Positions 1-64,000 of a stretch of DNA of 64,000 bases are shown here, piece after piece. Source of the stretch: Chiloscyllium plagiosum (Eukaryota); the NCBI RefSeq assembly GCF_004010195.1, contig NC_057718.1:45806322-45870321 (forward strand). Reading direction: 5' to 3'. Position 1 is the first letter of the stretch. Each line of letters starts with the position of its first letter. Below the pieces are notes generated by a model. That model did no database searches. It saw only the letters and a list, made by a program, of their open reading frames with translations, and was not told the DNA's origin. The position numbers were made by a program, and so were the translations under genes.

Positions 1-245
1 TTTGAGGCCCACTTCATTATCTAAACTCAAAAATCAAGGCTGATGTTAAGTTGCTGTGCTGTCTTTCAGATGAAGTGTTTAACCAAGAGACGATGTAAAA
101 GATCTCTTGGTCCTCTTTTGAAGAAGATTAGTCAAGTTTTCCATAGTGTCCTAGCCAATGTTAATTCCTCAATCGATATCACAAAATTATCTGGTCATTA
201 TCACATTGCTTTTCATGGGACTTTGCAGTGTATATGTTCATTGTG
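1..245 (+). mobile_element. Deu-domain SINE (SacSINE1/AmnSINE-like), partial
   Basis: Deu-domain-like motifs gctgtctttcagatga...ttttgaagaaga...attatctggtcattatcacattgct, recognised from memory of the family. Confidence 0.75.
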
Positions 246-596
246 AAAAATGGAACATAAAACAATTTTTTGACTTTTTTTTCCTTTTCAATCAAATTCC
301 TCAATCATCTTAAATGCCTTGATGACATAATAAACTTTATGTCTATATGAAGGATCCATAAAGCAAATACATATATTTGCGAAAATGTTCATATTTTAAC
401 TAGCTTCAGTGTAGGATTAAAGTCCTGTTAGATAATACTTAATCATTTTGTCGTTACATAGCATTTGCTGATTGTACATTACTAACACACATGAGTTTGA
501 ATAGAATTGTTTTTAAGGAATGTATTCACTGAGTGGAATCCTAGCTAAACTTTTTGAATACCATTACATTTCTGAAAAACCTTTTTAAAAAATGGG

Positions 597-942
597 TTTA
601 TGTAGCATTTTTCATGATGATCAGACATCTTGAAATACTTTACAGCAATCAAATACATTTGAAGTGTAGTCATTACTATAATGTAGAAAATATGGAAACC
701 AATTTGCACACTAAAAACTCCTACAAACAGCAATGTGATAATGACCAGATAATCTGTTACCTGTGATTTTGATTGAGCAATTAACATTGCCTGAAATCTA
801 CAGAAAACTTGAGTAATCTTCTTCAAAAGAGGGCCAAGCGACTTATTTTGCAACATAGGGTCTTGGTTAAACGCTTCATCTGAAAGACAGCACAACACAT
901 CCTCAGTTCTTCATATAAGAATCAGCCTTGAACTTTGTGTAC
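597..942 (-). mobile_element. Deu-domain SINE, inverted relative to the copy at 1-245
   Basis: Reverse complement contains the same Deu motifs plus the 3' tail (gactacacttcaaa...gctgtaaag...tgaaaaatgctacataaa). Its 5' end is interrupted by the Penelope-derived element at about 944. Confidence 0.8.
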
Positions 943-943
943 A

Positions 944-1459
944 AAGTTAAAAATCACACAACACCAGGTTATAGTCCAATAGGCTTATTTGGAAGCACTA
1001 GCTTTTTGAGTGCTGCTCCTTCGTTGGGTGGTTGTGGAGTATAAGAACGTAAGACACAGAATTTATAGCACAAGTTGACAGTGTGACATAATTGAAATTA
1101 TACATTGAAAAAGACCTGGATTGTTTGTGAAGTTTCTCATCTTTTAGAATGGGCATGTTGGTTTCAGTTCTTTCATATGCAAATCCCAGAATTTTCTTAA
1201 AGTAACATTCTCAAGTGAACTTTAACATTTAAGAATGTAACAAACAATATAGGCTTTTTTCAATACAAAATTTCAGTTACATCACACTGTAAACTTTTGC
1301 TATAAATTCTATGTCTTACGTTCTTATACTCCACAACCACCCGATGAAGGAGCAGTGCTGCGAAAGCTAATGCTTCCAAATAAACCTGTTGGACTATAAT
1401 CTGGTGTTGTGTGATTTCTAAATTTCTCCACCCCAGTCCAACACTGGCACCTCCAAATC
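944..1459. mobile_element. Palindromic Penelope-derived terminal-repeat element (family A)
   Basis: Arms at about 944-1115 and 1250-1425 are reverse complements. The sequence matches the terminal part of the GIY-YIG-bearing element at 53443-54652. Degenerate hammerhead core cac-ccgatga-aggagcagtgctgc-gaaa-gcta at 1338-1370. Confidence 0.8.
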
Positions 1460-3355
1460 TTGATTTTTGTACTTATACTCTGTGCCTCAATAATTAGATT
1501 TTAAAAAGAATTGCTTTCAATCAATCCAATGTAAATGTAAATAAGTGTTGAATCACACAAGTAATGAAATGATTTGACTTGAAGGATGCAATCACTTGAT
1601 TTTCTTTTAGCCATTATTGCAGTTGATTGGAATACCTAATGAAATATAGTTGGCATTAGCACAGTTGCTTTATTAATCCACCTTGAAATAATGGGCAAGG
1701 CTGCTCAATATCTTAATTATGTAAACTTAAGTAATTATATACTACTCTTGCTTGGAAGGTGCAAGCTCAGTTCTTAATGTTGTACAACACCATCAAAATT
1801 TTTATCGGCAGAGAAGAATGTGGCCTTTCGAAATTGAATGTGATCGAGAGGGTAATAGAAATAAAATGCTCAAGTGGATTCTTCTTTTCATCCAAGTCGA
1901 GTAGTATATTTTGAGTTGGTAGATTGCGAAAGACTAACTTTGAGGGTTTCGATGTCAAATCTTGGTTATTGTGGCAGAGTACCAAGTGTTGTGGAGCAGA
2001 CAAATGCGGGAATCGAATCCAGTTACGGCATACTGGTTACGGTATCAGCACGCACAGATAGAAATAGAAAAGATAAGTTAAACTTTCATTTGTCTCACTA
2101 ATTCGATTATTAGAGTAAGGGGTTATTCATTTTCTCCTTTGCTAGATTCATTTCCATTTAATCCAGCTTCATTCTTCAAACTCTTATTGTCCTATTTATA
2201 ACTACCTTAAAATTTAAAAAAAAACTTTAATTTGCAAGGTCTTTCTGATTGCTCCGTTCTGGCCATGTTTTCTTGTTTCTAACTTTCCGACATGAATTTT
2301 CCTATTCGGTTATTAATTGCCAAAATAAATACAATGTTGATTAGAAGGCGATCGCAACAGTTTCCAAGATGGAAGTAAATAACAATTCTCCCTGTGGTCA
2401 CTCCGGACTGTAGTGATTATTTTCTATTCATTTTTAGCGCTAGACTCTTTCCAAAACAGGTGTCTCCATTCTTGGCACTTATTTTTGAAACGCGGCGAGT
2501 AGTCTTGCATCAACCCCAGAGGCGCAATTCTGAGTAAATGGAAAAACACACCAAAACATTAAAGGAACAATTGCTTAGAAAAGGAAAACTCTGATGAGGT
2601 GTAGAGGAAACCTGTTTATTAACATTGGACACCCCTTATCACTGACTGCACACAGGACGTTCCAGATGGATCGCCCGTACAATAATTCATATTTTTGTAA
2701 CAGTATTGTGCAGTGCCACCCGTTGATGTGGATTTCAGATTATTAACAGCACGATCCTGAGGTTACAGATTACGTTTGTTGTTTGCCCGCACTGTAATCT
2801 GACAGGGAACGCTACTTTATTTGAAACTCCAGAGGGAGTTGGGAAACACGTGCTGCTTTTGGCAGGAGTTCGTTATCAAAACATTCAGGATTCTGACGTT
2901 CTGCAGCTTCAAGATCAGGCGACCTTTTGAGCCGAAGCGCGGATCGGGATAAAATGTGTACGTATTTTTTTCTTAAACGGTCAATTAATCTTTCTTCCGC
3001 AGTTTGCGATTTCAGCAAATGTGAAAGCCACCAATTATTTATTCATGAATTCTGTGCCCTACTTGAATGCAGCTGCAGGTTTTATTTCCCCCACATTGAT
3101 ATTCCAGAGTTCATAATTTTTTTCTGAAATGTTTGAAGGCTTTGTAAAAGATTTTTAAAAATGTACTTTAAACGTCTTGCCCAATATGACGACGTTAATT
3201 GGCATGTATTATTAATTAATTTAGCATTTAATCGAATTATATTTTATTGCAATCTATAAAATATCCTTAATGGAAGGGGTTGATGCAGTACTTATCCAGG
3301 ACTTGACCATTAACAACCTTTACAACTCACCTTTTTAAGTGTTAATTACCCTACG

Positions 3356-3540
3356 AAAGCAAAATACTGCTGGTGCTAGAAATCTGAAATAAAAGCAGAA
3401 AATGTTGGAAATAATCAGCAGATTAGGCAGCATCTGTGGAAGGCTAATGTTTCGAGTCGATAATAACCTTTTCCTTGATGTTACTTCAGTCCAATCTCTA
3501 TTGCAGTCCTGAAGAAAAGGCTTGCACTGAGATGCTACTT
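3356..3540. mobile_element. Penelope-derived short element (family C), degenerate
   Basis: aaatactgctggtgctagaaatctgaaataaaagcagaaaatgttggaa...ggcagcatctgtgg resembles 19886, 46718 and 62376. Eroded ctgaaga core near 3509. Confidence 0.6.
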
Positions 3541-3549
3541 TTCATGGAA

Positions 3550-3875
3550 ACCAATAAGTACTTTTTGACGTATATTCACTGTTTTGATGTAGGCGGCAGG
3601 GCAGCTAGTTTATATACAGCCATCAGGAATGTAATAATGATCACAAAATCAATTTGTTTTTTAAATGCTGATTTAAGACAAATATTGGCCTCAATAACAT
3701 CTCTGCTCTTAAAAATGGGAATATTTTACATTCCTTGCCAGCACCAACAGTACTTCTCCATCTCATTTGAAATATGCATCTTCAAATATGTAGACCTACC
3801 CCAGTACTGTACTGTCAAATCTTAATTTTTGTGTTCATGTTTCAGAGTGGGGCTTGAACTCACAATTTTAGTATT
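3550..3875 (-). mobile_element. Deu-domain SINE, old
   Basis: Degenerate Deu body and a tRNA-like B box (gagttcaagccc on the minus strand) at about 3850-3862. Confidence 0.55.
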
Positions 3876-3953
3876 GCTGAAAAAAGATATGTTGTTGAAG
3901 CTTTTTGTTTTGCACTCATCTGGACATACACAGGAATTCCAGATTTCAAATAA

Positions 3954-5380
3954 GGTCATAGAGTCACACAGCATTGAAACAGACCCTTCGGTCCAACCAG
4001 TCCATGCCAACCATAATCCCAAACTAAATTAGTTTCATCTGCCTACGCTTAGCCCATATCCCTCCAAACATTTCTTATTCATGCTCTTATCCAAATGTCT
4101 TTTAAACATTGTAACTGTCCCCACATCCACCACTTCTTTGGGAAGTTCATTTTCCACACAAGCCACTTGCAGTGTAATAAGTTTGCTCCTCATGTCTTTT
4201 TTAAAGCTTTCTCCACTCACCTTAAAAATATGCCCTCTACTATTGAAATCCCTCACCCCAGGGAAAAGATGCTTGCCATTTACTTCATCGATACCCCTCA
4301 TAATTTTATAAAGCTCTATACGGTCACCACTTTACCTCCTATACTCCAATGAAAAACTTCCCAGCCTATCCAGCCTCTCCTCATTACTCAAATCCTGCTT
4401 TCCCTGCAACATCCTGGTAAATTTCCTCTAAACCCTCTGCAGCTGAATAATATCCTTCCTAGAACAGAGCGAGCAGAACTGGACACAATACTTCAGAAGA
4501 TGCCTCACCAATGCCCTGTACAACCTCAACTCCTATACTCAAAAATCTGAGCAACGAAGGCAAGCATGCTAAATGCCTTCTTGACCATCCTATCGATATG
4601 TGATGCAGACTTCAAAGAATTATGTGCCTGAACCCCAGTTCACCCTGTTATACAGTACTATTCAAGGCTCTATTTATAATTGTATAAGTCTTGCCTATGT
4701 TTGTTTTACCAAATGCAATACCTTGCATTTATCCAGATTAAACTCTATCAACCACTCTTCAGCCCATTGACCTAATTGATCAAGATGTCTTTGTAATCTT
4801 AGATAACTTTCTGCATGGTCCACTATATCGCTAATCGTACTATCATCTGCAAAATTACAAACCATGCTTTTTATATTCACATCTTAATCATTTACTTAAA
4901 CGACAATCAAAAGTGGACTCAGCACCGATCTCTTTGGAACACCATTGGTCACAGGCCACCAGTCCAAAAAACAACCCTCCACTATCACCTTCTGTCTTCT
5001 ATCGTAAAGTCAATTTTGTATCCAATTGGCAAGTTCGCCCTGAATCCTACATGATCTGACTTTACTAATTAGTCTACTACGTGGAATCTTGTCAAAGGCT
5101 TCACTAAGGTCCAAGTAAATAATGTCTACTGTTTGGCACACTCTTTGTATTTACTTGCTCAAAAAATTGAGTCAAGTTTGTGAGACATGATTTCCCTTGC
5201 ACAAAACCATGCTGATCACCTAATCATTCCTTGCCTCTCCAAATGCTTATAAATCCTATCTTTCAGAATTAGTTCCAACAACTTACCCACCACTGATGTC
5301 AGAGTCACAGGCTTCTCCTTACATTCCTTCTTAAACGAAGGCACAACATTAGCCACTTTCCAGTCATTCAGCACCTCACC
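3954..5380 (-). mobile_element. CR1 (HER1-like) LINE, 5'-truncated ORF2 and 3' end
   Basis: Minus-strand frames FADDSTI...LQRHLDQLGQWAEEWLIEFNLDKCKVLH and MRGIDEVNGKHLFP...FKRHLDK; tail gactctatgac. Confidence 0.92.
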
Positions 5381-6241
5381 AATTTATATAGCATGAGAGA
5401 TAGTGTATTGTTTGGGGTTGACAAGTGGATTCTGATTGGTTGGGGCATTGTCATGGAGAAAGCAACAAGAAATAGTTAGGAAAAAGTCTTAGTTGCAATG
5501 CAAGAAAGGCAAGTCAACCCTCATTGGTTGAAACATGATATGGGAAATATACGAGGGAATCAATATCTTTAGATTTTTGTTTAAGTGAACAGGTGCAATG
5601 CCTAGACAATATATTTTCGCCGGTATAGGGTTGGACCCTGTGAATGAATAGATAAAACTCACGAGAACTGTAAGTGAGCCAAACTGCAAGCCTGACTGAT
5701 GATCTTAAATTGGCTGCTAGTGCAATTTTTTGGCACGTGGGACTGTTCAGTAAGTGCTACTGAATTATGGAATCATACCCAGTGTTGGTCCCTTAGTCTC
5801 GATCTTGCAAGCATGGGCTGGTTGAGTATGATTAGTATCCTGCCTGTAACGAACAACTAAAGGAACATGCTGCTTGATATAATCTACCTGTTGTGTGTTT
5901 ATACAGCCTACATGTCTGGCATCATATCAGGACTGAAATTCATTTTCTACATTACTAATTTATGTCGTAAGCAGACCATCGTTTTGGTTTGACTGCAGCA
6001 CCCTGTATCCTAAAATGCTTCTCCTTGCCTTAAAAAAAAGTGATGGAATAAAATTTGGTTCGGCCATTAGCTACCAAACCAAATTATTGACCAAAAATAG
6101 TGAACAATAGTAATGACGTATTGTAGATTTACAATAATTATTGGAATTATGTACCTGACTATTCCAACTCAGATGGTGAAAGGTTCTAACAATGGTGTTA
6201 AACGTCAATGTGACCTGGAAAGTTGAAAAGCTGATGTTTAT

Positions 6242-7702
6242 TGAAATAACTCCACAAAGTGTCCTGTCTCCAAATCACCTTTATTTACACATGGAAAGTC
6301 CTTGACATTGGTCCAGCTCTCTCAGAACCAGCTCTCTGACACTCCTATTTATATCTGTCAGCAATGGCTCCCTGATTGGACCAGATTAACAGCCCCAATC
6401 AGGGAACACACTCTTCAAGGTCCACCTGGCTGACCTCATTACAGTCATTACATCCCTTCCCAGCTGAGTCTGAGGACATAGGCTGGTTCCTTTTTCTGTA
6501 GCATTTTAGCTCCGGGTCAGGTTCCTCCACCTCTGCCTCTGTTACAGGCAGCATGTAATACACAGTAGCTTGCATCTTTTGCCTCGAGCATCTTGGAAGA
6601 AATTCATTCTCCTCTTCGGGCGGTAAAGGCATTGAGGCAGATACGTACACCATGTCCATCTTTAGATTCCGAGGCATCTTCAATGCTTGATGGAGAGGGA
6701 GAACACATGGTTTCAGTATAATCGGAAAGGCAGTCAAGGTTTTGCTCCCACACCATTTGCAATTTGCGGCCTTCATATGGTCTTCGTGCTTGTACAGGGC
6801 AGTCGCATCTACCTGAAGTTTATACATCACTGTACCTGATCTTGCATCCACCGTGCCTCTTATCCATGCAAGGCCATTCTCTTGGTTTCTACACCAAACT
6901 TCAACCCCTTAACTAACTGTCCTTGTCACTTAGCGGAGCATTCTGTTCAGAAATGGCATTCCTGATGTCATTTCATGCTCCACCCCAGGTCTGGGAAGTT
7001 TAGATTTAACCTGGTGTGGAGTCTTCTCCCCATTAGCAACACTGTTGGAGATGTCCCTGAAGTTGTGTAAGGGGTGATTCTATAATCAAATAGGAAGTGG
7101 GACTGTTTGGTATCTGGTGCCTCAGGGAAAATTGAGCTCCTAATAACTGAAAAAGCTGTGGGTCCACAAACTTTCAGGAGAATTACTCATTGCTTTCCAT
7201 CTGCCCCAATGTCATTTGCCCTGAAAAAAATAGTGCATTCTTTCCACATACTTGGCCCAGTCTTCAACAGCTGAAAATGTGTTGCTGGAAAAGCACAGCA
7301 GGTCAGGCAGCATCCAGGGAACAGGAGAATCGACGTTTCGGGCATAAGCCCTTCTCCCCAGTCTTCAACAGCAGGTTTAAACAGGTTGAGCTTTCCAAAT
7401 CATGGTATGATGCCAGAAATGTTTGCCCCAACTTAAAAATGACTGTTCTTCAGGAGTGAGCACTTCTCTCGTTGCCAATGAAATAACTTCACAGAGGCCA
7501 GTATCCTGTCATAAAGTCACTATTTATTTACACATGGAGAGGCTTTGACACTGATCCAGTTTTCTCAGGGTGAGTAGAACCTCTGACACTCCTGTTTATA
7601 TCTGTCATTCAGGGCTGTCTGATTGGACTAGGTTAGCAGCCCCAATCAAGAAACTCAAATTCTCTGAGGTCCACCTGGCTGACCTCATCACAAATCACTA
7701 CA
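6242..7702 (-). mobile_element. Gypsy LTR retrotransposon, internally deleted (LTR-PBS-gag N-terminus fused to integrase C-terminus-PPT-LTR)
   Basis: Two similar TG...CA repeats at 6242-6452 and 7479-7702. PBS-like ttggcaacgag next to 7479 and a polypurine tract at 6453-6461, both on the minus strand. Gag-like FGKLNLFKPAVEDWAKYVERMHYFF; integrase-like FLFDYRITPYTTSGTSPTVLLMGRRLHTRLNL and WIRGTVDARSGTVMYKLQV. Confidence 0.88.
7272..7356 (-). mobile_element. Penelope-derived short insertion (family B) inside Gypsy gag
   Basis: Flanked by a perfect 16-bp duplication cccagtcttcaacagc (7256-7271, 7357-7372). Nearly identical to 37216-37300; truncated within the hammerhead core. Confidence 0.85.
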
Positions 7703-8656
7703 TACACCATGAGCTTCAGGACTCTGAGTACTGAGGCAGAAAAGTGAATCTCCAACCCGCAGACAGTGAAACCTGCTTGGCAATTTAATTTCAGGTAGCC
7801 CTCAAATTAGCTATCTCTCGTCCTGCTATTCATGTGGGCTCCTGATAATCCTGGCTCAATGTCATTCACACCATTGGGAAGTTCAGGCACTGCTGAGACA
7901 ATTTAGAGACCTCAGGATGCTGCAAAATGTAAATGCCTTCAGGCAGGAGAATAGAAAAAATATTACAGAGCCAAGGGTGATAGACGTCACAGACCAGAGG
8001 GCATACCCGTCCAGGGGATGGGGCTTCAGGAACTGCCTTTCCTTTCCCACAGCTCCCTTTGTGGGGCATGAAACTTCAGACTCCAGTATCTCAGATAGGC
8101 TATGTCCGGAAAGTTACTGGCAACCTCTTGTGGTGACGAGCCTGCACTGCCATCAGCAAAATGCTGACAGACACTTAAATTGGCCCTTAATTTGTCCTTT
8201 AATTATGTAAATTTACTGTCCTCTTCCTTGGAGCAGCAGCTGATTGAACTTGCAGTCCACCAATGGGAAATGTATCCAGTAACAGGACTATATTGCGGAC
8301 CTGTTCTGATGTCGTTCTCTACTACTTTATTGGCCCCCTCCTCTGATACTGCCGTACAAGGACCAGTCAAATTCTGCTCAAACTTCTTCAAAGCTACATG
8401 TTGCTCTCTGAAGACCCGCTTTGAAGAATTCTTGGGTTCAGGTGGATGACTAAATCAGAACATGATATATGGAAGTTTATTTTAAAATTTGACAATGGAA
8501 ATTTAAATTTGTACACCATAAGGTCAAATAGCATTCTAATTCCAACATAACATGAAACAACAACTCACATTTAAATGGTACTGCCTTTAATGAAGAAAAA
8601 AGGTCGTAAAACACCTTAAAGATGAACAAGATAAAAATTAGACCTAAAGAAAAATA

Positions 8657-9031
8657 CAGTAGCACCTCGATTTATGAACTTAATCCGTTCCGGGACCCAG
8701 TTCGCGAACCGAAAAGTTCGTGAACTGAATCAATTTTTCCCATTGTTCGGATAGAGTAAGAATGCTTGGACGTAGCAATGAACGCTGTTTACAGCGCACG
8801 CGCCAAAGATGAACTGAATGAGATCACGCAGGGCCTGAGAGCTTTTGCGTTCAACAAGCGTGTAGCAAAGCAGAACAATAAAACCACGTGGTCGCACACG
8901 GGCTTTTTGCGTTCGTACCTTTGTTCGTATCTTGAATTTCGTACGTACGTTGAAGCAAAATTTTATGTACAATCCTGTTCGTAAACCGATTTGTTCGTGA
9001 ACGGGGTCGTTCGTATGTCGAGGCGCTACTG
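8657..9031. mobile_element. Tigger/pogo-like (Tc1-mariner superfamily) non-autonomous DNA transposon
   Basis: TIRs cagtagcacctcga / tcgaggcgctactg, TA on both sides (8655-56, 9032-33), internal ttcgtga/ttcgta repeats, no ORF. Confidence 0.88.
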
Positions 9032-9599
9032 TATAGGAAATGTGACCAAATGCTTATTCAAAGGTTGGTTTTAAGGATGGACTTAAAATTGATTAAGGCA
9101 GATGAAAAGGGATGGGGGGAGATGCAGGTTGAGGGTGGGTGCAGTTAGTTAAGAGGTTGCAGCATCCTCACCCACGTAGGAGTGATCACTGTTAATAAAT
9201 GAAGGCAAGAAGAAATGTATAAAAACATTCACAGCATCAAATGGGCTCAGACATGTGTGAAGGAGGATGTTATTATGAAGGTGGGCAGTGGGTAATCTTT
9301 GATTTATAAATGTTTAAAATGAATTGTCCAGCTTTTGCTAATTGTTTAGCAGGCAGATAAAGCTCTTCAAGAAATTTTAAAAAGTGACTGGGACAAGAAA
9401 CTAGGGAACATAAAAAGCAACCTGAATTTTACAACTATGCACCACTCGAGTGCATGTCTTTCATGGTATTTTATGTTTCCAAGAAAAAAAACACCCTAAA
9501 ATTGAAATGGAATAGATAACACAACAAGTGAGATAAAGGCGAGTTTGAACTTATGTAGCCTCATATTGTTTCCATCACAAAGAGTACCTACTTTCAGCT

Positions 9600-9710
9600 T
9601 CATAATATCATCCATCACTGCTCCTGCCTCAGTCCACCTGCTGCTGGAAATTATCATCCATGCTTTTGTTATCTCCAGATCTGATTATTACATTTTTGTC
9701 CTGGCTGGCA
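9600..9710 (+). mobile_element. L2 LINE ORF2 fragment
   Basis: Translates LEIIIHAFVISRSDY, matching the L2 motif ETLIHAFVTSRLDY. Confidence 0.6.
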
Positions 9711-9859
9711 CGGCAGTTTTGGAAGCATATATTAATTATTTTATTTCAATTTACGATGAAGTTTCAGTTTTACAAAGTGAGTATTATTTCCAATGAATCA
9801 AAAGAATGTAGGAGATTATTATTTGTGGTGTAGCCACATTTACTTCCTGCATAGTTGTC

Positions 9860-10540
9860 CTGAGAATATTAGGATGAGCTGATACCTCCATGACAATTTT
9901 AAAGAGGAATTTCTAGTATATTTACCAAGTGATGAAGAAACCATGTATACACAAGTCAGGATGGTGTACAATATATAATGTATCTATTGTTCTTTACCTT
10001 CCCTGTGGTAGAAGTTGCATTAGCCTGCTGTTGAAATAATCTTGGTGAGTTTCTGCATGCATTCTGCTGATTGCACATGCTGCAGCCACAAAATGCTTGG
10101 GTTTAAAAGGTAAATATTGAGTTCAATGGCAATTGGGCTAATCAAATAGAGTGCTTTGGACTGATTTTTGAGGTTTGCTACAATTGCACCCATCAAAGTA
10201 ATTCAATAGGCTTCAAGAGTGTGGAAGAATATTCCCTCTTTTTAACTGTTGCAGGTGACGTTATATTTCTGGTTGGTTCGGTATTGATTTCTAGAATGGT
10301 GCTTTTGGGGGACTTATTGGCATTGGAAAATGCCTTACTTTCCTCTTGATGAGTATTTGGCACAAATTAGCATGACTGTTTTTGTCATCTATCAATCCAG
10401 ATTTATACAGATTCTTTTGTAAATTGCCATGAGCTGCTCCTTTGCTGGAAAAATTGTGAATGTTAATTATGGAATTATGGGTGAGCAGCTCCAATGTAGA
10501 CCTCATGATAGTTTTTCATGAAATAGCTGAGAATGTTGTT
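9860..10540 (-). mobile_element. Degenerate copy of the second LINE family (3' portion)
   Basis: Patchy similarity to 15330-16880 and to the reverse complement of 28500-29100. Confidence 0.5.
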
Positions 10541-10719
10541 TCAAGATTGCTTCACTGAAACACTCATAGAATCACAGAGTCCTTACATGTATGGGTCCAT
10601 ACTGACCCTCCACAGAGCATCCCATTTTTCGATCTAACGTTAAACCGGCTGAAATCAGCTAGATTCTAGTGAGCATAAAAGGACCAATGATATCATTTAA
10701 AAATGAACAAGAAATTGTT

Positions 10720-11670
10720 TTTCATTTATTTAAATGATTTGGATGAGAATACAGTAGGCATGAATAGTAAGTTTGGTGGCAGTGTAGACAGTAAAGAAGG
10801 TTTTCTAAGATTACAAAGGGATTTTGATCAAATGAGTCAGTGGGCTGAAAAATGGCAAATTGAGTTCAATCCGGATAAATGAGGTGTTGCATTTTGGTAC
10901 AACAAACAGGGGTAGAGCTTATACAATTAGTGGTAGGGCATTAGGCAGTGTTTTAGAACAGAGGGACCCGGGATGCAGGTACATAATTCTTTGGAGTTTT
11001 CATCACATATACTGGTTAAAAAGGTGTTTGGTATGCTTGTCTTCATTGTTCAGTACTTTGAGTGTAGGAGTTGGGAAGTCTTATTGAGGTTGTACAGGAC
11101 ATTGGTGAGGCCTCTTCTGCAATGCTGTGACCACATCTGGTCACCTAGTTATAGGAAGGATATAATCAAGCTGGAGAAGGTTTAGAAGAGATTACCAGGA
11201 TGTTGCGGGTGTGGAAGGTTTGAGTTATAAAGAAAGGCAGGACAGACTGGAACTTTTTTCACTAGAGGTAGGAGATTGAGAAACGATCTGATAGAAGTTT
11301 ATAAAATAATGAGAGGTATAGATAGAGTAAATGGTAGTCATCTTTTCCCTAGGATGGGGGATTTCAAGAGTAGGGGACACATTTTTAAGGTGAGTGGAGT
11401 GAGATTTAAAAAAGACATAAGAGGCAATTTTTTGGACACAGAGGGTGGTTCACATGTGGAATGAACTTCCTGAGAAAATAGTGGATGTGGGTGCAATCAC
11501 AATGATTAAAAAACATTTGGATAAGTACATGAACAGGAAATGTTTGGAGGGATATGGGCCAAGAGCATGCAGGTGGGACTAGTTTAGTTTGGGATTATGT
11601 TCAGCATGGACGGTTGGACCAAAGGTGCTGTTTCCGTGGTGTATGACTCAGTGACTCTATAACTCTATGA
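10720..11670 (+). mobile_element. CR1 (HER1-like) LINE 3' part, inserted in a Deu SINE
   Basis: Frames LLRLYRTLVRPLLQCC...WSPSYRKDIIKLEKV and RNDLIEVYKIMRGIDRV; tail gactctataactctatga. Deu-like sequence on both sides (about 10630-10715 and 11670-11840). Confidence 0.92.
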
Positions 11671-12618
11671 CATGTTGGTTCAACTATTACCATCAGTGCA
11701 GATTAACAGATCAGTTATCACATTTATATTTGTGGGACTTCGTGCACAAATTGGCTGCTGCCAAAATAAATAATTGATTGTGTTCCACTTTGTGATGTTT
11801 GGAAGTTGTAAAAATGCCACAAAATATAAGACAATTCTTTATGTCTCCATGAGTCCTGTTAATGTCTCTACGTAGGCATAGAGTAGATAGTGAAAAGCTT
11901 ATTCTATTATTAAAAGAATGTGCTTTTTAAAGCATCATTGGTAATCGTTTGGAGGAAAGGGCCAATTTCTTACAGTATATCATGACAATTCCTGATAATC
12001 TAAAGCAGCAAGTTGATTTTTTTTGCACCTTGAAAGTGCAATAGATAAATACTTGGCTGGAGTAATGGGGGTAGCTCATCTATTGAAATTGTGCTGTCTA
12101 CTCCAAACAATAGTGGATTTTTTATTATCTAGACTAATCTGCTTTAAACACTAATGCTGTTTCATCTACATTATTCAGAAGTAATAAATACTAACAGTAT
12201 TTTTTCTTCATAAATTGAATCTACCATTCAGCCCTATTAAAGCTGTGATTAGATGGCATCAGTATGAATTTTGAATTTGCCTTCTCAGTGCTCAAGTATT
12301 GATTACTTGAAGCCCACTGTGGTAAACATTTGAACAAGAGGCGCTACAGTGCATTATATTTCTGAAAACCAAACAACGAGGGCATTAAAGCACTTCCAAG
12401 GCCATTTCTGTAACGGAATTCCATAAGGTAGCTTTATAGACCAAAAACAGCAGTTAGTGTACATTTTACTATAATCTTGGACCTAAGATTGAAACAAAAT
12501 GCAGTGTGGTGGTGAAATTTGGTAAAATCCCAGTGTTCTGATCCATGAAATGTTCAGGCCTTTATGTGCCTCACACACTTAATTCCTCATTTTTATTTTG
12601 CTGCTACAGAAAATGTAT

Positions 12619-12939
12619 GATTAGATTAGATTAGATTAGATTACAGTGTGGAAACAGGCCCTTCGGCCCAACAAGTCCACACCGACCCGCCGAAGCGAAA
12701 CCCACCCATACCCCTACATTTACCCCTTACCTAACACTATGGGCAATTTAGTATGGCCAATTCACCTGACCCTGCACATCTTTGGACTGTGGGAGGAAAC
12801 CGGAGCACCCGGAGGAAACCCACGCAGACACGGGGAGAACGTGCAAACTCCACACAGTCAGTCGCCTGAGGCGGGAATTGAACCCGGATCTCTGGCGTTG
12901 TGAGGCAGCAGTGCTAACCACTGTGCCACCGTGCCGCCC
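12619..12939 (-). mobile_element. HE1-type V-SINE, near full length, little diverged
   Basis: tRNA-like head (ggcggcacggtggcacagtggttagcactg...gggttcaattcc), V-domain tctgtgtggagtttgcacgttctccccgtgtctgcgtgggtttcctccggg, CR1-like tail with (TTAGA)n; CpGs retained. Confidence 0.93.
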
Positions 12940-14672
12940 ACAAATGTGTGGGCGGCACGGTGTGTGTGAGATAAAATAATGGAGTGGAACTGGAGACAAA
13001 GATTGGCATATTAGGATATCAATGAGGCAAAAGATTTCCATTGTCCAATATATGCTACTCTGTTCCATTTAATTGGGCATAAATTTATATTTGAATTTAT
13101 GTTCATAAGCAGAATTCCAGGTGTCAACATAATGTGGGAGTCAGTTCCATGCAAATTGTTGCTGACATTCTTTGCTGGGTTTTGAAGTAAATAAATATGT
13201 CTGAGATGCAACATTGCTATTCAAAACAATAATTCAGTGGCTTCGGTTAAATGTTAGGGCATCTTTGAGAAGACTGATAACTCATATAATGTAGGAATCT
13301 CATACAGTCATCAACTGAGCCTTCAATTTTTCTCATTATACTAACTGTGGGAGAAAGAGACAAAGTCAGAAATCATCATCTAAAGACTATTTTCAGAACA
13401 TCAAAGGTGTAGATCCTGCAAGGATATTATGTGCTAGTTGAAAGATGTAAGGTGAAAGATTTCTGTAGAGTCAAGGGGAAGAAAGAAAATGAAAGGTGGA
13501 GTTCTGACCATAGTTTTAAGAAAAACTAATTTTGTGTCAATTGTTCTGCAATATGGTTTACCAAATCATTTTCAAAGATTTGAGCTTTTTGTCGCTTAAC
13601 ATTTTGTTTTAAAATTCATTTTATTTTTCTCATTAACCTTATTTTTCATCCTTCAGCAATTTTGAATCATGTCTGTCTTGCACAGTCGTATAACATTTTT
13701 AGGTTAATTGCAAGACAAAATAAATACAATATTCTGCCTATCAGTTGCATTAAATGGCATGGAAACCTCCTTCAGCAGTCTGCTTCATATGCTTCTGGTC
13801 TCAAAGAATGCATTATAAATCCAACCTCAGACCTAACATACGTCTATTTCCTCATTTGCCTTCGTCGCAGCCAGCCCTCTACAACTTACTGACCAGAAAA
13901 TGCCACCACTTCTCGTTTGATCCCTGCTTGGATCTATCTGAAAACTATTTCATAGGAAGATATGTAGTGGAAGTTTTCCATCGTTTGAGCAGCATGGACA
14001 ATGGGAAAGAATTTGGGAAAATATGGTGGGCATGAAAAAATTAGATTCTTAATGGTAAGAAACTAAAGTCCAATGCTCCCCTTAATGTTTCAATGGATAG
14101 ATATGAATCTCAGAAATAGGTGGTGATCTCCTTATTTACATGCATTTGCATCTCTTTATTAGCTAATGTCACCTCATTTTCATGCAAATCGTGAATCACT
14201 GGCAAGAAATAGACAGTGCCAATTCCCAACTTGAAGGTCAGAGATGTTACCTGGTGAATGAAGCTCACCTGTTGCTTCTCCAGGCTTTCAAATTCACCCT
14301 ATTTACCAATATTTCACAGGATGCCCCAGGAGAAGCAACCATCTCCATCCTTTGTTCACTGAAATTGGTATTGGCAAAACAGCAACTTCACCACATTAAT
14401 ATGGCTGATATTGGACTAATTCAGAAGACACTTGAGCACTGCCTATTGCGCACACAAGGACATGCATGCATCTTCTCATACATTTTCAGAGGATGAATCT
14501 AGGCCTGTCAGCTTGCTTTCTTAATACTCACTCATTTTGGACTTATTTGACGATCACATCATCTACGCCTTGTCTTGCATTTTAGTGCAATGCCACTTCA
14601 TTCAGAACATACAGCCTCATAGCAAGTCTTCTTGCCTTGGTTAGATAGAAAATCAGGCAACTTGTGTTGGTT

Positions 14673-14807
14673 AATAGTGTGGTGCTGGAAAAGCACAGCA
14701 GGACAGGCAGCATCTGAGGAGCAGGAAAATCAATGTTTTGGGCAAAAGCCCTTCATCAGGAATCTTGACTCTAATCTCCAGCATCTGCAGTACTCACTTT
14801 CGCCTAG
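14673..14807. mobile_element. Penelope-derived short insertion (family B) with internal inversion
   Basis: 12-bp TSD cttgtgttggtt (14661-72, 14808-19). A minus-oriented segment ends at the hammerhead (cccttcatcaggaat) and is followed by the plus-oriented 3' end (ctccagcatctgcagtactcacttt). Confidence 0.82.
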
Positions 14808-15545
14808 CTTGTGTTGGTTGCCAAGACTGAACAGTCAAGGGGGTATTCACATTGCTATACAGAAACATGTTATGTCAATATCATACTTCAGCATGTGCCA
14901 GCCACTTCTGTGGAAAGCATATTGCATGAGTTTCAACCAAATGGTCACGTCTGAAAGTCTAAAGTATTGGAATGCAATTGAGTTGTTGAAAGAAGGGATT
15001 TTCTTCTTATGACTTTGTCATGAGGTGGACACAGATGAAGATATTCCACTTACACTTTCTTAGCTAATGCTTTTATTTTATTTGGTTTCATCATTGTCAA
15101 TGATGCGTGCCAAGTATTGGCAATATTATTTCTAAAGTGGAGTGTTCTTTGGACCAATTGTATTAAGAGTTCACTGATAGTTTCAGATGATGTTTCTGCC
15201 AAAATTTGCTGGAAGTTAAGTTCTGAAGATTTTTTCATAGCCTAAGAAAATATAAACAATTCTTTCAGCCCTTGAAATTGGTCGTTTTTACTGTGTTTGT
15301 AATGTGAACTTTTTTTTCCTATTCATTGATAGGATGTCAGCTTTGATGGCGAATGAGAATTTATTGGACAGCCCCGGTTGCCCTTGAAAAAGTGGTAGTG
15401 AGCTGTCTTCTTGAACCACTGCAGTCCATTTGGCGTAGGTGCACCTACAATGCTGATGGGGAGGAAATTCCAAGATATTGACCCAGAAACAATAAATAAA
15501 TGAATATATTTCCAAGTGAAAATGGTGAGTGGCTTGGATGGGATC

Positions 15546-15723
15546 AGTCCTTCCTCCCTACCTTTTATCTTAGCCTGCTTGGCACACCCTCCTCATTCCT
15601 GAAGAAGGGCTTATGCCCGAAAAAAGATTCTCCTGTTCCTTTGATGCTGCCTGACCTGCTGCGCTTTTCCAGCAACACATTTTTAAGCTTCGATCTCCGG
15701 CATCTGCAGTCCTCACTTTCTCC
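15546..15723 (+). mobile_element. Penelope-derived insertion (family B)
   Basis: 7-bp TSD tgggatc (15539-45, 15724-30); core ctgaaga-agggcttatgccc-gaaa at 15599-15622. Confidence 0.82.
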
Positions 15724-15860
15724 TGGGATCTTTCAGATGCTGTATTCCTTTGTATTGACTGCCCTTTTCCTTCTTGATGATAATGATCATGAATTTGGAA
15801 GGGGCTATCCAAAGAAATTTCTGCAGGTGCATCTTGCAGATAGTATACACTGCTGCTATT

Positions 15861-16669
15861 AGAGTCATAGAGTCATAGAGATGTACAACATGCAAATGGA
15901 CCCTTTGGTCCAACCTGCCCATGCCAACCAGATATCCCAACCCCATCTAGTCCCACCTGCCAGCACCCAGCCTATATCCCTCCAAACCCTCCCAATTCAT
16001 ATAACCATCCAGATGCCTGTTAAATGTTGCAATTGTACTAACCTCCACCACTTCCTCTGGCAGCTCATTCCATACACGCTCTGTGTGAAAAAGTTGCCCC
16101 TTAGGTCTCTTTTATATCTTTCCCGTCTCACCAGAAACTTATGCCCTATAGTTCTGGACGCCCCCACCCCAGGGAAAAGACTTGGTCTATTTATCCTATC
16201 CACGCCCCTCATGACTTTGTAAACCTCTATAAGGTCACCCCTCAGCCTCCGATGCTCCAAGGAAAACAGCCCCAGCTTGTTCAGCCTCTCCCTATAGCAC
16301 AAATCCTCCAAACTTGGCAACATCCTTGTAAATCTTTTCTGAACCCTTTCAAATAGGAAGCAGACCAGAATTGCACACAACATTCCAACAGTGGCCTAAC
16401 CAATGTCCTGTACAGCCGCAACATGACCTCCCAACTCCTATACTCAATATTCTCACCAATAAAGAAAAGCATACCAAACGCCATCTTCATTATCATATCT
16501 ACCTGCAACTCCACTTTCAAGGAGTATGAACCTGCACTCCAAGGTCTCTTTGTTCAGCAACACTCCCTAGGAGCTTACCGTTAAGTGTATAAGTCCTGCT
16601 AAGATTTGCTTTCCCAAAATGCAGCACCTCGCATTTATCTGAATTAAACACCATCTCTGCCACTTCTCA
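15861..16669 (-). mobile_element. CR1 (HER1-like) LINE 3' part
   Basis: Frames ERVQKRFTRMLP...LRGDLIEVYKVMRGVDR; tail (gactctat)n; 6-bp TSD gctatt (15855-60, 16670-75). Confidence 0.93.
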
Positions 16670-16904
16670 GCTATTGTGTGTTAGTGGTGGAGAGAATGAA
16701 TGTTTGTGGATGTGGTGGCAGTCAATCGGACTGTTTTGTCCAGGATGATGTAATGCTTCTTGAGTGTTGTTGTAGCTGCACCTATTCAGGCAAGTGGGAA
16801 GTATTTCATCACACTCCTAACTTATGGCATGTAGATACTGGACAGGTTTTGAGGAGCCAGGAAGTGATTACTCGCTGAACGATTTCAACTTACACATGAG
16901 CTTG

Positions 16905-18415
16905 TGAATTAGGAGCAATAGGAGCAGATGTAGACCCTTTGGCCACCTTGAGCTTGCTCCACAATTCAATAAGGTCATGGCTAATCTGTTTCTATTTCAA
17001 ATTCCACATTCTTATCTATCTCTAAAAACACATAATTTCTTCTGGCTAACAAGAATCTACTAATCTCCTCCTTCACTGTTTTCTAAGGCACACATTTCCA
17101 AAGTTTCACAAACCTGCGAGGGAAAAAGTCTTCTCATCTCTGTCTTGAAAGGGCAGCCCTAATTTTAAATCAGTGGCGCCTAGCTCTGGACTGGCCCACA
17201 GGAGGAAACATCCTTTCCATGTCCACTTGTAAAATCCATTCAGGATTTTACACAGTTCAGTCAATTCATCCCTTCAAAATGCAGTGGAAATAAGGCTAGC
17301 CTATCCAGCCTATCCTCATATGACAAACACTTATTCTAGGTAACAATCTAATAAACCTCTGCTGTACTGTCTTTAATGCATTTTCGCCCTTCTTTAAATA
17401 AGGGGACCAAAACTGCACACAGTATTTGAGATAGGATCTCATCAATGCCCTGTATAACCGAAGCGTAGCATCCTTACTTTAATGTTCAGTTCCTCCAGTA
17501 ATAAAGATTATCATCCTATTAGCCTTCTGAATGATGTGGTGCACTTGCATACCAACGTGAACACTTAAAATCCTTCTTCATCTTGGAATGTCTCAGTCAT
17601 TCTGTGTTTAAGTGATCATAAAATCATAGAATCCCCAGTGTGGAAGCAATCCATTCAACCCATCAAGTCCACACCGACCCTCTGAACAACATCCCACCTA
17701 GACCCAACTCCTCCACCCTACACTGCAGTGATACTCTTTTTATTCTTCCTGCCAAAGTGACAACTGCACATTTTCTCACATTATATTCCATCTTCCAGAT
17801 TGTTGCCAATTTACTCAATCTATCTATATACATCTGAAACTTCTTTATGTTTTATTTACAACATACATTCCCCTATCTTTGTGTCATCTGTGAATTTAGC
17901 TACAATGCTTTTGCTCTGCTAATCTAAGTCATTGATGTAAATTATAAAACATTGAGGCCTTGGCACAGATCCCCATGGGACTCCACTTGTCACATCCTGC
18001 CAACAAGACAAAGATTCATTTTTGCACACTTTAGTTTTTTGCCAGTTAGCCAATCTTCTATCCAAGCTAATATGTTACCTGCTACACCGCGAGCTTTTAT
18101 TTTCTTCAATAGCCTTTGATGTAGTACGTTATCAAATGTCTTCTGAAAATCCAAGCCTACAGGCTCCCCTTTATCCAAAGATCATGTTAGTCCTTCAGAA
18201 AACTCTAATAAATTGGTTATATATGATGTCCTTTTGATGAAACCATGCTGACTTTTTTCCCATCTACCTTGAGCTTTTTTAAGTGCGCAGCTATAAACTA
18301 TTCAATAATCAAATCTAACAACTTTGTCATGAGAGACATCTAGCTAAGTTGCCTATAGTTTCATGCATTCAGCCTCCCTCCCTTCTTGAACAGAGGGATT
18401 ATATTTGCATTTGGG
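16905..18415 (-). mobile_element. CR1 LINE, older subfamily (RT region to 3' end)
   Basis: Frame LDFQKTFDNVLHQRLLKKIKARGVAGNILAWIEDWL and a CR1-type 3' end. A short HE1/CR1 tail is inserted at about 17615-17725. Confidence 0.8.
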
Positions 18416-18419
18416 CATG

Positions 18420-19170
18420 GACTACTTCCGTAACTGAACAGTAGTGAATGATGCTGAACATTGTACAATCACCAATGAACGTGCCCACTTCTGACATTAT
18501 GATGAAAGGAAGGTTATTGATAAAGGAGCTGAAGATGGTTAGGTCTAAAACATTATACTGAGGAACCCCTGCAATGATGTCCTGGAGCTGAACAAACTGA
18601 TGCAATATTGCCAGTGCCGATAATCTTTGTTGTGTCCAGTGCATTTGGCCATTTCTTGATACCATGTGGAGTAAACCAAATTGGCTGAAGACTGGCATCT
18701 GTGATGCAAGAGGAGCCCCAGCTGGATCATGCACTCAGCAATTTTGCTTGAAGATTATTGCAAATGCTTCAGTCTTATGTTTTATACTGATGTGCTGGAC
18801 ACTGCATCACTGAGAAGGGGAATATTTTTGGAGCTTTCTTTTCTAATGACTTGCTTAGTCATCCACCACCATTCATAATAGGTTTTGGCAGGACTACATA
18901 TCTTCATCTGATTCTTTGTGGAACCGTTTAGCCCTGACTTTCACTTGCTGCTCATGATCGGGTCACAGTTGTCTTATGTGTCTGGTGTTGTAGTTTTATC
19001 TTTTTTAAAGTATGCATGTATAGGGTCCTAGCTTGAGATTTCCTGCATTTTTTTTGGAACCAGGGTTGATCCCCTGGTTTGTTGGCAATTATAGCTTGGT
19101 GGGTTATGGCTATACATAAGGTTTCAAATTATGTTGTGTAAAATTCTGCTGCTGCTGGACCCAAATACCA
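18420..19170 (-). mobile_element. Second LINE family, RT fragments
   Basis: Frame GVPQYNVLDLTIFSSFINNLP...VGTFIGDCTMF (PQG and FADD-like motifs); similar to 28250-28500. Confidence 0.7.
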
Positions 19171-19885
19171 ATGCAACAAATTGGTGGGGTTTTTTTTCTG
19201 GGTTCAGCAAACATTTGTTTGAGACCTGTAAAATATTCTTTTTGCTGACATAAGTCAAATTGGGTGACAGTGAATGTCTTGAATGGTTGATATCCTTTCT
19301 GAAACTTCAAGATTCTCATGACAAAACATACCTTCCTGTTCAGATGTCAAGTCTTCTGGTTGTAGATAGCAGAAGTATATTCTGCTAACTGATTACCTTT
19401 ATGCCTTGAGGTTTTATCATTCTTTTAATCAAAAGATCATTCTACCTAATCCATTTGACATCAAATCAATGGATTACAATTTTCAGTTTTTCAAACAAGG
19501 AGGTTTTCCTCACAATACAGTGACACTGTCTCCTCTATCAGTCTTGAATTGAATTAGATGTCTATTGACAGGGATGAGCTCTGTTATGTCTGAATCATTT
19601 GGTCACCTATTTTACCTGATATGGCTGTGATACTTTTTCTAATATGTCATCATTAAAGGAGATGTTCAAATCAAAGTATGTCTTGGGATTGAGGTATCTT
19701 TTCTAATGTTGTTTGATATAAAGTATCATCTTCTTTGTGGATGCAAAATGTTTGAAAACATCCTATTTTCTTGCAAAAGTGACATTCTTATAACAGAATT
19801 GGACATTGGTTTCATTTGTGTGTTGCTTTTTTACTCCACATCTTGGACAATAACTCCTTGCATCTTAGAATTTGAACCTTCTTTG

Positions 19886-20108
19886 TCACAAAGAAAAACA
19901 GAAATTGCTGGAAAAACTCAGCATGTCTGGCAGCATCTATGGAGAAAAATCAGAGTTAATGTTTCAGATCAAGTGACCTTTCCTCAGATCTTTCACTAAG
20001 CCTGAAATGTTAACTCTTATTCCTTTCCACAGATGCTGCCAGACCTGCTGAACTTTTTCAGCAATTTCTGTTTTCATTTCTGATTTACAGTATCCGCCAT
20101 TCTTTAAG
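19886..20108. mobile_element. Palindromic Penelope-derived element (family C)
   Basis: Arms aaaacagaaattgctg...gagttaatgtttcag / ctgaaatgttaactc...cagcaatttctgtttt; near-perfect 13-bp TSD tgaac(c/a)ttctttg (19873-85, 20109-21). Confidence 0.82.
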
Positions 20109-20277
20109 TGAACATTCTTTGCATTGATTTGTCATCTGAATGTTTGGAGTATGAAATTGATAAGTTTTGATAATTTTCTGGAGTAAATTTGTCTTTCTAT
20201 TCCCCAGATTTTTCTACAATCTTTATGAATCATGGCTTCTATTATCAACCGAGGAAGCCTTTTCCAGTGTTTTTTTT

Positions 20278-20590
20278 AAAATTCATTCGTAGAATGAAGG
20301 CTTTGTTGGCTTGGCTAGCATTTACTGCCCATCCCTTATTGCCCAGAGGCAGTTAAGAGTCAACCATATTAGGAGTCACATGTTGGTCAGCCCAGTTAAG
20401 AATGGCAGTTTCCTTCCCTAAAGGACATTAGTGATCCCAATGGATTTTTCTTGACAATTGACAATGGATTCATGGTCATCATTAGACTCTTAATTCCAGA
20501 TAATTATTGAATTCAAATTCCACTATTTGCCGTGGCAGGATTTGAACCTGGGTTTCCAGAACATTAGCTGGGTCTCTGGATTAACAGTCA
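20278..20590 (-). mobile_element. tRNA-derived SINE sharing its 3' tail with the second LINE family
   Basis: B box ggttcaaatcc on the minus strand (about 20538-20549). The tail gggcaataagggatgggcagtaaatgctagcc resembles the LINE end at about 29140-29205. Confidence 0.75.
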
Positions 20591-22097
20591 CCCTCCTTCG
20601 TTCAATATTAAATGATGTGGAAGAGACGAATCAAAACTTTCAATGACATTTATGTTTCTAACTAGTTCTGGTTGTAATGCTCCATATCCTCAAGATTCAG
20701 GCATTTTAAAAAGAGGATTGATAAAGCTGTTTACAGATTATCCTTGAAACTATGCTTTTATAGAATTGTGGTTTTTCTAATAAACTTGGTCTTAAAGTAT
20801 AATAGTTGTCAAATTCTTTGAAGACAGCATTCAAGGTATCAGTATTTAACTTTTTGTCTGTTAATATCATAATCCACAAATGGTCCCATAAATAAAGCAA
20901 TGTGATAACTTGTTTTGCTTGTGATTGGCTGTGTAAATCTGAAGCAGTTCTGTGCTTCCCAATTTAATTGTTTCTTGTGTGCCAACCAATTGAATTCTCT
21001 TCCTAAAATATCAGTAACTTTGAATCTACATGGATATATAGGAAATTTCTTCATTTAATGATATTAAATCATGTTACACCCTGGAAGCTTATAAACATAA
21101 TTTAAATTCTGCCATACTCTTTGCTTTTCATGTTTAAGTTTGAATTGTGGTTTCAACTTAATTGCTGTGAAAGATTCTAGTGTTAAGAAACTTCAAGAGA
21201 TTATAATTATATTTTAAATGCTGATAAACCAAGTTAAGATCTAAAAATAAAGTTTTAAACTCTACTTGTTTATTTTATACTGTTTAAAAGCTTCTTTCTT
21301 CAAATTTTATTCAAAATGATTTTTCTGTACTTTAAATTTTAAAAGCTTTTTTAATCACTGTATCATAAAAATATTTCTTCAATAAAGATTTAGATAAATT
21401 TCAAAGTGTTGGAGGTGTTGTAAATCTTCTTAAATCTTCTACTAAATGAAAGTTTATGTTTGCTATATAAAATTTTAAGGTTTTGGTTAAAATTTGGTGA
21501 TGTGCTATTTTGCCATTTTTTGACTGGTTTCACACATTTGTTGGCATGCTGGAGAATTTGTACCATTTCTTCTTTTCTTCCTCAACTACTTTATGTCTTT
21601 TATAACCAAAGCAAATGATGTCCTGCACTGTTTGCACCTTTAAATAATTTCATTGGTACAATCAAAATTTACTATAGCTTCCAAATGAATAATTTCAATA
21701 AAATCTTCTGCCTTTAACTTTAGGTTCTAATTTCTGAAATTATGTTGTTTGAAGAATTTTTTAAAGAATGACCCTATTTTTGAAGAATTTTTTTCGGCTT
21801 ATAATAATGATTTCCATGATGAAAGAGATGCTCATTATTATAAGGAAAATGATAAGACAAATTATTTTTACTTTATTCCAGCTTCAAAGCCCAGAACTGT
21901 GATATAAGATAAGTTAGTTCATCCTTTTCCCTGAAGGACCTTACTTACATTTGGAGTCCAATGCTTCAATACTGGATTATAAATCAAATTTCTCCTTAGG
22001 TGCTCAAGTGAGACTTATTCTATTTCCCACTAACTAATCTGAATTTATTTCCCTGTTCTGATGATTGAAGGTTTAAAAGAATGGTTAAAATAAAACT

Positions 22098-22208
22098 AGT
22101 TTGGCAGCATCTGTGAAAGTTCTGATGAAGGGTCAGTAGACTTGGAATGTTAACTCTGCTTTCTCTCCATGGATACTGCCAGACCCGCTGGGTTTCTCCA
22201 GAAATGTC
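22098..22208 (+). mobile_element. Penelope-derived short element (family C)
   Basis: agtt-ctgatga-agggtcagtagactt-ggaa-tgtt-aact core followed by the family C body. Confidence 0.72.
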
Positions 22209-23054
22209 TTAATAGAAAGGTTGCTGTGCTGTTACAGCTCTTTCAGCCTTGAATGCTGAGCAGATTGGTTTGCAACATGTATTTTAAAACTGACACTCTT
22301 AAAGAGGTAGCTTACTTCTTTGTGAGATGTTTCTTCTTTCTTCTTTTTGGATGAATGTGGATTCTTTGTACTTATGATGCTTTATTTACACTTGAAAACA
22401 GGAATCTGCGTTGCTGTGCGCCATGTTGTAAAAGATGCCATCAGCTGGCACCTGGTTCAGTTAGGATCTTCTTTGGATAGATTCATTTCCACCAGCCCTT
22501 CTTGCAATACTGTTCTATGGGGCTTACTAGTATGAAATGGTGAAGGATTAACCACTTCAAAGTCTTCTGCAGAAACATAAAAAATAGGAGCAGGAATAGG
22601 CCATTCAGCCCTTTGAGCCTGCTCCACCTACTTGAGTTTATTGCAAGGTAGTAAGTTAACAGATTAAATTAGTTTAAGATCACTTAACTGCCCTAACACA
22701 AGGTTAGAGACATTGTTATCTGATAAGCGAAAATAATTAGATCCATGCTATATGGCTGTAGTTGACGAAAAACTAACAGCAAATTTGAACTGACGAACTC
22801 CTTCCAGAAACAGTCTTTCATATACCAGTGGGCAGACTTATTCTAAAGTTTCTGAGATAACCTTTTCAAGCCAACTGTCTTATACAACAAACAGAATAGC
22901 TAATTTGTACACAGTAATGTCCCACAAACAGCATTAAAAAAAATGAATTGATAATCAGAAATGGGTACTGCTAAGAACACAGAAAAAAAAGAATTGTGTA
23001 ATAAATTGTTTTTCCATTAACTTCGAGTTTCATTTATTGCAATAATTTAGCACA

Positions 23055-23200
23055 TGGAAGGGATAATTCCATATGTACATGTGGTTGGATGCGGATACAG
23101 TTAGAATGTTTAAAAGGGATTGGTTTAGTTTGGGATCATGGTCAGCATGGATTGGTTGGACCAAAGTGTCTATTTCCATGATGTATGACTGTATGATTCT
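23055..23200 (+). mobile_element. CR1 3'-end fragment
   Basis: Matches the 3' ends of other CR1 copies (tttagtttgggatcatggtcagcatgga...tatgactgtatgattcta). Confidence 0.75.
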
Positions 23201-23548
23201 ATATATGTCAGTGAGAGATTTGTTTGTAATTCTGAATAAGAGCAATCAACTGAATAATGAAATATTTCCAGAGATTTATGAAAGGGTTTTTCATCGGATT
23301 AGGAACTTTGCTGAACTAAGAAAGGAGTAGCTAACAACTTTTGTTTGCAAATAAATTTGAATAATTCACTTGGACACATGCTTTGAATTAATGATTTATA
23401 TTAACTCTAAATATGTATTTCAGAAGATTATGAAATGGAAAAGAAAAATTACTAGTGTGAAGGTTCATGTTACAATTATTTCAAGAATTTTTTTTCAACT
23501 TCAGCTTTATAATGAAATTCTGCTGTGTCAGAAGGTGTCCGTTTTCTG

Positions 23549-23900
23549 GGGCAGAGTCTTATAGGGGCCTGAACGACATGGGCTATAACAAGAATTGTGG
23601 CAGAGTTTCTTGAGAAGTTCAGCAAGGCCTTTCTCAATGTCAGGAATGATTCAGCAAATCATATAAATTTTCTGGGCGTCAAGGTGAGATTCCCATTGGG
23701 CAGTAGCAAGTCACCTTTTAAGGGGAATTATTGCTTGCTAACAGCCTTATTAACTGTAGCTTGCTAACAACCTTATTAACTCATTAATATGCAGCTTTCT
23801 ATTGTATCACCCACCATGAACAAGCTGGATGGTGATAATTCTTGACATGTAAATCAGAGTGACTACCTGGCAACTTCAGTTTGCCACAAAGAGCCTCCAA
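23549..23900 (+). repeat. Old interspersed repeat, similar to 36603-36950 (possibly a non-autonomous DNA transposon end)
   Basis: ggggcagagtcttataggggcctgaacgacatgggctataacaaga aligns by eye with gggtggaatcttaaaggggcctgagcaacatgggttatcacaaga, and similarity continues downstream. Confidence 0.5.
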
Positions 23901-24781
23901 CCATGAGCACCAGCCATATTCATCCCACTTCCACAGATATTAGCAGCTGACATATGCCAGCCTATAAGAAATCTCATGACATATTACTGATCTAGTTACA
24001 GGATGCTTCTGGACTTCGATGCTGCACTTTGGAGTGCAGCAGCAACACTCATTGTCGTGCTGCAGCAAGGGCACTTTTTACACAGGGATGTACAACTAGC
24101 TCATGGACAAGACCAGACTGCAGTTTGCTTGGTGTCTTTGTACTCATGTACTTTGAATATACTTGGATGCTCACAGCATCCTTGTCTTGCATTGTCTTGT
24201 CTTTCTGAGCCTTGCCCCTCAGCCAGAGATAACAGAATCAAACTACTGTCGTATCACCGCTTACCACAGACAGCCAGGAAGTTTGTCATGGTTTTCAGCA
24301 ATCCTCAGCTAATTCAAGGGACACAGCCTTCAGTTAGGGGATTCTGGCACGGTAAGTCAAGAGTAGCCTTTGATAACAGACCAAGGGCTTGTGTATGTTC
24401 AGTCAGCTGCTTGAGATGTCAGAGTCAGGATCTCCTCCTCATAAGGGGTAAGGAGCTGAATGTCAGGTAACCCATTTTCCATCTTAACTCTCTCTTTCCT
24501 ATTGTGGGCTGCTTTCTTCTGAGTATAAGAGTGAGATAAGTATTAAAGGATATGAAAATGGTTAAGTGGGAAAGAGAACTGACTTAGTGGTGTTATGTAT
24601 AAGGCTGATGAAAACAGATGGGGAAGATGTTATAGCAGTATGGAGAAAATTTGCTTTGGTGGGAGATGAAGACAGAAGCAGCAACTGAGGTAGAATGTGA
24701 GATATTGGAGAGAATTGGTGGAGTGGAGTCTTTCTTTCTATAGTGCTGTGCATTCCTGTAGCTGGGAGAGAGTGCACTGGA

Positions 24782-25098
24782 GCAGCGCGGTGGCTCAGTG
24801 GTTCGCATTGTTGCCTCGCAGCACCAGGGACCCAGGCGATTCCATCCTCAGGCGGCTGTCTGTGCGGAGTCTGTACATTCTCCTTGCATCTGTGTGGGTT
24901 TCCTCCGGATGCTGCAGTTTCCTCCCACAGTCCAAAGATGTGCAGATCTGGTGAATTGGCAATGCTAAATTGCCCTTAGTGTTAGGTGCATTAATCAGAG
25001 GAGGGTGGGTGTGGGTGGGTTGCTCTTCGGAGGGTCGATGTGGACTTGTTGGGCTGAAGGGCCTGTTTCCACACTGTGGGGAATCTAATCTAATCTAA
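24782..25098 (+). mobile_element. HE1-type V-SINE
   Basis: tRNA-like head, V-domain and tail ending (aatct)n; same family as 12619-12939. Confidence 0.92.
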
Positions 25099-25415
25099 CA
25101 TGGAAACTTGGTCTGATGTTAGGAACTCGACTGCCAGTTCTGGATGAAGAGGACATCCTGTTGCTGGACCTCATTCAACAGGACTTTCAGGTGCTTGCCA
25201 CAATGTGGCATTAATTATCCCTTCTTCGCCATGTCCAGGGCAAATATTAGGAATCAGGCATGGTATATCCGGACTAATGCTGCTTGTCCTGGTGCACAGT
25301 GGCCTTTTAAAGATGTTGCCAGCACCAGTTGTGTTGGTCCATTCCATGGTAGCGCATGGTATGGATTTGTAGTTAAATTGAATTAGATTTTCACCCAAAA
25401 AGTCTTTATTGGGTC

Positions 25416-27349
25416 AAAGAGTCATAGAGACGTCCAGCTCGGAAACAGACCTTTCGGTCCAACTCAACCATTCTGACCAATCTAGTCCCACCTGCCAATA
25501 CCTGGCCCATATCCCTCCAAACCCTTCCTATTCATATACCCGTCCAGATGTCTCTTAAATGTTGCAATTGTACTAGACTCCACCACTTCCTCTGGCAGCT
25601 CATTCCATACATGTACCACCTTCTGCATGAAAACATTGTCCCTTAGCTCTCTTTTATATCTTTCCCCTCTCACTCTAAACCTCTGCCCTCTCATTCTGGA
25701 CTTCCCCACCCCAGGGAAAAGACTTTGTCCATTTATCCTATCCATGCCCCTCATGATTTTATAAATCTCCATAAGGTTACCCAGTCTCCGAAGCTCCAGG
25801 AAAAACACCCCAGCCTATTCAACCTCTCCCTATAGCTCAAATCCTCCAACCTGGAGACATCCTTGTAAATCTTTTCTGAAACCTTTCAAGTTCACAACAT
25901 CTTTCCAATAGGAAGGAGACCAGGATTGTACTCAATATTCCAACAGTGGCCTAACCAATGTCCTGTACAGCCACAACATGACCTCCCAACTCCTGTACTC
26001 AATACTCTGACCAATAAAGGAAAGGCAAACGCCTTCTTCACTATCCTAGCTACCTGTGACTCCACTTTCAAGGAGCTATAAACCTGCACTCCAAGGTCTC
26101 TTTGTTCAGCAACACTCCCTCGGACCTTAGCATTAAGTGTATAAGTCCTAATAAGATATGCTTTCCCAAAATGCAGCACCTCACATTTATCTGAATTAAA
26201 CTCCATCTGCCACTTCTCAGCCCATTGGCCCACCTGATCAAGATCCCGTTGTAATCTGAGGTAAACTTCTTTGCTGTCCACTACACCTCCAATTTTGGTG
26301 TCATCTGCAAACTTACTAACTATATCTCTTATGCTCACATCCAAATCATTTATATAACTGATAAAAAGTAGAGAACCCACCACCGATCCTTGTGGCACTC
26401 CACTGGTCATAACCGTCCAGTCTGAAAACAACCCTCCACCACCACCCTCTGTCTTCTACCTTTCAGCCAGTTCTGTATCCAAATGGCGGGTTCTCCCTGT
26501 ATTCCATGAGATCTAACATTGCTAACCAGTCTCCCATGGGGAACCTTGTCAAATGCCTTACTCAAGTCCATTTAGATCACATCTACCTTTCTGCCCTCAT
26601 CAATCTTCTTTGTTACTTCTTCAAAACACTTAATCAAGTTTGTGAGACATGATTTCCCATTCACAAAGCCATGTTGACTATCCCGAATCAGTCCTTGCCT
26701 TTCCAAATACATGTCCATCCGGTCCCTCAGGATTCCCTCCAACAAGTTGCCCATCACTGACATCAGGTTCACTGGTCTATAGTTCCCTGGTTTGTCCTTA
26801 CCATCTTTCTTCAACACCGGCACCACATTAGCTAACCTCCAGTCTTCCTGCATCTCACCTGTGACTGTCAATGATATAAATATCTCAGCAAGGGGCCCAG
26901 CGATCACTTCCTTAGCTTCCCACAGAGTTCTCGGATACACCTGATCAGGTCCTGGGGATTTATCCAATTTTATGCGTTTCAATGTATTCAGTACTTCCTC
27001 CTCTGTAATATAGACATTTTTCAAGATGTCACCATTTATTTCCCTACATTCTATATCTTCCATGTCCTTTTCCACATTAAATACTGATGCAAAATATTCG
27101 TTTAGTATCTCCACCATCTCCTGCAGCTCCACACAAAGGCTGCCTTGCTAATCTTCGAGGGGCCCTATTCTCTCCCTAGTTACCCTTTTGTCCTTAATGT
27201 ATTTGTAAAAACCTTTTGGATTCTCCTTAACTCTACTTGCCAAAGCTATCTCATCTCCCCTTTTGTCCTCCTGATTTCTCTCTTAAGTATACTCTTACTG
27301 CCTTTATACTCTTCTAAGGATTCACTCGATCTATGTCTGTACTTGCTCT
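25416..27349 (-). mobile_element. CR1 (HER1-like) LINE, about 1.9 kb, disrupted ORF2 RT domain
   Basis: Frames KSPGPDQVYPR, PGNYRPVNL, QHGF, GVPQGSVVG and KFADDTKIGG; 7-bp flanking repeat ttgggtc (25409-15, 27350-56). Confidence 0.95.
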
Positions 27350-27579
27350 TTGGGTCTTATTTTATTCAAAATGTAACTTTTTTTAATAAAGTTACTCCTC
27401 TGAGTGATTTATCTCATAAAAAATACTGTACATTGACAAATCAAGTCTCCTCATCCTTCAGGTCTGAATTCCTTCCATCCCTTCACTGGGACACACCGTT
27501 TGTTGCCCTCATGGGAGGCACATTGTTCAAACAAAGCTAACTTGATAATATGAAGGTCATTACTGACCATCTATTTTAC

Positions 27580-29210
27580 ATTGCACCCAGGTGTGTTCCA
27601 AGATCCATGACTTTTAACCTCTACTGCAATTTCCATCCAGGCGTCTTTGATCAGGCAGGTGGATCTCTTGATGCTATTGGTTGAAAAAGAGTCTCCTCCA
27701 TTGTTCCTGGGCAACTTGGAGTAGAACTGCAGAGAAGTATTGCTGATTCATCGACATCACCCTCTGTCTCGTCTAAGCCCTGACAACATTCTGGCAATAG
27801 TACTTGTGCTCTAGAACTTGCCACTCCCCTAGCCAAACTGTTCCAGTAGACTTGCAACACTGACATCTATCCTACAATGTGGAAATTTGGCCAAGTATGT
27901 CCTGGATACAAAAAGCAGGCCAAATCCAACCTACCCATTACCATCCATTAATCTATTCTTGATCATCACTAAAGCGATGGAAGGTGCCATCAACAGTGCT
28001 ATCAAGTAGTATCTGCTCAGCAATAACCTGCTCAGTGATTTCCGGTTTGAGTTCCACTAGGGTCACTCAGCTTCTGAACTTATTAAAGCCTTGGTTCAAA
28101 GATGGACAAAGGAGCTGAATTCCAGAGGTGAGGTGAGAGTGACAACTCATGCATTCAACGGAGTGTGACATTGAGGAACTCTTGCAAAACTGGAATCAAT
28201 AGGTATCGGGGACAAATTCATCACTGGATGGAGTCACACCTGGCACATAGGAAAACGGATGTGGTTGTTGGAGTTCAGTCATCTCAGCTCTGGGACTTCT
28301 CTGCAGAAGTTCCTCAGGGTGGTTCCAACTATCTTCAGCTGCTTCATCAATGACCTTTCCTCCACCATAAAGTCAGACATGGCGATGTTTGCCAATGATT
28401 GCACCATGTTCAGCATCATTTATGATTCAAATACTGAAGCAGTCAGTCCTAAAATGGAACAAAATCTGGACAACATCCAGGCTTGGGCTGACAAGTGGTA
28501 AGTATCATTCACGCCACCTCAATACCAGGCAATGACCATCTCCAATAAAAAGCAGTTAAACCATCATTCCTTGACATACAATGGTGTTGCCATCACTGAA
28601 TTCCACACTGTCAATATCCTTGGGGTTACCATTGACCAGAAAATCAATTGGAATCACCATAGTAGCTACAGGAGCAGGTCAGAGGCTAGGAATACTGTGA
28701 TGAATGATTCACCTCCTGACTCCCCAAAGCCTGTCCATCATTTACAAATCATAAGTCAGGAGTGAGATGGAATATATCTACTTGTCTTGATGGGTAGAGC
28801 TCCAAGAACACTCAAGAAGCTTGACACAATCCTGGACTACACAGCTAGTTTGATTGACACCGCATGTACTAACATTCACTCCCTTTATCACTAACAGTAA
28901 ATAAATACACCTCCCAAACCCATGACCATCTCTATCTAAAAGGACGAGCAGATACATGGAAACTCCACCACCTGTAAGTTCTCCTCCAAGCAACTCACCA
29001 TTCTGTTTTGAAAATTTATCGCCATTCCTTCACTGTCACTGTGGCAGAATGCTGGAATTTCCTCGGTAAGGGCATGGTGGTCAACCTATAGCACGTGGAC
29101 TGCCACAGTTCAAGAAGATAGCTCGCCACCACCTTCTCAAAGGCAACTAGGGACAGGCAAAATGTGCTGGCCAGTCAGCAGTGCTCACTTCCCATGAGTA
29201 AATTTTAAAA
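27580..29210 (+). mobile_element. Second LINE family (CR1/L2 group), RT region to 3' end
   Basis: Frames AEVPQG, FSCFINDL...MFANDCTMF...LDNIQAWADKW and ILGVTIDQKINW; distinct 3' end ttcaagaag...ccaccaccttctcaaaggcaactaggg. Confidence 0.85.
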
Positions 29211-30659
29211 AAGACACCACTTTAAAAACTGTGCCCACACCTCCAACTTCTTCAACTATCTGCTGGTAAATGGACTTCTCACCCCAACGCATAATCGGCC
29301 TGGGGCCCACTTCTCCACCATATTCATTGGTCAGTCACTGTGTAATCATAGTCAAGTGGCCTTCTTCACTATGAGCAAAAGTGACCCCCACCTCTGAGTC
29401 TGTCATTGAGATCTGTGCTGGGACAACTAAATTCTCCCCAATGTGTCTGAAATGTAAAGCAAACCCAAACCTTAACTATGAATCATTATGATTCTTTTTA
29501 TGCATACAGCGATATATTCATTTTTTGAGAATTCATTTATATGAAATGTCAAATCATTATTCAACGACTTTAAAGTCACCTAGTATTTAAAATTAATTAA
29601 TCGGATTTTAATTTTGCATTTGTGAGATAAATTATAAATGATTTGTTTGTAGAATAAATTATGGCCATATCAAACAAAGAATTTTGTTTGTTGGTTTTTG
29701 TTAATATAATTTTGACGGGCGTGCAGATAACATATTCAGATCAGTGATCTGATCTATTTATGATGTCTCAAATCCTCGAACAACAATAATATCTACAATA
29801 CAATCAATATTATGTAAATACTTCTGTATTCATAACATATATATATATATTTTGCTAATTTATATATTAGATTCCAGTGTTTTTAATGTGTAACATGACT
29901 GCTTTTCGATAATTGTAGATACATCTGTTGATCAGTATATCTGAATCTTTCAAAGCTATGACATACGTTACTGCAGATGCAATAATTCAGTGATTTAACA
30001 GTAACAAACCTACTACCATTTAATAAGATTCTGTTCAATATTTTATATGGCACTGTGTTTTATTTGCACTTTATTGTAATTTTCAAAATAAAGTATCAAA
30101 AACACGTATTTGCAAAAGATGAGTTTGAATCTGCACAATACAAAACATTTACATCATATATTATGAAAGGAGATACATGCAGAGGAAAGGGAATTAGCAA
30201 TAATTTTAAATCTTTTCTATGTACATAGTAAATTGGCTCTCTGCATGGTGGCGTCAATTGTCCTGATTACTATAGGAAGTGATTATTACAGCATATGGCT
30301 CTAAGCATGAACAAAACAATTTCAATGACTTCAGTCTTGGAGAGAAGCAAAGAAAAAATGGATTTTTTGTTAATGTGTTTGTGCAGACTTCCTTTCGCTG
30401 ATAACAAAGGATCTTTGACCTGTGCAGGATATAATCTCAAAATTTGTAATCATGTGAGTGAGTTCCTATATGGGTGTGGAAATAAATTAAGTTCAAACCA
30501 CATTTGATTGCAGTATTGGAAATAGCCAAGTATTTTATTGTAGTGATTCCAGTATTTCCACATTTTAATGGAGAAGGTAACTAAACCAAATCAAAACAAA
30601 ACACAAGGGAACATAGTTTCACTTACAAACTAAATGAAGCAGATAATGTCACTGGCACA

Positions 30660-30912
30660 GATATTTTCAAATTAACCTATTTGGACATATGATGACACAC
30701 CTCTGCTGTAGGTCAGACCTGAATCTGCACCTCCTGATCTGGCAATAGGGGCATTACTGTATATGATAAGAGCCTTTGTACCTTTTGTGCAGATATTTTC
30801 TAATCAGCCTGTTCAGGGTTGTTATTACATATCTACTGGAGGAGGTTAGATTTGTACCTGGGTCTCTTGGTCCTCGGAGGTAAGGACACTATCACTGCAC
30901 CACAAGACCCTT
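30660..30912 (-). mobile_element. Two tandem short (about 110 bp) tRNA-derived SINE units
   Basis: Two consecutive units, each the reverse complement of gtggtgcagtg...ggttcaag...gaacaggttgattagaaaatatc. Confidence 0.65.
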
Positions 30913-30924
30913 TGGTGACACGCC

Positions 30925-31350
30925 TATAGAGTCATAGTCATACAGTGATATAGCATGGAAACAGACCCTTCATTCCAAGTAGTCTGTGCTGATCATAATC
31001 CCGAACTAAACTAGTCCCACCTGCCTGCTGCTGGCCCATACCTTTCCTATTCAAGTATGTTTCCAAATATCGTTTAAATGTTGTAATTGTGCCCACATCC
31101 ACCACTTCTTCAGGAAGTTCATTCCACATATGAACTACCCTCTGTAAAAAATATGCCCCTTATTTCTATTTTTTGATCTCTCTTCTCCCACCTTAAAAAT
31201 GTGCCTCTAGTCTTGAAATCCCCCTTCCTAGGGAAAAGGCACCTATCATTAACCCTATCTATACCCCTTCTGATTTTATATGTTTTTATAAGGTCACCCT
31301 TCAACCTCCTATGTTGCAGTGAAAAAAGTCCCAGCTATCCAGCCTTTCTT
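30925..31350 (-). mobile_element. CR1 LINE 3' part
   Basis: Frames KGDLIKTYKIRRGIDRV and WNELPEEVVDVGTITTFKR. Confidence 0.9.
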
Positions 31351-31372
31351 CATAATTATACATAGACCTATA

Positions 31373-31800
31373 TCAGCTGTGGCTCAGTTGGGTATACTGT
31401 TGTCTCTAAGTAACAAAATTGTGGTTCAAGTCCCACCCTCTAGAACATAAATTCAAAACTTTAAGCTGACACTAAGGGAATGTTGGAGGTTCTGCCTATC
31501 AGATGAGATAGTAAACTGACTTTTGACTTATCTCAGAAAATATCTGCATGACTGTATTCTGAAGAACAACTGGGGAGTTGTCCCCAATGGCCTGGCCAAC
31601 ATTTATCCGTTAAACAATATCACAAAACAGTTAACCTGATTTTATTATCAGATTGCTCCCTGCAAGAGATGCATTGCCAAATTAGCTGCTGCAATGTTTA
31701 CTTAGCTTGCAATGATAACTACAATTCTAAAGTACTTAATTAGCTGTTAACTTCTTTTAAATACGTAGTAGCTATAAAAGGTGATATGCAAATACAAATA
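31373..31800 (+). mobile_element. Deu-domain SINE, near full length, old
   Basis: A box tggctcagttgg, B box ggttcaagtcc, Deu body and tail. Confidence 0.75.
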
Positions 31801-31919
31801 CAATTTTCTTTGTAAGGCATAGGCTTCTTTAAGTCTCTTACAGTGTAAAAGTAATTGGTTCTGTATAAAGAAATACCACTGGTCATGATTGATGTAGTAC
31901 AAAATAATGTTTCATAAAA

Positions 31920-33080
31920 TTATAGTATCATAAAATGGTTACAGCACATAAAGAAGTCATTTAGCACATTGTCTCCATGCTAGGTCTTGGGAAGAGCAAC
32001 TCAGCTAGTCCCACTTCCCTTCTTTTCCCTATTCTGGAAAATGTTTTCTTTTCAGATAATTGTTCAATTCCCTTTTGAAAGCCACAATTGAATGTGTCAC
32101 TTGCACAAGCTCAGACATTGTCTTTCAGATCCTAAATATTCAGTGAATAAAAAAGTTTTCTTCATATCATTCTGGTTCTTTCACCAATCACCTTAAATTA
32201 GACTCATCCAGTTCATGACACTTCCGTCAATGGGAGCAGTTTGTCTCTAACTTCTGTATCTAAACTCCCTTGTAATTTTGGAAACTTCTAATAAATGTCC
32301 TCTCAACCTCTCTTTCCTAATGAGAACTGCACCAGCTTTGCCAGTCTTACCATGTAACTACAGTCTCAAATCCACAGACCCATTCTCATAAATTGTTTCT
32401 GCGTCCATCTAAAAATGTAGTGCCCAGAATAGGCATAATACTCCAGGCAAGGCTTAACAGTTTTCGAAACAGCCCACCATATCCTCGTAGCTTTTGTAGT
32501 TTTTAAAACAACCTGCTTGGACATGTTATGATATACTGTCAGAGCAGGTGGGTCTTGAACTCAGCACTCCTAGCCTACAAGTAGGGGTATCACCACTGCA
32601 TTATATGACCCCTCCCTCCTTATGTTTGTATTCCACACATCTATTTATGAATTCCTGGATCTCAAATGCCTCATGAGCCATTTTCTCAACCTGCTCTGTC
32701 ACATTCAATGTGTACTCAAAATCCCAGGTCCCTCAGTCCTTTCACTTGTTTTAGAATTGTATCCTTTATTTTATATTGCCTTTCTTTGATTTTTCCCACC
32801 AAAGGGAAACTTCATTCTTTGCTGCATTAAATTTCACCTGTTCTATATTTAACAATTGCACTAACCTGCCTTTGTCCTCTAGAATTCTATCACTATCCTC
32901 AGAGTTCAAGCATTTCTGATTTTGAGTCATCTGCAAATTTAAAAATTGGGTCCATGACATCTGTGTCGAACTATTAATTAAAACAAGAATGTAAGGGTCC
33001 AAAGACCACTGCCTGGTGAACCACAACTTATACCTTTGTCTCATCCATAAAAGTTAAAACTGCTCATCTCCACTCCCCAT
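31920..33080 (-). mobile_element. Old CR1 subfamily fragment, with a short SINE inserted at about 32505-32610
   Basis: Minus-strand KFADDSK-like sequence at about 32920-32940 and QVKFNAAK; CR1-like 3' end. Confidence 0.65.
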
Positions 33081-33229
33081 TACTTGTCACTTAGTTGACA
33101 TTTTATATTGCATTTTATTTACTTTCTAATTAACTTGTTCAGCAACATCTAGAGTAGATAGAATGTAAACCGGTTCTTTGGCTCAGAAATAGGAACACTA
33201 CCACTGCACCACAACAGTCCGATTGTGTT

Positions 33230-35200
33230 ATGTGGGAAATTACTGAGGATGACAAGGGCAACAAATGCACTTTGCATAGGGGACAACATTCATCAGCAAG
33301 AGGGTGACTCAATAGCACAACTATAGACCAAGCTACTAAAGCACATGGCTACCAAATTGGATCTGAATCAGGTGGTGAGGAAGCTAAAGAGAGAAGAGGC
33401 TAAATGCCTCATCATCACCAACCTACCTGACAGAGATATACCCGTCCATAATAGTTTTAACCACCACACCGATCCTATGGTGACAAAGCTCTAGCTTCAC
33501 ATTGAGGACATTTCACAACATGTTGTCCAGGAAAAGCACACACGCACAGGACGCTAGTTTCTGAACACATCTAACAACTGAAAACTGAACATCCTCGAGG
33601 CACTGTGGGCCATCTGAAATAGAATTTCATTCAACCATAATTTCAACCTTGGGGCATATCTCCCAGTCTACCTATGCCTTCAAGTGAAGCTATCAACCTT
33701 GATTGGATAAAAAGTGCAGGAGACCACACTTTGAACAGCCCAGGACACACATGAAAATGAGATGTCAACCTGGTAAAAATACAACACTTGCATATCAAAT
33801 AGTGGAAGTAGCATTTCCACAACCAATAGATCAGACATAAAGCTTGTAGTTTTTGAACTTTCAGACATGAATGGTGGTGGACCATTAAACTACGATTGAA
33901 ACAGAAGGCTCAAGAAAATCTCATCTTGAATGATGGTGAGCCAAGTGCATCACCATTAAAGCCATGAGTGAAGTATTTTCAACCTTCATTAGCCAAAATT
34001 GCTAAGGAGATGATCCATCTTGCCCTCCTTCTTATATCCTCAGCAGCACAGATCAGTCAATTCAATTCACTCTATGTAATAACAAGGAACTGCTAAAGGC
34101 ACTGGATGCAACATTTCAACAATCTTACTGAGGACTGGTGCTCCAGAATGTAATCCGGTTCTTTGATTCAGAGATAGTTGTGCTATTGAGTCACTCTCTT
34201 GCTGATGAATGTTGTCCCTTACACAAAGTGCATTTGTTGCCCTTGTCACCCTCAGTAATTTCCCACATAACACAATCGGGCTGTAGTGGTGCAGTGGTAG
34301 TGTTCCTATCTCTGAGCCAAAGAACCGGTTTACAGTCTATCTACTCGAGATGTTGTTCTCCTCACCTAGCTGTTCCAGTACAGTTACAACACTGGCATCC
34401 ACCTGACAATGTGAAAGACTGGCCAGTTTACTCCTGTCCATGGAAAACATGACAAATCCAATTGGTTAATTACTTATCCATCAGTCTACTCTCAGTAATC
34501 AGCCAAGTGGTGGCAGAGGAAATTGGTGGTGTTATCACATGGCAATTGCTGAGCAATAATCTACTAGCACTCAGTTTGAGTTTCACCAGGGCCACTCAGC
34601 TCCTGTCTTAATTACAGACTTGGTTCAAATATGTACAAAAGAGTTGAGTTCCAGAGATCAGGTAGAAGTGGTGGCCCTTGAGGTCAAAACATCATTTGAT
34701 GACATGGCAGCAAGGTGCTGTAGCAAAACTTAAATAATTAGGAATCTGGGAATAATCTCCATTGTTCAGAGTCATGCAAAGTATAAAATAAAAGGTTGTG
34801 ATCATTGGTCAATCATCTGTCTTCCAGGACATCACTGTACAAGCTCCTCAGGATGGTGCCATTAGCCTAACCACCTTGAGATGATACTCAATGTTCAGTA
34901 TCAATCATGACTCTTCAGAAACTGAAATAGCTGTATCCATGTGTAGCAAGACCTGGATCATATTCCAGCTTGGAATGATAAGTGACAAGTAACATTCATG
35001 CCATGTAAACATCAGACATCAAAGGAGAATCTAACCATATCCTCTTTACAGTATCGCCATCACAAAATCTCCTATTATCAATAAACCTGTGGATTACTTT
35101 TGGCCAGAATTGAAGTGAATCAGAAATAGAAATTCTGTAGCTAGAAAAGGAGTTCAGTAGCTAGAAATTCTGTTATGAGAAATACACTCCTGACTCACCA
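33230..35200 (+). mobile_element. Second LINE family, degenerate endonuclease-RT region
   Basis: Similar to 27800-28720 (gctgttccagtacagttacaacactggcatc, gagtttcaccagggccactcagctcctg, gagttccagag). Confidence 0.7.
34174..34355 (-). repeat. Inverted copy of 33143-33324
   Basis: About 182 bp reverse complement with only scattered mismatches. Confidence 0.92.
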
Positions 35201-37215
35201 ATTCTGGTAGCAGTCATGATGCCTTTATTGCGTACTAATCCACAGTGCATACAATACCTGAAAGAGACCATTGGATGAATAATTTTTAGAATATCTATGA
35301 CTGGTTGTGATAAAATCTTAAACTATGATGTCACCTTCATCATCGTAAATATGTGTTGTAATTGGCAATGCTCGTGAACAATACCTGAAAGCTACGTTTC
35401 CTAGATAGAGTGGCAGTTCCCAGTTTAGGTTTGGGCTATGTTTGATGGGTTCCATATGCACTGGAGTGATTCACAAGAAAAAGCACACCACCAATATCTG
35501 AAAGGTAATCTGGAATGAGTAATATGTCCTGGTTTTCCTCGTGACACCAATAGTTGTGAATGAATTATAAAAAATGCATGTATTGTTTGCCATAATATTG
35601 AGAAGTTTATGTATTAAGTAGCCAGGTTGAACAATTTATTTTAATAAAGGCAATGCAACATTGATTTATCAATTTTAGTCCTTTTTAAATATTAATGTTC
35701 TGTTGTCATCATTTTTCAAGTCGTAAATGAAACTCTTAACACCTCTAAAACAGGCACTGCCTCTAATCAGTAGGGTTTCCTAATTTTGTGCCAAACACTT
35801 CTTCTAAGTGATTCTTAACTTCCTATATTGTCCAAGTTCAACCAACACTTAAACACTGTTTCCCTATGTGAGAGAATTTATTGGCATCTTTTACATTGTT
35901 GAACAGGGCAAAAGAAAACTTATCCACCACAATCTTCTTAACTGTTAGTATAACTAATGTTGTTGCTCTTATTAGCTTTTCCTTTTTAATTTTTTCAAAG
36001 CTCTATGAATATGCTATAACACATTACTTTACTTCCCTGTATACTTTGTTAAACTTAATTCATTTGGATCTCTTACTCAAATTCCTTTCTTATTAAGACT
36101 TCAAAATAGTGCTAATCACATCTATAGGAATGTTTTCCTCCGTAGAAATATTTATCTCTTTTCTACATTCAGAAAGGAGTTCTTTCTTGCTCTTCTTTTC
36201 AGAGGCATACGTTGTCACTTGTTAGAAACATTTTGCCCTACCCTATTCCTGTTCTTTCCCCTCATAATTCACTCAATGGTCCACTTTCTTCCTCCTGCAC
36301 TCCCTACTGTTTATTTCGGCTCTAACATGATGTGAGTTTGCATGAACTTGCGTAACTGTGGCATGGAACCAGGACTAAGTGGACTGCTGAGTGGAGACAC
36401 ATCTTAGCAGAGGAGACAAAAGTCTTGAGAGACTAACATAAGTTCAGACTAGTGTGCATTACTTAAAGATAGTCTCCAGCTCTTATTTGCATGCTGACAA
36501 GAGCTACTTGAACTTAATGGAAGCCATTGTAAAAGTCAATTTGCACAGGGAAAAGTGACACAACAGGGCTGACAGCAGAGTCCAGGGTTGGAAATAAATA
36601 TAGGGTGGAATCTTAAAGGGGCCTGAGCAACATGGGTTATCACAAGATGCGTGACAAAATTGAACAAGAAATTCAGCGAAGCTGATCTAGACATTGAGAG
36701 CATCTTGTTTTGTTTTTTACACTTTTCACAAGTGGTGTGACAAGTTTCTTGTTAGGAAACAGTGAAATTCTTGCTAGACAGCGGCCATATGCTAATTAAG
36801 AGAGATTATTGCTTGTTAAAAACCTATTGATGGCTCAATTTGCTGAATTAATAGTCAACTGTCTATATCATTGAACTTGCTAAACAAGTTAGCTATCAAG
36901 GAAATTCAGTATGAAAACCAGAGCGGGTACAAGACAGATTTAGCTCACCACTTCTTCCAAATGTCCACCATGTTGCATTTGATCAAACTGCAGTTCAGGG
37001 CATGATCAATAGGCACCAGCCACATGCCTTTCCATTGTGATCACCATTTATTAAATGGTGTTGTCACAGCAACAACACCTCTATTTCTCTTGAAATGTAG
37101 TATATATGGAGATACACACAAGTAGAATTCAAATAATTAATCAAAACCTCAATAATAAGCAGCTCTCCATCAAACTTAAAACAACTTTACATAAAGCAAA
37201 CATTAATTCTATAAC

Positions 37216-37317
37216 TGAAAAATGTGTTGCTGGAAAAGCGCAGCAGGTCAGGCAGCATCCAAGGAGCAGGAGAATCGACGTTTCGGGCATAAGCCCTTCT
37301 TCAGGAATCAGCTCATT
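37216..37317 (-). mobile_element. Penelope-derived short insertion (family B), very little decayed
   Basis: Perfect 14-bp TSD attaattctataac (37202-15, 37318-31); CpGs intact. Confidence 0.88.
37272..37308 (-). ncRNA. Minimal type I hammerhead ribozyme motif
   Basis: Minus strand reads auuc-CUGAAGA-a-GGGC uuau GCCC-GAAA-CGUC-gauuc: intact core boxes, 4-bp stem II, palindromic ACGU stem III, GUC cleavage triplet. Stem I is weak. Confidence 0.72.
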
Positions 37318-37497
37318 ATTAATTCTATAACCACCATATTATTTCAATTGGTATAAAATAGTAGGCATAAATTAACAAAAGGTTTTTTAAAGTAATGGGG
37401 ACACACTTCTCCATATAAAAATCCATCATCCCAAATGCACTTCCACAGATTCATGAAGTCATAGTTAATGAGTTTTTATTGTACATACACAAAATTG

Positions 37498-37652
37498 GGA
37501 AGTTACACAACACCAGGTTTTAAGCCACTTCACCTGACGAAGGAACAGCACCCTGAAAGCTTGTGATTTCAAATAAACCTGTTGGACTAAAACCTGGTGT
37601 CATGTGATTTCTGATTTTGTCCACCCTAGTACAAAACCAGCACCTCCACATT
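37498..37652 (+). mobile_element. Penelope-derived insertion (family A) with short 5' inversion
   Basis: Perfect 13-bp TSD atacacaaaattg (37485-97, 37653-65); core cac-ctgacga-...-gaaa-gctt-gtg at 37531-37565. Confidence 0.85.
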
Positions 37653-39787
37653 ATACACAAAATTGAAAGACCTCTGTCTGATACCTGCTTCTAGGGTCCA
37701 ACAGTCAGAACTCCCAAATCCAGCAGAAGATCTCTGGACTCTGAAAAAAGGCACCCTGACAAAAGATCTTGGATCTCTTGCCAGCTTACCCCAACACCTG
37801 GCTCTTGGCCCGCCTACTTCTGGACCTCGCCCCCACCCAGTCCATGACCCCAGCCCTTGTTCCTCAGATTTTTGCTCCTGGCCCTAGCACCAAATCACAA
37901 TGCCCTAACCCCACCCCCTCACTTATGAGACCATTAGGAGCAAGTGTAGGAGATAATCAGCCTGTGATTGGAAAAAAAGCTTCTCAACATTTCCATCCAA
38001 TCTATTTATGAGGATACCTTTGGTTGCCCCTATGTCCAAATTTCACAGGTGATTGAGACTTTGGAAGCATGCCAGATCCACTGGCCCTCCCCATTTATTT
38101 GGAGCATTGATAGTGTCAGTGACCTTCATTATACAACAGTGGACAGTGAATTGGGAAGTGCTGGAGATTTGTTTGCTTCAACTTGAAAGCAGCCAGATTC
38201 AAAATTGTTCATGGCCACAATAAACTTGACTGCTACAGGTAAATCTGTGCTGACTATCATCATAACAATTACTCTACATATTTCTGGCGTACTCTCCCTT
38301 CTACATTGAAAACCATGGGGTCTGTGGTGACTTTCATCAGAACACTCTTAGTGCATACACCATTTTCAACCTTAAACAGTACTTGTAACACTGAAAATAT
38401 AGGCATGACCAAATTTTGCTACTTCTTATTGATTTCCAAACATCACTCTAGATTATGCATTAAAAGAATAAAAATGAATGAGTTGGACTAATATCGGTGA
38501 AGTGCATTCCTCTGTTATCCCACACTATCAACTGTGCAATCGCTGTTTAATGGAAGTACAAAACAGATCTAATTTGTTTAGATAATTTACTTAAATCAAC
38601 TTAATTAAATTGAATTACAATTAACTACATTTTTGAAAACAAGAGGTATGCTTAAATTATTTTTAATGTATTCATACACACATTCCCTGATATAATGTGT
38701 CGAACAGTCAGGACTGACTCCACTGAGTCATTGGCTTTTAAAGCAGAAACAGTGGTTGAAATAAGAATGAAGAGATGTGACTGCATTTTACTTCATATAA
38801 TTAAATAACCCAGATTAAATGGACTAAATGTACTCATCTAAAATCTAATTTTTGAGATAAAGCAGATAAATGTGACCATGTGATATCTAGTTTTTATTGC
38901 AGTGTGATTATGTGATTGGAAATACTTTCACTTTGCTGATTATTACCATAAATCTGATGTATTTCTCGACCTCTCAGTACAATTGTCACAGTTATGACCT
39001 TTTGTGTAAAATTGCAGTAATAAATGAAATGCCTCTATGAAGATTCCACCAAACCTGACACTCTGGGGAAAGAATTACTCTGGTTATTATGTGCAGTGAC
39101 ATTGTAAATGTATTTTAAAAATAGCATTTACAATATATTTCCATGCAAAAGACATAATTCTGTGTAAAGTACATTTACATATAAAGCAACAGATATTCTG
39201 AATCAAAATGGTCAATGAAGTTTCTAGTTCTTATGGATTAATATTGCTCATATTTATCTGAAGTTGGAATAATTTTATGTGACATAAGTTTGAAGTATTT
39301 TTCTTGTTTTTAATAATCCAACAAAATTAAATTGTGTTGTTTACTTGGGAATTATGAGTATGTCGCTGATGATCCCTTTGTTTGGGATTCATCAGGAGGA
39401 AGAAATCAAAAGTGCGTTTTAGGAACCAGACAAGCGTACCTGAATATGACTTGAGAAACCTACATAATAGATATTATAATATCAGTGGGAGGCCATCACA
39501 GAAAATGCACACACTAGAAATCAAGCCTGGAAACTATTTTCAAAACTGAAATAACTCTGTCGGTAATCATGAAAGTAACTACCCTTTACACCACTCTGTC
39601 CCAGTATGAAACGGCAACAGGTGTTCTGCCAAAGTTCTACCTAGTTCTAGTCCTGATCACTGCTTTGGTCCAAATACGAACAAGTCAGAGTTGAACCCTA
39701 AGAATGAGGCAAGAGCAATTGCTTTTGACATCAAAGTGAAATTTGACCTTGTCTGACATCAGTGTTAGAAATTCAGGTTACTTCAAG

Positions 39788-40550
39788 TGGTCCATGTGGG
39801 ATAAGTTGAATGTTTGGTTAGGTCTGAGAAGGAGATGTGGTTGTAGTAGCAGGTCTGCTTCCGAACATGGTTGAAGAGTTTCAGGGCAGAGGAGATGACC
39901 TGGGGGAGTGGGGACAGGGCACGGTGCAGTGAGAGAGAGACTCACTGAGATCCTTGTGGAGGAAGGAGGAGAACTTCTTCAGGGTGGCTGTCCATGGAAG
40001 AGGCTTTGCAGTAAAGTTACAGCAACTAGGAGAAAGTGAGGACTGCAGATGCTGGAGATCAGAGTCAAGCAGTGTGTCATTCCTGATGAAGGGTTTATGC
40101 CCAAAATGTCGACTATCCTGCTTCTCGGATGCTGCCAGGCCTGCTGTGCTTTTCCAGTGCCACACTTTTCGACTCTGATCTCCAGCATCTGCAGTCCTCA
40201 GTTTTTACTATTTGCTGTAACCTTACTGCAAAGCCTCTTCCAAGAATGCCCACCTTGAAGAAGCTCTCCTCTCTCTACAAGGATCTCAGTGAGTCTTTCT
40301 CTCACTGCATCCCCCCCCAGGTCATTTCCTCTGCCCTGAACCTCTTCAACCACATCCTGAAGCAGACCTGCTACTACAGCCAGACTAGACTACATTCTGA
40401 CTCTAGACTACATTCAGACAACATTCCTGATGAAGGACTATACCCAAAATGTTGATTCTCCTGCTCCTCGAATGCTGCTTGACCTACTGTGTTTTTCTAG
40501 TACCACACTTTGAGACTCTGATATCCAGCATCTGCAGTCCTCACTTTCTC
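39788..40550. mobile_element. Complex Penelope insertion (family B) with partial-tandem and inverted terminal repeats
   Basis: Perfect 14-bp TSD caggttacttcaag (39774-87, 40551-64). Inverted arms at about 39843-40069 and 40169-40377. Two hammerhead-like ctgatga cores (40083, 40427). Inserted at the end of a LINE RT fragment (about 39560-39773). Confidence 0.85.
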
Positions 40551-40693
40551 CAGGTTACTTCAAGGGGCAATCAGAAATAGAGTTAACATTTCAAGTCCAA
40601 TATAACCTCTTTTCAGATGTTTTCCTCCTTTTTCACATCACTATATGATATCTATAACAACAACAATGCACATTTATAGAGAACTTATATTTA

Positions 40694-40866
40694 CAGAGCA
40701 ACCTCGATTATCCGGCATTCAACTGTCCAAATTTCAGATTATCCGGTGAGATGCAAGGTGCCAATGCTTGGCTAAACTATATTATCCAGCGTTTGATTAT
40801 CCGGCATCTGATTAACCAAACAAAATACTCCCCGCCCGTGTCTTTCGGATAATCAAGATTCCTCTA
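40694..40866. mobile_element. Tigger-like MITE
   Basis: TA-cagagcaacctcgattatccg ... cggataatcaagattcctcta imperfect TIRs; internal gattatccgg repeats. Confidence 0.75.
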
Positions 40867-41356
40867 TTTATTAATCAACTGGTTCAGAGATATTATGAAA
40901 CAACTCTGGAACAGGTGGGTCTTGAAACCTAACTCCGAGGTTCAGATGTAGGGATACTATCATTGTACCAAAAGAATCCCAAGGGTCAAACAAAACAGCC
41001 TCAGAGTTGATTGAGAGCATATGATGCTCATTGGGCTTTCTATTTAGTCCAGGCAGCTGGCCATGCAGAGGTTCATAGTTCATGATTCCCAACTGCCTGC
41101 CCCTCTTCTATGACTATGTTTGTGCCATTGTACTGCGAGAGGGACCTTGATGTGTCCACCAACACTTTTGATGCTTTTAAAGAGAGGTGGGTACTCTATT
41201 TGAATTTTGCCCTCCCTCTCTCCTTACCTTTTGTTGCACTGACCCAATGGATTGTGCTTGTAAACTGGTTATTTAATTAGAGATATGGTGGATTTGTTTG
41301 TGATAAAAAAATGTTTGAAGGGGTATAATGAATCTCTGGATAGAGAAAATGAAGAG

Positions 41357-42830
41357 GTAGTATCCTACCTCTGAGCCTGGGGTTCCAGGTTCAAGTGCCA
41401 CCTCTTCTAGAGATGTGTCATAACATGTCTGAACAGGTTGACTGAAAGCCTCTGTTGTGGTAATGATGTCTCACCTTGCTAAGCTCTTAAACGGCTCTTG
41501 TGGTGCAATGGTACTGCCCTATCTCTGATCAAGGAAGCCTAATTTCATGTCCCACCTATGCCAAAAGTGTGTATTAACATCTCTGACCAGTTTGATTTGA
41601 AAATATTGAGGAAAATACAAATGGGCTCTGAAGGGGCTCTTGAGGCACAGTGGTAGTGTCCCCACCTCCAGAGAAGGAGGTTTTAAGTGCCACCTGCTTT
41701 GGATGCTTTTCGCCATTTATATAAATGATTTGAATGCGAACATAGGAAGTATGGTTAGTAAGTTTGTGGATAACACCAAAATTGGAGGTGTAATGGACAG
41801 CGAAGAATGGACCTCAGAATATAATGGGATCATGATCAGATGGGCTAATGGACCAAGGAAAGCAGGTAGATTTTAATTTAGATGAATGTGAGGTGCTGCA
41901 TTTTGGAAAGGCAAATCAGGGCAGATCTTATACACCTAATGGTAAGGTTCTGGGGAGTGTTGCTGAACAAAGAGACATTGGAGTGCAGGTTCATAGCCCC
42001 TTGAAAGTGGAGTCGCAGGTAGATAGGCTAGTGAAGAAGGCAGTTAATATGCTTTCCTTTATGGTCAAAGCATTGAGTATTGGAGTTGGGAGGTCTTATT
42101 GCGGTTTTACAGGACTTTGGTGAGGTTACTTTTAGAATACTGTGTGCAATTCTGGTCTCCCTCCTATCAGAAGGATGTTGTGAAACTTGAAAGCATTCAG
42201 AAAGATTTACAAGGATGTTGTCAGTGTTGGAGGGTTTGTGATATAGGGAGAGGATGAGGCTATTTACCCTGGAGTGTCAGAGGCTGAGGTGTCACCTTAT
42301 AGAGGTTTATAAAATCATGAGGTGGCATGGATAGGGTAAATAGACAAGGTCTTTTCCCCAGGTTACGGGAGTCCAAAACTAGAGGGCATAGGTTTAGGGT
42401 GAGAGGCAAAACATTTAAAAGGGACCTAAGGGACAACTTTTTCCCGCAGAGTGATGGGTGTATGTAATGACTTGCCAGAAGAACTGGTGGAGGTTGGTAC
42501 AATTGCAACATTTAAAAGGCATCTGGATGGGTATCTGAATAGCAGGGGCTTAGACGGATATGGGTCAAGTGTTGGCAAATGGGACTAGATTAGTTTAGGC
42601 TTTTGGTCTGCATGAATGAGTTGGCCCAAAGGGTTTGCTTCTGTGCTGTACATCTCAATGACTCTATGAGTCTATGTGTGTCATGACATGTCTGCAGTAG
42701 TTGATTGGAAATAATGAGACACAGTTCTTGTAGTACAGTGGTAATGTTCCTAAATCTGAGTCAAAGGCCTGGGTAAAGTCCCACCAGATCCAGAAGTATT
42801 TCATATTGCATCTGAACAGATGGATTTCAG
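41357..42830 (+). mobile_element. Cluster of short tRNA-derived SINE units (about 41357, 41492, 41632, 42723)
   Basis: Repeated units (tg)gtagtgtccctacctctgag...ggttcaagt(c/g)ccacct...gtgtgtcataacat...gaacaggttga. The third unit is split by a CR1. Confidence 0.7.
41703..42674 (+). mobile_element. CR1 (HER1-like) LINE 3' part
   Basis: Frames FAIYINDL...SKFVDNTKIGG and FNLDECEVLHFGKANQGR; tail gactctatgagtctat. Confidence 0.92.
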
Positions 42831-45800
42831 GAAAAAAACTGGTTCTTCTGCCCTTGATTGACAGTGTTTGCTAACTGGATAATTTGTAAAGTAGGTGGTG
42901 GGTTTATTTTATAAGGAATAATGGGTTCTTGCCTTGAAACATTTGGGGATAGGTGAGCACCATGAGGGCTAGGGTTCATTAGCTCCCCACCAACACCACT
43001 TTGATTTCAAAGTTTGTTTATATCATATGTAACTGATCAATTAGATTGAGTTAATTTGATTGTGGGTTTATTTATAAAATAATCAGTGTTTGTAACTGTT
43101 TAATTGGATGATTTGTTAATTTGGTGGTAGATTTATATACGTAAAAAAGCTGAGTTCTTTCTCAGTGTAATGTAGGTTTTTGGACAGGCAAAGTGTCCAG
43201 AAAAGAATGATAGAAACCGGTGTTTGTGCTAAACTATCAATTTACCATAAAGCTCTTGTAAATCTCTGAAAATCTTTTGCTGACTAATTCAACATACGGA
43301 TATCGGTATGTTAAACATATGACACTAAACTGATCTCCATACTCCATCCAGATGCAGCAAAATATATAGGCTGATACCCAGCGCTTTCACTCTTAAAATA
43401 TTACAATCCTCTCTATCCTGCCCCTCAGACCTTTCCTTGTTGCAGGATGTTAAGCCTAAAATTCATCATCCCTTTTCCAGTAAGCTGTGATACCATATTG
43501 GAGTTGAAATGGGCAGCTCTTCAGTTCTTGTTACATAAGGCCTGGGCTTCAGATTGACCCCATTCTATAGTTGCTCATGAAATGGGTAGGCAATTGGCTG
43601 CTAAAATATTAAAAATCTAACCCTATTTGCTTCTTTGCATCTTTAAAGCTTTATTCTGGTGCATTTTACATTTTTATTTGCTCATTTACACATTCTGTCT
43701 ACTACATTTTGAAGATCTTTGGAGGTTCTTTAGATTTGACTACCAGTGAATGGAGTATCATCTTTGACTTTGACCAGTTTGCATGACTGTCTGAATGAAA
43801 GCTGGTTTGTCGAAGTTAGAAGTGTTAGGGGCCCATTCTTAAAGCATGTCAATCAGAATTTTATCTTAGTAAGTTTTTTCATGTTTATGCTGGTTTACTT
43901 TAAGAAGAACAATATCTATGAGATAGCTGCTTAAATCCACATTAATAAATCTGGTCCCCTTAAACTGACTGCATAACTGTAGACTGAAGAAACTGCTGAT
44001 CTTCAGTTCTGCCACTAAAATAGGGAACCAGCTTTCACAATGTAAACACAGGAGCTGGTGTATTGATATCACTATTCTGCGATTCATTAGAGACGCTGAG
44101 TGTAAATGTCTTTAGTAAAGAGGTGTTGGAAGTTACTCTGAGGTAACATCAAAAATAAAATAAATATTTGAATGCACATGCTCTGCCTGCACTTTTTTGT
44201 CAGCCCATGTAGACTCTTTTCTGTGGTGTGAACAAGACAGTAGAACTTGATTATGCTTAATTGCACTACTGTCAAACTCAATTAAATTCACTTGGACTCA
44301 CTTCATTTATGATCCCTGATGGCATAAAGAAGACATTTTCATCCCATCAATTTATATTGTCTTTCAAGTAAAGGTCTCTAGCCTACTATCATAAATAATT
44401 TACTACATATTTTTAGTTTTGTTGAATTTTCTATTTGACTACTGTAGAAGATCAGATTATCTTTAGTATATTCCAAAAATGGAAAGAGCTCAGAAAGTTT
44501 CTCATGTCATTATGAAAGTTAACTGTTAATCCCGCGTGACAACATGACATCTGGACTTCTGAGATTTCAATTCATGGAAATATTTAGACCTTCATTTTTC
44601 ACTACATTGAAACGGGAAAAGTTCAGTTTTACAATTTATTCTATGTGGCGAAGTATTATGATCTCTGAATTCAGTGGTTTCTTATGTCTATTTCTTAATG
44701 ATTTCTTACATTTTTTGTAAAATATTTACACTGTTTACATTCTGATGGTGCTTACAAGAAAGCTGCTTGTTTTTATATTTTTGTGCAAATTAAAAATGAC
44801 ATGCCATTAATCATCTACTGTCTTTTTGAGGGATTTCCAGATATAGCTTAAGTGGGCAGTACACATAATAACATAATTATGGGTAATAAAATGACGCAGC
44901 AGCAGGAGCTCAGCTCATAACTCCTTTTCTTTTCCATTCACACCCACGATGATCCACAGCTATATTTAGGTATTCTTTACACAATACATGTTATCATGGG
45001 CTTTAGTGTATTTGGTACATGTTAAAAGAAGAGCATTTCTCAATTGCAACGATAAAAATGAGACAGTTAATTTAGATAGTTATTAGTGACAATACATTGT
45101 TAAGTCAACAAATGTACATGTTTTGCATTAATATTTTTAAATAGAGTAACGTTTGTTAAATTTAAAATTCCCAGTATTTGTCGTACAGCATTATTTGGAA
45201 ATCTAACACATCTATAGCTATCAGTTCAGATTGTCCTCAGTGGTGTACTCCTGGATCATAAATGTTTTGGGCTTGTACAAATTCTTCTATTACTGCCATG
45301 AACAGAAGGTTTGTGGCTACAACAGCATTTGGCACATAATTCCCTCTGTAACGCTACAGAATTAGGTCAAAGGCTATGGGCCTTTCTTTTATCCTGGCAG
45401 ATTTTAGGTTCAGTCTGCACTTAAAATGGGTTTTGGTGGAAAACTAAATAAGTTACATCTTATGAAACCTGGCCCTCATGAAATGTGTGAGAACAGTATG
45501 TTTTTTACATAGGTTTACCTCAAATTAGACATCAGCAATAGCAGAATCTAAATCTGTACAATTTTTTTTTGACATTGTTAACAAAATAGTAAAGTGATGA
45601 ACATGTTGTATACTTGCACCACAGAAATGCACTTAAGATTCATTATACGGCAAGGAGGCAAATCCAGTTAGAGTTGTGCTTGCATTGAGAAGAGTGGTGG
45701 CTTATTCAGATACAGTTGTTCAGAAAAAACCTCTGCCCTTTATTTCTCTGGGTTGACAATTTAACACAACAGAATTTTAAACTTGCTATTCAGAAGTAAT

Positions 45801-46717
45801 TTAGCACTGGAAAGGTCAACCTTATTTACTTTTGAACTTTATATGAAATAAATTTTGAATATTTAAACATAAAAATTCATTGCTAATGTTTTTGGCAATC
45901 ATTTCTTTTCACATTTCTTCTTCTGAAGTTACGTCAAATGAAATGTTATCTTATTATTTTGTTGTGTTTTAAATAGCATTTTTAACTTCAATGAAATATT
46001 TTTCTTAAAGTTTGGAGCACCACTCTGGTCTTACTAGGTTAGGTCTGATGTTGAACTTCAAAGTAGTTATTTTATTCCTTTCGTGATTATCCATAGCACC
46101 TCCAATAATATGGCACACATACCTAAGGGAAGCCACATTAATAAAACAAATAGAAAGGATCACCATAAAAAGAAAAACAAAGGTTTAAGATTGAAGAGGA
46201 AAAGGCAGTGAGAACTACAGGGCAGGCCTGGTCTTTTTCGAAGAGTTGGCACAGGAACATAATTGTGTGGGAGGCATCCTGATGGCAAGTTAAGGGTTTA
46301 AATTCTCAAAACGTTTCAGCTTTCTCAATCTTGGGGACTTCTTTTGGATTCATTAGCATGCCTTGAATATTTGAATACTCATTAACACTCCAACCTATTG
46401 GAGTTATATTCATAGGTACAATTTTTTTGGCAAATACGTGAAGTGTGTTTTTGAGAACCCAGTTATATATGTGAGGCATAAACCTGACCGAATAGCCTTC
46501 TTCCTTCAAGCTTTGGTGAATACAAATTTCTTCCATTTCTTGGCCCTTTCATATACCTGTACAAGTATTTTATTTCTACAATGTGAAAGGTGAAATCTCT
46601 CTATGCCTATGAGAAGCTTCAGTCATACACATTCTTACTTGTTGTTCTTAATTGCTTAAAGTGTATGGGATAAATCCTTACAAGGTCAACCAATGCATAA
46701 GGAGTCCCAGTTGAATG

Positions 46718-46907
46718 TGAACAAAATAAAGAACTGCAGATGCTGGAGATCTGAAACAAGAACAGATATTGTTGGCGAAACTCAGGAGGTCTGGCAGCAT
46801 CTGGTTCTGCTGAAATGTCACCAGACATGAAATGTTAACTCTGCTTTCTTCCCACAGATGCTGCCAGACCTGCTGAGTTTTACCAGCAATTTCTGTTTTT
46901 GTTTCAG
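46718..46907. mobile_element. Palindromic Penelope-derived element (family C)
   Basis: Inverted arms around gtt-ctgctga-a-atgtc acca gacat-gaaa-tgtt-aac (46804-46839). Confidence 0.8.
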
Positions 46908-47199
46908 TCATAAACGGTCGAGCTTATATTTTTTAAACTTTACAGTGCAAGGGGTGAAATTTGACTGGACATATTCTGCCAAAGAAAGGCAACCACACTA
47001 ACTGAAGACAGCAAACCTGATTGGGACTGAAATAGGGTCTGAAATGAAAACAAATCTTAAACATAATATTGGCTCAATGAAAAGGGGACTCAACAGAAAT
47101 ATGCATAGAATGGTGAGCTGGATGGAAAGGCATGCATGAAACTGGAACTTGAAAGTTGTTGTGGGGGGTACTGAAAGATCCTTGAGCTTTTCTTCATTT

Positions 47200-47445
47200 T
47201 CTAGCCTCAGATCTGCATCAGTGTTCACCTGACCGTGACTCTGAGTGTCCTCAAGATATATTGTGCACTGAGTGAATGTCTCTGTGCTGGTGGAGGGTGA
47301 GGAGGAAGTCGTTGTTCGTGCATCTTTTGAGGCACATGACTGCTCTTCATCAGGGGCATGCTGTAAGGTGCTGGTAGAGATGGGCATAGGGTCTGTGGTT
47401 CTTCTCTTTTGGTCCTGACTTGGGGGAATGGGTTCTGAAGCCTGC
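47200..47445 (-). mobile_element. Possible exon of a Harbinger accessory (Myb-like) gene remnant
   Basis: Strong acceptor (t)11gtgcag on the minus strand followed by a low-complexity frame ...PSTSTETFT. Assignment is by resemblance and proximity only. Confidence 0.3.
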
Positions 47446-48946
47446 ACAAAAAAAAAAATTCATAGTGTTACAAGCTACAAGTTGTAAGAGTTACCCAATA
47501 TTCTGTTAAAACATTGCTGCTTCATGTGCATCTGGAACTAGTTGCTTGGAGGTTTTCTCACAAGATGGCTGTAGATAACCAACCTCTCCTTTAGTGTAGC
47601 CACGATCCCTAACTTTCCTATTAGCACAGCAGTCTGCTCCTGAAAGGTGGTGAGGACTTCTAGGCTGGGCACCTCAACCCTATCCCACCAACTACCACCT
47701 CTATCTGGTTATGTGTGCGCTTATTGTGAATTTCTTTCTTCCCAGAAGGAGAGGCACATTAAGAGACATTATCATGGGTACAAATGCCTTTCCTGCATTA
47801 ACAGATACAAATGGATATGTCAATCCACAGAACTGTGATTGTCCATGTGCATTACCAATAAGAATATTGTGGTATAGGGGATGTCAGGAGTTAAAGGATT
47901 GTAAGGTGGATCAGTATTTTCAAAGAGCTAGATTTGATGCAAACTACTGAAATATTGTATGATATTAATGCCTGAGATACCTGTAAATGTTAATTCCAAA
48001 GCAATGTTTGTGGTTTTGTCCTTGACACATGCAAGCCTTGGCGAAAAACTATCAGCTGTATATGTTATACTAGTTGTGAAGAAAGCTTAGTGACCTGTTG
48101 GTGTGTGAGTTGTTGTAATTCCTTTTCTGTTTTAAGTTGGGCCTGGTAGATGAGTGAGGGGCAGTAGCAGTCTGGTGCTGTATTGGTAGCTGCAATTTAA
48201 TGACAAACATTGATCGCTAAAGGCATCTGACAGAGTTGCTTGATATCCAGTCTTGGATGTGATCGACCTATGCAGTGAGTTTACAATGCTAAAACACTCT
48301 TTTGTGCATGAAGCATTGAGTTAAGAGTGATAAATCCCACGCTGGAGTGCAGAAGATCATGTGTTCTTTTGTGCCACTGAAGCCAAGTTCTCTTGAGCTA
48401 TCCAAGGCCACCGACCTTTATCTCTACTTTGGCCGAGACTGCATTTAACAAATGAGAGGGACTTCTGTTGCCATCCATGGGGAAAAGCCTGTCCATATTC
48501 CCCTGGACAGCCTGTAGGAGAGCCACGTTTCAGGAGTCGCTAAACCATGTTGATGCTTTTTACTAGGTCTCTGACTTCTCTAGGGCTGGGTGGGGGGAAT
48601 GAATGAGGATGAGTGATGCCCCTTGTTTGCAAAGAAAGAAATGCCATCTGAGTGCCTTTTATTGCAGTGGGATATTGGAACCTGGAAGGTCCTGATAGAG
48701 AGCGGGGGCAGACCTTCTCAACCATTAATAAAACTTAGTAATTTACCTGCACATGAAGATGTAATGAGCTAGGACAAACTTAATCACACCAAAAAACCTG
48801 CCTTGCACTGAGTGAAGATACTCTCAGCTTTAAGCTCAGATAAACAGGACTCCACCCACAGATAGAGTAAATTCAGTAATTTAGGAAGTAGGCTTAATGT
48901 TGAACAGAAGTCAGTAATGTGGGTCGAATCTTGTTTTTTCTAGGTT

Positions 48947-49135
48947 GTCATGCACACTGTTTGGGAGAGAATGTGGGCACTGTTTGTGAGGAATGGCAAC
49001 AGAAAGCCATCCCAACTGACAAAGGCAGCCTGGACTGAGGTTGCTATAGAGGTCAGTGCTCATGAGTGGTTGAAGAGAACCTGGCTCCAGTGTCACTAAA
49101 TGTTAAATAACCTGATGTGCTCCGGCAGGGTATGT
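48947..49135 (+). pseudogene. Myb/SANT-like DNA-binding exon of a Harbinger transposon (in-frame stop)
   Basis: Translates ERMWALFVRNGNRKPSQLTKAAWTEVAIEVSAHEWLKRTWLQCH*MLNNLMCSGR, followed by donor gtatgt; W...RT.W.QC pattern of Myb/SANT-like (trihelix) domains. Confidence 0.72.
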
Positions 49136-49899
49136 GCCACTGTTTACTCATATGAACTCAAACGCATAGAAGCATGAAGCGTTGTAAGTTTGCCACTGTA
49201 AAGGACTGTCACAAACAAGCTGGTGTACCGGGCATCTCCATCCCATGCACAAGTATGCACTGAATGTGTTTCAAGTCATTAGAGCCATAATGTTGCACTG
49301 CGTGCACCACTGTGGCACAGGCTGTCATGTGACAGGGTTTAGAGTTAAAACATTAAAAGAGTGACAACACTCAATCAGCTCAGACACTTTCATCTCAACT
49401 TGGAGAAAGTGCACATCTGGTCGGTTTTCACTCAAGTCTTGCATGGGACAAGCTAGTAAAGGTGGCTTTGGTCTGGCCGCCTCAGTCACATACAACATAT
49501 AATGCTTTGTTGATTTTCATCAACTCTAGCAACTTGAAGGCATTAAACCACATTATAATCAAAACCTTTTCATTCCTAACTTCCCTCATATCAAATTCTT
49601 CTGACAGTAAATCACATGGACAGTTACAACTCCTGGGGATTGACATCTCTATCAGTAGCTATCTATGGAGGCAACGTAGTAGGAGATCATTGGAGCAAAG
49701 ATAACAAAATAACTTTTATGAAATGCCAAACAAAGAAGCATAATATTTAAATGCTACAAATGGAACATTGCTCAACAACAGTTGGCTCCTAGCTCTGAAT
49801 GTTCACAATGCTAGTGAAAAGATAATCAATCACAAATCTTGCTGCTATTTGAATTTCTTGGGCCTGTCTGCCACATCTCATAGCTGCCCCAATTCTTTC

Positions 49900-50390
49900 A
49901 GCAGCATCATCACCAGCTTCGTCTCCCACAGAATTTCTATCAGACTCTTTTCTTCCTCATCATATGAGACATGTGGCGGTTCCATCTCCCCCTCTGCAAA
50001 GTTATCATCCCATTGTTGAATTAAGTTCTGCAGAGTGCAACAAACAATCATTATCCAAGCAATATGATACAGCAAGTATTGCAGTGTTCCTCCTGAGCAG
50101 TTCAGACAGTGAAGCTCATCTTCAGTCAACAAATTGTCACTTCTATTAATGCCCAGGTGGATGCATGGGCAGCATTGTAATGTTATTTCACACAAATCTA
50201 GGGATATACACAAGGGTCATTACCTATGCCTTTCGGGGCTATCCTTGTCACTCAGGAACCAACGCTAGAAATGATGTTGTTGAGTGGAGATTGGCAGCTA
50301 GGGGCAAACATTTTCAGCATTAGGAAATTGTTCAGAATATAAACTCATTACAGCTCTCTCCATCGTGGAAGAGCACCTACAGCATTGTCA
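49900..50390 (-). pseudogene. Harbinger (HARBI1-like) DDE transposase C-terminal remnant
   Basis: Frameshifted translation WFLSDKDSP, VMTLV, HYNAAHASTWALIEVTI, LKMSF/CLNCSGGTLQY, IVCCTLQNL matches the Harbinger pattern LLGDKGYP...YN.AH..TR..IE...LK.RFRCL...GG.LQY...CC.LHN. Confidence 0.85.
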
Positions 50391-50529
50391 CAAACAAAGT
50401 GAACATTGAATAAGAAGAATCCCTTCCGGTTTTGCAATCTGACTGGATAATGTCAGGGAGTTATGAGCTCCACAGATGTGCATTTGATAGTTTCTTGGAC
50501 CTGAGTAAACATGGCAATAGCTACTAATC

Positions 50530-50840
50530 TGACAGCTTGGCACCTTTTGATTTTGGATGTATGGTGAACTGCATAAGCTTGTGTCATCAAGTATCTTTAA
50601 CTTGGCACTTCTGGCTGAAGATTGTTGCAAGTGCTTCAGTCTTTTTTTCACTGATGTGTTGGGCTTCCTCATTATTGAGAATGGGGATATTTGTGGAGTC
50701 TCCTCCTCTAATGAATTGTTTAATTATTCATCAGCATTCACAGTTGGATATGATATGATTGCAGAACTTAGATCTGATCCATGAGTTGTGGAATCACTTG
50801 GTATGTATGTCACTTGCTGTTTACACTGTTTAGCGTGGAA
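50530..50840 (-). mobile_element. Second LINE family fragment
   Basis: Similar to 18730-18960 (gctgaagattgttgcaagtgcttcagtc...gatatttgtggag). Confidence 0.6.
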
Positions 50841-51839
50841 GTAATACCTCATAGATCCTGATTTTCCTCAACATCAGGCAAATGAAAAAAAACCTCTTAG
50901 GCCTCTAGTTCATAGATGAAAACAAAATGCTTCATCAACAATAGATTAAATATGAATTCAGTCATAAGACTGTGACTAAAGAATATGAACAAAGAACAAA
51001 ATAAATTTATTTTGTTGCATTAGTTTATCACAACAGAACAAATTTAACTTTTCAATGAGACAGGAATATTTTAGAAATATCTTTGGAGTTTAAATTATGT
51101 TGCTCTCTACTTTCTAGTTTTTTTTATACTATACATTAGTATTGCAGGAATTTCAACACATATCCCTAGGGAAAAATTAAAGCATTACCGTAATAAATCA
51201 GGGGAGGACCACCATTAGGGCACCATCCACCTTGTCTTCCCACCCGCTTTAACTGTTAAATAAATCATAACATCCTGTTAATAGTAATGTTGGTAAAGAT
51301 GAATAAGTAGTTCCAAATGGTGGCCAAATTACAAGTGTGCCTTGCTTCCAAGTTTTTGTTTGTAACAAGTAGCAACTTCAGACTTTTGATAAATGAGGTC
51401 TTTAAGGATAAAGTTTTCCATTCTGACTACTCCCTGCTAATGTGGAAAGGGCAGAGGAATAGGAAATTAGCAGATGAATGGGCTGGATATGCCATTCATC
51501 TGCTTGAACCATTCAACCTCTTTCCAGCGTCATATAACTGTTCTTGCTCATAATTTTGTTTTGACTATTTTGGCAGCGATTCTGTACAGAATAATGTGTT
51601 ATCAGGTAGAATTGACATAAGCAAAGTAATTTTATTGAAAAATGCAAAACAACATGGACTCATGCCATTGCTATTTCTAACTTCCATTATTCTTTCGAGT
51701 GAAAAAGGCTAGTTCTACAATTTAATTTTGTTAACCATAGGAAAAATATAGCAATAATAAATAGATCATACATGAACTTTAGTGCAATTAACCAAAGTGA
51801 TGCAGACTGCTATCCAACACACCTTGCTTTCACACAACA

Positions 51840-52070
51840 TTTTTAGCTTAATAACTTATTAAAGATCCTTCACAGGAGTTTTGTGGAACACATTTGACAC
51901 TGAACCATGTAAAGGAGGCATTAGGATGGGTGACCGAAAGCTTTGTCATAGGGAAGCATTTTCAAAAGTGTCTGAGAGGAGAAAAGAGGTGAAAAGACAA
52001 GCAGATTGAGAGAGGGAGTTCCAGCCCTCAGGGTCTATCTGGATGAAGGCCTGGCTTCCAATGGTGAGAA
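51840..52070 (-). mobile_element. L2 LINE 3' end
   Basis: tttgacactgaacca...ggatgggtgaccgaaagctt...gagggagttccagc...gaaggc...ccaatggtg resembles L2 3' termini. Confidence 0.55.
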
Positions 52071-53442
52071 ATAGAACTGAGAGACAGTTTAGAAGGTGGT
52101 TCAATGATCAAGAGGTAGCTCACCACCAGCTTCTCAAGGGCAATTAAAATGGGCAATAATCCCATGAATAGATTTTAAAAAAACTTACCAGGTCACGCAA
52201 GCTAAGATGAAATGACCCTTCCAGTAATATTGTGTGTAAAACTCATCCACTGCAACTATCAACTCTCACATTCTCTACTGTACTTTGAAGGCTTAACATG
52301 AACTCCCATGAAACAAATTTCATTTGGAAGTGTTATTCCACTTACTTTCCGACATGTATTTAGTTTACTGGAAGCCTCCCATGGAATCTTGCTATAGGTA
52401 TGTAATTATCAATATATCCAACATGTGCCACATGTTGAATATTAATGTATTTCATTGATAACAACTGTTGTTTCTCAGTTTTTGTTCTGTTTCTCAAGGC
52501 AAAAATAAGCATTGTGTGTTGTAGGTTTATAGACTTTCAAAGTTAAATGACAAATAGTTCCAAAAGCCACTATCAAGGGTGTGGACTTAGTCAGCAGAAG
52601 CAACTAGTGATGGCTGATATAGAGGATTTGCTGTCCTGAAGGCTATCTTCTGCCTTGTCTTGGTTGACCATCATATGGAAGTGGATTCTAGACGTTTCCT
52701 TTTGCAGGAAAGAGGAGTATAGGTTGGCACTGGCGATCTCAGTGTCTGCTTTTAAAATGTTTTTTCTGAGCAGCAAATAAACTTGGTGCAGACATTAGCA
52801 ATTATACTATATTGTGTAGAGAGGTAGCTCAGGTAAGAGGAATTCACTACCTGGATGTTCATCACTGACAAATTAATAGGTTTTCAATGCTCCCCAGGCC
52901 CTGTAGCGTAAAGGGCAATATACCCTCCATCTTAGGGTATCAACTGAGCATTTGCAATAGTGATGGAACTGGAAATGTAGCTTGGATCTGTCGGGCTCCA
53001 GAGAAGGTGAGCAGAATGTTTCCAGATTTTGAATGATGTGAACAATGGCGAGAAAGTGGGAAAATCAAGTAAGAATGAAAAATAACTTTCTTGATGCCAA
53101 GAAATAAAAGTCTGATTCTCCCCTTGAGTTTTCAACAGCAAGATGAGAATCTCAATAGTAAGTGGCAAGGGTGCCATTTCCATGTAGTAACGTCTTATTA
53201 TGTAATCTTACTTCTTCTCTATGCATCCAGGTACCTGTGAGAAATTAAATGGAACCAATTCTTGATTTGTAGATCAGTGTAGTTACTTGGTGGCTGCAGT
53301 TCACTGCATCTTCTCCAGGTCTCCACATTGGTTGGCATTCCCCAGCACCTCAGGGCACATTCTATGGGCAGCATAGAATGCTTCAGCAGAAGTACCAACC
53401 TTACCACATCAGTATACAGTCTGGACTAACATCACAGAGTTC

Positions 53443-54652
53443 TGATGTGGAGGGATTGGTGTTGGATTGGGGTGGACAAAGTTAAAAATCATACAACACC
53501 AGATTACAGTCCAACAGGTTTATTTGGAAGCACTAACTTTTGAAGCACTATTCCTTCTTCAGGTGGTTGTGAAGCAGGACCATAGGACACAGAATTTATT
53601 GCAAAAGATTACAGTGTCATGGAAACAAAATGATATTTAACAAACCTTGTTGTTTGTTAAGTATATCATTAACAACAAAGATTGTTGTTAAGTCTTTCAT
53701 CTTTTAGAATGGGTTATAGGTTTCGGTTCATTAATATATTAATTCCAGAACTTCTTTTAAGTCACATTCTCAAGATAACTTAAGGTTTTATAAAAAAAAG
53801 GTGACATCTCAGCTCAGACAATGCATTAAAAGATTGAGTCAGAGTCTGTGTGTATCCCAATCTTAAGTCAGACTGGTTCTATTTCCAAAGAGGAATTTGC
53901 AAAATATTGTATGGATTGACTGTCTGCATTGACTACCTCCAGGTTGTACATTTTTAAAGAATGTATCTGCAAATATAATTCTGCACATACAAATTCACCC
54001 CATAGTGAATGTGCTTGTGCAGGGGAGAGGGAGAGAGAGAGAGAGAGAGTATGCGTGTGAGTGTGTGCATGTGAGTGTAAGTGCACATGAGAGTGTGTGT
54101 TTCCGTGTGTGCAAGCTTGGTAAAGTGTGCGCGAGTGTGCTGGAGTCTAAGCCTGTGAGAGGGTGCATGTGTGGGTTTGATTGTGGGGAGTGTATGTTTG
54201 TGTATATGTATGAGAGAGAGCTTGGGTATGAGAGAGGGTCTACGTGAATGTGAGTATGTAAGAGTGTGTGTGTGTGTGTATATGGGTTTGCGTGTGTGTG
54301 CACGAGAGTGTATAGTGTAGTGTGACATGAACCCAAGGTCCCAGTTGAGGCCATCTTTATGGTTGCTGAACTTGGCTATCAGCCGCTACTCGGCCAGTTT
54401 ACATTGTTGCCTGTCCTAAAGTCCACCTTGGAGGATGGTCACCCGAAGATTTGAGGCTAAATGTCCCTGACTGCTGAAGTTTTCCCCGACTGGGAGGGAA
54501 CATCCCTGTTTGGTGATTGTTGTGCGGTGTCCATTCATCTATTGTCGTAGCTTCTGCTTGGTCTCGCTAATGTACCGATCCTCAGGGCAACCTTGCCTGC
54601 AGCGTATGAGATAGACAACGTTGACCGAGTCACATGAGTACCTGCTGCATAC
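53443..54652 (-). mobile_element. Penelope-like retroelement 3' part: GIY-YIG endonuclease remnant, (CA)n-rich UTR and family A terminal repeat
   Basis: 54652 down to about 54317 translates YSCDSVNVVYLIRCRQGCPEDRYISETKQKLRQ*MNGHR...PVGENF...GH...AE*RLIAKF...GLN, with 3 stops. The terminal repeat matches 944-1459; degenerate hammerhead core at about 53530-53566. Confidence 0.92.
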
Positions 54653-54984
54653 ATACCAAAGTTCAACACTTCACTAAAGTACTTTGGAGCTCATTGACAT
54701 GTTATATTGCACAGCTGCTGCCAAGCTGCTTTGTGTACAGGGCCACACACACAGCTCATGCATGCATCAGAACAGGGCTCTCAGCATGTTTTCTTAGTGC
54801 TCATTCACCTTGCATATACTTGGATGTTCATGACATCTTTGCATTGCTTCGTAGTTTAGCATATCGCTGTTTCTTCAGAGCTTACAGGCTTACAGTTGTT
54901 CTACCTTGCCTTGCCTTTAAGCACAGATAGGAAGCCAGAAAGCTCGCCATGTTTGCTAGCAGTGAAGATTTAAGTGATTGGATA

Positions 54985-55220
54985 TGTGTTTTCACACAGA
55001 GGGTGGCGAGTGTCTGGAATGGGCTGCCAGAAGTAGTGGTGGTAGCGAATACAGTTTTGTTATTTAAGAAACATTTAGACACTTACATGGATAGGATAGG
55101 TATGGAGGGATATGAAGCAAAGGGAGGCAAATGGGTCTAGTTTAAATTATGAAAATTGGGCAGCATGTGGAAGTTGGGCTGAAGAACCTGTTTCCACGCT
55201 GTAGACCTCTATGACTGTAT
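54985..55220 (+). mobile_element. CR1 3'-end fragment
   Basis: Frame FTQRVASVWNGLPEVVV...FKKHLDTYM. Confidence 0.85.
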
Positions 55221-56659
55221 GTTGCTATATGGCACTCTGCTATGCCAATGTCACATTTAAGCATGTGACAGCTACTTATGTAATAAGTACATTTCATGTG
55301 CTTCAACTAAATGGCCATGTATGAAAATTTAAGCAGAGTAGTCCTGAGTCCAGTTAAGGGAGATTGCGTGCATTCAGGAGGTACTTTCATGTATGGTGAG
55401 AACATCATTCGCTTTCATGGTTGGGGGTGGGGGCCATGGTTAATTGGCTGCTTGTTGCGATAAGGACGCAGGACCTACATCCTTACAGACCAGATATATG
55501 AGATCACAGTCAATCCTGTATATCGAGTACAAGTCATCCAGGGGTTACTGCTAAGTCAGTGAGGGAGCTGTACAGAAATTAGTCCAATCTGTCATCACTT
55601 GGAGCTGTCCTCTAAAGTTGATCCAGGAACTGAGCCACAGTCAATCCTGAGTTTATGCACTACACATTAAGGGAGCAATGCTGGGTTGGGGACATTAGGA
55701 AAGTCAAGTGTAGTGATTGGAACCAGCACACATAGATGTAGAAGGGGCAGTCTCTGTGAAGAGGCAGATGAGTGATGAAATAATGTGGAAGGGGTACTTC
55801 AGGAGGGAATCAGCGACAGTTAACAACACCCTGCCTTGAAAAGGGGCAAGTGTATTACAATATTGGACATTTCTATACAATAGGCCTGAGGCTCAGGGGA
55901 TGAGCTTGATGATGGACAGTTATAAAAAGGGTTGGGCAGGAACATGGGGAGGCTCTAATCTGATGTGATGAACAGAGATTGCAATGCAGAAAGGAACATG
56001 AAGGTTGTGTGGGATTACCTAGGCTGACAGTTAAAACCTAAAATTCACTCTCTTCAGTGTGATGTGGAAACCTGCCAGCTTCATCCAATTCCCAACTGCA
56101 CACTGAACATGAAAAATGGCTGCCAGTACACTCAGGGTTGATGGAGTAAACTTGTTTTGTTTTATCTGTGAGAGAGGGCTGTATTAATGTGCTGTAAGAG
56201 GCCATATGACGGGCAATTGTAATCATCAGGCACTTATAGATTTGAGAATAAAGGCATTTACAATCACAAAATTCTGCATGTGTACCTTAACTGATCAACT
56301 ATGTAGACTATAAATTCTAGTCACAAGTAATCATAACCATTTCATTGATCATTACAAATTAATCTTAATCTCGACGAAGCAGAAATGATCAGAGGTAACT
56401 TTTAAAATGTCAGCTATGGTCAACAGTTTTCAAAATATATTGCCAAGGTCTCATAGGCCTGTCAATGATGAGGATCTGCTTTCCTCTCACATTGAACTGT
56501 AGTATGTAGGAATGTGCTTTTATAGTCAATGCTGCCTTTCTTGGGTGACATGGAGGGTGAGGGTGGGAGGACAAGATGACAGTTATCCTGTTGCATCTAT
56601 AATCTCCTACTGTATTTGCACAACATGGCTTGTGCTGCATATATCTGAATAAGGTCTGA

Positions 56660-57620
56660 TTTGCCAGGAGGTGGGGAGGCTGCAAAAGGATTTCGACAGG
56701 TGAGGAGAGTGTGCAAAGAAGTGGCTGATGGAGTACAATGTGGGAAAGTGTGAGATCATGCACTTTAGTAAGAAGAATAGAAGCATGGACTATTTTCTAA
56801 AGGGGGAGAACATTCAGAAGTCTGAAGTGCAAAGAGACTTGGGAGTTCTAGTCCAGGATTCTCTCAAGATAATCTTACAGGTTGAGTCAATAGTTAGGAA
56901 AGCAAATGTAATGTTAGCATTTATTTTGAGAGGACTTGAATATAAAAGCAGGGATGTACTTCTGAGGCTTTATAAAGTTCTGGTCAGACCACATTTAGAG
57001 TATTGTGCATAGAAAGGCTTATGCTTGAATCGTCAACTCTCCTGCTCCTCAGATGCTACCTGAGCTACTGTGCTTTTCCAGCACCACACTCTTCGACCAC
57101 CATATCTCAGGAAGGATGTATTCCTCCTGGAACAGGTTCAGAGGAGGTTCACAAGAATGGTCCCAGGAATGAAAAATTTAACATATGAGGAACCTTTGAG
57201 GACCCTGGGACTATACACAATGGAGTTTAGGAGGATGAGAGGTGATCTAATTGAAACTTATAGAATACTGAATGGCCTGGACAGAGTAGATGTTGTGAAG
57301 TTGTTTCCATTGTTAGAAGAGACAAGGTCCAGAGGGCATAGCATTAGAATAAAGATAAAGACCTTTTAGAGTGGAGATAAGGAGAAACCTCTTCAGCCAG
57401 AGAACGATAAATCTGTGGACTTCACTGCCACAGAAGGCCAGGTCATTGAATATATTTAAGATGGAGATAAATAGGTTCTTGTTTGTCATGGAGATCAAGG
57501 TTTACGGGGAGAAAGCTGGAGAATGGGGTTGAGAAACTTATCAGCCATGCTTGTATGGTGGAGCAGACTCGATGGGCTGAATGGCCTAATTTCTGCTCCT
57601 ATGCCTCATGGTCTTATGGT
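56660..57620 (+). mobile_element. CR1 LINE 3' part (another subfamily)
   Basis: Frames MEYNVGKCEIMHF...LYKVLVRPHLEYC and EQVQRRFTRMVPGM...RGDLIETYRIL. Confidence 0.92.
57010..57097 (+). mobile_element. Penelope-derived fragment (family B) inserted in CR1
   Basis: agaaaggcttatgcttgaatcgtcaactctcctgctcctcagatgct...ttttccagcaccacact interrupts the CR1 frame between LEYC and PYLRKD. Confidence 0.75.
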
Positions 57621-57999
57621 CTATATCCATGTGGAAGCATCTCAGAGCTCTCTTTGTCAGAGGACTGCAAGATCTCTTGTCCTTGATACAAGAGATCCTT
57701 ATTGTAAACTCTTATTTGTATGTACTGTGACTGCTCACTGCTCACATTACTGAGGAGCTGTTTTGTCATTGATTGTCCCCACATAGGATCATTGGAACCA
57801 TTAGCAATGGATCCAGCTACAAGAGGTGTTATCATCACTGTACTATGAAAGTGTAAAGAAATTGAGTGGGCATAAAGCATGCCAAGAACCAGCAACAATC
57901 TCAAAAAGCTGTTGAAGAGCCTTCTCATGTGAAAGGTGCAGCAGAAGGTTTCTGCAGGACATAGAGGAGGTTCAAGAGGCCCACTATTCCAGTGCTATT

Positions 58000-58620
58000 A
58001 ACACAACAGGAAGATATATTGATGGAACGAGTCTCTCTCTTGAAGCGATGTTCATAACTCCAAGATCATAGTGAATGACTAGCTGAAGCAACATCCTTAA
58101 TGAATGAAGACTTTGTCTTCCAAAAAGAAAAGCTGGAAAGATTGAACAAAATTAGTTGAAATCTTATTAACAACCGAAGTCATCTAAAGAATGAGGTTGA
58201 CCTTTCAGACATTTCTGCAGATCAGACTATTGCACAGGAATTTGCTATTGATCCTGGTGTGGAAATTTATCCAGGTGATAATGATGGTCCTGCTTTCTCA
58301 CTGAGGCCCTAAGATGTCTTGGTCTGCACTTCAGCAGCTTCATGATCTAACAATTGTGAAAGTAATGCCACTACCCGTAGAGAGGAAAAATTCTTCCTTG
58401 GAAATAGTGAAGGTTTTTGTTTTTTAGCTTCTAGAGTTGTCTTCAGAATGCCTTCTATTCTTCTTTTCATCTACTAAATTCTGATCTGAGAGCAAAGCAG
58501 AAGGAAATAAGAGTGAGAATTTTAGTTTATCTTCTTCCTTTTCAAGAGGCTTTGATCATTCAAGTCCGAGTGTGTTCTTCTTTGAATCAGTTTTGGTCAG
58601 TCTTCATTGCTGCTATTTTC
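58000..58620 (-). mobile_element. Possible highly decayed L1-type ORF1 remnant
   Basis: Scattered minus-strand peptides EDNSRS and RTIIITWINF resemble L1 ORF1 motifs ENRSRR and PRPII.K..F; weak. Confidence 0.25.
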
Positions 58621-61600
58621 AAGGCTTTGCAAGTATCACAGCCCAAGAAACTGTCATTGTCAGAAGCTTACATTCAATGTAAGAGAAAATGATAAGGAGA
58701 ATGGTAAGAGAACATATATATCCATTCATGTCCTCTGAGAGAACAGTAAACACTGTTGGCAAATAATGCTTCAAATAAAAGAGACTTATGGTGGTGAAGG
58801 AGAAGCGGACAAAAGAGTTAAATCATAAAATGGACGACCATGGAAAAACTTGAGGGGAGATATGGAGTAAAGGCATGTATAAGGAAGCACGTCATAGTGA
58901 TCTTGCGTCACATGGAACTGGAGTCTGGGTCCCTTGTAAATAGTAATGTTGAGTAAACCATGTTGCAATTCACTCATGAATGTAGATGTCACATTAATAC
59001 AGTCCATCAAATGAGATGCCCCTATATGCCAGCAGTCTTAAAGACAATTAGATAGTAAGTGTGGAGCAGGCTTTCTCTTCTGGTTTCAATAGCTATGGTG
59101 GACAGAATGTTGGAGTATAGTTTTACTGTCTCATTGGAACATTAGACGTTCTGGTCAGCAGCATTGGTAAGGCAGTTTCCAGCAGCAGGGGCCCTGGCTG
59201 GAATGACAACAAATGATTTTGTCATCCATTAGAGTAGACTTCCCTGCCAACATCATCCTGTGCAATACAAATGATGAAAGACAAAGAGGGCTCACTTTCA
59301 GCAGTGCAAGTGCTGCAGCCTGCAGTATTTCACTATCAGGATTTGTCTGCATGAAGTGAGAGCCACCTCAATCCTATGAGACTCCTATTTATATAACAGC
59401 AGCATTTTGACAGCATTCCCTCTTGCACTAGGGCACAATCTAGATTAGGCACTGGATTTGGGTCAGGGGGACATATTTCAGATGTTGACACCAAGGGGAA
59501 ACTTAGCAGTAGGAAACAATATTTGCAAGTATAATCTATGGGAATTAAAAATATGATTGTGCCACAGTCGGTGTTTGAGCTGAATATTATTGATTAGATT
59601 TGGGAACAGGTATTCACAGAATTACACATAAAATGAAGGTATTGTAGCTGAAGATATGTGTGTAAAGGAAATGAGGAGAATTGAAGCCATGACTGCTGAT
59701 CCATGAGGAACATTTGAAAGTTAGAAGCAGAGAGCTGTAAGCTGTTTCCTTGTTACTGGCCAGCTCATCATGTTGCCCTGGTTCCTTCTGGGAAACCTGG
59801 GATCTTCATGGCATCAACATACGTCTGATTGAATGGTAATGTTCTCCAACGTGCAGTAAAAAGCAAATATCTTAGACACTATCAACATGGTGTCTTCCAG
59901 GATGCTACCAGATCAATCCAGGTACCTGAAGTACTACTAAAAGATACAAATAGTGTGTATAATAACTCAGGTGTGTAATTCATAATATATCTGTAATTAA
60001 CTCATCTTTGAGACTGTTCAGTAGTGCCATAAACCATGGCTGCAGAAGTTGGCCCTGAGATCCCAGAGCTTACTGTAGGGCTTGCTACTAAATTCAAATA
60101 TTGATAGCTTAAAATGAAGGACAGTGGCAAGGAAAATGAATATTTCCTTATATTCTTGCTAACAGCCATAAACACGTTGGAAGTTAAGAAATTGAAATTC
60201 TTTGTCATCCATTTGGCTTGTAGAACAGAATTAGGGTACATGAGATCATTTTGGAATAATTAATGACCTTCTGCCACTCCGTAATATTGTAGTGTTATTG
60301 TCTGCTATAGGGATCAAAGGCAAACACTGATGCTCAAGCAAATAATGCGTTTAAAACTTGTTTCACACATCCACATTCACAGCGTTAGTGGCTTCTTTGT
60401 TCACTACCAGGCTCATCTCCACTTTTCTCATTTCCTCATTCAGTTAGAGTCAAGGTCTTTATAGCATTATTTCTCAGAGAAATGGAGTTGTTACTTGTGT
60501 ATTCTTGTATGATGCTTGGAGATAGTCATGTTAATTGCAGCCTGACCTACCTTGCATCTCTCATTGTACTTCAACACAGGCAGCACTTTAAAATGCCATT
60601 TTTGTGTTGCAGAATTTTGATCCATTATAAAAAATGCTGCCTCTATTCCATAGCACATAGTCTTTTCAAACACTTTGCAAGAAAAAGGATAGAGGATAAG
60701 GAGAAGCAATTGAGTAATAGTTGGTAATTTTATAATCTCACTTCTGATCTATTTTAAAATGATGTTTGCATGAAGCACTATGTCTAATAACCTGGATTTT
60801 CCCTGTTATGAGGCTAAGTAACGGAAACAGAGTGCAATGGACAGAAATGACGTCGTATTTTTATGCACTAGCTTGCATCCATCTGTCCACAAGCTGATGG
60901 ATACTTTCTGCACCAATTTAAATCCAGATCAGAGAATTGAAATAGAGGCAAATGGGCAGAGATCCAGTGTATTAGATCTTTGCCCAGTTTCCAGTCTGCT
61001 GGACTTCCTGACTGAAAATTTGGCATTTCTGATTAGTCCATTTAAGCTATTGTCTCCTTCAGTATTTTATTTCTTCTTTCTTAACAAACGTTTTATATCA
61101 TGGCAGAAAACATTGATACTGAAATCTAGAATTATATTTGTTTTTGTGATCATTAATATTAATTTTGTAGGGATGGTTTTCATTGATTGCTATCGGTCAC
61201 AGCATCAGAAAGAAATGGACTCGGATATTCTCTGGTCTCTAACTGTAGCAAAATTTGAAGAGCATTCTTTTTGAGTGTTTCATTAGAGACATGAAACAGA
61301 ATTAGTCTTCCCATATTTGTTCATATCACTGTATTTAATTATTAGAAAAATCACACCACAAATGGATGTTCATCTCACAGCTTAAATACAATAGATGTTC
61401 ACTCGTAAATCAAAAACAACTGTTTCTATTTTATGATTCATAAAATTACAAGCCATTATAAATTATCCATTTATTTTATATAGCCTCACCTGCTTCCATA
61501 CCCAAATGCCCTAATTTTCAGATCTATCACAGGCCCCTAGAGGCATCCGTAGTGTGCAGTGATGATACCAGTGCTTGTGAAGTATCAGAATGCATGCTGT

Positions 61601-62373
61601 GTAACTTACAGACAATATTCTCCTTTTAATTAATTTTGTAATTACAAGCAATTAATTTAGTTTAAATGTGCTAAATCTTGTTTAATGGAGTCAACGTACC
61701 CATGTTTTCTACCCAGCATGAATCCCCACTGCTAAGCTACTCAATACTGAATGGTTGCATTTAAGACCTATACAAGCATTTTAGAGTGAACTTCACAAAC
61801 ATTCTGTTCTGTAATTAGCATGCTTAATTAAATCTAAAAAAAGGTTGTTATTACAACTGGTAATTTTGCTGTAAGTACTCTCTCCCCACTTGATACAGGG
61901 ATAAAGAATCAAATTTATTGAACTATTGAGCTCTTGTCAATTCATTCAGCTAGTTAAAACAATTCCATGTTTGCACCCTGTGATATTAGTTGATATCAGC
62001 TGGGAATTCATAGGGATACTTTATATGCCCTGGTTGAGGAAGGGGAAAGTGACTCAGTTTCCCATTTTTGTTGGTCGCTCAGTAAGCTCTGATGGAAGAT
62101 TTCATTATGAACATCAGTTGAGGTCAGAATAGCTGATAATCATTCATTGTTTAGATTCATTCATGAAGATTGATTCCTTGGATGATGTAGAAAAAAATGT
62201 ATTTATCACACGTTTCATGATTACAGAGCATCTTAAAGTGTTTTACAGTTAATTAGAACTTCTGAAGGGCAGTCATTGTAGTAATTTGAAGATACCAAAC
62301 TCCCACAAACAGCTACCTAAAGTTATTAAATAATCTGTTTTTATTGTGATGAAGAACAACTATTGACTAGGAC

Positions 62374-62945
62374 CGCTAAACAAAGAAAAACACAAAAACT
62401 GCAAATGTTGGAAATCAGAAACGAAAGCAGAATTTGCCAGAAAAACACAGCAGATCTGGTAGCATCTGTAGAGAGGAAGCAAAGTTTGTTTTTAAGAGTA
62501 GATTCCCTACAATATGGAAAAAGGCCCTTTGGGCCAACAAGCCCATACCAACCCTCTGAAGAATTAACCCACCCATTCACGTACCCTACATGACTAATGC
62601 ACCTAACAGTATGGGCAATTTAGCATGGCCAATCAACCTGACCTGCATATCTTTGGATTGTGGGAGGAAACCAGAGCAAACCCACACAGACACAGGGAGA
62701 ATGTGCAAATGCCCTACAGACAGTTGCCCAAGGCAAGAATTGAACCTTGGCCCCTGGCACTGTGAGGCAACATTGCTAACCACTGAGCCACCATGCCGGG
62801 TCCAGTGGGTCCAGTGACTGGTCTTCAGAATTGAGGAAGACCCTTCTGAAGAAGGGTCAGTAGATGTGAAACAAACTCTGCTTTCTCTCCATTGATGCTG
62901 TCAGAACTGCTGAGTTTTTCCAGTAATTTCTGTTTTTTGTTACAT
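62374..62945. mobile_element. Palindromic Penelope-derived element (family C), split by an HE1 SINE
   Basis: 8-bp TSD actaggac (62366-73, 62946-53); core ctgaaga-agggtcagtagatgt-gaaa at about 62847-62871. Confidence 0.78.
62495..62797 (-). mobile_element. HE1-type V-SINE
   Basis: Same head, V-domain and tail as 12619-12939, more diverged. Confidence 0.9.
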
Positions 62946-64000
62946 ACTAGGACTATAGGCTTTTTTTTAAAATTGTGTCTTATGATGTTTTATTTCCATC
63001 TGAACAAGCAGATGCCTCAATATAATGTCCAATCCAAAAGATAACATCTCCAACAGTGAAGTGCTCCTTGAGTGGTGCAGTGGTGTGTCAGTTTTGATTT
63101 TTGGACTGAAGCCCTGGGTGAAATTTGAATCCAGAACCCTGTGATCAGAGACAAGAGTACTACCAACTGAGCTACAACTGAGACATTGTAAGTAATAGAA
63201 ATTGATTGATGTCTGTAGTACCAAACTTCACTGAGCTTCAGGAAGTAGAAGAGGATGGAAGAACTGAGAAGATGAATGCAGGAAAATTCACATAAATATA
63301 TGTTTTTGCCTGTAATGGAGACCCATTTGTCAGGTTTCTTCCTTGCTGGGTCCCACCATGATGTCACCCATAGAAAGACACCATCAATTGAGTCCTCTGC
63401 AAGCAACTAAAGCCGCAATTAAATATGGGTCTAGGAGACAGACCAGAGTAGGCACACCTGAAAAGCTATGGTACTGGTTGCTTATGCTTCCTATGATGTC
63501 CACAGGGTGATTGGCTGCACTTAATTTCAATCATTAGATTAACCTAGCGCTGAGGAGTCTCCAATTTGTGAATTGAAAGCAATGCTTAGAGTTTTCAAAA
63601 GGTTTGCTGCATTTTAATAACAATGTCAATTGTTCATATTCAACCTATGAGCTCAACAACTTTCTTCTTCATCATTGACTAAATTTGTGTTTTTCACTGT
63701 CTAATTGCTTATTTTTTTGCATCAGTTGAATGCTGATCTTGCCACATTCTCCAGTTTTCTTCCTGCCTGGCCTTATCTTGTTCATGATGCTGAGCTGCTA
63801 CTTCTAGATCCTATTTCCACCAAACAAATAACCACCCAACAGCCCATTCTCACTCGCATGTTAGTTAATTTTTAATGTTTCCCTCTCCTCAGGTATAGTT
63901 TCCAGTTTGCTTTCAAGTCTCTGGTCATCACACCTTCCTTGAATTCCTGCTTTTGACTTCTCTGTTCTTGTAAATTTCCATCTCATCTCCAATCCTCCTT

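Follow-up and report, generated by a model that had tools for sequence, protein, structure and literature searches.

A 64-kb window of the Chiloscyllium plagiosum genome (64,000 nucleotides of contig NC_057718.1, numbered here from its first base) holds on its minus strand, at 37272–37308, a sequence with the layout of a minimal type I hammerhead ribozyme, and the question it raises is whether this is a true ribozyme motif, how it came to lie there, and whether it cleaves anything in its present place. Read along the minus strand, the 5′ strand of stem I (37308–37305) is followed by the CUGAAGA box (37304–37298), an extra A (37297), a stem II of GGGC/GCCC (37296–37293/37288–37285) closed by a 4-nt loop, the GAAA box (37284–37281), CGUC (37280–37277) and the 3′ strand of stem I (37276–37273), which sets the predicted cut between 37277 and 37276. 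The first-pass annotation had described this copy, the index copy hereafter, as an intact member of one of three repeat families (family B), and we could bear this out, as all core bases are present, stem II is paired at 4/4 positions and stem I at 3/4, and the palindrome is ACGU.

One might suspect that the boxes are a chance resemblance in one or more repeat families, given that an Rfam search returned no match to any hammerhead family up to E 10, that most copies of the motif are broken and that family B carries a fixed mismatch in stem I. However, a strict descriptor of the motif found two matches in the window (37304 on the minus strand and 37534 on the plus strand) and none in any of 20 order-3 Markov simulations. 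With one core mismatch allowed there were four matches against 0.1 in the simulations, and the loosest descriptor (one core mismatch, looser stems) gave nine against a simulation mean of 0.75. Three families, moreover, keep the boxes while their stems change on both sides. Pairing points the same way even in a MAFFT alignment that sets family A one column off and so understates it: the paired cells of the named structure exceeded those of 500/500 shuffles and of all slid controls, while the pair types showed no excess over shuffles (297/500). We regard chance as an extremely improbable explanation.

In total, 15 motif-bearing copies were found in the window, namely the 11 loci cited by the first-pass annotation, all of which exist, and four further copies with C3 at 1027 (−), 19987 (−), about 57007 (+) and 62846 (+). 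The index copy is the one among the 15 in which core, stem II, palindrome and stem I are all present together. The core is unchanged in three (37304, 37534 and 19987), of which 37534 has only 2/5 stem II pairs in the family register and 19987 a broken palindrome, and G12>A is found in 5/15. Within family B, the index motif is carried by an insertion of 102 bp (37216–37317, minus strand) between 14-bp direct repeats at 37202–37215 and 37318–37331, likely a target-site duplication. The copy at 7272–7356 (−) is cut off within the motif, lacks the CUGA box and has a 16-bp flanking repeat; that at 14673–14807 (−) has G12>A, an inverted 38-nt tail on its 5′ side (14767–14804) and a 12-bp flanking repeat; and that at 15529–15726 (+, left limit approximate) has upstream family sequence and a long tail and has lost the cleavage triplet. 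An inverted arm at 39828–40066 (−), made of the tail and the beginning of the element reading frame, lies beside a copy at 40077–40383 (+) that has G12>A and continues into the first 45 codons of the element protein (from 40246). A further G12>A copy follows on the same strand at 40422–40554 (+), 343–344 nt behind it, so that within 40077–40554 a short stretch of the frame lies between two motif copies of the same orientation; there is no full element in the window. A decayed family B copy without its 5′ half (57012–57096, +) sits within a LINE-like fragment.

Family A comprises an insertion at 37498–37652 (+) with a short inverted arm, the motif (C3 37534, cut 37562/37563, weak stem II) and a tail, flanked by a 13-bp repeat (37485–37497/37653–37665), a head-to-head inverted pair at 937–1466 (C3 1027 − and 1341 +, core changes in both), and a G12>A copy with upstream family sequence at 53459–53656 (−). 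Family C is represented by an inverted pair at 19890–20083 (motif on the minus strand, C3 19987, and a partial plus-strand arm), a copy with A13>G and a short inverted arm at 22105–22209 (+), a second inverted pair at 46730–46904 (arm on the minus strand, motif on the plus strand, C3 46807, A6>C), and a third at 62398–62937, divided by another repeat, whose plus-strand motif (C3 62846) has a deletion. The dividing repeat is SINE-like (about 62500–62810) and occurs also near 12750–13070 and 24700–24970. The three families had been said to differ in everything but the motif layout, which fails for B and C, as these have in common a downstream stretch of about 33–40 nt with 77–88% identity.

Other repeats of the window lie outside the hammerhead families. 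The youngest-looking inverted repeat has 182-nt arms (33143–33324/34174–34355), 95% complementary, that enclose 849 nt of unrelated sequence. LINE-like reverse transcriptase (RT) fragments, which we take to be of CR1 type, occupy 25485–27147 (−), 56704–57369 (+) and 15997–16395 (−); the first contains PF00078 matches at 25895–26455 and 26575–27147, and the second houses the decayed family B copy. A Pfam scan of the 100 longest of the 142 window frames found no host exon and no element RT or GIY-YIG domain, the two LINE-like RT pieces being its sole finds of this kind.

For a comparison between families, 11 of the 15 copies were placed in a hand-made hammerhead register, the other four being omitted for deletions or a missing 5′ half; this register was used instead of the MAFFT alignment, and in it 81/99 stem cells are paired over nine pairs. 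Compensatory changes between families are seen in stem I at 2.1/1.1 (CG, UA), 2.2/1.2 (UA, AU) and 2.3/1.3 (GC, CG), in stem II at 10.3/11.3 (GC, AU) and also at 10.4/11.4, and in the palindrome at 15.2/16.2 (CG, GC), which is ACGU in families B and C (decayed at the CpG, 5/7 scored) and AGCU in family A. The claim that the stems covary thus stands as to pairing kept through two-sided changes between families, but not for family B at 2.3/1.3, where stem I is mismatched in 4/4 copies scored. The extra A after A9 is present in 11/11 copies and G10.1 in 9/11. All three families have the same majority letter at 10 of the 11 core positions, compared with 2/21 other motif positions and 3/20 flank positions; between families, then, the CUGANGA and GAAA boxes are better kept than the flanks, a comparison that the first-pass annotation had named beforehand as one on which its reading depended. 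The sole core position without a common majority letter is G12, where family B and A copies show CpG decay. Taken together, boxes, stems, palindrome, extra A and between-family covariation support the annotated identity of the motif as a minimal type I hammerhead of the kind found in Penelope-like elements (PLEs).

Within families the picture is different. The core departs from the textbook letter in 10/121 cells, five of these changes being G12>A, and the flank from its own majority in 16/220. A core that is common across families, yet decays like the flank within them, fits selection in active elements and not at these loci. The motif was thus retained as the families grew apart, but individual copies in the genome decay in the manner of neutral DNA.

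The anatomy of the insertions indicates how they arose. The motif carriers are insertions of 85–300 bp with flanking duplications of 12–16 bp and inverted arms. Flanking repeats of this length were found in four of the 15 insertions tested (14 bp for the index insertion, 16 bp for 7272, 12 bp for 14673 and 13 bp for 37498), against three of 1500 random pairs reaching 12 bp; the other 11 have no clear flanking repeat, with a best exact match of 5–8 bp. Counted from C3, family B copies end on the 3′ side at about +82 to +88 (four copies, three of them scored and the fourth end read off separately) or at +125 to +127 (two copies). The two ends lie about 38 nt apart, a distance that corresponds to the Penelope ‘tail’, and family A ends likewise fall at about +90 or at +117 to +125. 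Inverted arms are present at 937–1466, 19890–20083, 39828–40383, 46730–46904, 62398–62937 and 37492–37522, inverted family B pieces begin at +87 in two copies, and opposite-strand joints are also present in DNA contigs. 5′ truncation, inverted 5′ copies and a tail of 30–40 bp are described as PLE hallmarks in the text excerpted from PMC8557442; truncation and inverted 5′ copies are both seen in the window, and the optional tail in families B and A.

Inverted tail pieces that start at +87 and are joined to a copy starting at stem I occur at 14673–14807, 37216–37317 and 40029–40083, and give a clean record of priming at two sites; for the index copy this assignment is weak, its piece measuring about 6 nt. 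We also considered whether the 5′ ends of the insertions are produced by ribozyme cleavage and rejected this for most copies, as no arm in the window begins at the cut site. In a small number of DNA contigs the beginning of stem I (37307–37309) is connected to the opposite strand just beyond the cut site (37268–37275), and one joint at 37276 has a depth of 430. Such joints, too few to weigh, may reflect occasional insertion of cut RNA or else microhomology.

The link to PLEs at the protein level comes from family B. Its reading frame (40246–40380, and 39982–39828 in the inverted arm) matches the N-termini of gene models in the sharks Hemiscyllium, Chiloscyllium and Rhincodon at 67–80% identity; for instance, the 45 codons at 40246–40380 agree at 67% with residues 1–45 of shark protein P0006. 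A word-based protein search with the window frame found no match. An exhaustive one gave seven, of which three lie at the N-terminus and the other four were dropped for low identity spread over several stretches. A word-based search with residues 1–165 of P0006 found no full-length relative over 812 aa. A profile of the N-terminal matches, however, finds whale-shark models P0009–P0011, of which P0009 has a relative of the element's N-terminal region (41% over 114 aa), an RT match to PF00078 that falls below the Pfam cut-off (E 8.8e-5, score 22.7 against 29.6) and, at its C-terminal end, a region closest in Atlas to clusters with GIY-YIG (0.91), a lead that comes without an E-value. This succession of N-terminal region, RT and GIY-YIG-like end is the order of a PLE, with the reservation that gene models could be chimeric. 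An Atlas search with the N-terminal domain gave generic helical look-alikes only, a PDB search with P0009 gave nothing significant, and scans of metagenomes found neither the motif nor the protein. The protein link holds for family B only, family C being tied to it by shared sequence and family A by anatomy. The same N-terminal domain is contained in P0002, P0006 and P0008 (mucin-2-like, uncharacterized and prostatic acid phosphatase-like models, respectively), which are likely misannotated or exonised pieces of the element.

The insertions could also be looked at as a family in its own right, that is, units of 90–140 bp, SINE- or retrozyme-like and non-autonomous, whose transcripts would begin near the start of stem I and which PLE proteins would copy in trans, instead of truncated full-length elements. 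The 5′ starts lend themselves to this: relative to C3, they fall from −7 to about +5 in six of seven family B copies and within about 10 nt in 11/15 copies overall, although copies were picked for holding the motif, which biases these counts. Many loose ends lie behind 37308 and are mostly unlike one another (agreement 0.35–0.44), and a preprint (10.64898/2026.07.22.740005), in the part consulted, treats animal retrozymes as non-autonomous PLE derivatives and lists one chondrichthyan. Nevertheless, 4/15 copies extend upstream by a further 50 nt or more and two enter the protein frame, the window has no tandem arrays, and no joints in RNA are among those listed. We consider a non-autonomous family unlikely, though worth keeping in mind.

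What we hold to be very probable is that the motif is a minimal type I hammerhead within 5′-truncated terminal fragments derived from PLEs, and that the intact copy is a young, inert passenger and not a local device. In the mechanism that we propose, the GIY-YIG nuclease of the element would nick both strands about 12–16 bp apart, and its RT would start either about 86 or about 125 nt 3′ of C3 and usually halt no more than about 10 nt from the 5′ edge of the ribozyme. If both nicks prime, the result would be a head-to-head junction of the products or an inverted tail. The template would be uncut RNA: no copy in the window stops at the cut site, in agreement with what the consulted part of PMC11167929 reports. 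By analogy with known elements, the ribozyme would act, if at all, in the RNA–protein complex of the element, as a dimer formed through the 4-nt palindrome and with help from protein, and it is within this complex that selection on the core and on the covarying stems would operate. After insertion, copies would decay neutrally, mostly at CpG. The fragments would in this way be a record of the insertion reaction, with duplications of 12–16 bp, two start sites, and stops at the 5′ edge of the ribozyme and none at its cut site.

Abundance and age have a bearing on how the intact copy is to be seen. Contigs aligning to 37050–37800 at 80% likeness numbered 105,024 and 110,217 in two DNA-type runs, and the summed depth came to about 2e7 on the insertion of family B and 3.7e6 on that of family A, compared with 10–60 on unique flanks; such alignment totals are not a copy number. 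With the 15 relics in 64 kb, they suggest on the order of 1e5 copies or more, as extrapolated from one window. The very high abundance that had been predicted for the motif is thus supported, with more than 100,000 aligning contigs per DNA run. For comparison, excerpts of published surveys give about 4,000 minimal motifs in coelacanth and 9,000 in Xenopus (PMC4209133), and 126,247 type I motifs in axolotl (PMC7229834). By its density, this genome may rank among the richest known for the minimal hammerhead, which would offer unusual statistical power on PLE insertion. Under a second organism label, the corresponding site also contains the index insertion, in pieces aligning to 37050–37239 and 37282–37574 with four and five differences, respectively, and the index copy is 96% identical over 82 nt to the 7340 copy. 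From these identities, it is a member of a young subfamily, apparently fixed before the split from the second organism label, and it would be intact because it is young.

Does the intact copy, then, cut host transcripts that run through it, in cis or in trans with another copy, as the first-pass annotation had suggested? It has every core base, RNA of the family is plentiful on both strands (depth 850–1,500 and 690–1,080 over family B), and the copy at 7272–7356 offers the same palindrome and cut triplet on the same strand. The suggestion nevertheless found no support. The neutral rate of decay described above (10/121 core changes against 16/220 in the flank) and the young subfamily of the copy both speak against it, as does folding with nearest-neighbour energies, which ignore the hammerhead core: the monomer is predicted to form stems I and II without stem III, stem I has a probability of 0.22 when the whole index insert is folded, and the dimer fold, at −17.5 kcal/mol against −24.1 for an alternative pairing, is not the predicted minimum. 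In the published work consulted in part, minimal motifs did not cleave as monomers and did so weakly as dimers (PMC4209133), 8/9 Xenopus dimers gave no product (10.64898/2026.07.22.740005), and an element of the anole had no reads at its cut site and needed its protein (PMC11167929); dimer cleavage was the subject of work by Lunse et al., as cited in the consulted part of a review (PMC6765202). As to transcripts, no position of the stretch, the two cut sites included, showed a pile-up of RNA starts or ends in 2 in 100 of a poly(A) single-cell run, which is weak evidence, this library being ill-suited to cleavage ends, and the depth of family A RNA is not lower past its cut site. We judge cleavage of host transcripts by intact copies to be quite improbable; the index copy is probably inert. 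A second palindrome, GUCGAC, spans the cut site in some family B copies (window 40103–40114), and the index copy is itself partly self-complementary around the cut site; pairings of this sort could compete with the active dimer.

The RNA data, all from the same 2 in 100 of the run, revealed a property of family A that is distinct from cleavage. A total of 5,034 RNA reads align to the stretch, and 0.99 of them continue into unlike sequence, which indicates that they stem from other copies; the unique flanks of the index stretch are at zero depth in this sample. Family A RNA is one-sided, with first mates on the minus strand at 1,192 versus 154 at 37544–37569. The element at 37572–37612 (+) consists of AATAAA (37572–37577), poly(A) addition sites behind 37589 and 37592, and a GU-rich stretch. 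Runs of A continue 786 reads behind 37589 and 258 behind 37592 (1,044 reads), that is, 12–15 nt past AATAAA, 27 nt past the family A cut site and just before the GU-rich stretch. AATAAA is present in 3/4 family A copies, and the poly(A) reads come from other copies, as position 37552 differs in 768/796 and there are several sequence types. We considered internal priming by oligo-dT and found it unlikely, since the family has no A-run at 37589–37592, the A-runs set in 12–15 nt downstream of AATAAA, and the six loose ends listed for each of the other three runs include none of this type. Family A pieces thus act as poly(A) sites. The simplest reading would be that this is the element's own 3′-end signal, now used by read-through transcripts as well; in the open-access literature, PMC2377424 included, we found no earlier report of a PLE poly(A) signal beside a hammerhead.

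On either side of the family A cut site depth is steady (37562, 1,454 reads; 37566, 1,491 reads), so the poly(A)-tailed RNAs seen are uncut, with the proviso that cut products, being 27 nt plus a tail, might be lost and read depth is thus no measure of cleavage. Whether element or host transcripts end at these sites, and whether the ribozyme ever acts there, matters for understanding the function of PLE hammerheads. One could go further and imagine family A as a mass-dispersed cassette of two parts, a working polyadenylation signal and, 27 nt upstream of the tail site, a minimal hammerhead that cleaves conditionally. Were such a cassette to end a host transcript, cleavage through an AGCU-paired second copy or through the element protein would remove the tail and destroy the RNA; a retroelement would then have supplied thousands of shark transcripts with a latent switch for self-deadenylation. 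We give this very little credence.

Finally, the shark motifs can be set beside three known systems. Minimal hammerheads in the pseudo-LTRs of metazoan PLEs were described by Cervera and De la Peña (2014; PMC4209133), so the kind of ribozyme has been known since 2014 and the shark element is a further member that adds little in kind; we found no earlier report of such motifs in sharks in the open-access literature. In the part of that work consulted here, the motifs are, like ours, of type I and without a real stem III, with a palindromic 15.2/16.2, an extra base after A9 and G10.1–C11.1; they too come in several families per genome, mostly as dispersed single motifs with a tie to truncated PLEs, and in opposite-strand pairs 100–700 bp apart. 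Ours differ in their carpet shark host, which is not among the hosts named there, in their density (15 relics and one or two near-intact motifs per 64 kb, pointing far above the coelacanth and Xenopus figures), in a stem II of 4–5 bp and in the fixed stem I mismatch of family B.

The second system is the Poseidon element PAc of the green anole (Frangieh et al., 2024; PMC11167929), in which, according to the part of the source consulted, both strands are cut and extended, two RT start sites bound the tail and uncut RNA is the template in vitro. Like the shark fragments, PAc has its hammerhead immediately ahead of the protein frame or at its beginning, two RT start sites bounding a tail downstream of the ribozyme, and both strands cut and extended. 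The PAc start codon, however, lies within stem II, whereas the likely start of family B is about 160 nt 3′ of C3. The third, the non-LTR retrozymes (PMC7229834; 10.64898/2026.07.22.740005, both consulted in part), are likewise non-coding repeats with type I hammerheads related to PLE ends, with target duplications of more than 4 bp and up to the 126,247 motifs of axolotl. They are tandem repeats of 150–450 bp, mostly with canonical motifs, and are expressed as circles. Such tandem repeats were not seen in the window, where copies are single or inverted and, save for the pair at 343–344 nt, lie kilobases apart; unlike the retrozymes, the shark copies are dispersed pieces of 85–300 bp, single or inverted, that carry minimal motifs.
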